Below, piece after piece: positions 1 through 64,000 of a stretch of 64,000 nt of DNA. Source of the stretch: Tricharina praecox (taxonomy: Eukaryota). The notes below the pieces were generated by a model, which was not told where the DNA came from, searched no databases, and saw only the letters and a program-made list of their open reading frames with translations. Each line of letters opens with the position of its first letter. The first letter of the stretch is position 1. The translations under genes were made by a program, and so were the position numbers. The stretch covers positions 186,001-250,000 of the forward strand of contig NW_026250404.1 in NCBI RefSeq assembly GCF_024521635.1. The letters run 5' to 3'.

Positions 1-313
1 AGTTTTAGCTGGTGATCCGGCACATGGACCTTGCAAGTCGCCATTGGCATTCGGCCCCACATATCCGCTCCGGGTCCACTCTTCCCACCGCCCCCCATAC
101 ACAAAACTTTGGACGTTCCGGTGGAAACGATTAACGTAGGGAAGATGGTTATTCCGGCCTACCTATGTAGAGTACTCATGTATGTACGAGTTGCTATGTT
201 TTCTCGGCGGACTGCGAAACAGGCGGAATCTTGGTACATGACAAACTAGGTAGCTACTTCTGTATAGTCAACGGGGAGTCAAAAATGCGTTGTTCTTCCC
301 GCAGGACACATAT

Positions 314-369
314 TGATATCGTATCAGGGCATAAAAAACACGTATTTTGACCGTACTGATACGATATCA
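314..369. repeat. Perfect 14-bp inverted repeat (hairpin) with a 28-nt loop
   Basis: TGATATCGTATCAG (314-327) and its exact reverse complement CTGATACGATATCA (356-369), in an AT-rich patch. Confidence 0.85.
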
Positions 370-1014
370 CTAGCATTTTCTTAAAAATACATTAAAACTA
401 TGACGACAAGAGTCCTACGGAAGACATGTCGTGGTGAAACTAGGGAGTTTTCAGATGGGCAGGTACAAGACAAAGCAAAGCAAATGGCACGCACACTCGA
501 CGGAAATTGTCACTGTTATGTCAGTGGATCATGAGACTACACTCGGTGAGCGACAGAACTTGGGCTTGGGCCCGAGGTTTGGACTCGGATTCGGGCGACG
601 GAATTCAGCTCGGACTCGGGCTCGGGGGGTCTAGAAAGGCTGTATACGAAAACAAAATGATCTTCTCTCTATCTCTCACAGACCGGAGGTCCGGAGGATC
701 GAAAAGCAGCAACCTGTCCTCGAGTCTCGACGGTCGCAGGCCACACCCACAGGGGAAATCAAAAGAGCATGAGTGGACAAACAATGAATGCCTGAGCGGT
801 GAAGCCGAACGTGTTTTGGAAACACCGTAAATGTCACTCCTTGCAGTCCTCCCGGGCCTTCAACTCGAGCCGATTCCCCTCAATTCCATTCCAGAGTAGA
901 TACTATGGTATCTGATCACCTCGTCGGGCACCCCGACCGCGGATCATAAAACCTCCATCCGCCTCCCCCACCGCTTCAGCTTCCCCATACTAACCAACAG
1001 AAGAAGAAGAAACC

Positions 1015-1695
1015 ATGCTCTGCCCGACCTGCTCCGCGACCTACTGCGGCGAGTGCCACGTGTTGTACACAGGGCCACTGGGGATAATGTGGGTAGGCAA
1101 CGGGGCGCACATGCCGTGGTGCTGCTCCTTCGAGCCGCCCGTGCCGCCGCGGGGACAGGGTCCCCTGCACCGCGAGGAGCAGTGTTTCGAGGCGGCGCGG
1201 GAGCGTGTTAGGGTTTTGAGGGCGGAGATGGAGGTGGGAGGGTGGGGGAAGGATGGGGAGGGGGAGATAAAGTACGTGGAGGAGCTGGTGCCGGTGCAGT
1301 GGGCGAGTAGGCAGACAAGGAGGGAGGTGGAGAAGACAAGGAGGAAGGACAGGAGGAAGTGGGAGAGGGAGAGGATGGAGAGGAGGGAGTGGGGGAGGCT
1401 GAGGAGGGAGTGGGAGAAGATCAGGAGGGAGAGGGAGAAATCGGATAGAGGGGATAGAGTGGGCCCGTGGAATCCACGAGGCCTGTTCACCACGTTATTG
1501 AGGAGTTCTAGCAGCGGGGATTGCTACTCGCGGAGGTATGGCTGCGTTCTGGGACCGTGGGAGATGCTAATGGAGAGGTTTCTGCGGTGGTTTGTGTGGA
1601 GCACCGGGGCGGGGATGTGGGTGGTCGAAGGGTGGAGGTGGAGGAAGGAGCTGTTGGTGTTGACGGGGTTGTCGCAGTTGTTGGTACTTGAGTGA
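1015..1695 (+). CDS. Hypothetical protein with an N-terminal Zn-binding module resembling the C-terminal half of a fungal RBR RING2/IBR domain
   Basis: 226-aa ORF with good start context (aaccATG). CPTC-x4-CGEC...GNGAH-x3-C resembles the C..C...FC..C...GN.AH...C motif. A charged coiled-coil follows. CTAAC...CAG just upstream allows an unseen 5' exon. Confidence 0.5.
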   Translation: MLCPTCSATYCGECHVLYTGPLGIMWVGNGAHMPWCCSFEPPVPPRGQGPLHREEQCFEAARERVRVLRAEMEVGGWGKDGEGEIKYVEELVPVQWASRQTRREVEKTRRKDRRKWERERMERREWGRLRREWEKIRREREKSDRGDRVGPWNPRGLFTTLLRSSSSGDCYSRRYGCVLGPWEMLMERFLRWFVWSTGAGMWVVEGWRWRKELLVLTGLSQLLVLE

Positions 1696-1842
1696 TGAGT
1701 ACGACTATGGCAAGTGAGCCGAACTCATGGTAAAGCGAGAAGAAGATGGTCTCTTCAGGTGAATCCTGTGAGATCCCAATACATTATCCCACTAAATGAT
1801 CAGACTTCATCCCACTAAATCAAAAGGTATATTCGCTTGCCA

Positions 1843-3282
1843 CTACGGCCCCTCTTCAAAAATCTTCCAATGTTTCTTCAACCTCTTACAAAGCCCACTC
1901 CTGTCCTTCCACTCCTCCACCACATCCGCCAGCTCGCATCCGACCTCGACCATCTGCTGCCAGACAACCATCTCTATATCCTCCCCAAACCTCTCGACGG
2001 CCTTGTCCTTAGTGCCCCAAAGCCTCACATGCTTCCCCTTATCCTCCAGATCACCCTCATCGACTAGATGTCCCGCATTCATCTTGGGCGTATTGGCATG
2101 GATGAAAGCGGGCCTGACAGTCTTCCCGGGGGTAAGCTCGTCGCCGGGATGAAACTGCACCATCCCGCTGCCCTTGAAGCTCTTATTCGACTTGAAGTAA
2201 CCCAGCAAGGCCACTGGCGTCTTGACGCGGGCCCACTTCGCGCCCAGCACCACCGCAGCGGACAGAAACGTTTCCTTGTCGCCCTGTCCCAGCGCTCCCT
2301 GGCTGAGCAGCTCGTAGTACCATCCCGGACCCCAAATGTTGTAGTACACCGCCAGCAGCAGCGTCTGCATATGTCTCCTCTTGTCGATCAGCACCTGTCC
2401 CGCCTCGCACCCCGTCGGCGGGAGGTCCTTCGGGAACGCCGGCATGCCAGTGATGTTCCAGAACACGGGGTCCTCCGTCGCCTTCCAGAAGTCGGGCCAG
2501 AGCACGAGTCCCGTGCTGGTGTACGGCTTCTCGGTAAACAGACTTGTCGGATCGAGCAGCGGGATGGAGTCGGAGTCGAGGTAGAGCACGTGTCGGAACG
2601 TGCTAAACAGCATCGCGAGGGATTTCAGCTGGTAGTGAGCGACCTCGGGCGACAGCGGCGGGGAGAGAAACGCGGGGATGAAGACGCAGCGGGCGTTCAG
2701 GGCAGGGAGAACACTCTGGCAGAGCTCGGGCTCGTACTCCTCGCGCTTGCCGAGGAACACCTCTACGCGGAGGGTGCACCCGGTGCGGCGCAGCATGCGC
2801 AGCGAGACAATGGCGGGGCCGAAGTACTCCCCCCCGGCAACGATCACCACGCCCGTGCCGTCGTAGATATCCGTCGCGGTGTTCGACAGCGAGCTGCGCA
2901 TGGAGCGGAGGCTGCGGAGCATGCCGGCGTGCGACGAGCGGAGTGAGGACACATCGTGGTTGGTCAGGAAGAGGTAGGTGCGCGCGGGCTTGCGCGGGTA
3001 CGGCAGGTCGTCGCCGCGGACGTTGGCGGCGGCGGTGCCGCGGAGCTTGAGAGGTGGGATGTGGGGGCGTGCGGCGTGGAGGTGCTCAGACCACACGGCG
3101 AAGAATGTCTTGATGTGTTTTTGCGCGGGGTCGAGGACGGGGTGCTGCGCGGTGGTGCTCGTGGCTGTGTTGGCGGTTTCCGGGAGCGTGAACAGGGATG
3201 TCCAGTTGATGTAGGTTATCGAGAAGAGCACGGTGATGCCGAGCAGCACGGTGATTATGCGGGAGGTACTGAAACGCGGCAT
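1843..3282 (-). CDS. MNN2: Alpha-1,2-mannosyltransferase, GT71 (MNN2/MNN5 family), type II membrane protein
   Basis: Intronless ORF with N-terminal TM anchor. Motifs GVVIVAGG, LRMLRRTGCTLRVEVF, YQLKSLAMLFSTF, LYLDSDS (DxD), LWPDFW, EAGQVLIDK, SQGALGQGDKETF. ATG is at 3282; the ORF-track start at 3285 is GTG. Confidence 0.92.
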   Translation of the reverse strand: MPRFSTSRIITVLLGITVLFSITYINWTSLFTLPETANTATSTTAQHPVLDPAQKHIKTFFAVWSEHLHAARPHIPPLKLRGTAAANVRGDDLPYPRKPARTYLFLTNHDVSSLRSSHAGMLRSLRSMRSSLSNTATDIYDGTGVVIVAGGEYFGPAIVSLRMLRRTGCTLRVEVFLGKREEYEPELCQSVLPALNARCVFIPAFLSPPLSPEVAHYQLKSLAMLFSTFRHVLYLDSDSIPLLDPTSLFTEKPYTSTGLVLWPDFWKATEDPVFWNITGMPAFPKDLPPTGCEAGQVLIDKRRHMQTLLLAVYYNIWGPGWYYELLSQGALGQGDKETFLSAAVVLGAKWARVKTPVALLGYFKSNKSFKGSGMVQFHPGDELTPGKTVRPAFIHANTPKMNAGHLVDEGDLEDKGKHVRLWGTKDKAVERFGEDIEMVVWQQMVEVGCELADVVEEWKDRSGLCKRLKKHWKIFEEGP

Positions 3283-3713
3283 CACGAAGGCGCGTAGATG
3301 GTGCGAGGTTCACGATGGGAGGATTGATGTTCTTTTTGACATAATTGCGGTTGTGCCTGTGCGAGTAATGCAAGATAAGAGGTTCGTGAGGTGGTCACAG
3401 CTCCCTCGCTTCGCTGGCGAGACGTACGCATGTTACGTAAAATGCTTGGCATGGGGTACGACGACCGCAACGGCAATGACGGATACGAGACTAGCTAGCC
3501 ATTGCGGATTCACTGAACAGAGCACTTTGCGATGGGAGAAGAAATTTACAAAGTTTCAGAAATCATCATCATTGTCTCGTTTTCGTTTGATCCTGTTGTG
3601 AGAAACAAGGGCATGTAACACAGTAGCTCATCCACAGACCACAGACCACGCACTAACAACACCATCCGACCATCAAGAGGCCTTCTCTGTTGACAGCGAC
3701 TATAGTACCGTAA

Positions 3714-4628
3714 TCAAGCAGCAGTGAGCGATGCTCCACCTCCACTTGCAGCTCCAGAGCCCTCCTCTCCACCAGCTCCAGGGCCTCCCCTTCCGCCCCT
3801 CCTGAACCCGCCACCACCACCGCGCCGGTTTCCTCTTCCTCCGAATCCCCTCTCCCTCGCACGAACCACATGGGCACCACCCGCATGGACCTGAGCCGTC
3901 GCAATGACGGTTCCGTCCTCGTTCTTGATGGTCCACTTCTCGTCGTCCAGATCAACAGTATATCCCAGCTGCTGCGGGGACAAGACGTTGCACTTGAGGG
4001 TAGGCACGTGGTAGGCCGTGACCATGATGGGCTTGTGGTCGCCGCCCTCCTGGCCGTGGATGCGCAGCGTGGTCTCTCCGTATCCGACCGCCTCGTGCGT
4101 CTGTCCCTTATTCGTGGTGATCGTCTTCTTCTCGGGGTACGCGGCATAGGTCTTGAAGATCTGCTTGGAGGCAGCGAAGTTCGAGGAGCTCTCGGTGCTC
4201 AGGATCCAATCGAAGCGGCGCAGGGAGGTGATGACATCCTCGGGGAAGTCGACGCAGACCTCGGGGTTGGGGGGTCCCGGGGGCTCGGAAGTCGGCGCCC
4301 GTGCGGTACGACCGCCCTCGCGGCGTTCGTGCGCGGAGGCCTCGTGGCGCTCGTGCGACGCTTCCTTGAGGTCGGTCTCGAGCGTGGTCCACAGCTTGAC
4401 GGGGTCCGTGTGCTCGATGTACTTGGCTTGGATGCGGCTGTTCATCTCGAGGAGGATGGTGGCGAGAGCTTGGTCGCGCTTATCCTCCCAGGCCACGGAG
4501 TTGTCGAACTGCGTAGCGCTGGTGCGGCCGTCCACGATAGACCAGAGGCATTGCTGCTGCAGGACGAGCTTCATCTGCACCGCCCACGGGACGTAGTTGG
4601 TTTCACCGAGGCTGATCTTCTGCTGCAT
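3714..4628 (-). CDS. Ty1/copia-derived protein: Gag N-terminal region (DUF4219/UBN2-like), inactive protease beta-barrel, RGG tail; candidate domesticated retrotransposon gene
   Basis: 304-aa intact ORF from aaaATG at 4628. LGETNYVPWAVQMKLVLQQQCLWSIVDG and WEDKRDQALATI...LWTTLE are copia-gag motifs. WILSTESSSNF...AVGYGETTL...YHVPTLKCNVLS matches the copia protease barrel (WxxDSGAS...G.G...l.VP.l..NLlS). C-terminal RGFGGRGNRRGGGGGFRRGGRGG. Confidence 0.8.
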   Translation of the reverse strand: MQQKISLGETNYVPWAVQMKLVLQQQCLWSIVDGRTSATQFDNSVAWEDKRDQALATILLEMNSRIQAKYIEHTDPVKLWTTLETDLKEASHERHEASAHERREGGRTARAPTSEPPGPPNPEVCVDFPEDVITSLRRFDWILSTESSSNFAASKQIFKTYAAYPEKKTITTNKGQTHEAVGYGETTLRIHGQEGGDHKPIMVTAYHVPTLKCNVLSPQQLGYTVDLDDEKWTIKNEDGTVIATAQVHAGGAHVVRARERGFGGRGNRRGGGGGFRRGGRGGPGAGGEEGSGAASGGGASLTAA

Positions 4629-6407
4629 TTTGGGGGTCGTGGGCGGGTGGGACCGTCGGGTTTGCCGGGAAACTGCGAATGTGGGTTCGCGGCTGGCTGG
4701 TTGAGGGATGGCGGGTGACAAGAAGAAGAGAGAGAGATTAATGTTGATAGGGGGAAACCAGTGGGGTATACTAGTTGTTGGGGGGGGGTGCGGGGTGAGC
4801 AGTTGTGTAACCGCCCGCTTCATAGGGCTTAGGTCTTGCGTTGGAGATCACGTCCACACACGGAGGGCAAGGCTGAGGCACCGCACAACTTGCATGTGTC
4901 CAATAGCACCTGCTGTGTGCCAGCCCTGCCATTTATCAGCACAATGCAGCCCCGTCCGGATGCAACAGAGTGCAGAGAAATTGCAGGGAGTTGAACACAG
5001 TCATCCAATCAGACGGCCTCTACCCTCGAGAGCTGCACAGTGGAGAGACGCATCCGGAGATGTTGAGTCGCGATACTCGGAGCATCGCTATCTTCCATCG
5101 ATCACTCGCACATCGACCCCTGCAAATCGACCCCCACACCGAAATCGAATCCGTTTGAGTGGGCAGGAAAGGAGTGAGACGGTTCGCCATAGGTAGTCTA
5201 CATAGGCTGCGTTCGAAATATATTGAAGATCTCTCTCTCTATATCGAATCTGTTTCCCATCTCTAATCAAGTTGCAAAGGCCTTCCTCAGCATGCGGAAA
5301 GAATCCCACCCAAAGCACTTCACACCGACCGACCGAGTGATCTTGAATGATGACCTCCCACGACATTACATCCATCCAACAAGCCATCCGACATGAAAAT
5401 ATCACCCGGACAACTTGAACGTCACATCCTACACACAGAATTTAATGCATACGCCCTTCCCACTCGTACTCATAAGCACATCTGCCGGCCCCCCTCCTCC
5501 TCCTCCTCCTCGCTCTCAGCACAAACCGCACAACATCCGCACAACATCTGCAAATACCCCCAAATAGTTACCCCGATCACTTCCGGAACGCTTACTCACT
5601 CTCTCACCCACTCCCTCACTCAAAGCACAATCACAATCACAATCCCAAGCCCAATCCCAAGCCACCTACCCACCTACCAAGCAAATACCAGTTCACTACC
5701 AACCCCTCTGGCGCTGCCACGTCTGCCTCAAAGTCCGCTACATGATGGAGACTAAAGTATGCAACGATGTACAGTGCCAACAACTCCGCTGCGAGCTGTG
5801 TTGCGCCTACGCCGGCCCTGGGCTGTGCGTGCCGTTGGGATCACGTAGGTAGGTAGGTAGGTAATTACGAGGATACCCAGGAATCATCGGGATGACGCTG
5901 ATGCCGATGGGGGGAAGGAAGGTGGGGGAGGTGAGAGAGGTCTTGTGAAGACGGTGAATTGAGTGGGTTTTGACATTTGTTGGGTGTTTTGCTTTTTGCA
6001 TGTGTGCGTGAAACTACTAGTAAACGGGCGGAACTGGACGGATGTCAGCCCTTGGGGTGGTGACATCCACCAGGTTGAAGCCCCGCGAATCAGATGCCTG
6101 CGGAGATCGGATATATATAGACACGCAGCCGTCTGGTTGGCTGTCAAGAGTCAAGGTCCACCAACTGCATCGTATCGATAGGGCACCGAATCCAGAGAGA
6201 GTGAGAGAGCCAGACTGTCGGAGGCTCTCCAGGCTCCAACATCAGGCTGCGCGTGTAGTGCAGTGCAGTTATGCATGTATCTTTGTAACTGTGTGTACGA
6301 CGATCGTCGTCTGCGCACCTCAGTCCACAGACAAATAGATGACCATCCCCGCGGTCGCCCGTCTACCCACGGTACCGCATCTCTCTCCATCTCGAATCCC
6401 ACGCAGC

Positions 6408-7166
6408 ATGCCCCTCACCACCCTCCCCAACGAGCTCCTCATCCTAATTACCTGTACCTTCCGGGCACGGGACCTGCTGAACCTCACCAGCACCTGCCGC
6501 AACCTCTACCACCGACTGTCCGCGCTGCTCCCTCCCATCGCGCTTACCGACCACCTCCGCGCCACCCCGGCGCTCAAATCCGCCCTCCGGCGATGCTGCG
6601 AGGTAGACAACGCCGAACTCACCCTGCACCTTTTATACCTCTCCCGCGCCCCCCCCGTAAACGCTTGGTTCAGCGACACATTCGGACTCGAGACCGCGCT
6701 GCACGTATCCAGCGCGCACGGCAGCCTTTGTGTCACGCGGTTGCTACTCTTCCTGGGGGCAGACGTGAACGCGCGGGATATTGGACGTATAACGCCGCTG
6801 CACGCGGCTGCGGCGGGGGTCGGGTGTCGCGGTGGTCATCCCGAGGTCGTGAGATTGCTGCTGGATAGTGGTGCGGAGGTACACGCCTTCGCGGCCGGGG
6901 ATGCGTCACCGCTCTTGTTTGCGTGTGTTGGTGGGAACACAGAGGTGGTGAGGGTGCTCGTGAAATATGGCGCGGAGGTGAGGGAGGGGTTGGGTGGGGT
7001 GTGGAGTTGTGGGAGGATTGGGGGCGTGGGCAGGGTAAGGAGGACGGGGAGGAGGGGCGGGATGGATGCGCTGGAGTATGTGCCCTTGAGTTTCTTGGGA
7101 TGGAGGGAGAGGGTGTGGGCGTGGTATTGGGCGGCGTGTAGGAGGGTTGGGGTGTGTAGGAGATAA
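6408..7166 (+). CDS. F-box plus ankyrin-repeat protein
   Basis: LTTLPNELLILI...DLLNLTSTCRNLY (F-box), then TALHVSS...LLLFLGADVN, TPLHAAA...VVRLLLDSGAEV, SPLLFACVGGNTEVVRVLVKYGA (three ankyrin repeats). An alternative in-frame ATG lies at 6339. Confidence 0.85.
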   Translation: MPLTTLPNELLILITCTFRARDLLNLTSTCRNLYHRLSALLPPIALTDHLRATPALKSALRRCCEVDNAELTLHLLYLSRAPPVNAWFSDTFGLETALHVSSAHGSLCVTRLLLFLGADVNARDIGRITPLHAAAAGVGCRGGHPEVVRLLLDSGAEVHAFAAGDASPLLFACVGGNTEVVRVLVKYGAEVREGLGGVWSCGRIGGVGRVRRTGRRGGMDALEYVPLSFLGWRERVWAWYWAACRRVGVCRR

Positions 7167-7352
7167 CGGCGGGGGGTGGAAGGGGGGGGGGGGGGGGGAT
7201 GGAATGCGTGTTGATAGTATCAAAGTAGTACGCTGCCCACAGGCGCAGCCAAAATAATGTCTAATTGATTTCAAACAACAATACAAGCAGCCAAGTAAAT
7301 CCGCAGCATTAACAACCCCCACCATCCCTATTCCCGCTAGTTAACTACCCCG

Positions 7353-7632
7353 CCGTGTTCGACATACTGCAGTCCGGACTGTCTGGTCTGCCAAGCTCTG
7401 TTCCGGTCCGGCCCTTCGGACGTCCGACGGACTGCCGAAAAGCAGTCCGTCTCCGTCCCGCCCATGGATTCCGAGGACTGCAGTCCGTCCCGACCTCAAA
7501 ACCTTTTGGACTACCTAGTCCGTCCAAACACCGCTCCCGGACGGACTGCCGAGAATCGAGATATAGTCCAGTCCAGTCCGATCCGAGCCCTAGGACGGAC
7601 GGACTGGACTGGGCTATGTATGTAGAACACTG
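7353..7632. mobile_element. hAT-type MITE (280 bp) with perfect 8-bp TSD
   Basis: TIRs CCGTGTTCGACATAC / GTATGTAGAACACTG. Identical flanking CTACCCCG at 7345-7352 and 7633-7640. Many internal (C)AGTCC/GGACT subterminal repeats and an 18-bp internal hairpin at 7563-7617. Confidence 0.9.
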
Positions 7633-7899
7633 CTACCCCGTCCCCGATCCCGCCCTCGACCCCCCCTCTGCCCCTTCGCCCACCTCCGTAGGCCCCTGAG
7701 GCCCCGGCGGCCCCGGCGGCGCCCTCCTCCCCGCCAGCCAATGTGTCTTCCCAATGGAGCACCACAGGCCAAAGCCGTAGTAGACACTGCAGCGCGGGCA
7801 GCGGACGTGCGCACATTCCTCGTTCGCACACCGCTGGCGGTTGTTGGTGGTGTGCACTTTCCTGCACTGGTGGCAGCGCCAGAGCGGGCGGGCTGCCAT
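7633..7899 (-). CDS. Small Cys-rich putative zinc-ribbon protein (88 aa)
   Basis: Strong start context (cacaATGg). WRCHQC-x11-C-x4-C-x-H-x2-C-x2-C pattern followed by a G/P-rich tail. Confidence 0.55.
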   Translation of the reverse strand: MAARPLWRCHQCRKVHTTNNRQRCANEECAHVRCPRCSVYYGFGLWCSIGKTHWLAGRRAPPGPPGPQGPTEVGEGAEGGSRAGSGTG

Positions 7900-8511
7900 T
7901 GTGAGTTGATACTTGGTTAGTTAGAACTGTTTTGTTTTGTTAGTGGTGGGTTGATGTTTAATGAGTTAATGAGTTGGTCAATGAGTCAATGGTTAATGAG
8001 GCAATGAGTCGGTGTGTCGCTGATGTGTTTAGTCGGCTTGATGTGCTTGATGAAGGCTTTTCTGTTCTGTTGATTTGGTGTGTGTTGCAGAAGGTGCTGG
8101 ATGAGATTACCAGTGCTCGACGAGGCGGGGATTATATCGCTACTAATCGTAGAATCCCCAGCAGCGGTGCTCACTCTTCAAAGTTGGGTGTTGGTACGGC
8201 GGCTTCAAGTCGAGTGTCCATCATGGTCACTGAAATTGCCTGTAGCGGGACCTCCCAAGCGCAGACGAGAGGTTAGACGAGATTCATTCGCTCGGACGAA
8301 CTCAACCCAACCCACCATAATTCTTCACGCGTCGCGAGAAGTCGAAATAAGCTTAACCAGGCCCTGCAGCGCTTAGAGTAGTTTTCTCCGCTTGCGGCTA
8401 AGCAGTAGTGTGCCCACTCAAGTGGAATTCGATTCAACAACGGCTACGCAAAAGACAGATCCTCCGTGTGCTACTACATATGTGCTATGTGCTATGGTAT
8501 CATATCCTATC

Positions 8512-10227
8512 CTAATAAACCCTCTTCGAGACCCTAACCAAAATGACCCCCTTCGAGTGTCGTCCCTCGTTATCAAACAACCTCACGAGCCTGACGCCCT
8601 CTTGCAGGCGATCGAGTCTGATGCAGGCCCACGCGGCGAGATCGTCTCTTCCCAGCTCCTCGTCATGCACCTTAAAGCGCACAAACGTGAGTTTTTCGAT
8701 GACGCCCTCGACAGCCTTGAACTCGAGGGTAGTGTCCCAGACGCACTCGATGCCGCGCTTCGCCTTAGTCTTTCGCTTGACGTCGGCGGACTTCGCGTTC
8801 TCGTTGGTCGTGTGGACCTCGACTTTGACGTACGGCTCAAAGCTCTTGGCCTTGTCGTCTTCCTCGGGCATGGGCAGGTTCGCGGCCGCGATCACATCGA
8901 TCGTGAGGTCGAGCTTGTGGAAGACCGGTGGTGCATCACCCGGTCGGAAGCCGGGCGGCTTGAGCACGTACCCGCCCTCGCCCGCGAACATGCCTTCGTT
9001 CAGCATCATGCCCTCGTCGCACTTTTGCCAGTTGAGCGCGACCAGCTGCACGCCGCGCTTCCAGAACTCGGTGGGATCTGCGTTGCTCGACGAGAAGCGG
9101 AGGCCGAAGGGGTACACCCTCATGAGATACTTCTTGTTGTGCTCGAAGATGGCCTGGGCGTATGTTTCGTGGTGTTTGGCGAAGACCTTTTCCGAAAAGG
9201 AGTAGACGTGGTTGGCGAGGCGGCTGGTCGGATGTTCCGTGAAAGGTTGGGGATACGTGTTACCAGGGAAGTGGTGGGAGCTGCAGTACGCACCCAGCCG
9301 TGCGAGCGGCCGGATCACTTTGCTCTTTTTCGGCTTCTTCTGTTTGGCCTGGCCGGCCAGGGCTTCGAGTTCGCTGTCCGACGAGTCCGAGGAAGTGTCG
9401 TATCTAGGCTTGCTTGGGGCAGGGTTGGCCGCAGCAACAACTGCTTCTGCTGGTGCTTTCTCGGGAGCAACATATTTCGCCTACTTCCATCAGCCGGAGT
9501 TGCGTGAAGGATCAAAGACACACAAGCGCAAACATACCTTAACGAGGATCTTACCACGCAGAGCGTCAGGACTAGGCAGATTGTTGACATCCTCAGGCTC
9601 AATATCCTTCACCAGACTGTCACCCCAGACTTTGTTCATGATGTCGACCATCTTATTCTGCTGCTGGATACCGGCATGGCACTCCAACGAGATGATGATG
9701 GGTCCCTGCCCAGCCCCTCCGTATCGCTCCGCCTCAACGTCGGAGAACGCATACTCCTTGATAGCCTTGCAGACATCCTTGAACCTGATCTCCTTGGTGA
9801 GGGTGTAGCCATGGAACACCTCCGGCTCACCATCATCGCCATCCCACACATCGATCTCGATGCACCTACCACCACGAACAAGAACATTCTCATACCCCTC
9901 GGTAGTAGAAGCGCCATACAGCTGATGTCCCACTAAGTAGGTATTATGCGACGACGAGATGAAGTACTCATTGAAAGGATGGCTCCAGTCTTTCTTCGCT
10001 GGGTCTGGCAGCGCGAGAATTGAGTTTTCCGGGTGCGCGAGGTACTCGGAGAACTCGTAGAGCGAGCAGTCCGGCCGCAGCTGCAGGCGCGCCAGCTCGC
10101 TCGACGACAGCTTGTCGTGGATCTTCGAGATGCACTTTTGCAGCAGCGGCGAGCTCAGGTCGGCTTTTGTCGCGGGTGCGGAGCCGCCGCCGGCAGCGTC
10201 CGTGGTGGGTGCGACGTCGCGGCCCAT
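8512..10227 (-). CDS. Phosphoinositide-specific phospholipase C (X, Y and C2 domains), 2 exons
   Basis: YFISSSHNTYL, RCIEIDVWDG, VFHGYTLT, IIISLECH (X box). LMRVYPFGLRFSSSN, GVQLVALNWQ, GYVLKP (Y box). C2 domain. Intron 9481-9537 (GTATGT...GCTGAT...TAG) joins the frames to give 552 aa. Confidence 0.95.
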
Positions 10228-11122
10228 CGTTGTGTATAACTAGTGGTAGCAGTGGTCGGTTGTGGGAAGTTCGATCGTTTGGCTCGCGAGGCGGGGCAGC
10301 GAGGGGGCGGGGTAAAATTCAGTGGGATGGAAGCTGTGAAGGAGAAAGAAGTGATCGATGGGAAACAGCAGACAGAAGCTATGATATGTACCTATGCGTC
10401 TGGGGCAGTCTAATATGGAAACCACGGCCCCGATCGATGGCGCGGCATCGTACCGGCGAACACGGCACGCAACGGGGTGGGGCTGGCCATTCCTCAAAGC
10501 GGGGCGGACGCCCACAAGTTTTGGCGTTATGCGTGTTTGGCGTTCAAAGCGCTGATGTTGGTGATGGCTGATCCCTGCGCGGCCAAGTGCTAGCTTGGGT
10601 ACGTACTTGCAGGGTTGCGTGTTTCCCCGCTTAGGCCGGCCACGCCTATGGAGATACGCAATGTTTGTAAGGAAGCTGAACTGCATCATATGGCGGGTTC
10701 AAGGGAAGCGTCGAAGCGATTCCCAGCGCAAACAGGAATTAGTAGAAACATTCCAGGTCCACATATATTGGAAGGGGGGTGGCGGAGGGGAGGCAAGGAA
10801 CATCGTCAGCAGGATATACGGCATCAATGCCTGCCTTCTCGTTCAGACTACGATACAAGAGGAAGCCATAATGAGCAAATAATTATTTCACGGCAGTGGG
10901 TCTTATCTACAGATCGAGGCTGCTGCTACTCAGATCCCATATCATGCCAAACAAAAAGCAGAAGGAAAAAAACGAGAAGTCTCTACAAGCCATTTCAACG
11001 CCGGCGAAAAAACACCCCAGTATTATGTTGCTCAAAGAGAAAACCGTCGTGTCCAACTGAAAACGAAAAATCCATAAACAAAAAACGTACGGGGATAACT
11101 CCCAAAGCCCCCATGCAACCAT

Positions 11123-14100
11123 TTAATCTGCCAAAACCATTCTGAGCGCATTCAAAAAGTCGGGTCCAAGCTTGACAATCTCATGAACGACCGGCTTTTG
11201 CGGCTCGCCTGACCGTGCTTTGAGATGATCGGCATGACGCTTCCGTCTTTTGCGTTCAGTTGCGATCACATCACCCGTATTATCATCTTCCTCCGCTTCG
11301 GAATCGGTGTAATAGTCCTCATCCGCTAGAGAAGCCAAATCGTCCTGGGTCTGATTGTCAGTGAGACTGCTCGAAACGAATCCAGAGCACAGGGTAGCCA
11401 ATAAACTCACATCGGCAATTCCAAAGTCCTTGGGACTCAGCCCGCCAGGCGCCGTAGCCGTCCAGCCGTCCCTGCTCTTCGAATTGGCCGCGTCACCGCT
11501 GGCCATCTTCTGCCGGGTCTTGTCTTGATGCCACTTTCTGCGTCTTGCTTGCCAGTCGATCAAGGAATCGATTTCGGCCTTCGCCTTCTCACCGTCGATG
11601 GTTCCAGCCTTGACTGCCTGCTCGAATAGGAGGTTCATGTCCAGCTTGCCGCCTCCTTGGGGACCACGTCGCAAGAAAACCAAAATTTCCTCCAACCATC
11701 CCATCAACTTATCGAATAGGCCATCATCATGAATGTGCACTTCGTGGACAAACTTGTAGAAGTTGTCTTCGTGCCTGGCACACAGGTCGATGAAGGACTG
11801 GACTGTTTGATTGGGGTCCGTAGTCATCTCCTGTGACTGCGCTTTTTCGATCACGACGATCATGTCGTCTATGAAGACGGCAAAATCCGTTACCGAGTTG
11901 TACACGTTTGCCGACTTGTACACCCGAATGAGCGGCTCGTAGAAGATAGTGAAGAGATCACGGAACAATTGCAAGGTGACCGGCTACAGCATAACATGTA
12001 AGCGAAAGGTGTACGGTGGGGGAGAGAGAATAGATGCACCAACCTCTTCGATCATCGCTTGCATCATTTCCTTATCCCTCTGCCTGGTGTAAAGCTTCAG
12101 GAGCTGCTTCAGGTAGGCAAAGTACTGAGCATTGCTCTTGATCTCATCGTGTATCTGTTCATGAGACGTAAGCGGACGATTCACGCGCAAGCAAGTTCTT
12201 TCCACTCACGTTATCCACGGCTTGCGTGTATCCAACGTAGGAATTGAAAACCTTCTCGATCTGCTTGGGTTGTAGTTCCGCTCCGATCTCCTCACTCTGG
12301 AGTATCACAACCACCAAGTCGTTTCTCTCTTCTGCGGCTTGTAATCTGATGGCATCCTTGACCTCTTCGTCGGCCCTAGTGAACGCCTTGAGCTTCTCGC
12401 AAAGGATAGGATCGTCGATCTTCTCGATCAACGAGTCCACACTCTTCTGGATATGCTTGATTCCGTCACCGATGGCCATGGATAACACGCGCTGCATCAG
12501 CGATCGGCTCTTGAAAGGTGTGGCAAGGAATAGGTCGAGAACACCACTCATGACGGCAGCTGGATTTGCAATCCTGATGACATTCTTGAGAATCGTGTAC
12601 GGAATGAGGGAATGAATCCTCTTTCCTTGTGTGAAGAGTTCGGCGGAGTTGTCCTCAGCAAGGAATAGATGGTAGATGGTAGCCGCAACCTCTATCCGCA
12701 GCCACTCGGCGAATTTTCGGTATTGGATATCAAGATCCGCAAGTTTGTCCTTTTTGCGGATCTCACTAAACAGCTTGGTGAGGCCATCTGAGAGGTCCAG
12801 TCAGTCATGGAAAAGAAAAAGAAAATCGTGAGGGATCAGCGCGGTAGGACACATACTGCTCTCGACAATATCTTTCCTAAAGCTTTCCATGTAGACATCT
12901 AGTTCACGTGCCCTCTGTCGGGCAACCTCGTAGAACTTTCTCTGTTCTTCGAGCCGGATCTCATCCATGGCGCGCCTCCGGTCCACATCCAACTGTTCCT
13001 CCTCGTTGAGCTTGATGGGATTCTTGATGAGGAACGCCGTCATCGCTTCACTGTTGGCGACCTGCTTATCTTCCAAGAGCTGTCTGATGAAGGCCCGAAG
13101 GCTGACACGCTGATTCTCGCGCCAAAGCTTGATGGGTTGGTCCCTGGGCTCCGCAAGGGATGACCTGGAAGGATTGCGAGAAATAAAGCTACCGAATCCC
13201 AAGGCATTGCCCAGCGAGCTCGATTTCTTGTGGCCTGGCTGGGGCGTCGGGGCCCTCGTGGAGCCACCGGTGGATGTGGATGTGGACCCTTCGCTCTCGA
13301 ACGACGAAATCGAGGAAGCATCATCGCTGGTGATGCCTGCAGCGGAAAGATATCCGGATGTAGTGGCTTGGGAAGCCTTCATCTTGCGGGGAACAGGCGG
13401 CAAAACCTTACCGGGAAGTTCGTTTCGCAGCTGCGGGAATTAATGTCAGTCTACCTTTTTGCAATCCGGGGGAAAAATAATGATGCAGCCTTCCTTACCT
13501 GTCGATGTAATGACTGAAAGGCGCCATATCTCCGCCCTATCGTGAGATCCGGGTGTCCCTGACGTCTGACGCGCAATATGAATTCTGCATGAGTGTGGTA
13601 TCTGACGGTCCTCTTGATGCTGGTTTGGCGCACGCATGCCACATTCACATCCCATCCGTTGATCCAATGACCTTCAGGCGCGTTCGCCAGTAGAGCACTC
13701 TCCTGCGCATTCCTATCGGCGCCGCCTGCAGCCTCGATCTCATCGAAGGTAACTCTCTCCTCGTATCCGGAGGCCGTGGGGATCCCCGAATTCATCATCA
13801 GCTCGACGATTTTCTGACATTTCAGCGCCAGCTTGCGTCGCTTCGTCTCTTCGAGTCGGTCTTCGGAGGATGAGATACGTTTCAGCGCGAACGACTCCAG
13901 AAACTGAATATCGGGCAAACGGAGCGACAATCAGCTGGCGATCGACGGGACGAGCAACAATCTCACGGCGAAGAGTTTGCACGCACCACTTGCAGTCGGT
14001 CCTGCCAGAATTCCTTCTCCTTCGCTTTGTCGAGGAACGGAAAGTTCCGCAAATGGTTCACGAAGATATATCGGAGGATGGGAAGCTCGCTATCGACCGG

Positions 14101-14390
14101 CGCTACCTCGCCGAGGGGACTCTGGAACGGTGCGCCGAAACGCTGGAGGGCGGTAGGAGAGTTAAGCTCGCTGATCTCGAATTGCGACTGCCGCGAGATG
14201 AGTTCGCGCTTGAGGTCTGAGTTTGAGTTAGTTTCAGCTCGACGTTGAGATGACGATGGCGAGCAAAGAAAGCGGGGTACGTCGCTTGTGGGGGAAACCT
14301 ACAGTGCTCCTGCTTCCCTGTGAGCACGCGACCGGTGTCGGTGACCGATAAGGTTGAGATCCCAAGAGCTGGGGCGAGTGAGTCCGACAT
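11123..14390 (-). CDS. PXB + PX + DUF3818 protein (yeast YPR097W/LEC1-like), about 8 exons
   Basis: Splicing 14302-14217 restores QEHYLKRELI (PXB). PX-like RRYGAFQSLHRQLRNELPGKVLPP and LWRENQRVSLRAF. DUF3818-like LFRDLFTIFYEPLIRVYKSANV and FYKFVHEVH. Canonical introns are visible between the ORF pieces. Confidence 0.9.
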
Positions 14391-17300
14391 CGTCTTTCTA
14401 TACTGTGGATAGCTGCGAAGCTACCGTCGCAGTAGAAGTCGATGTTGCAGACTTCGGAGTCAACGTTTGGAGGGGAGCTTGGGTCGCCAAACGACAGGAT
14501 CTGCGTGTACGAGGTTCGAGGATGGGATAGTTACTACTTCTGGCGGACGACGACGAGCGGGGGGAGAGGCGATGGAAAAGATGCTCTCGGTAGTGCACTC
14601 TATATAGGTCAAGTGAGAGAGGGAAGAAGAAAGGATGTTTGATTGGGCAAGAGGGCCGTCTCAAGTTGTCCTGTCGAGGCGCGCGTGAAACCGATGCTTG
14701 TTGGGTTGGACTCGTTAGGCTGGTTTGGGAGGTTGAACCTGCATGACGTACACCCACGCACATCCATGACCCCGCCGCCATCCACATATAACTGCAGCAC
14801 TGCGCCTCCGACCAAGCCGTACAATCTGCTTTTTTGGCCATGCGCTCTGAGTGCTTTCCAGCATGGTCTCCCGATGCCGAAGTCACCCGCTGTGGCTGCA
14901 CCGATTACCGTACTAGTGTCGCGGTAATAATGTCGCACTTTTGTTTTCCATTTCCAACGCCCGACTCGTTCCTCCATGATGACGACGTGTTGGAGAAGGA
15001 GAAAGCGCAGTATTGTTGGTAGTCTCCGTTGGTATTCCGTAGGACGTAGGTCGATAAGCAGTTGCCAGTCAGCCTCCCCGCTGACATCACTGGCCACTGC
15101 CTACCCAGGCAGGCAGTCGATCGAGCTCATCCCCGTGGACATCCAGGCCTTTTCGACATCAGCACAGCATGTAGGTATGTACCGAGATCCAGGTTGTCTG
15201 GAAGGCAGTTAATGCAGTGCGTCCAGAGAAAAGAATGGTGAGAAACATACCTTCAAGTCCTCCGAGCCTCACCGGTCCTTTCACCTTCACCGGCAGGAAT
15301 TCGGCGGTGTGTTACGGTGATTCCGCCCGAGCCTGTCTCGTTAACTTTAGGTGTGTTGCTTTGTCGAACAGGGTTAACTACGCGGTTCTCCGGGATGCCG
15401 AGTCTTACTCTGGAGCAGAGTAGTTGCTGGCACCAGACCGTATTCGGAAAGTAGCCGGCCGAAGCTAAGCCAAAGCCAGTCCGCAGGAGAACGGCGCCGT
15501 ACGTACGGGGATAAGTCGGTAAGTACGGGACTTAGATACCGAATTGAAGGTTCGACCGAATTAAAGGTTCAGCCGTTTACTGCCAACTATGGCTGGCTTC
15601 CGAGCATGTACGGTAAGCTTAAAATAGGGATGTATGGCTGTGCAGAGTGCACGCGGCACGCCTTACCACGAATCCAGGAGATCGGTGCTGCACATGGCCA
15701 ATCCTTTGCAGGCAGAGATCGGATTACGCACGACATCGATATCACAGCCTCTATGCATAACTTCAGAATGGAGTATGTGGGTATACTAGTACACTAGCGA
15801 AATTCGGTCGGAGCTTGGATTCTAGTCTCAATCTGTCACCTTTGCCGAGCCCCTCCTGTGTTCTTCCGGTGTAGCTGTTGTTTCTGCTACTACCGTAGCG
15901 GATGTTTCGTTTGACTCGGCAGAGATACGGATACGGCGGCTGGCTGGTAGGCTGTGCTTCAACGGCGCCGAGATCAATCCAGACAGCATGGAGGACGTGA
16001 AGCGGGACCTTCCGTCCTTCCGCCGATTTCTGCCCTGTCTATCCGTGTGTTACATATTCGTGTTTATTCGTCGGTGAAGTAGACATATGCACATATACTG
16101 ACAGTCGAAACGACACGATTACATACCACGCACGCCAAACGACCCACTGCATGATCTCCAGCCGTCCAAGGCGATCTGGCAGTGTTTTCGTGCAGGGCCG
16201 CGTAAGCCTAGCAAGTCTGGTCCGACTCCAAGCCCTTGGGACGTGGAATGAAGAGATGTAGCGTGTAGCGTGGTGCCGCAGGCGAATCATTGGCAGCACT
16301 AGTAGTATACTCGGCATCCCGTCATCGTGACCTTTCTCACGATCCGATGCTGCGGTTGGACCCGTTATCGCCGGGAAAACAACTTGGATATCGACGAGGA
16401 TGTGCTGGCGTGCTGCAAATCGTCATGAAGTGTATATACACACGGTGACACAGTAAATATGGTACATAGACGCCCCGCCAACTCGGAACATGTCGACAGA
16501 GATTAATTGGGCGGCTTAGCCCCCCCTCTAGCTCGCCCGTAGGTATTGATGTCTTGCCCAGATCTTGGAGAACGACTATCTACTATTCTAGTTAGTGCGC
16601 AATCTCATCCATGTGACATGTAGCTCGCCCATAAGGCTGGGCCCCGCCAAACCAACCTTGTCCTGACCAATCGGCAATCTGACCGGAGCACTCGGTATCC
16701 CGGAATCGGCACCTCAGAGTACCTAGAGTACGTACGCACGCTTGCCGAAATGCCGAGATGGGACTGCGCGCAGTTGCACGCGGCTTGGCCTGGCTCCCCA
16801 ATCATCAATGGAGGCGGCAGTGTTAGAGAGATGCCTATCTGACGGTTGTAACCGATATGCACCAGGGGAATCCATCAGCAGAAATTCGAAATTGCTTCCG
16901 ACGGGGTTCGAACGACTCTGAGAGGTGATGCCAGCGTCTTTGAGGTTCCAATAATATATGGTCGGTTCAAAGTGTTTGGAGGCAGTGTTACAGAGTGCCG
17001 ATAGTTCTGGGGTCGCATTGGGGCAGCAGTGTTCGATCGGGTAGCGTCCTGTTTGAATATCAGCGTTGGTGTCGAAGCGTGGAACAGTGGTGGTACATAC
17101 CGGGAGTTGTTGAACTCTTACCTCCGTTACGACAGCAACCACTTCCGCACTTCCATTCCACTCTGCAGCCCACCTCCCCAGCCTCAGCCCTCGACCGCAT
17201 ACTCTCACTCAAGGAGATGCCTCCGCCAAGGACAGCGGATATCTAGAACCGGACGGAACTTCGGTATACCCCCTTGTGCACACCAAGTTCCTCCAACTCG

Positions 17301-17879
17301 ATCAATTATCCATCCACATTGCACGCGTCCGGCCGGTGGATTATGCTACCACCGGGGGCGACCAACGACTGAAGTCTGGACAATGGAACCTCACGGCATA
17401 GCTCCGGTGAAAACGCGAATCTTCGATCTCGAGAGTCGTGGTTGCAGATTGCTCGTCATGCGGATCGAGATTGAGAATGCTGGCAGTGGACGTCGCCGTG
17501 TTCTCGGAAGTATCATAGTATGTAAGTACATAACGTATCCGATGCCATTCAGGGTTGGCTCGGGTCCTCGGGATCGAAAACAGCCGAGAGCGGGGAGCAG
17601 AGGGCCACCGATTCCGACTCCGCCAAACCAGACCGTACCCGACTCGAGAAGACCCATCAAGCAGCGGGGCCGGCCCCGGAAGAGTCAGTCCATCGCTGCC
17701 ACTCTGAAGATGGGTGGGTCGTAACTCCAACAAAGGAGCATGGGGAATACAGAGGTGAGCCGAGAAGTGTGGTTTCTCTCGGACCCCAAGTTTGCTGATC
17801 GTTGTCTGCCGGTGTGTACTTCTGAAGTCTAGTTGGAATTCGGCTGACGGAGGAGATGGTTGGGCTTCCTGACGAACGA

Positions 17880-18170
17880 TAATCATGTAGTGAGAACCCA
17901 AAAACGGGCGAGGGACCAAAACGTGATCAATTGGAAAAGAATTCTCTGATGATGATAATGGTGTGGATAATGTACCAGATGTGGGTACAGATGGAGACCG
18001 ATGCATGTACAAGAGACCGACCCACGAACAGTGACAACAGAAACAATTCAACGTTCAACGACCGCATCGAGTCTGCATCGGGTCCCACCTCCATGACATA
18101 TAGGTCCCACCTGGTCTCAACAAGGTCTTCTCTCTCCGGTACTCATCGATGACGCCAAGCTGCATCTTCC
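17880..18170 (+). repeat. Dispersed repeat, copy A (inverted homologue at about 44130-44450)
   Basis: GAAACAATTCAACGTTCAACGAC(C/T)GCAT...TCGGGTCCCACCTCC and flanking blocks are shared with the minus strand of 44130-44450. The ORF track shows NSDNRNNSTFND-I-SASGPTS---RSH in both. Confidence 0.85.
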
Positions 18171-19054
18171 TTCACGCCCCTCAGTAGCAGACTCGCGACC
18201 AAGATGTACTTACCCAATTGATTCAGCAAGACGAAGCATTCCAATTTCCAAGTAGAATTCCTAGTATGATATGTACACGAATCAGTAATCCGTCCGCCAC
18301 TAGAGTGGCGTTCGTCTGCACTCCAAGAGTCTACGAACCTGGCTTTACCCCTATACTAAACATGGAAGTGCCGGTGGAGTTCTCTAGGGGCGATCTCCCA
18401 CCGCCAACGAAACCTCGAAGCGAGCTTTATATACCCGGTACCTGCTCGGATAACTTTAACACAACCACGACGGAGCGAATCCCGCTCCGCACTCTGCATC
18501 ATATCTAGGGGTATGCTTCGTCGATGAGTCGATGACTGGTGCGTCTCATCGGAACCGTGATACCTAACTACGCCGTACATACTTACGCGTGAGTTTGGAC
18601 CTTTGTCGATGTCGCTTAAGTACACGTACGACACGGTATATCGATCGAGTCGGCCACTGAGGTATCGGATAGGCACAGCATTTGCACAAAATATCACCCA
18701 TTCCATTGTTCGATCAGGTACTATTTTGGGGTCGATCTATCTACCTACCTGTACACACGTCACTCGCGACCGCCGGGCAGTGGGCATTAGTGAATAGTTT
18801 GAGCGCCTACATAGCCGGAGTACTGGTGCAGGCACTTACTCACCTATGTGCTTTGCTGCCGAGCACCGGAACGTCTTGCCAGGCAACTAGACAGCTAGAC
18901 AGCCAGAGGCGGTATCGCGATGATTTCTTGCTGGGGCTCGACATGGCACATGGCAGAGGTAAGTACGGCAAAAAGGGGTGGTGGTGATGATGACCCTAGG
19001 AGTGGCACCCACCACTTCATAATTTTCGAATTCAAGTATCCAGCACGGAAAAAA

Positions 19055-19135
19055 CCCCGCGTGGTCTAGTGGTTAAGTCCACGCAATCGGCGAGGGGAGC
19101 TGAGAGAAAGGTTCCGGTTCAATGCAGGCCAAAGA
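19055..19135 (+). pseudogene. Possible degenerate tRNA-derived sequence or SINE head
   Basis: GTGGTCTAGTGGTTAAG (tRNA D-arm/A-box-like), then GGTTCAAT (degenerate B-box) about 50 nt later. No complete cloverleaf. Confidence 0.3.
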
Positions 19136-19544
19136 CCTTTCTATCCAGCTCCTGGGGTTTCCAAGCCACCCACCGAGGGTGGTGATGGCTTTTGTTTTTG
19201 TTTTTTTGGCAAGGCGGGTGGAGCACTGGATGTCACTCGGTAGGATCATGTGACACGCCTTACGCTGCTGGCTGCTGGCTGTGGAGGCGAGAATCCAATT
19301 ACCTGCGATAAAACGCCTACTGACCCGGATTCGCCCAAGTAAACATTGCAACCTGTATACTATGAGGAAAAAAGTCCGATTTACATACAAGCAGAAGCCT
19401 GAATGTCTCAGCTCAGCCGCACCGACCGGGGGGTACCGGTATTTCCTACACTCCTCCTCATTCAAAGCCGTGATCGATGGCATCTCTCCACCGTCCCACC
19501 AAACAACCAGATCCTCTCAAGACTCACAGAGCATTCGTTTCGGG

Positions 19545-19663
19545 GAAGAAACACCGCCGGCAAACCCGCGGAAACAAAACGGAAACAAAACAGAAACAGA
19601 AACAGACACGGTAACAAAAACAGAAACGGTAACAAAAACAGAAACGATAGAACCAAGCCCCTG
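19545..19663 (+). repeat. AAAC(A/G)G-rich tandem array ending in CAAGCCCCTG
   Basis: GAAACAAAACGGAAACAAAACAGAAACAGAAACAG and two copies of CGGTAACAAAAACAGAAACG. Confidence 0.7.
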
Positions 19664-20770
19664 CATACACGCAATATTTACAAAAAAAAAGTAGGGTTCG
19701 AGTTGTCGGTTGTGCGCTGTCGATCGTGGATGCCTGGACCGGACGTGGACACTGCTCGAGCCTCGAGCGGAACCGAGTGGATTATCCCCCGACGAAGCCA
19801 CGCAATCCGCAAGGCTCGCCAATAGTTAACATGACTGCGGAGTTGGCAGGACTCAAGGAGTGGGAACTTTTTCTCTGCTGGGAAAACGTCTCATCAATGT
19901 CATTGGAGCTCTGGTAGAGTATATGCCAGCCCCCCGCACTGCGTCGTGGGAGTTCCACCTGTCTTTCCCTACCGTATTGTCCTGTCCTCTCTCGACTCTC
20001 ACTCGATGTTCTGTATGTACACAAGTACACATACTCAATCCATAGCTCTCTAGCAGCTGGGCGTCACTGTCTCTTTGCTGCGGTATTATCATCAGCGTAA
20101 CCTGCTATCGTACGCATTGAGAGGCCCGAAACAGGGGGGTTCGAGAAAGAGAAATGAGTAAATTGTAGAAGAGCGTCATATCAGCCGGAAGCTCGAGAGA
20201 ACGTAAGAGATCGCGACACAGAAAAAGTAGCGCACAGAAACAACAAGTGATCAGACTGAGATGCAGAAAGACAGACCGACAGAAGAGTGAGTAAGAGATA
20301 GATGCAGAGAGTAAGAGATAGATGCAGAGAGAAAAGAGAACAGCGACCTCCTTTTTACATAAGAGTGGCCGGAGAAAACACGTTTGGCCGACTGTATCGG
20401 GCCGGCTGGGGGCTCGACGACGATGGCAACGGACGGAAACAATCACGCAAAAAGACAACTGGTTGCTACAGGCCTCAAGTCTCTCAGTATCGAGTCTGGT
20501 GGTTGAGGCTCTACAACAATGCAGACTGAATTGTTACCGTACTCTAGAGCGTGTAATCGATCAAGTAAAACGGAGTGCTGTGCTTTCAGCCACCAAGATT
20601 GTCATTGGCGTTTCACGAATGCATCCCCTACCTACCGCCGACCGGTGGTGTAAGTACTGCTTCCCGGCCCCAGGCACAACTGAATATTCCCCAGGCACAA
20701 CTGGTTGTGCCTTGGGCACACTGATCGAACAGTACCGTATATTCTACATATCCTCCCCCAGTTCCGTTCC

Positions 20771-22694
20771 ATGTCAAGAATCAAAATCAAAAATATTCAT
20801 ATAGACGGTGGAGACTCCAGACGACAGGAACATCATCCGCCGTTAACCATTCCTGCCAACTGTGCACCGTCGTTCGCCGCGACCTCCTCACCTTCTTACG
20901 CACTTACCTCAGAGTCTCCGAATAGACACGATAGACACGATAGCTACGATAGCTACGATAGCTACGCTGGACTGGCAGTATGGCGCCGTTGAAGGTGAAA
21001 GCCCTATCGCACCCCAGTTCCAACTTCCCAACCCAACGGTGCCTGTGCAACCGGAAGCCTGGCGTATTGATTTGAGTCTGTACTCTACGCAGAGCATCAC
21101 CGGTACGGGACGAGGCTCCAACAGAGCGGTAAGTACCAAGTGCTGGTGAGCATCGATAATCGCTCCGCTGATCTAGCTGCGCACTCAAGAACATCACGAC
21201 GGATCCCGCCGGGAGCGCTCTCGCCGATCCCCACTCGCCCACAAAGGCCTACGCCGTATCTAGAAGACGGCCTGTCGTCGTGAGTGCACTTCTCCCGTGT
21301 CTTCGTTTCCGTCCGAGTTCGGAGTTGGCGACGTGCGCCAGACAGGCTGACAGTTCCGGTGGAACGGCCACAGCCTTACTACTACCGCCCGAAGTTTGGC
21401 AAAACCTACCTGCCCTGGGCACCGCTATCCCAGCGATGCAAGAACATCAACTCGATCCTGCGACGCTACGATACCGTGTTCTCGGGCGACGATGCCGCCT
21501 CCGTCGTCGTCGCCGCCGGTAGCGAGTCGCTAGCCAACAGAACCCAACCCTGGCTGTTGACGGACCCAACCGTACCAGTAACGGTGCGTACCCAACCGCG
21601 CTCCGAGTTTCCGTCCCCGCCCTCGGTCCTGGGAAAGCGGAAACGCGGGGTTCTGGGATGTGCATGGCACGGGAATTTCCGGACGGGGAAGCGGGATCAC
21701 CCGTGCGCGCTCGTCGACTTCGATACGTTGAGCGAGCAGATGTTAGTTTCCGGAGGTCCTATTTGTCGCCGGGAGCTAACGCGCCCACCACAGCGCGCAT
21801 GTCAAGGACGTGCACGACGACTACGTGTGTCCGTTCTGCGAGAAGCATGTCGCTTGCGATGATGAGGGCCAGTACCGATTACTGGACGATGGCTACACGA
21901 TCAAACGGATCGAGGACATGGTGACTACCTCCCCGAAAGGCATGAGGTCAGTTGATCGCCCGCTGGGTCCGAGCGCAACCGCGGCGTCTAGCTAAGCTAA
22001 TCGCCATGCAGAGACCACGTCCTCCGCAAGCACTGCCCCTCGTACCGGTGTCCGATGGACGACTGCACGAGTGTGCTAGGCACGTGGACGGACTTCAAGA
22101 AACATCTGAAGAAGCAGCACAACGTCAGCGATGTGAACGCCGGAGCATATAGGACGTGCCGCGGCAATAGCTCGCAAGAGCTGCTAACGTTCGTTTCCAA
22201 CATCCAGACAGCCAAGGATAAGGCGGCGATCAGGGAAATTGCGTTCCCAAATGGCGCGGACGTCCCACTCTTCGACGATGCGGTCCGCCCGAGAATCGGC
22301 TGTGCGGGGTTTCCCCCTTCATCCTCCCCATGACTTTTGCTTACCCGTGTGTACACACACAGTCGCCCCGAGAGCTCCACCGTCGGGCACTCACGCCAAC
22401 GCACCCGCCATCCCACGGCGCCAGCAGCCCCCACCCGAGCCTTTGGAGACTCCACACTCCAGCCCGCCACTGGCGGCTACTGCAGCACATGCACAAACGC
22501 CAGCTGACTCGGGGTTCCTCTGTGCGGGCGAATGTCCGGACGTCACAGTCGCAGCCCGGCCCGAAGACGGCGCAGAGAATTCCCGGTTCGCTAGCTTCTG
22601 CAGAACCTCCAGCGATGCTAGTTCGCAGGGTTCGATGGGTTCGCTGTTGGAATGGATACAAAATTTGCCGTCGTGTGAGCTCTCACAAACGTAG
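20771..22694 (+). CDS. Spliced triple C2H2 zinc-finger protein (paralog 1); 5' end uncertain, possibly pseudogenising
   Basis: Introns 21742-21793 and 21946-22011 restore FDTLSEQI|AHVKDVH, CPFC...MR|DHVLRKH and CPMDDC...FKKHLKKQH. A weaker intron at 22302-22362 leads to the stop at 22694. The core (21390-22330) is well supported; the N-terminal exons were not resolved. Confidence 0.7.
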
Positions 22695-22705
22695 ACGACG
22701 TAGAG

Positions 22706-23165
22706 CGGCGAGGAGGAGGAGGATGAGGAGGAGGAGGAGATGTATGAAGGGAGGAGGAGGGAGGAGGAGGAGGAGGATTATGGGGATAGGGAGGAGGAGG
22801 ATGATGGGGGTGAGGAGGAGGATGAAGATGAGGGGGTTGAGGATGAGGATGAGGAGGCGGATGAGCAGGGTGAGGAGGATGATGGGGGCGAGGAGGAGGA
22901 GGAGGAGGATGAGGAGGATGAGGAGGAGGATGAGCAGGGTGAGGAGGATGGGCAGGATGAGGAGGATGAGGAGGATGAGGAGGATGATGGGGGCGAGGAG
23001 GAGGATGAGGAGGAGGATGAGTAGGGTGAGGAGGATGAGCAGGATGAGGAGGAGGAGGAGGATGAGGATGATGGGATGAGGATGAGGTGGATGAGGAGGA
23101 TAAGGAGAATAAGGATGAGGATGAGGTGGATGAGAAGGAAGAAGAGGATGAGGATGAGGATGAGA
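22706..23165 (+). repeat. GAG/GAT triplet low-complexity tract (E/D-coding in the frame of the zinc-finger gene)
   Basis: About 460 nt of GAG/GAT/GGG triplets with recurring GAG CAG GGT GAG GAG GAT units. Confidence 0.9.
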
Positions 23166-24219
23166 AGGGGGACTAGTTCCCTCGCCACTGTTCTCCATTG
23201 TTTCTTTTTGCGGACGGAGGATGCTACCATATCATAGGGATATCTTATGGCATCATATGTTTGATTTTTTAGCTTTCTTTTGTATAGCATGAGCCTGGGA
23301 TTTTGTTGGTAGCGTTTTCTGTCATGAGCGTCACATTTACGATAAAATCCGAAAAAATTAACATATTGGTCGATCTCAGCATTCTCGAGATGTCATGCTC
23401 GGTGCTTTGTTACTGCCTGTAACGAGATGCCTCCAGTACTCTCATCTCCGCCAGGCCCCGCTGGAGCGACGTGATACAACGACAAGTTCGATTGCATTAT
23501 GCACATGGGCCCGCTACAGGCAACATCGGATTACAATACGCTGGCTCTCTGAGTCAACCCATCCCAACCACGAAACTCCACGATCGGGACATTTTTTTTT
23601 ACCATGCCATGCCAATGCTCGTCTCGTCATCCCAATGTGACAATGTCCTCTGGTATCGTGGCTGAGTGGTAGCCTATAGGCACATACCTCCTACGTGTAT
23701 ATGTGTACATGGCAGCAGTGCATCTGCGTTTGCGAGCAGTGATTCGATTTGAGATGGATGTTTCAGGCTTTCAGCAACGCGGAGCACACTGAGCGATGAC
23801 TTGAACGATGGAACCCCCCCCCCCCCCCCCCCCCCGGACAGCAAAGCCATATTCGAAATGATGTTGAATCTTCTAAATTTCTAATAGTATACCAATCTCA
23901 CCCCCCAATCTCACCCCCCAACCGAGAGCGCCAAATCCCAAGCCCAGGCCCAAGCCCAAGCCCAATCCAAAAACAAAAACAAAAGCCCAACGATGCGTGG
24001 AGTACAATACAATGTAACACGACGCAAAAAAATCAAACCCAGAACCATGACCGACGAAGAAAGAAAACGAAGAAAAAAACAGTACAGATGACAAGTAACC
24101 CCCCCGCAATGTTAAAAGCGGTGGGGGAGGTATACGAGCGATGAAGCAAAACCGGACAGAAAGGAAAGAGAAGAGATGAACGAGGGAAATGGAAATGGAA
24201 ATCGATAGTAGGTAAGAGG

Positions 24220-25796
24220 CTAGACCCCCTTCTCCCGCTTCGCCTTGACGAGGTACCCCAAGAGGTCGACCTTGGTGACGATGTGGAGCACCTTCAATCC
24301 CTTTCCATCCGCCGCACGCTCCGTGACCACCGCGGCGGAGTTGTGTTCAAAGAAGCGAGTGAGCGCACTGAGAGGAGTGTCCAGAGTGACCTCCTCGAAC
24401 TTCCGCTTGCGTTGGGCATGGTCGTTGTCCGTCTTGACGGAGCCAATCTCGGTGCTGTCGGTGACGATTTCCTTCAGCTTGGTGAAGTTGAACATGATGT
24501 CGCGAACGGGGGTGTCCGGGGTAGCCCAACCGCGCGAGATGTGAGAGAGAAGGTTCCCGAGCGTCACCAGGCCGACGAGACGCTTCGAGTTGCTATCCGA
24601 GAGGACGGGGAGCTGGTCGAACGACTTTTCGCGCATGATTTCCATGGCTTGCTCTGCGGTGCTGGTGGTCTCGACGCCGACTACGGGCTTGAGGTTCAGA
24701 TCGCGGATCTTGGCTTCCTCGCTGGGGGCTGTCGACGCCACAAAGTCGTTGTTCTCCATCCAGGTGTCGTCAACGAACTTTGTGAGGTAGTTACGAACCG
24801 AGTCGGGGAAGACAATGACGATAGTCTTGTCGGGGTGGTTCAGTTCGGGGTTGGATTTCAACAACGCTTCGACCATTGCAGCGAAGGCGGATCCAGACGA
24901 TCCACCGCAGAGCAGACCCTCCTCCTTAATCAGCCGACGTGCATAGGTGAAAGAGCTGCGGTCGTCGGTTTTGATCCAGGTGTCGACAATCTCCTGGTCC
25001 AGCACATCTGGGATGAAATCATAGCCGATACCCTCGACCTTGTAGCCCTCATGGGAATCATTCAACGCCTGCGGGAGCGCGAGGATGGATCCAATCGGAT
25101 CGGCGGCGATGATCTTGACGTTGGGATTGTGTTTCCTGAGACCACGCGCAATACCAGTGATGGTTCCACCGGTTCCAGCGCCGGCAACGATCGCGTCGAT
25201 TTTCCCCTCCACCTGCGTCCAGATCTCCTCAGCAGTTCCCAGCTCGTGTGCGAGCGGGTTGTTCTCATTGCCGTACTGGTCGAGGATGTGGGAGTCGGGG
25301 ATCTCCTGCTGCAGGCGCTTCGCGACCCCTATATGTGATTCCGGAGCGTCGAAGGCGGCCTCGGTGGGTGTTCGGACGATTTCTGCGCCGAGAGCACGAA
25401 GCACCGAGACCTTCTCCGCCGACATCTTTTCAGGCAGCGTGATGATGCACCGGTAGCCCTTCACGGCGGCCACGAGCGCGAGGCCGATTCCACTGTGAGA
25501 TCTGTGAGCATTGGAACGCGGGGTGGCGGTGATGGTGATGGCGCATACGTGTTGCCACTAGTGGGTTCGATCAGCGTGTCTCCCGGCTTGATTCTCCCCT
25601 CGCGCTCCGCTTCCTCAATCATGCGCCGCGCGATGCGGTCCTTGACTGAGCCGCCGGCATTGAAGAACTCGAGCTTGCCGTAGACTTTGGCTTTGATCCC
25701 GAGGGATTGCGGGACGCGGTTCAGGCGCACGAGGGGTGTTCCGCCGATGTGCTCGATGATGTTGTCGTACGCTGCGGGGGTGTTCGGAGGTGCCAT
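24220..25796 (-). CDS. CYS4: Cystathionine beta-synthase, 2 exons
   Basis: GGSVKDRIA (PLP lysine); EPTSGNT|GIGLAL across intron 25493-25548; [30 protein letters not shown]-terminal CBS domains ([14 protein letters not shown]). Confidence 0.97.
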
Positions 25797-28700
25797 GGCG
25801 AGTCGATTGGGTCAATATTCAATGGAAAGGGGAAGTGGGGAGGGATGGCAGCTTAAATGTTACTCGGAGAAAGAACGCAGAAAAAATAATTCGTGAAAGA
25901 TTTGCGAAAGATTCGAGGTGGAGAGGCAAACCCGTGATATGGTGCAATGAGATGGTGGTGGGGGTGCGAGGTATGTAAGGTGTCACACCCATGGGGGTTC
26001 TTGATTTAGCTGGGTTGGGCTTTGGGCTTTGGGCTTCCCCGGTGGTAGCCGCCACTAGTTAGCTCTCGACCCTGCGCCTGTGGCTCGCCACCGCGTGATG
26101 CTTCGCCGCATCTACTCTGCGGTTTCGGACTGGCGATTATGCACTTTTCATCCAAGTCACATCTAATAGTGTGCAATTCACATGAAAGATTATGCAGTAG
26201 CGGTGGGATAATACCTCCTGGTTGGATGGTGACAGAATCCGGAGTATCGTCGCTACTTAGCTACAGCCACGGAGCCGAAGCGCCAAGAGTCAACCGGGCC
26301 GATACCTAGATAGCATCTCCCGCAGTAGGGTTGTGCAGACACGAAAGTGGGTGCAAGTGTGTGCTTTCTTAGAGCAGTTGTTGCGCATTCAATCCACGCT
26401 GAATAGGTGCCCCAGAGCCGGATACTGGTAGCAGGGGCCGGTATTCTGCTCCAAGTGGAGACAAAGTGCTGTTTTTCCAGCTTTATCCGTACTTTTGCAC
26501 TTATCTGTGGTATTACCAGCACTGGATAGCGCCCATATCTACGTTACTCGTTCACTATGATCCAATGGATTTACGTCCATTAGCAATGTAACCAGAGCAC
26601 TTGTCTGTCACCGATCCATTCTTCGTTCACGGACCGGTCACTCACTCACCGATCTTTGTGCGAATGGATGTTCCTATTGTGCAATGTACAGTCCTTTGAC
26701 AGCCTCTCTACATGGTAGTTATCCTCGACGCCTCCTCTTGCTTCATCCCTAGGACATGAGGGCCTAGCAAATCACCGGATCGTGACAGTGAACTGTGACA
26801 GGGAATCACCAAAACCTATAAGCACCCGTCCATCCGTCCGTCACTCGCCGACAGCCAGCGGACGAAGTCGCGATCATCCAGGGTTCAGTGAACAAGTCAT
26901 AAAGCCCAAAGTAAAGTGGCCTACAATGAACGGATTGGCGGGGTCCCGACCAAGGGGAAAAAGCATATATGTAGCGGGGTAGTCAGCACCTAGTGCATTA
27001 ATGAACGTTTCTTTCGTCCGCTTGGGAAGCTCACTGGGTACATTCCTATCTTCTGGCTAGAGATTCCGGATTCCGCCCACCTAATGGGTAGCATGTCGCC
27101 GGGTTCGGATGAGCATCATTCGTCGACTGCGCATGCGCATGCGCGGGATATCACTCGTGGGGCCCTGCATATCTACGAATATGAAAAGCTCGAGACATCG
27201 CGGCTTAGCTACTCGTGCGGCCGAGTATCGGCTTGGTATGTAGACCCATCGATCCATCGGGCGAGAGTACCTAGACGCTGCCGCCGCCGCCGCACAGACG
27301 GACGATCCGCAGGACGTGCAGGGCTTGTTCGGTGAGCCATACGGTTGGTTCGCTACCGAGAGCACCTAGCTAGCGTATGTAAAAGCGAGGATAGTTCAGG
27401 GCAGGCTTCTCGACAGACTACAGTTCATCCCGGATATGAGTGCGGCCAAGCCGGGTGCTCACAGTTCACTCACTCACTCACTCGCTCGTCCGTCCGTCCG
27501 TCCGTCCGTCCACACCGTCGTGTCTTGTCAGTTCAGCTCTGATCATTGAGGCGTGTGTGTGGACTGCGGAAGGCGATGGGTCGTTGGACATCATCCGGAG
27601 TTTTCGACTTCGCTGCAGCTCGAGTCTCAGACTCTCAGTCACTTCGGATGGTCGAGTCGAGTCCTGCTTCTGGTGGCTGGAGTTGATATTTCTGATGGTG
27701 ATGATGGGGATCGGCATTCCCATGCCTTCGCACGATCCACCGCCGTTGGCGTCACTGGCAATGGTTCGATCCATTGGATGTCTCTATCCATGATTCCATG
27801 TGCCCAAGGGTATATTTCCACCCAGCTCACTGATCAAGCTTTGGTATCTACGGGCCCGTTTGGATACGCTCAGTTTTTCAAAAAACCGAAAAGAAAAAAA
27901 ACCGAAACCATGCGGCCCCAGTGCGGCGACGAAACGGGAACTCACCTCTAGAGGTCAGTAGGATGTAGGTCAGTTTCTTCACCGCCACTCAGTACCGCAT
28001 TAACTTCAACCCTGGACCCCCCCTTCCGACAGCGAGGCTACAATGTGTCTACTACCTATTAAAGTTCCAGTGAAGCCTAGGTATTAGGTATTCAGACTTA
28101 TGGCCAAGTATGTACCGGTATACTGAGAACTGCCAAAGTTCACACACTCTGTCCACCTCAAGGTTTTCCAGAAACTGAAACTGAAACTGGCCAGTATTCG
28201 GTGTCCCTGACTCCCGGTGGGGAACTGAATTTGGCTCTAAAACTGGAAGTCTGGAGCTGAAAAGTGAGCATATCCAAACGGGCCCTAAGATCACGCAACA
28301 GCACCCGTCATCCACGTAAAGACACATACGGCACTTCACGATCCACAGAATCGGCACATAATCGGTATTCGCACCTACTATAAGTAGTCCTCTATGTTAT
28401 GCTACGGCACCTATGGCATATGCTCGCCACATCCACATCCGCGGAACCAAGCGCCCCCCCCCCATGCACCCAAGCACCTAAGCAGCACCCACCGGTAATA
28501 AAGTAACGCCTGCCCGGAAGACGAAAAGCAAGAAAGCAAGAAAGAGAAAAAAAAGCAGACCTAGACGCCGCCGCCGCCCCCAAGTTGAAGAAAAAGCGTA
28601 TATAGCAAAGGTACCATACGCCGGAAAACAAACCAAACAATGATGCCCCCGCAAGAGCCCAACCCCCCATAACACAGTAAAAAACCACCTGATTCCAGAA

Positions 28701-28923
28701 TATACCCCCATCCTTAAACGCCCCCTAAAAAACCGACTTTCCCTAACCAGGCTGTTCAATCATAGGATACGAGTACATATTGTGACCCAGAAATGAACAG
28801 AAGAGGGAAGAAAGAAGAAAGAAAGGAAAGGAAACGCCACAAGTAATATCGCACCGAAGTTTTCTCCACCATCCGTCAAGCCATCCTCGAGATCAGTCAC
28901 GCATGCTGTAGCGAATGTTACCA

Positions 28924-30821
28924 TCACAAACGCTGCATCACCTTCTCTACCTCTTTCTGAATGGTCTCTTGCCACTGCTGCTTGTCCAGGATCCCATTCT
29001 CGGAAACAAGTTTGTACACGTGCCTCGAGATTGCTCTGTTGTTCTCGGTGTAACTCTCCTTGTTGATCTTAGCCGGATACAGCGGCTTTAGAACTGCTGA
29101 CACCATCTTGACGATATCGGCTTTGTTCTCCTTAGTGATGTTGAATCTTGGCTTCTTCTGATCTGAATCCGACGTCGATGATTCTCTAGTCCGAGAAGGT
29201 CCAGGTGAAAGCGAGTCTTGACGACCGCCGTTAGTCGACCTGATTTCAGGTGAATGCATGCGGCTCACTGGTGGCGATTTTGGCGCCGGCGCAATTTCCC
29301 ATGGTCTCTTCCTTTCAGCCCTCAGGGGGGAATGTGCTGGTGTCCTGGGTGTCCTGGGTGTCCTGGCAGCCTGCGGTGATAATGGCGAAAAGGTGTTTCG
29401 TCCCCGCGAAACCCCATCGGGAGAGGTCGGACGACTCACCGGCGGAGAAGTGGGCGGGTACGCTGCAGGTGGCGAGCGAGAACGCGACATGGCGCTGGTG
29501 ACACTGGAACGATCCGGAGAGATGGGGCGCATCCTTGTGAGATCCCTTCCAGTAACGTCGGCGGCAGATACTATCGGCACATCCTGAAACCTTCCAATTC
29601 CTTCCAAGATGGAGGTGAAGATCCCTCCCGATGACGGAGAACCGGCATCACTCGCGGCCGCTGAACCTGGCTCGGCATTCCTAGAGGATTCTCCATTGTT
29701 GGTCTGAGTGTTTATGGCCGGAAGCTGAGAGTCCCTCTTGGTCCTAGGCCTCTTGAACTTTCTTCCATCATTCGCACGTCTCGACGTGTCCACGCCGATC
29801 CGAGTGAGCAGTGCTTCCTCGGAAGCGGGACTCCTGCTTCGCTTATTGGGGTTGCTCTCCATGTTCTCGGCAAGTTCCATCATCTTCCACGAGTCGCTCT
29901 CTTCCTTGCTCATCTGGTGCTCCAGATGCGGGAAGGTAGTCCTCGGTCTGGACGTTCGTGTTCTCCACGCGGCGTGCGACTCATCGAATGACTCGTTGAA
30001 TGCATTGCGTCCCGCCCGTCTTGTTTGAACTTCAGCAGCAGCACGGCGCCTGAGCATACGTTGCTCACGCAAGCGCTGGCGATTATTGAGGGCAGCCTCC
30101 CTCTCATAGTAGTCGTCATAATACTCCTCCTGTTCGGCGGAGTCGGCGAACTGCGGGCGAAATAGATCGGCGTCGAGGTGAGACCATGCGTCCGCCCAGA
30201 TTCTCTGCTCCCGGGCAACATCCAACGCCATGAAATGATCGTAAGCGAGTCCTACTTCGTTACGACCTTCCTCTTCCTCTACTTCGGTGAAAATCTGGTC
30301 ACCCTGTTCGGCAACCCTCTGGATTTTGTCTGCGACTTTGTAGGAGGTAAGGATCGGACCTACAGAATCGTTCATCGGATTAGCGCCCGCACAACTCGAG
30401 GCCCCCGGAGAACCACGCAAGCGATAAAGAGACACGTACCTGTCATAAAAGCGAGAACATTGACATCGTTGAAGTTGAGGCGGCATATCGGGCAGGAATT
30501 CGCGATTTCGGTCCAAGGCTTAAGACACTCGTTGTGCATCAAGTGCGAACACGGAACTAGCTGTGCAACTGGCTCGGATTCGCCCGTCAGCGGCACACTG
30601 TCGAACGGAAGACTGCTCAAGCAGAATATGCAATCCACAGCCGTCTCCTCGGCAACAACCGCCGGAGGTGTTATGGGGTCGTCGGCAGGTGGCGAGGGTG
30701 TTATGGGATCGTCTGCAGGTGGCATGGGAGCTGTCGATGACGTCGGGGGTACGGGCATAGCGCGGTCCGAAGCGTCGGGGGCGTCGGAGGAGTCGGAGGA
30801 GGCGGTAGGCGAGGTACACAT
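28924..30821 (-). CDS. RING-H2 protein of the Asr1/PHRF1-like family with a C-terminal SRI-like domain, 2 exons
   Basis: CIFC...PCSHLMHNECLKPWTEIANSCPICR. Intron 30360-30439 gives MTG-PILTSYKVADKIQ. C-terminal KADIVKMVSAVLKPLY...INKESYTENNRAISR. Confidence 0.85.
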
Positions 30822-33800
30822 GTCGAGAATTCGCGAGGACCACAAAAACGAGTAGATTGAAAGAGATAGAGTTCGTGAGGTGTCGTGCGAGTCATGGAAT
30901 GGTCGAGGTTGTTGAGGACGAGAAATAGAAGGGAGAAGAAGGGAGCAAGAGAGGTGGGCGTCGCGACCTTTTAAGCGCTCCACCGCCAAGACATCGATAA
31001 GCTGAGTTCCTTACGGAGTGCTAGTTGCTAGTAGCTGAGGGGTCTGAGAAGCGATCGACACTGGTAGAGTGCACACCTTTTTCTTTTCTTTTTCTTTTTT
31101 TAAATACGACAACTCCGATGGGTGACGAGAGAAAGAAATGGTTCGGGGAATTACTCGGTATTCCCCTATGTGGATGCAGAGAAGGAGGATGATGCGCACG
31201 AATCTTCTTCTTCCTCGTCTCGTGCTTCGGCTTCAAACGCGCTCATCGAATCCGCCCAAGCAGAGGGGAAATCGTGAGTGATCGTTTCCGACCCGCACCC
31301 GTGGTAAAGTGCTATGGTAATTAGAGCACCCGACGGGCGAGGCGGTCATGGCCACAGCTCAACAAGGGACAGCACGGCCACAACCCACGAGAGAGTTGAC
31401 TACGGTGACTATGGCAGCTGAGCAGCTCACTAGCTAGGTGGAGTAGCTATGCGTCAACCTCCACGTATACCGCTGTGGAGTATGTAATCTAGAGTTCCTA
31501 TGGACATGTTTGATCCTCCCCCTCACAGATAACCACCATCACACGCACTCCATAAATCCATCATGCACCTCGCAATTCATCCGGAATGCGGGGAAAGCCA
31601 CATGTGCAGCATTAGTTAGCACCGCTTGGGGGTGCTGAGCGAGCGAGCGAGGCTGCAACGCCGACGCCGCGACGGAGGTTCTGCGAATCCGGCCCCTGCA
31701 TCCTACGTCTCTTTGTAGGACAATTTCATGTCGCTGTGGTTGGTGGCTGGATTTCGGGGCGCATCGCGACATTCGCTCGTCCTTTTGGATACATAATTTG
31801 TCCATGCCCCGTGGCCTGTGGCTGTACAACAAGATGAGGTACCGCTATCTACTGCAGGGGAGCGTGGTTAGACGCAACCTACCTATTCGAAGATGCTAGC
31901 GTTGGACTAGGACATGTGGCTTAGTCTCTGTGCCACACACCCAAAAGCCTCACGCCAAGCGCCCCGGTGCCACAGTTCTTCACCAGCTCTCACTCGCTCA
32001 GGTAATCCTGCCCCGCTGAGTAGGATTTCGACTTTTGCATCGGTTTCCTTCATAACCCTGAACCTTAGAGCCTAGCTACCAGTATCGTTGCAAGAAGCAC
32101 AAATGTGCCATCTCGGAATGTTGGCAGAGGCTGCAAAACTCTCGGAATTAGAGACATCGGGCGAGGTTAAAGGGGAAAGAGGGGGGCCGAGGAAATAGCC
32201 TCACGACATCGTAGTGGCCGAGACACCAGTCATGTACAATGGCACCGTCTTAGAATGATCTAGGTACGTACCACCTCGGAGCCTGACTCTGACTGCTGCG
32301 AGTCTCGGCGGATCAGATGCCACGCCACGAGAGTGTGTGTGGATAAGTCTACTAGGTAGCCATTGAGGTTGGATCTTGGAACTTTGGACGTGGTGAAAAG
32401 TTCGTCTTTGTCTTTTCCTTCTGTGCGGTAGGTAGAGGCCACCGTAAGAGTGGGAAATGTTGTACGAATCCTCATACATCTAGAGCCTGCAGCTAGTGGC
32501 TTAGACATTGATGCCGAAACTGAACTGGACGGTCGACCGAACCGTCGAGTGGATCTCTGAGTGCTCCTAAGAGAGCGCCAGATAAGAGGCGTAATCTTGC
32601 GCAGACTAGGAAGTCTAAAGAAGCGCACGCCTGTTGGGAGTTTAAGCTAGAGTACCTGGGCTCTTGTGGGCGCTGTCCAACTGGTCCATAACTGTTGGAA
32701 ATATGATGAAGTTTAATGATCAATTGCCGTACCAGAGGAAGAGAGGAGAGACAGAGATGTGGGAGGTGATGCTCTGGAGTCTGGGCCGGAAGACATGGAA
32801 GATCAGTCCAAGGGGAGGATAGTTAATCATGAACTGTACACGGTATGTATCAGCTGCTCTGGACTAGAGCGTGCAGTATGAAGCGGGTTAACTGGTTCGA
32901 ATCCTCAGCATCCCCCGGTATCCGAATTTCGCCGTCAGTAAATATTCCCGATGGCTTGAGCTGGAAGGCTTCCAGCCTACGGGCAGTCAAACGGTCCTGC
33001 AGTCGTCGCAGTCTCCGCAGCCTCTACAGCCCGGCTCGGATCCCGAATCGGCTCCCAGTATCTAGACGAGCCCAGCCTGGGCTCTGAGTGTGCCTCCTGT
33101 GATCACTGCTCCGGCCCTCTAAGGTATTGCCCGTCTGCTATCTCTAGCTATCTAGCTTCGACATTGATCTTCCAGTGAACGAGTTCGACACGCCTGCGTG
33201 TGCCAAGCCGGTGTAAGTAGGCGAGAATATTCGCTCAGTGGACACTAGACACTGGAACCCCAGTCGATGCGACGGAATCACGGGACCTGCGAGCCCCCTT
33301 GACTTACGGACATCGGAAGGAAAGAGTTCTGCCGCAGCGAAACACTGGATGGACGAAGACGCAGATTGAGTTTTGTTGAAGAGAAGGAATGGAAACGGAC
33401 GCGATTTCCCTGCATGTGGGCACAGGATTTTCTCCAGGTGCACGTGCGCCGGCTTCGTCTTGTATGTATGACTTGACGGCTTGGGCGGCAGCAGCTGAGC
33501 TGCAGTTGATATGGGGAATGCATGGCCGTTCTCCTCTGCGCGTTGACGGCACGTCTGTATTTATCCACGTCTCCACACGAGCTAGTGATGGTTAGTTGCT
33601 TGTTACGTGTACGGTCGATCAGTGGGGATTCAAACATTCCCCTTTTTCGGAAGGGAAGGTGCTCTACACAGCCACCGTACTGGCCTGCTTCGGGAGGTGC
33701 TCGTTCGCTCGAGACCTCGGAATTCCACAAGCTTGAGCTTGTGCGGTCGCGGGTAGTGGCAAGTGCCGCTACATCGGCATGTGGGAAACACGGAGATCTC

Positions 33801-34370
33801 GACTCGCTGTAAATGTGAGGTACCGGGTGTTTCGGATAGACGGGGTGTTTTCGCCGTTCAAGACATCGCTTCGTGTTTTTGTTTACTCCAGTTGCGGTGG
33901 GTGCTCAGCACGCTCTCCAGACTCCGATCATCCGCTACATACAATGGGCAGCTAGAGCACGATGCTAGAGCAGAGTAGAGCATAGTCACGTCCCCAAGCA
34001 GTTACCCCCGGGAGTCCAGCTGCTAGTTAACCGTGCCAAGAACTCGTCTGGATGAAGTGAAGTCCACCGGCCAATCGGGAGCCGTGGATAAGTTGACTGA
34101 GTCCTCGCTACCCGCAGCCCGTCAATAGAGCGATCCGGGGTTGGTTACACGGCGAGAACCCGCACCAGTTCGGCAGCACTTCAGACATCCGGGGAGCAAA
34201 TCAGTTCTAGAAGCCTGACTGCAGGTCTGTAACAATCCGCGACAGCTCCTCAGCCCCCGTGGAGCTACGCCTAATGCATCGCGATGACCTCCTCCCACCC
34301 TCCCCTCATAAGGGGGAGACAGCCCCCCTCTCGCAGGTTCTCGTCTGGATCTTCTAGGTGACCATCAGCA

Positions 34371-36604
34371 ATGTCTACAACTGCCACGACCGCGGCCACG
34401 GTCATGGCCGCAGAAGCGTCTGCACCAACCGCGGAAACCCCCCTTCTCACACCCTCTTCCCCGGCACGAGCACTTACCGACACACAGTGGGAAACGCTCC
34501 TGGCCTTCGCGGACACGCTTGTGCCCGCCCTGACGACCTCCGAAGTCCTCGCCGTGCGGTCCTCAGTCACGCGCACGGTATCGTCTCCGGACTGGCCGGC
34601 GATCGACCGCTTCCTGCATTCCTCATGCCGCGATTCCCCCGAATTCCGCTTCTATCTCGATGCCGCACTGCACCGATCCCCGGCCAGCGCAAAGCTGGCG
34701 CGCGTCCTCGACATCCTGCAGCGCGGCGGCTGGATGACGTATCTCGCCACGGGCAGCTGGAAGCCGTTCCTGTCGCTCGAGCGGAGTGAGCGCGAGACGG
34801 TGCTCGCCGGGTGGGAGGGCGCACGGCTGCAGGTCTTTCGCCGGCTGTTTGCTGTCCTCAAGGTCATGACTGTCGCCTCGCTGCTGCGAATGTCGCCGAC
34901 GGCCCTGGAGGCGCTGGGTTACCCGCGCGTCGATCCTGACAAGCCGGAGAAACCGCAGTTCCACAAATTCGAGTTCGAGGAGCTTCCCGCTGGGAATGTG
35001 GCCATCGATGCGGACGTGGTGATCGTGGGCAGCGGAGCCGGCGGTGGTGTCGTTGCGCAACGCATGATGCAGGAGTTTGAGGGGCAGGGGTTGAGGCTTT
35101 GTATCCTCGAGCGCGGCGACTGGATTCCCACCGACCAGCTGCCGCTCAGCGAGGCGACGCACGGCCGGATGTATGCCGGAGGCGGAGTGGTCAGGACGGT
35201 GAGCGGGAACGTCGCGATGGTTGCGGGCTCAACTTGGGGTGGCGGTACGGCAATCAATTACTCTGCGTCTCTCCAAACGCCAGCAAAAGTGCGTGAGGAG
35301 TGGAGCCGTGAGTATGGACTGGATTTTGCCGAGACGGCAGAGTTTCAGGAGTGTTTGGACATGTATGTTCTTCTCTTCTTTTTACTTTTTTTCCCTCTCG
35401 CCCGGGCCTCAAGACGGCGGCTGCTGACGAGTCATCGTGAAGGGTCTGCGACTACATGGGCGTTTCGACCGACAACATCCAGCACAATTCTGCAAACTCG
35501 CTCCTCATCGATGGCTGCAAGAAAACAGGAATGGACTACAAGATCGTGCCGCAGAACTCAGGTGGCAACGCCCACAACTGCGGCTACTGCTGCTACGGCT
35601 GTCCTTCGAACCAGAAGCAAGGCGGCACAGCAACATGGCTCGTCGACGCTGTCACCCGCGGTGCGAAAGCAATCCAGCGCTGCCACGTGCGGAAGATCAA
35701 CTTCTCGTCCACGAACGCAGTGACCGGCATCGATGCCGTGATCAACGGGGGCACCACTCACCTCACGATAAACTGTCCGCGCGTAGTAGTCGCCGCCGGC
35801 GCGCTCTACACGCCATGCCTCCTGCTCTCCTCAGGCCTCAAAAACCCGCACATCGGCAGCAACCTCAAGCTGCATCCCGCTGCCGGAATGTGGGCGTTCA
35901 TGCCGAGCACAGTCCCGACGACGCCCTGGCGCGGTCCCATCCTAACCGCGCTCATCACCGAAGCCTCAAATCTGGACGGCAAATACTACGGCGCGCGCGG
36001 GATCTGCGTTCCTCACCACCCAGGCTTCCAAGGCCTACAACTGCCCTGGGGCAACGCCGTACAATGGTGCCAACGCATCCTGCGCTACAAAAACAGCCTG
36101 AGCACGGTCTCGATCGCGCGCGACCGCGACTCCGTTGGCACCGTGACCCCGCACCCCGAGTCCGGCGAGCCGCTGATCAACTACACGTACGCGGCGTTCG
36201 ACCGCGCCGCCGTGGTCGAGGGCCTCGTCGCCCTGGCGAAAGCCTACGTGGCCGCCGGCGCAGAAGAGGTCTGGGTCGATGTTTGTGGCCTCCAACCGCA
36301 CGTCGTCAACAAGGATGGTGTCGCTTCGCCGGAGTTTAAAGCGTGGTGCGATGATATGCGCGCTCGTGGAATTGAGGATAGGGCTACGAGCGCTCATCAG
36401 ATGGGAACGGCGAGGATGGGACAAGATGAGGAATCCTCTGTCTGTGATACACAGGGAAGAGTCTGGGGCACAGAGGGGCTGTGGGTCGCTGATAGCAGTC
36501 TATGTCCCACTGCTACGGGGGTCAATCCCATGGTCTCGACTATGGCGCTGGCGGCTTGGGTCGCGAAGAGTGTGTGTAGGGAGGTTGCGAGGGGGAAGAC
36601 ATGA
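34371..36604 (+). CDS. FAO1: Long-chain fatty alcohol oxidase (GMC oxidoreductase), 2 exons
   Basis: LTDTQWETLLAFADTLVP N-terminus; DVVIVGSGAGGGVVA (FAD); AGSTWGGGTAINYSAS; CGYCCYGC; SAHQMGTARMG; PTATGVNPM. Intron 35363-35442 joins the two ORFs in frame. Confidence 0.93.
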
Positions 36605-37104
36605 TTGTCTTGAGCAGGACCGTATACCCAGTATACGAGAGATGTTGGAATAAACAGTATGTAGCAATTGCGGGTCACGAGGGATGCGGATTTCCGTTGA
36701 ATGCGATAGTGGTGTTGCCACAGCGCTGGCGAAATGTACGTCAAAGGATTGCTTTGATATCAAACGCCTATGTTCAAGTACCCAGAGAACTTATATGTAC
36801 TCCATTTTTGTGACACGCGCATTTCCTGCAGACTATTGATACCACGTATTCTACCCCCGGCTCAAAGCAAGTAGCGGGAGGCTTTGTAGTTACGCATCAT
36901 TGCGAAGCAGCAATTTGCGTTCCGCAAAGCGTGACGTGTCGTGTGGGGTGCAAACTGTCTAGATGTGTTTGTTTTGATCATTAATTTCATGGGACCTATC
37001 CAGATTCCAGATCGTGGCAATATTTATCCACGCCAACAATCGGGCTAGAGAGAGATCTTCCTGTTTCATTTCGCATGCAGCCTATCTAGACTATGGCGAA
37101 GAAA

Positions 37105-39045
37105 TCGGGGCTAGATGCGAGCAATTGACCGCCAGGAACCCGAATCGCGAGTGATAGGTTGTGATAGCACAATTTCGCATGTTTGTTTTGGGAAGGCTAG
37201 CCGTCAGTTCGACCCCAAAAACGGTGTCCTAACTATGCCCTACCTCCCGCCTTACAACACCTTCTGCAAGCTTGCACAAACGGAAAATCCGCTAGCGCAC
37301 AGCGGGTCCTTTATAACCCACGGTCTCCGCCCGTCCTCTCTCCCTCTCTTCTCTTCCATTCATCTTCCATCATCCTCAAGTATCAATATTTCAGTCAATT
37401 TTACTCACCATTATCGCGCCACACCCGGTCGCGACCCGCACAGCCTTCGGTGGCCTCCTGCCCCCTACCCCGTCGACTATTCCTCACAGAACCGCAAGCA
37501 AATGCAGCGTACGGGAACGATATTAACGTATCGTTCCCGTCCCGTTTCGCTTTCGACAGCATACATGCCGAGCATGCGCTCGGCATTTACCTGCCTGCCT
37601 TTCTCGGCGGCTGCTTCGCGCGAACGACCAGTCTATTGACAACGACGAACCGTCTTGGCATTCGCGACTATGCCACCCCCCGCGGTGGCTACTGCTGCAG
37701 CCATGCAGCGCCGCTGACAGCGCGGGGTGCACCAAGGCAATGGACCCGGGCGGGGAGAGCAGCAGTTCTCTCACCACCCCTCCGGGGGGTGTCCTCCTCT
37801 TCACGACCAAGCACCAGGCAGAAGAATAGCCCGGTATCTACCATGCTTCCGGGGGCGGGGTTTGATACCCGAGCAGGTTAAGAAGATTATGATGGGAGGA
37901 CAAACTGAGTGATGCGAAGCAGATGCTCAAGGTGAGATGGCTGCCTGCCAAAAGGGAGATACTGAACGGGCGTAACTAACATATCGTGGCTTTCGTCAGA
38001 GTTACATCTCCGCGATGTCTACTACCGCCGTCACACTATCTAACTTGCTCGTACGGCATGCCTGCAACACTGGTGGCCACGATCCTATTCCCTTTCCACC
38101 TCTATGTGGTTTTGGTGCTGTGAGGATCGCCCTGGAGTCGGACCTGGGGAAGGAAGGGCAGGAAAACGAATGAGAAGGAGGACGAGATGAGTTTGCAGAG
38201 ATGGAAGGGGAGGTGGTAAAGGTGGATGAAGAGGTGGTAGAGGTGGATGAGGAGGTGGTAGAGGTGGATGAGGATGGTGGAGTGGGCCAGCAGGGCAATA
38301 GGGAGTGCCGCATAGTTGCACTCGCGGACGGATTGGGGCTGGTGGTATTGTCGTTCGCTGCTGAACAGGCTAATAGATGCGAAATAAAATTGATGACCCC
38401 CCCGGGGGTTGTTAGTCATAAACAATCACTCTGGTTGTGAGTAGGAGTGTGTGTGGAGTTTAGTGCGAATGGTGAGCCGTTATGGCTAGGTTGGAGAGCG
38501 TGTGTGTTAGTTGGGGTCGCTGAGGAATAATATGAAGGGAGCTTTTCTTCCTTACTTTCGATTCCTCACGCAACGTCTGTGTTCCTAAATTCAGAGTTTG
38601 TTCCTCGTCCTCAGTCTTGACCCTCCCGCCTCGTTCCGTCACACATGTACAACTTGCATTGGCGCTACTCTCCATTGAAGAGCAATAGTGACAGTATTAT
38701 CAATACAGTGCAGTTGGCCGGCAGTTTCCCCTCTCTGTACGAATCAACAAACATTTGGGTCGCAGTCACCACATATCTCACTCTCCCTGCAATGACTGCG
38801 GAGCCGGAACGTGTGTTCAGCGCCACAAAGATCATTATCTCTGATCGTCGTTGCCGTATGAAAGCTAGCAGAGGGATAGGCTGCATGATCGCAGCTACCA
38901 AGTCGGAGGATGGCGAAAAGGCACACAGTTGCTGAGGCTCTGCCAGTCATCGACTAAGTACCTACCTTCTCGAGGCCTTCAGATTACAGTCTGAGTGACA
39001 GAACAACCGCGTATGTTGCTGCTGTTCTACTTCATCCTCGGACTT
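37105..39045 (+). repeat. Diverged tandem duplication, unit 1
   Basis: Ordered homologous blocks shared with 39155-40495: GAGCAAT(T/C)GACCGCCAG, CCGCTAGCGCACAGC plus TATAA plus CT-rich tract, GCCTGCCAAAAGGG(A/C)GATACTGAA, a hAT fragment, GACAGAACA...CTGCTGTTCTA. Confidence 0.8.
38765..38905 (+). mobile_element. hAT transposase C-terminal dimerisation-domain remnant
   Basis: Translates as YLTLPAMTAEPERVFSATKIIISDRRCRM, matching the L.IPA.S...ER.FS...ls.rR.rL consensus. Confidence 0.85.
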
Positions 39046-39154
39046 CGAGCATAAGCTAGAGCTGATAGTTCGGAATAGTGGCGATAATAAATTCTGTGGT
39101 TGAGCCACACGCAGCCATGGATCTAATCACAGATAATAACTTGCAGAGAGGGGG

Positions 39155-40495
39155 TGGGGGGACTAGATGTGAGCAATCGACCGCCAGAAACCCGAATATC
39201 GAGTGATGCGAAGTGATTGCTTGCGGATGCTAGCCGTGAGTTCGACCCCACCAACTGTGTCGTGACTTCCGCCACCACCCACAAGCTTCCACAGATATTC
39301 CGCTAGCGCACAGCACTTCCGTATAAAACCCGCGGGCTCGCTCTGTTCTCTCTCTCTCTCTCTCTCTCTTCTTCCTTCCATCCTTCTTCCACAATATCAA
39401 CATCGACATTTTCGCACCCACCTCCCGGCTTCATCCATTCACAGCATCCACCCCCTCCCCCCCACCACCGCCGTTGAGCCGCCTTGCTCGATTCCTTTGC
39501 GTAGACATGGACGCCAGCAACCACCCTCCTCGTCCGTCACCAGAAAGTACACAGCGCAGTGGCTACTACTACAACCATGACGCGCCGCCGCCAGCGGCGT
39601 GGAAAATGGAAATCGAAAACGGACTGTCACCGTCGGCTTGCGGAGTCCAGAGTCCATGGGGGTGTTCCTGTGCAACGATCGATATCGGTGCAATCAATTC
39701 CCGCTTACTTTGGGCCATTTTTGTCACGGCCCAGGTCAGGGGTTGACAGTGGACACCGAGGAAGAAGAAGATGATGGAGGATGATCAACTGCATAAGGAG
39801 AAGCGAACATTCGAGGTGAGATTGCAGCCTGCCAAAAGGGCGATACTGAATGGGCTTGCGAGCTGCGAACAATGACCAACGTATCGTGACCTCGTCAGCG
39901 TTATATTCCCGCGATATGCACAGCAGCTACCATACTCGTACGACACTCCTCCACATCATAGCCCTCGAGGGCATGTTGTTTCCAACACTCACCATGTGTT
40001 TTTGGATCCAGACTTTTGCAGTCATCTGGCACCTAGTGTGCCAGAATAAATGGAGAACAGTGTTCTCCATAGTCCGGACTGCGGTCCGGACGGGTCAGCC
40101 CCCTTCCGACGGCCGTCTGGGCGGCCGTCCGCGTCACGTGCCGATTCAGGCCATGAGCGAAGAGCTCGAACGTGTGTTCAGTGCTGCAAAGATCACCTTG
40201 TCAGGCCTGTGACGTAGGTATCGCTTCGACGGCAGCGCCATCGAGGCGCTGGAGTGTCCCAAGAGCTGGCAACTAGATGGATTGATTGCGACTAGCAGGG
40301 AGGATATCAATGTGATTGAGGACATGCACAACGTGCATTGTCGTTGCTCCCCATTGGGGAGCAACAGCCACGGAATGTTGCTATGACGGGGATGCTGAAG
40401 ATTGGGTGGGAGTCGTTGGATAAATACTACAGTTCTGAGCCTCAGCGACAGAACACCTGCGTACCTCGACTGCTGTTCTAGTTCATCGTCGTCAC
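39155..40495 (+). repeat. Diverged tandem duplication, unit 2
   Basis: Same ordered blocks as 37105-39045. Confidence 0.8.
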
Positions 40496-40918
40496 AAGTG
40501 GGCGTACTTCACCAGCAAATGGAAGGCACAGTGGATCATACTGCCAAAGCCGCAGCTATGTACTAAGAAGCAGGAGGATGTTCAAACAATTGAGTAGATG
40601 TTGGCTGCCCTTTGTGAGGAGGATCTGGTCTAGAATAGTCGAAAGTAAAGAGTTCAACGCTTCTAGTACGCATTCTAGGCGGCCCACTGAACTTATGAAA
40701 AATTAAAAGTATGATAGAAACACTTAATTATTGTTCTTCTTGTTCCCGCAGTAGGTCCTCTGTGTACATGTATCCAGATGATAGCTGACGGCTCGCCATT
40801 CGGCGCCCGATCCCTATCACAGCGCTCCGGACACCAAATCTGACTCGGGCGCCTAAGGTCTTCCGGCACCCAAGGTGTCCTCCGTAGCTACCGGACGTCT
40901 GGATCTAACAGAACACTG
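40058..40918 (+). mobile_element. Degenerate hAT element carrying a dimerisation-domain remnant
   Basis: Left end CAGTGTTCTCCATAGTCCGGACT, as in the 7353 MITE family. 40135-40330 reads IQAMSEELERVFSAAKITLS...RRYRFDGSAIEALECPKSWQLDGLI with a stop. Candidate right end GAACACTG at 40911-40918; no TSD match. Confidence 0.7.
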
Positions 40919-41639
40919 AAGTCCGAGACTGAAACTGGATGGTCGACTGGGCCGTTGGTCGGAGGAGTCGAGTGACAGGTATTAGGTTGTGGATGTTCTG
41001 AGCTTTGAAGCCTAATCTCCAAGTCTAACCTTCTTTCTTCAATTTTTCTCTTGGATAGACAGTATATTCTACATACTACCTACCTCCTACTGTACTGCAT
41101 AGTGATTCGGGGGGTAAATAGGCGATAGTGATAGAGTCTTGTAAGGGCGCGCATATTATCACCAAAAAACAGCAGTGACGCCGCGTCTATATACACTTCA
41201 GCGTGTGCGCTAACATTGAATTGGGTCCAATATTGCACTAACGTCCTTGTAGATCACTACTAGACAAGGAAAGCGAGCGTGAGCGACGACGAGCACGCCC
41301 CGATGGGAAAGCACATTACCGACGCAGCGGACGAGCGAGTGTGGCCCCATCCCGCTGCAGATCACCAGTAACCGTGACACCCCTCCCCCATACATTCGCA
41401 AGCGAGTGATGCGCAATGACGATCCAGCTCGCTTCAATGTCAGCGGCACCGTATCATCCTGTCAATCCCATCGCTTGACTCGTCAGTGCGCGTCGGCCCT
41501 GCCATTCTATGATATTTCTTCCCGCTGCCCATCTGTTCTCCATCTGTTCTCCGTCGTTACTGTTACAAGAGACGGGAAAAAAGCAAAAAAACCCACAAAA
41601 GAAAGAAAAGAAAAGAAAAAAAGAAAAACTGCGTGACTT

Positions 41640-42564
41640 ATGTACTTAGCACAAGCTTACCCGGCGGACGTCCCGTTCCCCGCTTTCTCCGAACGCCATT
41701 ACGGGGCTGGTCGAAAAAACCGAGGTTCGCGGGCGATGTCCAAAAGGGGTCAGCTTCGCAAGATGGAGGAGATCGGGCCAAGGGACAACATCGAGAGCGT
41801 GTGGCGACAGCTGAAGATCTCCGATACCGGCCACTATGGTGACGTGCTCCGCCCAGCAGCTTTGCCCGTTTGTTTCCCGCCGACTGATTTGAACGCATCA
41901 CCGCCCGCAGTCGCCTTCATCCGCGAGTCACGGCAGTACAGGAACGTTTCCGCCGACCCGCCGCCGTTCCACTGGGCGCTCGACCGCGCCGCCGACTTCG
42001 AGCGCAGCATAGTCGACCAGATCAAGAAGGACACCGGCGCCGACGTCGCGTTCGTGCCCGCCGGCTGGTTCTACACCAGGCTCGCCGCTGCCCTCCCGCC
42101 CGCCGCGTACAACAAGGATCTGAAGCGGAATGACGATATATGGAAGCACGCTGGCATCTCGATCGACGACCGCAGGGCTATCAACAAATGTCGGTTTGGG
42201 ATCGCCGAGACACTTCCCTGTCCGAAAAGTTAAAAAAATCGTCGGTGCTGATCCGAGGTACTTACCCCTAGGTGTCAGAGAGAAAATCGTTGAGCCCAAC
42301 GAACCGCTCCACCTTCACGCCTTCAATGAGATCGCCGAAGAACTGCTGAAGGCATGCCAAGAACTGGAATACCACCTGAACCTGCAGGAGATTGGGTTCG
42401 AGGGATGGTGGTTTCACGAATGGCTGATAAAGACGGGCCGCAGGGTCTTTCGGGCGGTCCTGCGGGGGAAGAAGAAGGATGATGGGTTAGATAGAAAGGA
42501 CGAGGGGTCGGGTAGAAAGGATAGTGGCTTAGATAGACTGAGAATAGACAATTTAATTGGGTAG
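41640..42564 (+). CDS. Hypothetical protein, 2 exons
   Basis: Two overlapping ORFs with host-like codon usage join in frame via intron 42190-42271 (GTCGGT...GCTGAT...TAG), giving RAINK-CVREKIVE...GWWFHEWLIK. The start may be the ATG at 41736. Confidence 0.65.
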
Positions 42565-44129
42565 GAAAGGAAAGCAATGGTGCGCCCCGCCATGAAACCC
42601 GGACCTTAGCGGATCTGGATTCCGAGTATGTATCTAGAGCCGGTTCGCGGATGACGACGAAGTTGTCACAGAAGATCACTCGGGTACGCACCTCTCCGTC
42701 AAGGTTGAGATGTTAGTGGAGCGGGCGACATGCAATCCCATGCACTTTACGTTGCGCCGTGAACTAACTACGCGGCGGCGGGGGAGGGGGGGGGGGCATG
42801 AAATTTGCCGGTCGAGTCCCACCTACCAAGATCTCACTCACTATGCCACCTGCAAGCTCTGCGAACGTCAAACGCACGATACCCAAGCTCAGCGTAGTTC
42901 AGTGGGACTGCATGCGGAATAGGAATCCATGACCCCCCCCCCCCCCCTCTACGACACAAGAGCAGGGGACGATTCTACACCATGGAGGACGGCGAATCCA
43001 GTTATTGGCGAGTTTACTATGATGATTCTCCGGATCAAAGTTCTACGTACGTTGCTCCGTTGAAAGAGAGAGATATATTTAGTTTACGTTGCTCCGTTGA
43101 GCGTATAATAGCAGCAGCAATGTCAATGTCTATGAGTGATACTACGTGCAGTTTATCCTTGGAAGTTGCAAGTCTTGCTGTTCCTAACCCGATAGCGGGG
43201 GTGTAGACCACTCGGGGGCATTGTTACTCCCGAAATTACATCAAGTTGCTCCTGGAGGCTTTTCAAGTCATCTAAAGGACTCGACTTCATACGTTTCCCC
43301 CAGTTTTTCGTGTCGATTCAGATCATCGTGTTGTTTCTCATGGTTGATCCGGGATTGGCTCGTATGGAACAAAATTCTGCGTGACCGCGGTAGGGATGTG
43401 GTTATGTCTGTCCGAAATCTCGATATCCGGTGAGGAGCGGGAGTTGTTGTGGGACCTCATTGGGCTCGACAGTTAATTGGGGCCTTCTCGGAAACGGTCT
43501 TGAAGGTGTATCCTCGCATTGTCTCCGGCATGCGGTGCCACAAGTCTCTGGTCGGCAGCAAGACAAGAGTCCACCATGTTGCCGAAGGAGTGAAAATGCG
43601 CTTCGCAGTCGAGAAGAGGTTTCACAAGGCTCGCCGTGCGCAACCCAAGCCTTGTGGGAAAGTATGGGAAAAGAAGCACATCAGCTCGAGGTCCTCTGAA
43701 TACAAAGTTCTGCGGCTTTATTAGGAAGGTGGAGGAGACACACCCTCCGGTCCCGTATGAGTTCACGGCCGTGCCTCGCGGAAAGCTTTTCTCGCCAATC
43801 GCCAGAGTGGAGGTGTTCGGCCAGTCAGAGTGAAGGTGTTCGGCCAGCTCGAGCGATTCTTTAAGCGAGTGAGGAATAGTCATGTGACAGCCATATCCAG
43901 AGTAGTAATGTATCCAGTCAGAATTGCACTCACCTTGTCGTCGATCCTTCTCGCCAGTGGCTCGGGCCGAGCCGGAGGCAGGGCCGCAGGGGCGGATTGC
44001 TAATCCTATCCACTACACACATACATGAGTACACATGATCAGCCGTTCGAACTGGAGCGCACGTAGCCGGTCCGCGAGCCACGGCCACAGCCCCAGCCAC
44101 GGCGCGGTGTGTATTGAGGGGCGTGGAGG

Positions 44130-44450
44130 ACGAGGTGGCTTGGCAGCATCGGTGTGCACCGGAGAGAGGACTCCGAAGGAGACCTTGTTGAACCTTATTG
44201 AGACCTTGTATTCAGGAGGAGAGACGTCCTTGCTGGGACCCGGTGGGATCTATGTGCTACGGAGGTGGGACCCGACGCAGACCGAATGCAGTCGTTGAAC
44301 GTTGAATTGTTTCTATTATCACTATTCTGTTCTTCCTGTTCGTCTCGCTTTCTTGTTATCATCATCAGCATCATCATCGTCAGCGTCATTGAGGAGCTTC
44401 TCAATCGATCCTGTTTTGGTCTCACACCCGTTTTGGGGTCTCTCAGTATG
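44130..44450 (-). repeat. Dispersed repeat, copy B (homologue of 17880-18170)
   Basis: The reverse complement matches 17880-18170 in several blocks, with an internal insertion. Confidence 0.85.
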
Positions 44451-45963
44451 TACTCCCCAGCTCAACGGCGAAAATCTCCACAGCTGAAGTCCACATATGT
44501 AAATATAACCTGTCGCGAATTACCGCATCGTTCCCGACGATTTGTGTGCCTGCAGCGATCGACCCACCCTTGCCGTATCCGGGATAGCCCTGGCCACTCC
44601 GCGTATGTGGCTATATATGGGACGGTACTCGCCGTCGGCATTCCAGACTTCGAGCTCAACCCCCTCTTCCCGCTGATTCGAGCGTCGATTCCGTTCGGCG
44701 AGCTGGCGGCGACGCCTCAATTGCCCATGCCCGTTACTATTATAGTGCGGGTGGTGTGGTGGAACTAGGAAGTGGAGCATCGCAGTTCATCTGCTGTCCG
44801 TGGGACTAACTCTCGGCAGGACGAATCCCCAATCCCCAATCCCCAGTTGCTGGGTGCTTCACTGCCACCTATGGAGTAGGTCTTACATCCTCAAGCCTTC
44901 TCGAAGTTCTCGTCGTTACTAATTATACATAATCGTCACTAACTATACATAATCGTGTTACTGTTGTCTCAGCTCTCTCCCCACAAGATTGTCTCTATTG
45001 TTGTTCTGTCAGGTAGGTAGCACTCGAGTTCGTTCGTTTGTTATCTCTCCAGTACCGGTACGACCTCGCGAGCTCCCTCCATGAAAACACAACGTCGATC
45101 TCCGCTTCCGTTTCATGTTCCACGGGTCCGCGGACCCGGCAATACAATCCCAACCGAACACTGTGCTCCATCGCCTCCTCGTTACATACGCTACATATAG
45201 CAACTTGACAAGATTGCCTACTGTGGTACGTACCTAAGCGTAGGAGATCACGATGGCCCCCGCTTTACCGACACGCCCAAGGAACCGGTAGCCGGGGATT
45301 ATTGAGGTGCAGGCTCAGCTCCTGTCAAAATACTTCCTACGGTGGTAATCATCCGCGAACCGGAAACACCATTTCACATCACACCAGCACACCATCACGG
45401 ATAACTAACTCCTGAGTCGAGTTTTGACATCACCGCTCCGAGAATCATAAACTGACGGACGTCAGATCGATGGAACAGTGGAAGCTCTAGCCGAGATAAA
45501 CTACGTTCTTTGGTAGATATGGATGCAGACGATTTTTCCCTCTCTCCGTTCTAGATCCTTCCGTACTGAGCGCAGCGGTTGAACCTGGTGTGCTCATGTT
45601 TTCTTTTTCTTCTCGTGATACCCACATACCCACATATGTAGAGTAAGTACCTACCAATCGAAACACACACATACCTACCTTGTAACCCTCACATACCCAC
45701 ACGCACCCACATACGGTACCACAACCATTAACGATACCCCCACAAGTCCGCCGGCGCGATTGATCCCCGCCTCAAAACTGGAGCGTACATATAAGCGACT
45801 TGGCCGCAAGCCCGCAGTACCTACATACCACAACCCACTGGGAGCAGGCTCGCCGATCCTCCAATAACACTGTACATACACACAAGTGGTTTCGAATCCC
45901 CCGGCGGAGATGCGTCCGACCGGTGACTCTACCCTCCCCACTTTCATTGCGGCCGTCGTGGGG

Positions 45964-46156
45964 TTGGAGGGTTGGAGAGTTGGAGGGTTGGAGAGTTGGA
46001 GGGTTGGAGAGTTGGAGGGTTGGAGAGTTGGAGGGTTGGAGAGTTGGAGGGTTGGAGAGTTGGAGGGTTGGAGAGTTGGAGGGTTGGAGAGTTGGAGGGT
46101 TGGAGAGTTGGAGGGTTGGAGAGTTGGAGGGTTGGGAGTTGGAGGGTTGGAGGTTG
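45964..46156 (+). repeat. Minisatellite (TTGGAGGGTTGGAGAG)x10 plus 2 degenerate units
   Basis: Ten perfect 16-bp units at 45964-46123. Confidence 0.97.
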
Positions 46157-47873
46157 ATCGCCGGGGAGTCGGGGCTTCATCTGCTACCGAGCACCTACCC
46201 GTGCATAGTTACAGAGGCAGCACACGACTACTCCACGCAGGCCTCGATTCGCGATGACACTTGTGGAACACATTAGCCGTAGGCTCGCAGAGCGCGACTA
46301 GTTGTCTAATATATATCTGCTAGTCAGCAGCGTGCAGGAGGAGCGGCAATGGCAAACCGGGGGGCGCGCACCCAGCAGAAGGTTAGCTACGCTAGTCAAC
46401 TCCATCCAACGCCACCGAATCTCACCTGGTGCAATTATGTAGGACGCACTGATGTACTGACGTACTGACGTAGCGAGGCATAGCTGTAGGCTGCCTCGTG
46501 GACGATGGGCCTGTGGATGACTCGCCGGAGCGAAAGCGGCTTCGAAGGCCTGGCTTCGCGACCTACCTATGCATCATACATACCGTGGGAGCCTGTCTGT
46601 CTACACATCTACATGCCTAGATGCTCTACTTCAGTATCTCGGCCACTGTACGGCAGTACATCAACTGAAATGGTAGTATCGCACTCACGCCAACGACCAA
46701 CCGCCAGGTGGATCTATCCAATCCAAGCCCGCCATTCCAGAACCTCTATATAGTAGAGTAGATACTAGTATTAGAGCACCAGTACCAGCACCAGCATCCC
46801 TATCCCCATCTCCACTCCCATCACCAGCAACCCCATTGCGCGCGCACTGATGAAGCACATACATATAAGGTACGCGTCAAACGAACGCGGACTGCGGGCA
46901 TATCCCGATTCGGTCAAGCGAGAATCGCGCCTACGCACCGCACCGCGGGGGACAATGTGCCGCACGTTGTGTGTCGTACGTATGGGGCCGTCGGCCTTGG
47001 GGGGAAGGGAGGGATAGGGGGGGGAATGGTTTTGGGGGAAAGTAGGAGATGGGGGGAATGGTTTTGGGAGGAAGTAGGGGATGGGGAATGGGGGATGGGG
47101 GGAATTGGGGGGATTCATGGGTGCTGACAGCTACTCAGGTGGAGTCAGCACGCTGCCGCTGCGCCAGGATCATGTAGTTAGGCCAGCTGGATGTTTATCT
47201 ACTCTATTACTTTCATGTGTGTGTGCGGCCAACGTGATTCGTGGGAGGAGGAGTGGGGGGAGAGGGTTCTTGCGCTCTCAAGCACCTCGGGCCTGACCGC
47301 ACAGACGAAACTCACCGTCTTTGTTTGCCGTGCAATACTCACCGGCCGCCCGCCGCCGCCACAGCGCAGTCGCACCCGGGTTGGCACCAATAGTAGCAGC
47401 GAGATTCTCTGGGCAGCTTTGTGTTACGCGGACTGTGAGCTCAATCCCGGCCTGTCCTATGACATGCACCCAGGCTGGGGAAAGGTGACTCGATCAACTG
47501 CGCTTATACTACCGGGGGTGGTTGAATCGGAAAACTACGAGTGATCGCTTGTGACGGTGGACATGACAACGTTGGCACTGGTGGATTTCCCAGGTTCGTA
47601 TGTAGCAAGTGGATGTGGAGTAGTCACGTCTTTCAGGGACTGCTTCCATGATACCCAGTGTATTCCCGGACTTTGCTCTATCCGAATGCATCCAAGCACC
47701 TGCGGCCTTCGCCATTCCCAGTATCCTGTCGAGTCTCCTGCAAATTAAAAGACAATCGGGGTACATTCGCACATGGAAGAGACACACGCCTCGCTGAAGG
47801 AATCCAAAGAGAAAGAAAAAGAAGAAAAAACTAGCTCCGTCGTCGGTAAAGGAATAAATGAAACGAACTAGCC

Positions 47874-50086
47874 TTAATACATATTCTGCGGGACCGTGGG
47901 AAACAGGTCCAAAGGGTATTCGGGTTGTGTTTGAAGCGAATCGCGACTGAGTGTTGAGCCTATTGTAAGCTGGGGCGTGGGCATGGACTGGGGTAGCCAC
48001 TGCAGATCATAGATCAAGTCAGCAGTATGCCGTGTAAATTCACTGATCTGTGATATTTCATGACTGCTATGAATGTTATCTAGATGGCTGTTAGCGTAAG
48101 GTATTATCGAGGGGGTGCGGTGGGAGGTGAAGCATACTCGAGAGGTACATGCTCGGTGATTGCTTGGGTGACCCGAGTTGCGGGGGGTAAACCCAGTGAA
48201 AGCCATCGGGGTGAATGTTTTCCGTTGATGACAGCGGTAATATTTCGTTCGCTACGACGATACGAAGATTAGCGACGGAAGCCAAGATTAAGGCGTAAAG
48301 ATCATCACCATCTTCAATGATATTATCCTGTTCCGCAGTTAATATTCCGTACTCGAGGGATGTGGAGTTGTTGTGGCGCTTGGACCATGGGATTCCCGTG
48401 GATGGAAGTCCTGGGGCTAAGTTAGTTCTTTTCCTTCCGGGATATGTCACCATGGCATGTGTGCGTACCTCCATAAATGTTGGCGTTGTATCGGTCGGAT
48501 CGTTCGGATAGGGTTGATCCACCGGAGGGCAGGCTCCTCTTCAGCCCATCCAGAGTGAAAATGCAATCTCTCATGACTCCACGCTGGTCCCTTCCAAGTG
48601 CGCGGAGAAAATCCATCGTGAACCCATCTGCATCCTCAGACTTTTCCAACTCCGCGTTATACCTCTCTCCAAATGTGGACCCGGAGATGCCTCTTCCGCC
48701 AACACTCATACTCTCCGGAGCGATCCCGTCGAGTTCTACCGTATCGAGTCCGGAAATCTCTGTACGGTGTGATCAGCAACAGCCCATTCGGATCGAGATA
48801 CCGGAAGACCACTCACCATCATGCAATTCCATGGCGTCGTACTTCTTTCCGCGCTTCAGCCGTTGATCCAAGAGAATATCGCCCAGTGCTCTAGCCAGCT
48901 GAGGTTTAGTCATCCGACTGCTTCTCCTGATACACTCCTTCACCTGCTTGTGAAGGTCCTCCACCGCTGGCGGGAGTGCTCGTCCGGGTTGTTTCCCTGT
49001 CTCGCCCAGTGATCTGTGTCTGCAGTTCCCAGCCTCGTGCTCGTCCCGGCAACGATCGTGGAAAAACTTATCGCCGCATCCAAACTGGCAGGGGAGACAC
49101 TTGAGATGGGTGTCGCAGATGTGGGATCTTGAGGTGATACCGGGGGTTAGATCCACACGATGATGATATTGCTTGGGACTGTGGGCTCACTTTAGGCCCA
49201 TCGTGTCTGCGAAATAGTAGTGCCTCCATATTATCGGTCTGGTCTTGAGCGTGGAATGTTTGCGGTCGCGCTGTACCGGTGGAGCATGTTTGCAGATGGG
49301 GCACAAGTAATGCAGTTGCTCGCAGTGGTCACTGTGATATTAGCGATGGCCCAAGCGAGGTAAGGGGGACGTTGCTTACATGGCGTCCTGTTCGGTGTCG
49401 AAGGTCTCCCTGCACTCTTTCGGCACATTGTCGCTTTCTCTAGCCTTGCAAGCGACGGGGCATTTGAACGTCGGGGCGGATAGGCCTGGCTTGGCCCTAT
49501 TGTTGCCACTGCTGCCATCGTTGCTCTTATCCCTGGAGCTTTCTTCCTTCCCTCTGTTATTTCCGGACCTCGAGGATTTGTCGCCGGTATCCGAAGGCTG
49601 TTGACCACCGCCGCCGAGCGAAGCTCTTTCTTTGCCTGCTGTACCACCGGACCCCGACGAATCCCCACCACCTCCACCACCACCACCACTGCAGGCCGTG
49701 AGACAGCCGCTAGGGGTAGGGCTCACCTGACCTTCACCGTTGCGAGCGATTCCGTTCAGGCGCCTCTCTCCAGGTTTCCTACGCAAAATGGGGCGCGAAT
49801 GCGAGGCACCCGATGTCGGCGTCGAGGTGTAGGTCCGCTCGGGATTGGGGACGAGGTCGTACGGTGTGAAGGGGCGGTCTCCATGATAGATCCCTTGCAA
49901 GGGGTCCATGTTCTCTTGGTGGCGTGGCTCTTGATGATGAAGGGAGTAGTATTCTTTGAAGGTGTGGGACGCCGTCGTATAGTATTCGCCGGCGGAGTTC
50001 TCCTTCTGGTCCTCGGGCCGTGGTAACGGTGACTGTAGCAGGGACGATGAAGGTGACGGCCCATCTAGGCTTGAATGAGCGGGCAT
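47874..50086 (-). CDS. Spliced C2H2/C2HC triple zinc-finger protein (paralog 2), 6 exons, about 644 aa
   Basis: Introns 49332-49379, 49128-49190, 48760-48816, 48417-48468 and 48080-48137 are all GT-AG with branch sites and all keep frame. They restore FDTEQDAI|DHCEQLH, CPIC...FADTMGLK|SHICDTH and CQFGC...HEAGNC. Confidence 0.8.
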
Positions 50087-51464
50087 TTAGAGTATGCTCG
50101 TGCGGTAACCAAGTAGTACGGAGGTGACGTCTGGCTTGCGTTCGGTGGTCCCAACCTCGAGCAACAGCACGCCGCGCCGCTTTCGGTCCACTCGGTTCTG
50201 GCTCCGTGTATCGATGCTGAAAGCCGAAGAAAAAAATGTGAGCTGGGTAACGACTCCGGGAGAAGAGCCGGTAGAGGGGTAGAAGGTTGGTCGTGTGAAG
50301 GGGAGGAAGGGCTCCGTCGACCTCTCGAGCTGGATATCAATATCATGGGTGCGTGGACGCGAACGAGTTCTTATATTGACTGCTTATCGGCGTTATCGTT
50401 TCTTCGTCTCTAAGTGTCTTCCCCAGGTGCTTCGCCTCGTCTACAGCCTTGAAGAGTCTTCGTAGTACAAAGAATCTTGAGAGGAGAGGGAGGGATGCTG
50501 GAGAATTAGGTTGTGAGGACGATGGTGTTGGGAGGGCATACCGCTTTACCAGGAACCGCACTGCCACAGAGCCAGGCGGGTTCAGGGGGTTTCGCCCACG
50601 GTTGAAATCGTTCCAGTAGCTGACGGTGCCGAAAGCAAAAAATAATAATGAAGGTTGGCTATGGGAGCGCACCATGGCATGCGAGAGTCGAGACTCCCAC
50701 ACAGGTGCTCTGTGAGATCATCGGTGGTGTATTGGGATGATGATGGACAGCAAGTGGGAAATGTTCCAGGATGACCATGTTGGGACCATATCGTACTCCG
50801 CCCTCCGCCCTCCCGTTCAACTCATCCGTGAGTTGAGTGGGCCGAGACACATCCCCACGCAGACTTGCGTAAAGACGGTTTCCCGCGGCGGTCAGAGTCA
50901 TTGTCGGTGGATGTCGCGATATATTTTCTTTTCATCTTCTCCGCGAAGGGGTGGGGGAGTGGTGAACACTGAACAGCGAGCACAAAAACGAACGAACCGA
51001 TCCAACCAAAGAGCAGGCACAAGTACCTACTTGCCTAGGTATTCGCATCGACCAATCAAAGGGCGTGGGTGTCATATACGGATCGAATAGGTGACCTTCC
51101 AGCCAAGCAGATTGTTGTGGGCAGTAGGTGTGGTGCGCAAGACGACGAATGGAATATGGTGGTGTGGACTGCTGTACTCTACTCTACTGGATCTAGGCAC
51201 GATGCTTCTGGACTGGTAGCACCCACCCCAAGCCTTCCGCTCCATTCTATGTACGGTAAACATCCTAGTTGTGGATCGATCTGCCATCATATTCAATCTC
51301 GAGCGCTCACTTCCGAGAGACAGAAAAATACCAAATCTGTATTAAATAATGTATGGTACCTAATCGAATGCGTGTGGTATAATATCTACTCGAACATTCA
51401 CCCAGCGGTAAGAGGTTATGTAGAATAAACCGGGGGTAGGTATATAGGTGTGGCTATGCTGCGG

Positions 51465-51890
51465 CAGGGACCCTGTTAGGAATAACAGCCACATCAATAC
51501 TTTACAAAACATTATCATGGTAACTGTTAAAAAGTTCAATTTCAGCTTACCCATAACTGACTGTTGATAGTACTGTCCACAACGAGCTCCGTCACGAATT
51601 ACCATCATAGAAGTATTGATAGACCACATCGGTTGTTTCTAATAGTGTTGGAAAGAAAGAAAATACAGACCAGCAAATAAAACACGAGCACCGACATGAA
51701 CCTTTGCCATTGTTCTGTCCCGAAGCTCATCTGTTGATGTATGTATTTACAGTAACATTAAGCTCTTCACTCGCGAGAATGACCAACCGTGTAATATTCA
51801 AAAGCACAGATAAGCAGAAGCAGAATCAGATGGAATTATGATAAATCTTGTATCAATTTGACTGAAGTTTTGAGACGGCAGCGCGCATGT
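51465..51890 (+). repeat. Left arm of a long imperfect inverted repeat (partner about 53038-53585)
   Basis: ACAGCCACATCAATACTTT, CATCGGTTGTTTCTAATAGTG, CTTTGCCATTGTTCTG, TTCACTCGC.AGAATGACCA and AAGTTTTGAGA recur in the same order on the minus strand of 53038-53585. Confidence 0.9.
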
Positions 51891-52206
51891 GTGTCTCGGC
51901 ATTGTCCTCTCTACATATCAATTCAGTATTTTGTCGCATAACTGCAGCCTTAACGGACCAATTAGCGCTCGCTTAGCTAGTACTCTAGTAGTTACTCTGT
52001 ACATGCGAGCATGACGGTGAGCTCAGGGCGTGTGGGGTGTGGGGCTTTCTACGCGGAAAAAAACGATTGGATTGAGAAGAGAAAGGCATCGGTATGCATA
52101 CGTACGACTCAATCGAGAGGAGTATCGTGGTAGCCCCCTCCCGAGTAACTAGGCAGCTGTGCACTTCGATACGGAACCAAGGAAGTGGTTATTCGGGTGT
52201 TGGTGT

Positions 52207-53945
52207 CAGTGTGATAGGTGCATAGCCCAGACCGTCTGGCCGGGGTCAGTCCAGTCCAGTCCAGTCCAGAGGTTTTAGCAGACTGTCTGAAAGTACTCGT
52301 GGTCCTTTCGGTCTGAAACTTCTGAAGACTAGATACCAGACTGCCAGGCTTCCAGTCGACTGGATGATAAGAATACATAAAGTTCATAAAGAGCCTCAAA
52401 ATTTCTAGGTGTTTCTGTAAGTATTACAACTTTTAAATCAACTTCTAAACTTCAACTTCATCTCTGCCGCTAACCATCCTTACAAAAAACCAACCACATT
52501 CTCCCGGGCCTCTGCTGAGCCTAAACACGTGTTCGGTATCAATGCAGTGCAAAACTCACACTATCTCTCTGTCTCACCACCGATGCCGGTAAGGAGACGA
52601 CGGATGCTGTTGAAGCATTGAAATGCCTTAAGAGCCGGCAGAGAGAGGGATTGTTTCCTTCGTTGTAACGGGGATCCCTCGTTAGGAAGAAACCGAGCCA
52701 CAGCCACATCAATACTTTACAATAAAGTCTGCCTTGACAGACAAGACTCGTCCTTTCCTTGTACTCGGAATCAATCTGTTCCCACCACAATCACCACCAC
52801 CACCATCAACGACCACCACCGCCACCACCATTACGAACCACCTTGCGACCAAATCACAAAAGAAAGGGAGAATAATCAAGTTGCAAATAGGAAACATTGA
52901 TTTCCGTTACATAACCGAAGTAAATGTGTTTTCTATACTTCAGTGTAAAGATGAAAGTTCGCGATTTTTTCATACGCACGCGTCGCTGGTCACGTCGCAT
53001 TGACTTTCCTCAACTTTTGTTCTCACCGAAGCTGAACAGATGCGCGTTGCCCTCTCAAAACTTTAGTCAAATATCTACAAGCTTTATCACAATCTCATCT
53101 GCTTCTGCTTCTGCTTCTATGCGCTTTTGGATATTACAGAGCTGGTCATTCTTGCGAGTGAAAGTTTAATACCCGGTGGCCCTTCTATTCCCATAAAAAC
53201 ATAAATCGATGGGCTTCTGTGCAGAACAATGGCAAAGTTTCATTTTGGTGCTGGTGTTTCATTCGCTGGTATGTGTTTTTTCTCTTTCCAGCACTATTAG
53301 AAACAACCGATGCGGTCTACCAACACTTCTGCGGTGGTGGTGGTCACTGGTCAGTGTTGGTGTTGGTGGTGGTGTTGGTGGTGTTGGTGGTGGTGGTGGT
53401 GGTGGTGGTGGTGGTGGTGGTGGTGGTGGTGGTTCGCGACGCGGCGCGTTGCCGGCAGTCAGCAGTCAGCCAGTCACGAAGCAAGCTGAAATTGACTTTT
53501 TAATTGTTGCCAAGATAAGTTTATTGCAAAGTATTGATGTGGCTGTGGCTCGGTTTTCTGCCGGAAGAGTGATCCCTGTTACAACGGAGGAAACGATCCC
53601 CAGAGAGATGGATTGGAGAAAATGTTGCATGCTTTCTGCGAGGAGGATCTACAGCAGTAGTTGAATCTGTGGCACATAGCCCCACACACTCACTCACTCA
53701 CGGTACCGTAGACTACTCTACAGGCCGCAGTTACCTAGTGTTGACCACGTTTGCCGGCACTCCTAGAGCTTCTAGTTGCATACGTAAGTACATAGATATG
53801 TGCTGGTTTTATTACCCCCACAATCGCGGTAACTTGGGCATTCACTTGGCGGTTGACTGCCGTCCAGTCCTTTGTATGCAACACTTCTCCAAGCTGCCCC
53901 CCGTCCAGTCAAAGGGACAGATTGGACTATGTATTTAGAACACTG
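52207..53945 (+). mobile_element. Non-autonomous hAT element (about 1.74 kb) with 7/8 TSD and a transposase remnant
   Basis: Ends CAGTGTGATAGGTGCATAGCCC / GGACTATGTATTTAGAACACTG. Flanks GTTGGTGT and GTCGGTGT. (CAGTC)n subterminal repeats. 52500-52660 encodes ASAEPKHVF..SAKLTLS..DAVEALKCLKSRQREGL, with frameshifts. Confidence 0.85.
53333..53433 (+). repeat. (GGT)n microsatellite
   Basis: Long GGT run with GTT variants. Confidence 0.95.
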
Positions 53946-55247
53946 GTCGGTGTTGGTGCACTACCTCCTCACAGATGACCTAGACTTTTCTAGAAGAAAG
54001 CCACCGGCCCGCTACACACCGGTAGCTACTCTACTCATAATATTCGCTCTTGTCCTCCAGCGCTAAACGATAAATCAAGCTTCCATTTACCTACTGGAAG
54101 ATGCCGAAATCCAGGTCGTTTTTGCCGATCAATCATCAGAGTGCTGACCTATCGCTAATAAAGTTTCACCCTGCCAGCGATCAGACGAAACGAACCCGCT
54201 GGCTTCGGAAGTGGATCTGATCTCTTCGAGGCCGATAAGGCGGCAAAGCAAGGAAGTTGGGTGCGGACGGAGGTGGTGGTAGCCATTGCAGTTCGACATC
54301 TTGGGGATCACATCATCATCATTCGCAGCAATAAAGACACCACTAACCCACGCACCGTAGGGCCACATAGCAATCCCTGCAGCAGAAGTCATCAGAAACT
54401 CCAAGATGAAAGTTGCCACCCGCCCACAAAACGCGCCCAGAATAGATACCCCGCCGTCGTAGACTGTCCGACTAACCGTGGACCGTGGTGGCCGGCCACG
54501 TGTGCAGTGACTGCACACCCGCAAGACCGGTGGTGCCCGACCGACCAAGGGGTCGTCGTACAGGCATGACCTGGGTTTACAGTAGACGGAGGAGGAATCG
54601 CTGTTCCCCCGCTTGTTCAGCCGCAACCGAAGACCGCCTTGCGTGCTATATGGCGCCAACGCCTCACCCACCCTCCAAGTGCGTCCTATCGCCAACAAAA
54701 GTATCCATCTATTCCAGTCGCTCTTCTCATATCAACATACCTACAGCTCCCCCGAAAACCACGGTATCGCCACCGCCGATTGACATTGCCGCTCCAATCC
54801 CCGGCCAGAACGCAACACCTGCCACCGTGCGTAATCCTTCATGTGGCCTATGAGACTATGACTCCCCCCTCCCCCCCCCCCCCCCCCCCCCCCCCACTCC
54901 CCCCGAGCCTCGCACTCGTGGACAAGGCTCAATTCTCCCCTCCCACGGATTTGAAAACCCCGTGTCTCGCCCCTCAACCGAGTGCTGACAAGTTTACTGG
55001 TAGTATCGCCAGTAGTTGCTGCTATTCTGGCAGCCAAAGGTACTCTATACACACCTACCTGCAGAGTCTACGCTGCTCGAGCCTCGCAAAGAAAACACAG
55101 CTTACCTACCTATTACCCCTAAAGCCCCAATTGCATATCCCCAATCCCAATACCCAATGGAGTAAAAGAGTCAATACCCAATACCCAATACCCAATCGAG
55201 CCGTTCTCGCCAGCCTCCGCTCTCCAACTCAGAAGTGCGGAGCCAAT

Positions 55248-55333
55248 CACCGCACCAAACCACACCACACCGCACCAAACCACACCACACCGAACCGTAC
55301 CACACCGAACCGTACCACACCGAACCGTACCAC
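55248..55333 (+). repeat. Pentanucleotide-based tandem repeat (CACCG/AACCA; ACCGAACCGTACCAC x3)
   Basis: Directly visible tandem units. Confidence 0.9.
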
Positions 55334-56512
55334 TACCCACACGGTTCCCCCTCCCCCAAGTCCTGACCCGTGCCCACCGTTCAGTCTATTGCATATTCGT
55401 GCTCTCGCGCTCCTGAGTCGTCCAGTTCGATCCCATGGGCCCCCACCGGGCCACCGCTTCTTCGCGTCTTCAACCGCCTGGCCGTGAACCGTGGAGATGG
55501 AGATGGAGATGGGGGTGGAGATGGAGACGGCCGCGACAGCTGTGCGCATTGCGCATTGCGCACTGTGCAGTTACGGTCATCTCTAGTCATCTCTGGTCGC
55601 CAACGTGCGCCTGAAGCGGCAGCTGAATACGCGCGGAGGGGGGGATGACTCACTTGCTGTCCGCGCTGCCGGAGGGGTCGATCTGAACTCGTCGCCCTCC
55701 CTCACATCCACATCCCTCCGTCACCCACACCCAGATCTAACTCCCGTCAAGCCACGCTCATCCACACACACTTACACTCACACATAATACCCCAACCAAC
55801 CAATGTTTAATGTTGAAAGGAACCGACGTAAGCATTCCTACCACGACTACCAGTTACAGTAACACTACACAGATCGTGGCGCGCGTGTTTATGTCCTACT
55901 AGATACCTGGTAGCTACCACCCACTACGCCTGTCGGAATACCCAGTGCCTACGCAATTCCAGCGCCCACGCAGTCGTCTACTTTGTATGATATGCATCGA
56001 GGAGAAGTCTTGATTCTCCATGCCCTGTCTTGGGCAGTGGTATGGGCTATATTTATCGCCGTGATGTCCTTTTTTGTTTTTTTTTGGGGGGGGGGGGCGT
56101 CCGCCGTGGGAGTTAATGATGCGATTGCAATTGTGATAGGTGCAGCAGGTACTCGGTTGGCTTACCCGCAAGCAGCTACATAACTACCATTTATACATAC
56201 CTACCTGGTTACTCACAATTGCAATCCTTTCAATTCGCACCTGCTATGATACTCCGCCCTATAATCCTCCTCCCACTGCATGCCGCCTTGATCCTCCTCC
56301 ACTCCTACCTCCGAGTGACATGTCCCGAGTCCCGACTATGCATACATACCTGAGGATTATTATTACGTCTAAAATGTCATACCTAGTCTTCGGCACTGTA
56401 GTCCAAACATTTATGGTTTTGTTTTTCGACGTTCCAAACCCGCCACCACTCGTCCAGACGCAACTACCACTCGTCCAGAGTCCACTACCACTCGTTCACT
56501 ACCACTCACCCA

Positions 56513-57080
56513 CAGTGCACGCAACAGCCCAGCCCAATCAAAGCCAGCCTGTAGCCAGCGCGTGTAGCCCAGCCCGGGCCCGGACTGGTCTTGGCAGGCC
56601 AGCTGTAGCGAGTGAGTTCCAGTGATGCGTCTCACTGCTAGTATTGTGAAGGGTGATCCGGCACGACCATGGACCTCTTGTATCCCAATAACAACCGCAA
56701 CAGAATCATCGTCCGCAACTGCATCGCCTCCCGAAACAAAATTACCTCCCACATAACATTTAATCAGATGTCAGACGCAACTGAGAGCGCCAATCTCATA
56801 TCAAGTACATAGCAGCCCCGGTAGAGTAGTAAGCGGAAGTTGATTTCTTTCATTTACAAGCATGTACATTCAATACTCATTCTTCAGTCCTTCTAGAAAG
56901 AGAGAGGACATCAATTGATTGTCGTAGAGTTACCCTACCAACTCTAGGATCCAGCCCGCCCAGCCCAACTGATAGCCCGGGCTGGGCCGCCAGCACATCG
57001 GCTCCTGCCCGGGCTATCAGATCAGCCTACCAGCCCCAGCCCAGCCCATGGGCTTTTCGGGCTGTTACATACCTGCACTG
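56513..57080. mobile_element. hAT-type MITE (568 bp), second subfamily, 7/8 TSD
   Basis: Ends CAGTGCACGCAACAGCCC / GGGCTGTTACATACCTGCACTG. Flanks CTCACCCA and CTCGCCCA. CAGCC(C)/GGGCT subterminal repeats at both ends and an AT-rich core. Confidence 0.85.
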
Positions 57081-58252
57081 CTCGCCCACTCGTCCACTCA
57101 CCCACCGCCACTCGAGAGTCGCGCAACTTGGTTTGGGGGGGGGGCTGTTTCTTCCTGTCCTTCCTTTTTATGCCCGGATGTCATTCTCATTGTTCTTCCT
57201 TCTTTCTGTGTTTCCTTTTTTATACACGGATGGGCCGGCCGGGTGGAGAGCAATCCATGAGGAACCCACATCGAGCTCGAGGCCAGCGGTCGGAGACAGT
57301 ACGGTGGAACTGGATGTGGTACGTATACAGCCATGATCTGCTAAGGTGGAATGCTACATACGATAATGAAAAAAATAATGAAAAAAGAAAACAGTCACGG
57401 AACTTACCGGCAACCAACCTGCGCAGTCTCGACACAAAACCAAACTTGCGAGGCAGTGCAGCTCCATATTCGAAATGGAGAATAGGAGCTGAGATCAGAA
57501 GCATGAAATGGCATGGTATGTAGAGGAGGTGGGGTACGGTATTGAATATGTGGGGCTATTAGGTTAGAACTAGGTGCTTAAGTATTTACCCAGTCATCCT
57601 TCGCGGAATGATGACAGCCTACGACTTATAGGTGGGAGTCATTTAGCTATGTAGGTTTGAAGTAGGTACGAAATAGCTGGACGTGGCGAAACTTGAGCAT
57701 CAACCCCTGAGATCGTAGATGGCGTATGGAGTATGGAGTATGGAGGTCTGCGCACAGCAGTACCACGATACCGGCGGCCGGCTGTGACCTACACAAACAC
57801 ATGCATGCAGTCGAACAAACTATAGCATTGTACCTAGATCTTTTCCCGAATCTATGGCATTTTAGACGTTTACGGTTATTCGTATTACCACCCCCCATCC
57901 CCACCCCCCTCCCCCATACACACCCGATTTTTTTAGAGGTGAGGTTCCCCGCGGCAGAATCACGGGATGCGCGCCTGTCTGTCTCTCGGTTCGGGGATTC
58001 CCTGACGATTAAAAAGTGGATGCCTTAATCGGCAAGCAAGGGGTTTAGGCTTGCTAACTACCAGTGTGTATAGTAATCACTTAACCAGACAAGCCGGGTT
58101 GTTCTATCCATGACTATCGTGACTATCGTTAACTACTAGTAGGTACTCTACTCGACCTAACTATCCGATATCTACTCTACATGTATGTAACCAGCTGTAG
58201 CAGCTCTATCAAAAATTCAAAACCTCATGATAGGAAACCCAAATACACACAT

Positions 58253-59131
58253 TTATATCCGCTCCCCCTCCTGCTCCTGCACCTTCTCAGCCCCGCCCCC
58301 CTCCCGTGCCTCCCGTGCCTCCCCCGCCTTCCCCGCCCTCTCCGTCCTTACACTAACATCCCTCAACTGCGTCCCAAAGACCCAATCCAGCAACTCGAAC
58401 GTCCCATAGCCCCCTTGCACACCCTTCATATGATGCCTATCATGTCTCTCGACGAGCCCTCCCAGCCCTCCCATTGCCCGCATCACCCCCGTCCCCCCTC
58501 CCATCTTTCCCAGACTAAACCCCGAATGCAACCCTGCGCTCTCACCCGCCACAATAGCGACCCACACGCCCACCTCCCGCACACTAGCTTGCACCAGCAT
58601 GGGCGGCAGCATGACGGGCACATACCACGTGAGCACGAACTCTATCCAGTGGCAGTAGTGCGCTGCTAGCGCCACCGGCGCGGTGAATGCGTGGTGCACG
58701 CGGTGGACCCGCCGGAATAGCCAGGGCTGGTGCAACAGTAGGTGGAAAGCGTAAAAGAGCAGCTCGCACAGGGGGATGCAGAGGGCGAGGGTGAGGGCTG
58801 TGTGGATGGGGGAGCGGGGGGAGGGGGAGGGCGGGTATGGGCCGACGCCCAGGGTGGAGAACAGCAGGATGTGAACTGCCGCTTGTACGGCCAGCCCCAG
58901 CAGCTGGTTGCGCGCGACGACAAGTGCGCAGTGCGCCAGCTCCTGCGGCGTGGGCGGCGGCGCGGAAGGCTGGGTCTTGTATTGTGCGGTGAGGGCGGGG
59001 AAGAGCGCGGGGGCGAGGAGGTAGGCGGCGGAGGGCAGCCAGAAGGCAAGGAGCAGGGCTGTAGCTGTGGTGGCCAGCTCGTCGAGGAGGAGCGCGGCTG
59101 GGGCGGCGGCGGCGGGGGCGGTGGGTTTCAT
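58253..59131 (-). CDS. Fatty-acid hydroxylase / sterol desaturase superfamily protein (FAXDC2/ERG25-like)
   Basis: His boxes FYAFHLLLH, HRVHH, AAHYCHWIE, LHSG, HDRHH, then YGTFELLDWVFGT. Hydrophobic segments present. Confidence 0.9.
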   Translation of the reverse strand: MKPTAPAAAAPAALLLDELATTATALLLAFWLPSAAYLLAPALFPALTAQYKTQPSAPPPTPQELAHCALVVARNQLLGLAVQAAVHILLFSTLGVGPYPPSPSPRSPIHTALTLALCIPLCELLFYAFHLLLHQPWLFRRVHRVHHAFTAPVALAAHYCHWIEFVLTWYVPVMLPPMLVQASVREVGVWVAIVAGESAGLHSGFSLGKMGGGTGVMRAMGGLGGLVERHDRHHMKGVQGGYGTFELLDWVFGTQLRDVSVRTERAGKAGEAREAREGGGAEKVQEQEGERI

Positions 59132-59785
59132 GGTGGGTGCGGACGGCGGTGAGCGCAGGAGGGAAACGGGGGGAGGAACATGATGACGGCGGACGGGCAG
59201 GATGCGTACGGTTTTGTTTCGTCGGGTGAATCGACTGACGTCCTCGATTTCTTTGGAGGGTTGCGTGATGACATCACTCGGTCGAGGTCGGCGGGATTAG
59301 GCCGCCTGGCGCTTGGGTACGTACTTCGTATGTGCTCGATATACTAGGGATCGGCAGGACAAGACTCGTTTCGGATGGTGCCCGGTACTCCCACCCGCAC
59401 CCAATCTAATCTACATAGATGACAGACTTGCACAAGATTTCGATCGTGGCAGACACATGTCAGGCACCAACGTCGCAACTTCCGTAGTGCAGTAGGGTAC
59501 ATGGTACAATCATAAATACAAAACTCGATTCCAGCGTATGCGACTTCCATGTGTATGATATCTTACGCCGTAAAGAAAGCTGGAAAGAAAGAGAAGAAAA
59601 AAACATCATATCGTGACGCCCCTGCGAAAGAAAGAAAGACAAGAAAGACAAGAAAAGAGACTTCCATTAGTGACAGAGCTAAACGCCATGCCCTGAACGT
59701 TCCGCCCACGCGACGACGGTATGTACGAAGGTTCCCGCTCATTCCTACACCGCCAAACCTCATTCATTCACCGACCCGGCTCAGC

Positions 59786-60782
59786 TCAATCCCTCCACCG
59801 CATCATGAACTTCCGCATATCCTCATCATCGTCCTGGGGATCCGGTGCGGGGGCCGCCTATTCCGCACATGTCAGCATTCCCTCGTCCCGTCCATTCCCG
59901 TCCCGTCGCAGTCCCGAGCAGAGCAGCGCACTTACCGTATTGATAGCAGTAGTAACGACATAATCCCACGGCAGGGTAATCGTCGTCCTCACATTCGGGT
60001 CCGGTCCTCTCGTCTTATACACCGTATACGCAGAGGTCGGATACTGTCTACTAGCCTTCTTCGCGGTGATGCTCTTTGCGGGCTGTGTCTGCATGGGTGC
60101 GTACCTCGTCGCGCCCGTCTGCAGCGTATACGGGATTTTTGCCGACTCCGCCGCGTCGCCGGAGACGCTGCCGCCCGTGGCGACGGTGTCAGTGCCCGCG
60201 GGAGGGGAAGTGTCGCCCTTGTCCTGTTCTAGCTGCGCTGCGGAAGAAAACGTCCCCGTCATCTTGCTGAGTGTGAAGCGGGGGCTGTAGTTCCACGTGA
60301 ACCCGCCCGTCGTCGCGACAGTCTCCATCTTGATGAAGCTGTGGGGGTGGAAGAAGGTTAGCGAGAGTCGCAGAGCCTGGGAGCAAACATACTAGACATC
60401 GCCGTTCCCGCCCGCCGCAGCAGGAATCTGGAATTTCGTCGATACCATGGACGACGAGAACTTCGCGCCGACGGAGCCGAGGGGCGTTTCGCACATCTGT
60501 CCATCCATTGCATCAGCCACCACCACCCCCGTATCCCCAGCCTCATGTTGCTCGTTCACTCACCGGAACATTATTACTCCCCCAACACAGGTACACACTG
60601 AACGCGCCGAACTGGTCGAGCTTGGGCTCCTTCTTATCGTCGCGCCACTTCATTTCAACCGTGCTGCCACCGACCCACTTAGTCTTCGCATCTGGCGTTG
60701 TGATCTCAACGTCTGCGAGAGACGCCGGTATTTGCAGGAGGAAGGCGCCGGCGATGGCCGATAATAGTGTTGCGGTGCGCAT
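59786..60782 (-). CDS. KRE9: Cell-wall beta-1,6-glucan synthesis protein KRE9/KNH1, 4 exons
   Basis: Signal peptide; NYSPRFTLSKMTG, IPYTLQTGATRYAPMQTQP, ITAKKASRQYPTSAY; C-terminal MRKFMMRWRD. Introns 60497-60563, 60339-60392 and 59858-59935. Confidence 0.93.
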
Positions 60783-61855
60783 TGCTGGAGACGATTGTGG
60801 TTATGCGAAGGTGGAAGAAAGAGGGGGAAAAGAATACAGCTTCTGTTGGTCTGTCGGTCGGTCACGGTTGTACAGTAGAGAAAGAGCTGGAGCTCGCCGC
60901 GCCTGGCCACCCACCCACCCACCCACCCGTAACGAGATGTCAATGCCAAGTCAAGTCGGCGATGATCTGCAGGGGAAGGTTACCTAATTGGGTTCTTCGG
61001 CAGCAAAAAGCAAGTTTCGGTGCCTACCCAAAAATAACGTCCGTGCGTGAAACTTGAAAGTTCAGTTCGTCTGTGAGTAGGCACTTCACTGAGGATCACT
61101 CCGCTGAGATTCACTTCACTTCACTTTACCAACCACGTAAACACGCGTCGCAACTCAATTTCGAGTAGATATCTCTCATTACACCACCCACTCCGCCCCC
61201 CACTTCTACGAACAATGCAGCAGGTATACAACGCTTCTTTTATCTTTACCGAGATAAGTCCCTAGTGCGAAAGAGAAGTGAAAGAGAAGAAGCGAACAAG
61301 CAATAATAATAAAGCAAAGAAGAAAAAAAAAAGCCAGAAGATTAGGTAGAAAGACAAAGGACAAAGGAGAAAGCTGTAGTACCAAAATGAAGGAGATAAA
61401 AAAAAAGACCAAAGCAAGAAAAACATGCGTATAAGGTCGGCCTAAAAGCAATACAGCGAAATGAAGAAAAAGGCCGAGTCGACGAAGCGGCACGGTCCGA
61501 CAAAATGTCAAACAAATGGTAGGATTGCAACAAGATGGGCAGAAAGGGGGATAAAAAAGAACGAACGAAAACGAGCATAAACAGGGAGAAAAAGATAAAA
61601 GATAAAAGAAGGGGCCCGCATTAAAATGTGATTAAGGGGGGTGATGACGATGATGATGATGCTGATGCCGTCGCTATCTCGGTAGCCCTGTCTCTTAACT
61701 CCTTCCCGTTCCCAAAGCAAAAACGCAATCCGATCCGATAAAGCCCTACAGTTGCAACGCAAAAACAAATGCCAAATGGTATATGTCCCCAATATTCACT
61801 TCCACAAATTGATTTACCCGTGCCACCCGCAGCCCTCATCAAAACATTACTGTGC

Positions 61856-64000
61856 CTAGTGCATCTCCTCCTCAGCCCATCCAGTCATTCCTCCGTATCC
61901 ATTGACGCCGAGGCCGTGCTGTCCCTGGTGGCTGATGGCCGGCATGCTCAAGGCGCGGCTGTGCTGGCCTCCAACCCGGAGGTTCTGGTTCATTCCCATT
62001 CCGTTGCCGTTGTTGTGTCCTAAACCATCCGAAGCCGAATTAGCGGCCTGGCCAATGGAGTCGAATTGTGAGCTCTGCTGACCGTATACAGCAGCTGCTT
62101 GGGCGGCAAGCTGTTGCTGGAGGTTCGACGCGTAGGCAGCCGCCTCTTGCTGCTGTTGCTGCTGGGCCAAGTAGACCTGGAGCGGGTTGGCAGCGGGGTT
62201 GAGGCCATTCATTCCTGGGGTGGTCGGCGTTCCGTATCCAGGGCTGTTGGAGTGCATGCCAGCAGGACTGAGCTGGGCGGGACTACCACCAGAGCCGGAG
62301 TGAGAGAGACTGGGCTGCAGCGACTGTCCGTTTACCGGACTGCTACTGGGAAGCGGAGGGTGACCGGACGAAGTGGGAGTTCCGGACTGGTGGTTTCCAT
62401 TGGTGGCCTGTCTGGGAGGGTTGCCACATCTATCCTTTCCGAAGTTAATCTTGAATCGCTTGTACTCGTCTCTACTCCGGACAGCCTCGATCGCCTTGAT
62501 AGCGTTGGCTATGTTGGTGAAGTTGACAAAGGCGCAACTCTTCTCGCGGAGGGTGTTGACGAGTTCGATTTCGCCGTACTCCGAGAAGTCTTGACGGAGG
62601 CGGTCCTCGGTCCACGTCTCGTCCAAGTTTCCAATGTACACATTCCGACTCGCACCGCCAGACACGGCCAAGGCAATCGCAGGAGGCAGAGCTCCTGAGT
62701 GCTTGCCCCATCCGACCTTGAGGCGTCGGTTGTGGATCATCAGACCCTGAATGTTGGACAGAGCGTAGAAGCTCGCGGCAGCGGTAGGATCGATAAAGGT
62801 GACAAAGCAGATGTGCTTGTCGGGGATGTACCGAATATGGTGCAACAGTCCTCCGCGGACAACATTGCAGATCTCCTCGATGGTCGTCTCGGGGTGAATG
62901 TTGCCAAGGTACACCGTGCGGTTGCCGAGGTTGTTGATACCTCCCGCAGATGTGGCGACGGCGGCGGCTGCAGCGGACTGCTGAGCGAGAGCCGTCGAGA
63001 TCATCTCCTTGTCGGCGCTGTTGAGGAGATGGGCGTAGCCAGGGGCGATTCCGAGGTACTGGGCGGCATTCTGCTGCTGAGTCTTGGAGACGTACGCGCA
63101 TCGATCCTTGCCGTAGTAGACGCGACGAGGAGTCTGCCATTTCGGCTCTTGTGGGAGCTGGTTGACAGCTTTGATCGCATTGCCGATGGAGAGGAAGTGG
63201 ACGAAACCGATAGCTTTCTCGCGAACGATCTTAACGGTGTCGATGGGCCCGAATTTGCCCAGATCCTCACGGAGCTCTTCCTCAGACACGTCTTCCGGAA
63301 GGTTACCCAAGTAGACATTCCGCGAAGCGCCCGACTGCTGGACGGCAATCGCAACCGAGGTTGGCACCTGCGATGGCTTGCCCCAGCCGACCTTGATATC
63401 CTGACCGCGGATAGCCAACTTCTTCAAGATGGCATCCGAGTGGAAGTGGGTAGCCGAGGAGCTGTCGAGGAAAGAGATGAACGCGCAGTTCTTATCGGGG
63501 AGCAGACGGACGGACTCGATTTGTCCGGACCGCACATGGCTCAGAATCTCCTCGGCGGAGGTCTCGGGTGGAATGTTGCCCAAGTAGACGGTCCGCGACG
63601 TCCCGGGTACTATGCCGGGGGTCATGGGAGAGCCTGCAGTGGGAGACTGCTGTTGGTAGTACGTGGCATACTGCGGGCCAAATCCGGTAGGCGAACCCAG
63701 TCCGGACGCACCGATTCCTCCGAAAGTGGGCGACATGGGATTCGCCGACGTGGGTGTCTGCTGAGAGAATCCTCCATGCATGCCGAACTGGGGGGACGCG
63801 AACGCATTTGGCGTCCCAGGTTGGAAGGGCGAGCCGAGCAGGAGCTGAGAGGGCAACAGCGGCGTGAACTGCATGTCATAGCCGGTCCCCGGCGACGCGA
63901 TCCCGTTCTCCTGGTGCTGCGACGCTCCGGTGTTGATCGAAGGCATGTTTATGCGCCTCCTGTTGGGGTGACCCATTGTATCCGAACTGAATCCGGCCGG
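61856..64000 (-). CDS. MRN1: Four-RRM RNA-binding protein, S. pombe Nrd1 / S. cerevisiae Mrn1 family (5' partial)
   Basis: Four RRMs starting SRTVYLGNI, SRNVYLGNL, NRTVYLGNI, SRNVYIGNL, with KVGWGK and GKDRC motifs. The frame stays open to the window edge. Confidence 0.92.
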   Translation of the reverse strand, partial: PAGFSSDTMGHPNRRRINMPSINTGASQHQENGIASPGTGYDMQFTPLLPSQLLLGSPFQPGTPNAFASPQFGMHGGFSQQTPTSANPMSPTFGGIGASGLGSPTGFGPQYATYYQQQSPTAGSPMTPGIVPGTSRTVYLGNIPPETSAEEILSHVRSGQIESVRLLPDKNCAFISFLDSSSATHFHSDAILKKLAIRGQDIKVGWGKPSQVPTSVAIAVQQSGASRNVYLGNLPEDVSEEELREDLGKFGPIDTVKIVREKAIGFVHFLSIGNAIKAVNQLPQEPKWQTPRRVYYGKDRCAYVSKTQQQNAAQYLGIAPGYAHLLNSADKEMISTALAQQSAAAAAVATSAGGINNLGNRTVYLGNIHPETTIEEICNVVRGGLLHHIRYIPDKHICFVTFIDPTAAASFYALSNIQGLMIHNRRLKVGWGKHSGALPPAIALAVSGGASRNVYIGNLDETWTEDRLRQDFSEYGEIELVNTLREKSCAFVNFTNIANAIKAIEAVRSRDEYKRFKINFGKDRCGNPPRQATNGNHQSGTPTSSGHPPLPSSSPVNGQSLQPSLSHSGSGGSPAQLSPAGMHSNSPGYGTPTTPGMNGLNPAANPLQVYLAQQQQQQEAAAYASNLQQQLAAQAAAVYGQQSSQFDSIGQAANSASDGLGHNNGNGMGMNQNLRVGGQHSRALSMPAISHQGQHGLGVNGYGGMTGWAEEEMH

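Follow-up and report, generated by a model that had tools for sequence, protein, structure and literature searches.

The co-option of Gag genes is well documented in animals; in fungi, to our knowledge, it is represented only by three computationally found cases and the yeast gene Drt2. In mammals, PEG10, which is of Ty3/gypsy origin, forms particles and has kept the entire capsid along with a knuckle and a protease with an active DSG motif. Ddi1 has retained the catalytic D[ST]G motif together with ubiquitin-like or UBA modules. Among retroelements, capsid N-terminal domains form capsomers and retropepsins dimerise, both being homotypic contacts. As portrayed in the sections of PMC8321522 devoted to them, the fungal gene Crtg12 belongs to Lentitheciaceae/Lindgomycetaceae and Crtg13 to Pleosporales/Mytilinidiales. 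Ty1 p22/p18 and Drt2 act by poisoning the lattice of the virus-like particle (VLP); Drt2 is described as a fixed-locus endogenised fragment that is under purifying selection, is transcribed and has demonstrated restriction activity (PMC13709905). In the summary account of PMC11684626, RTL8 is a Gag made of the N-terminal lobe only, forming no particles alone, binding the capsid N-terminal domain of PEG10 and lowering VLP output.

We have analyzed a 64-kb stretch of genomic DNA (here called the window) encoding a protein, P0001, that shares features with each of these systems. We conclude that P0001 is very probably the product of a host gene of a Pezizales-type ascomycete, single-copy in the window, intronless and descended from Ty1/copia gag-protease sequence. 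Like Crtg12 and Crtg13, as these are characterized in PMC8321522, P0001 is fungal, single-copy, copia-gag-derived, syntenic and expressed, with dN/dS below 1; it differs in having an apparent Pezizales rather than a Dothideomycetes host and in containing a protease-derived part, none being described for them. Like Drt2 and p22/p18, P0001 is fungal and stems from the Gag of the Ty1/copia superfamily, and the lattice poisoning described for them is the mechanism that we propose for P0001. However, these factors consist of the capsid C-terminal domain with its dimer interface, which is absent from P0001, whereas P0001 combines the N-terminal domain alone with a catalytically dead protease and a tail that is basic; moreover, Drt2 is restricted to one species, at a Ty-rich tRNA hotspot, whereas the P0001 family spans to 35% identity and has no surrounding TE remnants. 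RTL8 resembles P0001 in being a domesticated truncated Gag with the N-terminal capsid lobe only, and differs in its Ty3/gypsy origin, its animal host, the lack of a protease-like domain and its target, which is a domesticated gene and not a transposon. The mammalian PEG10 and RTL1, like P0001, are products of host genes in which both capsid and retropepsin sequences of an LTR retroelement have been kept; compared with PEG10, P0001 has only half of the capsid and a catalytically dead protease.

Gene layout and transcription

The P0001 ORF (Table 1) has the start context CAAAATG, and no ATG occurs within its 115-nt leader. An ATG at 4823 would give a longer reading of 369 aa but falls outside the RNA-type contig covering the gene. 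The gap between the stop of P0001 (3714) and the start of the MNN2-like gene (3282) is 431 bp, and GC3 is 0.78 (0.85 without the tail) vs. 0.83 in this neighbor.

Table 1. Features of the P0001 locus, in coordinates of the window
Feature	Position	Strand	Basis
P0001 coding sequence, including stop (3714-3716)	3714..4628	-	Intact ORF, 304 aa; homologues share start Met
Transcribed unit, intronless: leader (115 nt), coding sequence, trailer (147 nt)	3567..4743	-	RNA-type contig; strand inferred from ORF
MNN2-like mannosyltransferase gene, neighbor kept in all four related loci (L001-L004)	1843..3282	-	Pfam Mannosyl_trans3, E 2e-59
Residues 1-95: copia capsid N-terminal domain, holding the invariant WEDKRDQALATILL helix	4344..4628	-	Pfam, AlphaFold model, structure match
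Residues 96-129: end of long helix and disordered Pro-rich linker, where capsid C-terminal domain and CCHC knuckle are missing	4242..4343	-	pLDDT, copia comparison
Residues 130-257: retropepsin-like beta-barrel (Pol_BBD) without catalytic Asp	3858..4241	-	Pfam, AlphaFold, VIA, Foldseek
Degenerate active-site motif W-I-L-S-T-E-S-S-S-N (consensus W-x-x-D-S-G-A-S/T-x-H)	4179..4208	-	Sequence and alignment A3
Residues 258-304: basic Gly/Arg tail, disordered, closing with an acidic/Gly stretch of the GGEEGSG type	3717..3857	-	pLDDT, composition

Searched against the 64-kb window, P0001 matched only itself, making it single-copy at this scale. Five full-length copia polyproteins, compared by tblastn with the window and with four related loci (L001-L004, contigs from metagenomes), matched at this gene alone, by way of their Gag N-terminal and protease parts, and gave no integrase or RT match in any of these sequences. 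Direct repeats of at least 30 nt were absent from window positions 1-12000, as were those of at least 40 nt around the gene in L001 (1-12000), and the repeat search of L003 (5000-16000) yielded no LTR-like repeats, just two short pairs at 5078-6083, away from the gene. P0001 is found here without the LTRs, pol and complete Gag of an autonomous Ty1/copia element. Among the 94 ORFs of at least 140 aa in the window, 14 overlapping ones were left aside, and no TE-type Pfam domain turned up when the 80 others, taken from stop to stop, were scanned, short decayed fragments falling outside a search of this kind. An earlier sequence-only reading of this DNA had described an intact 304-aa ORF with host-like GC3, about 430 bp from the MNN2 start and devoid of integrase, RT and LTRs, all of which agrees with our measurements; the decayed transposase fragments that it placed elsewhere in the window had no counterpart among the 80 scanned ORFs.

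In the X1 data, one unspliced 1177-nt contig was joint-free and corresponded exactly, at 0 differences, to the transcribed unit in Table 1. Its depth was 3765, vs. 229 and 95.5 for the neighbors (about 16x its neighbor), with a similar pattern in X2, contig depth being a poor measure of expression; the flanking intergenic bins had a depth of about 1-25, and the neighboring genes were on separate contigs. Pieces of the gene were also present in X2, X3 and X4, and two soil metatranscriptomes contain pieces at 99% identity or more; soil and wood-decay metatranscriptome matches with small word shares were left aside as indicators of habitat. We take the transcript-shaped contig in X1 as evidence of transcription, bearing in mind that X1 and X2 are labelled "RNA" by guesswork and that the data consist of contigs and not reads.

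Domain architecture

P0001 groups with 9 further core members and two distant ones (P0011 and P0025) in one clade of 12 (SH-aLRT 95), and its architecture is kept in relatives down to 35% identity. Counting only Pfam matches above the curated cut-offs, P0001 contains DUF4219 (residues 7-32, E 6e-8), Retrotran_gag_2 (residues 19-89, E 1e-8, covering only profile positions 1-75 of 172) and Pol_BBD (residues 141-221, E 9e-9). In five full copia relatives, Retrotran_gag_2 positions 76-172 are present between the two parts that P0001 has retained, and gag_pre-integrs, rve and RVT_2 come after Pol_BBD (5/5). A zf-CCHC match at E <= 0.001, likewise lying between the two retained parts, was obtained in 3 of these 5; the CCHC pattern itself is present in 5/5 copia controls and absent in all 12 family proteins.

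The AlphaFold model built from the 136-sequence alignment A3 had a mean pLDDT of 84.7, vs. 41.6 from the 9-sequence alignment A1. Averaged over 10-residue blocks, pLDDT was 93-98 for residues 11-90, fell to 68 and 52 for residues 91-110 and was 91-96 for residues 121-250, but 80 for residues 191-200. By VIA, the model matched the Drosophila copia capsid (8vvw_A, residues 5-93 of 184) with a Z of 12.3 and an rmsd of 2.2 A over 89 residues. A sequence-profile search of the PDB with alignment A1 gave 0 matches at E <= 1, so P0001 is tied to the copia capsid by structure alone (14% identity). Within the linker, P116 is invariant across homologues.

The second folded part has the half-barrel fold of a retropepsin but not the Asp of D-[ST]-G. 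Its matches to the retropepsin fold by VIA, spanning 86-100 residues with moderate Z, include the protease-like domain of Toxoplasma Ddi1 (7d66_B, Z 6.6, 99 residues aligned), EIAV protease (Z 5.8) and XMRV protease (Z 5.7), the latter also being found by Foldseek (E 4e-3, probability 1.00). Among the 96 of 136 sequences in alignment A3 that cover the protease motif, Asp stands at the catalytic column in 73 and D[ST]G in 59; in the P0001 family, this column holds S, G or N in 10/10 core members and V in P0011 and P0025, such that Asp is missing in 12/12. P0001 thus resembles Ddi1 in the fold class of its C-terminal domain and differs from it in this loss of Asp and in the lack, by Pfam, of ubiquitin-like or UBA modules. 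A complex prediction with two copies of residues 122-260 scored 0.00 and, run without controls, is uninformative on dimerisation either way.

The 47-residue tail comprises 21 Gly and 8 Arg/Lys, with 3 RGG and 5 RG, and its residues 261-304 have block-mean pLDDT values of 46-58. A basic disordered tail with 8-11 Arg/Lys is kept in 10/10 core members and is absent in the distant P0011 and P0025. RGG itself occurs three times in P0001 and P0005 only, once each in P0002-4 and P0006, and not at all in 4/10 core members; to judge from these sequences, the RGG repeats are restricted to one subclade and are not a family trait. Pfam and structure together confirm the combination that the sequence-only reading had drawn up, namely a capsid N-terminal half with copia Gag motifs, lacking the capsid C-terminal part and the CCHC knuckle, followed by a protease beta-barrel in which S-T-E replaces the catalytic DSG. 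The same reading had an RGG module replacing the nucleocapsid: the Gly/Arg tail is real and carries RGG in P0001, but neither its position nor its status as a family trait could be upheld. Since the tail comes after the protease domain, it is not at the place of the nucleocapsid; a short disordered linker is what replaces the capsid C-terminal domain and knuckle.

Conservation and selection

A profile word search with alignment A2 returned 8 proteins and no further family members, and the ESM Atlas held just copia gag-protease fragment clusters (0.81-0.85), none of which represents the P0001 family. The closest full copia proteins among 1.84 billion representatives were about 20-30% identical (best E 2e-13). 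L001 is collinear with window positions 1000-10228 and L002 with 1000-14223 (9-13 kb); in L003 and L004, where P0001 identity is 35%, the gene adjoins the MNN2-like gene in swapped order, with no other shared neighbor. The ORF is intact in all five nucleotide loci, the proteins of L001 and L002 differing by 2 residues. Identity to the L003 lineage is 35% for P0001 vs. 60% for the MNN2-like neighbor.

As dS was saturated for the window vs. L003, NG86 estimates are confined to two moderate pairs: dN/dS was 0.29 for the window vs. L001 (bootstrap 0.21-0.40) and 0.39 for L003 vs. L004 (bootstrap 0.27-0.57), both intervals excluding 1, with the MNN2-like control at 0.225. Omega for the four segments was 0.18-0.35 in the first pair and 0.23-0.69 in the second. 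No 40-codon sliding window exceeded 1 (maxima 0.66 and 0.78), and there is therefore no arms-race signature in the protein.

For the window vs. L001, dS of the gene (0.80) is similar to that of its neighbor (0.67). L003 and L004 differ by an island of about 1.75 kb over the gene at 75-88% identity, within flanks at 98-100%, and dS is 0.36 for the gene vs. 0.026 for the neighbor. This island also spans about 780 bp of non-coding DNA, and it may for that reason reflect introgression or old haplotypes and not selection on the protein. RIP was rejected as its cause, as transitions and transversions stand at about 2:1 with many indels, a pattern that is not near-pure C-to-T.

Discussion

The properties used by Wang and Han 2021 to recognize co-option, namely synteny, dN/dS below 1 and expression, were all found for P0001, with expression coming from runs whose RNA label is guessed. 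That the gene is a domesticated copia derivative of the host and not a live or decaying element, as the sequence-only reading had proposed, is borne out by the conserved position, dN/dS below 1, the lack of LTRs and pol, and the RNA-type contigs. Its origin very probably entailed: 1) an internal deletion that took away the CCHC nucleocapsid along with the C-terminal domain of the capsid; 2) loss of integrase, RT and LTRs; 3) loss of the catalytic Asp of the protease; and 4) gain of a basic disordered tail.

As to function, the sequence-only reading had suggested an RNA-binding scaffold or a dominant-negative restriction factor. The likeliest role of P0001, in our view, would be that of a dominant-negative decoy against copia-type elements, a tentative proposal somewhat below an even chance, in which we infer every interaction and every effect on transposition. 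Abundant P0001 would join Gag capsomers through its capsid N-terminal domain, and these capsomers could not be linked into a closed shell because P0001 has no C-terminal domain; the dead protease half-barrel may pair with the protease of the element or fill its substrate sites, and the basic tail may bring P0001 to the RNA or RNP of the element. Speaking for a decoy are the homotypic contacts that both retained parts (capsid N-terminal domain and retropepsin) mediate in retroelements, the loss from P0001 of the parts required for shell closure, RNA packaging and catalysis, the precedents set by p22/p18, Drt2 and RTL8, and the divergent island of L003/L004 if read as a conflict-type signal. Speaking against it are the missing arms-race signature, the nearest full copia proteins, which at just 20-30% identity offer no plausible present-day target, and the known Ty1 restriction factors, which work through the capsid C-terminal domain that P0001 is missing. 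With this domain absent, lattice poisoning by P0001 would act via the N-terminal domain, as in RTL8. The whole explanation, a copia-derived domesticated gene with a decoy role, comes close to an even chance without reaching it. We regard as rather doubtful the more specific version of a two-pronged decoy of an undescribed type, in which a capsid cap, dead heterodimers of the protease and tail-mediated recruitment to the RNP would act together, and in which conflict with elements that change would maintain deeply divergent alleles in one lineage or more.

The very strong expression of the gene and its persistence down to 35% identity would equally suit a housekeeping role, and P0001 may have been domesticated for a cellular task unrelated to transposons, as an abundant RNA/RNP adaptor in which the tail binds RNA and the capsid and barrel bind proteins, comparable with Arc, PNMA and Ddi1. 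We judge this unlikely but credible. It is in keeping with the high contig depth relative to both neighbors, with purifying selection on all four segments, with the basic tail in 10/10 core members and with the want of any close copia relative among the proteins searched; the fungal Crtg genes, in the portion of PMC8321522 that treats them, are likewise single-copy and of unknown cellular role. However, RGG is absent in 4/10 core members and the tail in P0011 and P0025, an Arc-like capsid is improbable without the capsid C-terminal domain, and UBL/UBA modules of the Ddi1 type were not found by Pfam. In addition, the gene evolves faster than its neighbor, as judged by identity to the L003 lineage, and a hyperdivergent allele island is unusual for a housekeeping gene.

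That same island, with its raised dS amid nearly identical flanks, would befit a different type of locus for conflict or recognition, for instance het-like allorecognition or mycovirus defence, with old alleles under balancing selection. We consider such a locus improbable, as the divergent island is confined to one contig pair (L001 and L002 differ by only 2 residues), dS for the window vs. L001 is near that of the neighbor, Pfam revealed no HET, NACHT or similar domains, and the island, lying in metagenomic contigs, may be introgression.

It is very improbable that P0001 is an orthologue of Crtg12 or Crtg13, the published fungal copia-gag co-options (Wang and Han 2021), even though Crtg13 is, in the pages of PMC8321522 that cover it, single-copy, copia-derived and of similar size (293 aligned sites), with no related LTR element found. 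The tBLASTn survey of 2,011 eukaryote genomes presented there places Crtg12 and Crtg13 only in Dothideomycetes, and the paper mentions no protease part for either gene (PMC8321522). In the window, the nearest named matches of cystathionine beta-synthase, a single marker gene, are Pezizales (Trichophaea 81%, Pyronema 80%, Morchella 74%, Tuber 70%), and none of the 8 family proteins found has an NCBI or UniRef source. Because its host is probably one of the Pezizales and not a Dothideomycete, P0001 is probably not Crtg12/13, from which we set it apart by description and not by sequence alignment. Lastly, every recognizable domain of P0001 is retrotransposon-derived, yet the view of it as a copia relic, non-autonomous or decaying, whose ORF happens to be still open, or as a neutral remnant, is hardly credible and largely refuted, given the absence of LTRs and pol, a position shared with two related contigs and a neighbor shared with two distant ones, 5/5 loci intact despite divergence to 35% identity, dN/dS intervals that exclude 1, host-like GC3 and transcript-shaped contigs.

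Significance

The P0001 family, which combines strong transcript-like coverage with a conserved position, adds a different architecture to the fungal co-opted Gag genes, pairing a capsid N-terminal domain with a protease that lacks the catalytic Asp in every member, and it does so in another fungal class. Truffle genomes are transposon-rich. Should P0001 indeed restrict copia, lattice poisoning could evolve from the capsid N-terminal as well as from the C-terminal domain, and P0001 would be the first known domesticated dead-protease inhibitor, our literature search having found no other; it would also open the control of transposons in Pezizales, including truffles and morels, to experiment. 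If its role is instead a cellular one, P0001 would be a clean case of two retroelement interaction modules re-used together.

Architecture of the P0001 protein

The P0001 gene is conserved, apparently transcribed and confined to a single locus, and its product joins a capsid N-terminal domain to a retropepsin barrel that is catalytically dead, followed by a basic tail. The 304-codon ORF is uninterrupted, with the start context CAAAATG. A longer reading is possible from an ATG at 4823; however, the Met at 4628 is the start in all homologues, and the contig over the gene from X1, a sequencing run with a guessed RNA label, stops at 4743, giving a 115-nt leader devoid of ATG. The 334-codon frame open on the opposite strand, with no Pfam match of its own, is the usual opposite-strand product of a GC3-rich gene and not a second gene. 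P0001 has three Pfam matches, each over the curated cut-off.

Features of the window, of P0001 and of the related loci L003 and L004 (metagenome contigs)
Sequence	Position	Strand	Feature
Window	1811-3354		MNN2-like gene (X1 contig)
Window	3567-4743		X1 contig over the P0001 gene, 1177 nt
Window	3714-4628	-	P0001 gene
Window	3714-4718	+	Antisense open frame
Window	5278-6338		Start of next X1 contig, ~1 kb upstream of F-box/ankyrin ORF
Window	6339-7163	+	F-box/ankyrin ORF
Window	34362-36601	+	GMC oxidoreductase, overlapping frames 34362-35720 and 35441-36601
P0001	2-95		Model match to residues 5-93 of 184 of copia capsid 8vvw_A
P0001	7-32		DUF4219 (Pfam)
P0001	19-89		Retrotran_gag_2 (Pfam), profile positions 1-75 of 172 only
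P0001	91-110		Low-confidence linker
P0001	130-252		Model match to retropepsin folds
P0001	141-221		Pol_BBD (Pfam)
P0001	261-304		Low-confidence tail
L003/L004	~7681-9159	same as gag-like	MNN2-like gene
L003/L004	~9974-10876	same as MNN2-like	gag-like gene
L003	5078-6083		Short repeats; direct pairs 5324/6018 and 5078/5407
L003	~9900-11650		Island divergent from L004, ~1.75 kb

Five full-length copia polyproteins from an exhaustive search have a common order: DUF4219 in most cases, then full Retrotran_gag_2, Pol_BBD, gag_pre-integrs, rve, SH3_retrovirus and RVT_2. In three of them, Pfam additionally places a zf-CCHC (E <= 0.001) after Gag and ahead of Pol_BBD. Compared with these, P0001 is without Gag positions 76-172, the knuckle and everything past the protease barrel, with ~35 disordered residues standing in for Gag 76-172 and the knuckle. 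The CCHC pattern was found in 0 of 12 family proteins vs. 5 of 5 copia controls. Where copia relatives carry W-x-x-D-S-G-A-S/T-x-H, P0001 reads W-I-L-S-T-E-S-S-S-N; among the 96 sequences covering this motif in a 136-sequence alignment, Asp occupies the catalytic column in 73 and D[ST]G is kept in 59. The final 47 residues harbor 21 Gly and 8 Arg/Lys, with 3 RGG and 5 RG.

Structure prediction, suggested as a check in the sequence-only reading, reached a mean pLDDT of 84.7 with the 136-sequence alignment vs. 41.6 with 9 sequences; 10-residue block means were mostly >90 in both folded parts, 68 and 52 in the linker and 46-58 in the tail. A Foldseek-independent fold scan of 48,161 PDB representatives matched the first folded part to the Drosophila copia capsid (Z 12.3, rmsd 2.2 Å over 89 residues) and the second to Ddi1 (7d66_B, Z 6.6), EIAV protease (5.8) and XMRV protease (5.7), with Foldseek in agreement (XMRV protease, E 4e-3; copia capsid, probability 1.00). 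As judged by the predicted model, the capsid-like part is the N-terminal domain only. A sequence-profile search of PDB returned no match at E <= 1, so the capsid link is based on Pfam and fold.

These data confirm the observation of the sequence-only reading in every point tested apart from the decayed transposase fragments (see below); it had described an intact ORF with good start context, Gag N-terminal motifs kept with the capsid C-terminal part apparently lost, no CCHC knuckle, a protease beta-barrel with the DSG replaced and an RGG tail. Its proposal of an RGG module in place of the nucleocapsid has to be corrected: the tail is basic in all 10 core family members but RGG-rich only within P0001's own subclade, and the knuckle site is occupied by the disordered linker.

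Family and relatives

A word-index search yielded 8 relatives of 260-313 aa at 35-65% identity, all three Pfam domains being present in 7 of them and the N-terminally truncated P0005 being without a DUF4219 match. When 1.84 billion representatives were searched exhaustively, only 3 had E <1e-30, after which the matches dropped to 2e-14 and to ordinary copia proteins at ~20-30% identity. None of the family proteins found had an NCBI/UniRef source or a meaningful name. In a tree of 74 sequences, each covering both retained domains, the 10 core members and the shorter, distant P0011 and P0025 form a single clade (SH-aLRT 95), none of the 12 having the catalytic Asp or the CCHC knuckle; across the core family, there is almost no variation in the capsid helix WEDKRDQALATILL.

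Two other proteins, P0020 (260 aa) and P0138 (287 aa), share the shortened layout of Gag N-terminal part, short linker and protease barrel, with D-S-G intact and no basic tail. P0020 lies outside the clade on a long branch, and P0138 was left out of the tree; they may represent an independent, or an earlier or intermediate, stage of shortening. Separately, P0013 and P0019 are tandem repeats of the DUF4219 and Gag N-terminal module, P0013 packing four of them into 375 aa, and one 90% cluster holds Alnus (plant) proteins of ~800 aa and 111-aa proteins named 'ankyrin repeat protein' by a source. The same capsid N-terminal module seems here to have been re-used in repeated form and in a different way.

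Evidence for domestication

That the P0001 gene is a domesticated host gene, as the sequence-only reading had proposed, is well supported by synteny, intact ORFs, dN/dS, transcript-like contigs and the absence of LTRs and pol. No direct repeats of at least 30 nt were found within window 1-12000, nor LTR-like pairs near the gag-like gene in L001 or L003; P0001 matched only itself in the window, and the five copia polyproteins matched the window and the four related loci (L001-L004, obtained by scanning metagenome contigs) with their Gag-N and protease parts only, and at this gene only. A gap of 431 bp separates the stop from the Mannosyl_trans3 (MNN2-like) gene start, close to the ~430 bp first estimated. 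GC3 is 0.78 (0.85 minus the tail) vs. 0.83 in the adjacent gene, in line with the host-like codon usage claimed. The decayed transposase fragments reported elsewhere in the window were not confirmed at the level of ORFs of at least 140 aa: of the 94 such stop-to-stop ORFs, less 14 overlapping ones, the 80 scanned besides this gene had no TE-type Pfam domain.

The gag-like ORF is open and uninterrupted in 5 of 5 nucleotide copies (window and L001-L004). By NG86, dN/dS was 0.29 between the window and L001 (dN 0.234, dS 0.805; bootstrap 0.21-0.40) and 0.39 between L003 and L004 (dN 0.141, dS 0.359; bootstrap 0.27-0.57), not near 1, with 0.225 for the MNN2-like control of the former pair (dN 0.15, dS 0.666). 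Both pairs had dN/dS <1 in the capsid part, linker, protease part and tail, and no 40-codon sliding window exceeded 1.

In X1, the contig over the gene matches the window exactly, with no differences or joints, at a depth of 3765, vs. 229 for the MNN2-like gene and 95.5 for the next unit on their own contigs and ~1-25 in intergenic bins; a second run with guessed RNA label, X2, gave a similar picture in pieces. Since gene-shaped contigs and a 16-fold depth step are not expected of DNA, these contigs are read as transcripts, and the mRNA as unspliced and abundant, the RNA label being a guess and contig depth a poor gauge of level. Two soil metatranscriptomes contained pieces of 338 and 198 nt with at least 99% identity to the gene. 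The stretch upstream of the F-box/ankyrin ORF, with short ORFs and no Pfam match, belongs either to a very long leader or to a transcript of its own, and the two-frame GMC oxidoreductase reflects either an intron or a frameshift.

Synteny and a divergent island

The proposed synteny check was likewise positive. L001 and L002, encoding proteins 65% identical to P0001, are collinear gene for gene with the window over 1000-10228 and 1000-14223, respectively. L003 and L004 (34-36% identical) have in common with the 64-kb window only the gag-like gene and the adjoining MNN2-like gene (protein 60% identical to that of the window, full length), the latter being upstream of the gag-like gene rather than downstream. 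Adjacency and shared strand despite swapped order imply that the pair was kept together through rearrangement.

L003 and L004 are 98-100% identical across most of 16 kb, except for the island, of 75-88% identity with many indels, spanning the gag-like gene and ~780 bp downstream. The gag-like gene has a dS of 0.36 vs. 0.026 in the MNN2-like gene, a fourteen-fold difference, with its dN/dS still at 0.39. RIP was ruled out by the transition:transversion ratio of ~2:1 and the many indels. The island looks like two old haplotypes or alleles or an introgressed allele, and may also reflect conversion from an unseen paralogue. L001 and L002, which differ by 2 residues, show nothing comparable, and neither do the window and L001, with a dS of 0.80 against 0.67 in the neighbour. 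Upstream of the MNN2-like gene and at scattered places, L003 and L004 also carry dispersed repeats of ~50-180 nt (70-85% identity; many blastn cross-matches between the two) that look like small non-autonomous elements.

Discussion

Capsid N-terminal domains build capsomers, and retropepsins work as homodimers. P0001 would thus retain the two like-with-like contact modules of a retroelement, with the modules that close the shell, package RNA and perform catalysis apparently absent, and its simplest use would be to partner copia proteins, incoming or resident, in a dominant-negative way. The RNA-binding scaffold and restriction-factor functions proposed in the sequence-only reading are plausible but tentative. 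We regard the dominant-negative role as possible but tentative, the decoy reading being weakened by the absence of any sign of positive selection, the lack of a known target element, and the fact that the gene is old and highly expressed. Its age and expression fit about equally well with a cellular RNP adaptor, which we consider a possible but somewhat less likely alternative.

There are partial parallels. Ty1 p22/p18 and the endogenised Drt2 act via the capsid C-terminal domain to poison the lattice of Ty1 (PMC13709905); RTL8, a lone Gag N-terminal lobe, binds the N-terminal lobe of PEG10 and lowers particle output (PMC11684626). Wang and Han list three fungal gag co-options, two of which, Crtg12 and Crtg13, are copia-derived and were both mapped to Dothideomycetes by tBLASTn across 2,011 genomes, with no protease part described in the available portion of that report (PMC8321522), in contrast to the dead barrel of P0001. 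The best named matches of the window's cystathionine beta-synthase exon were Trichophaea (81% identity), Pyronema (80%), Morchella and Ascodesmis (74% each) and Tuber (70%), and by this one sequence marker the host is placed in the Pezizales, near Pyronemataceae. Because the host class differs, the P0001 family is probably a separate event. Another screen for co-opted TEs in fungi (PMC10799480) is concerned with host-TE fusions, this family not being described in its accessible part, and full-text literature searches yielded no description of a host gene combining copia Gag with a dead protease. Co-opted Gag genes are already known; the architecture of P0001 is unusual and the allele pattern at its locus intriguing.
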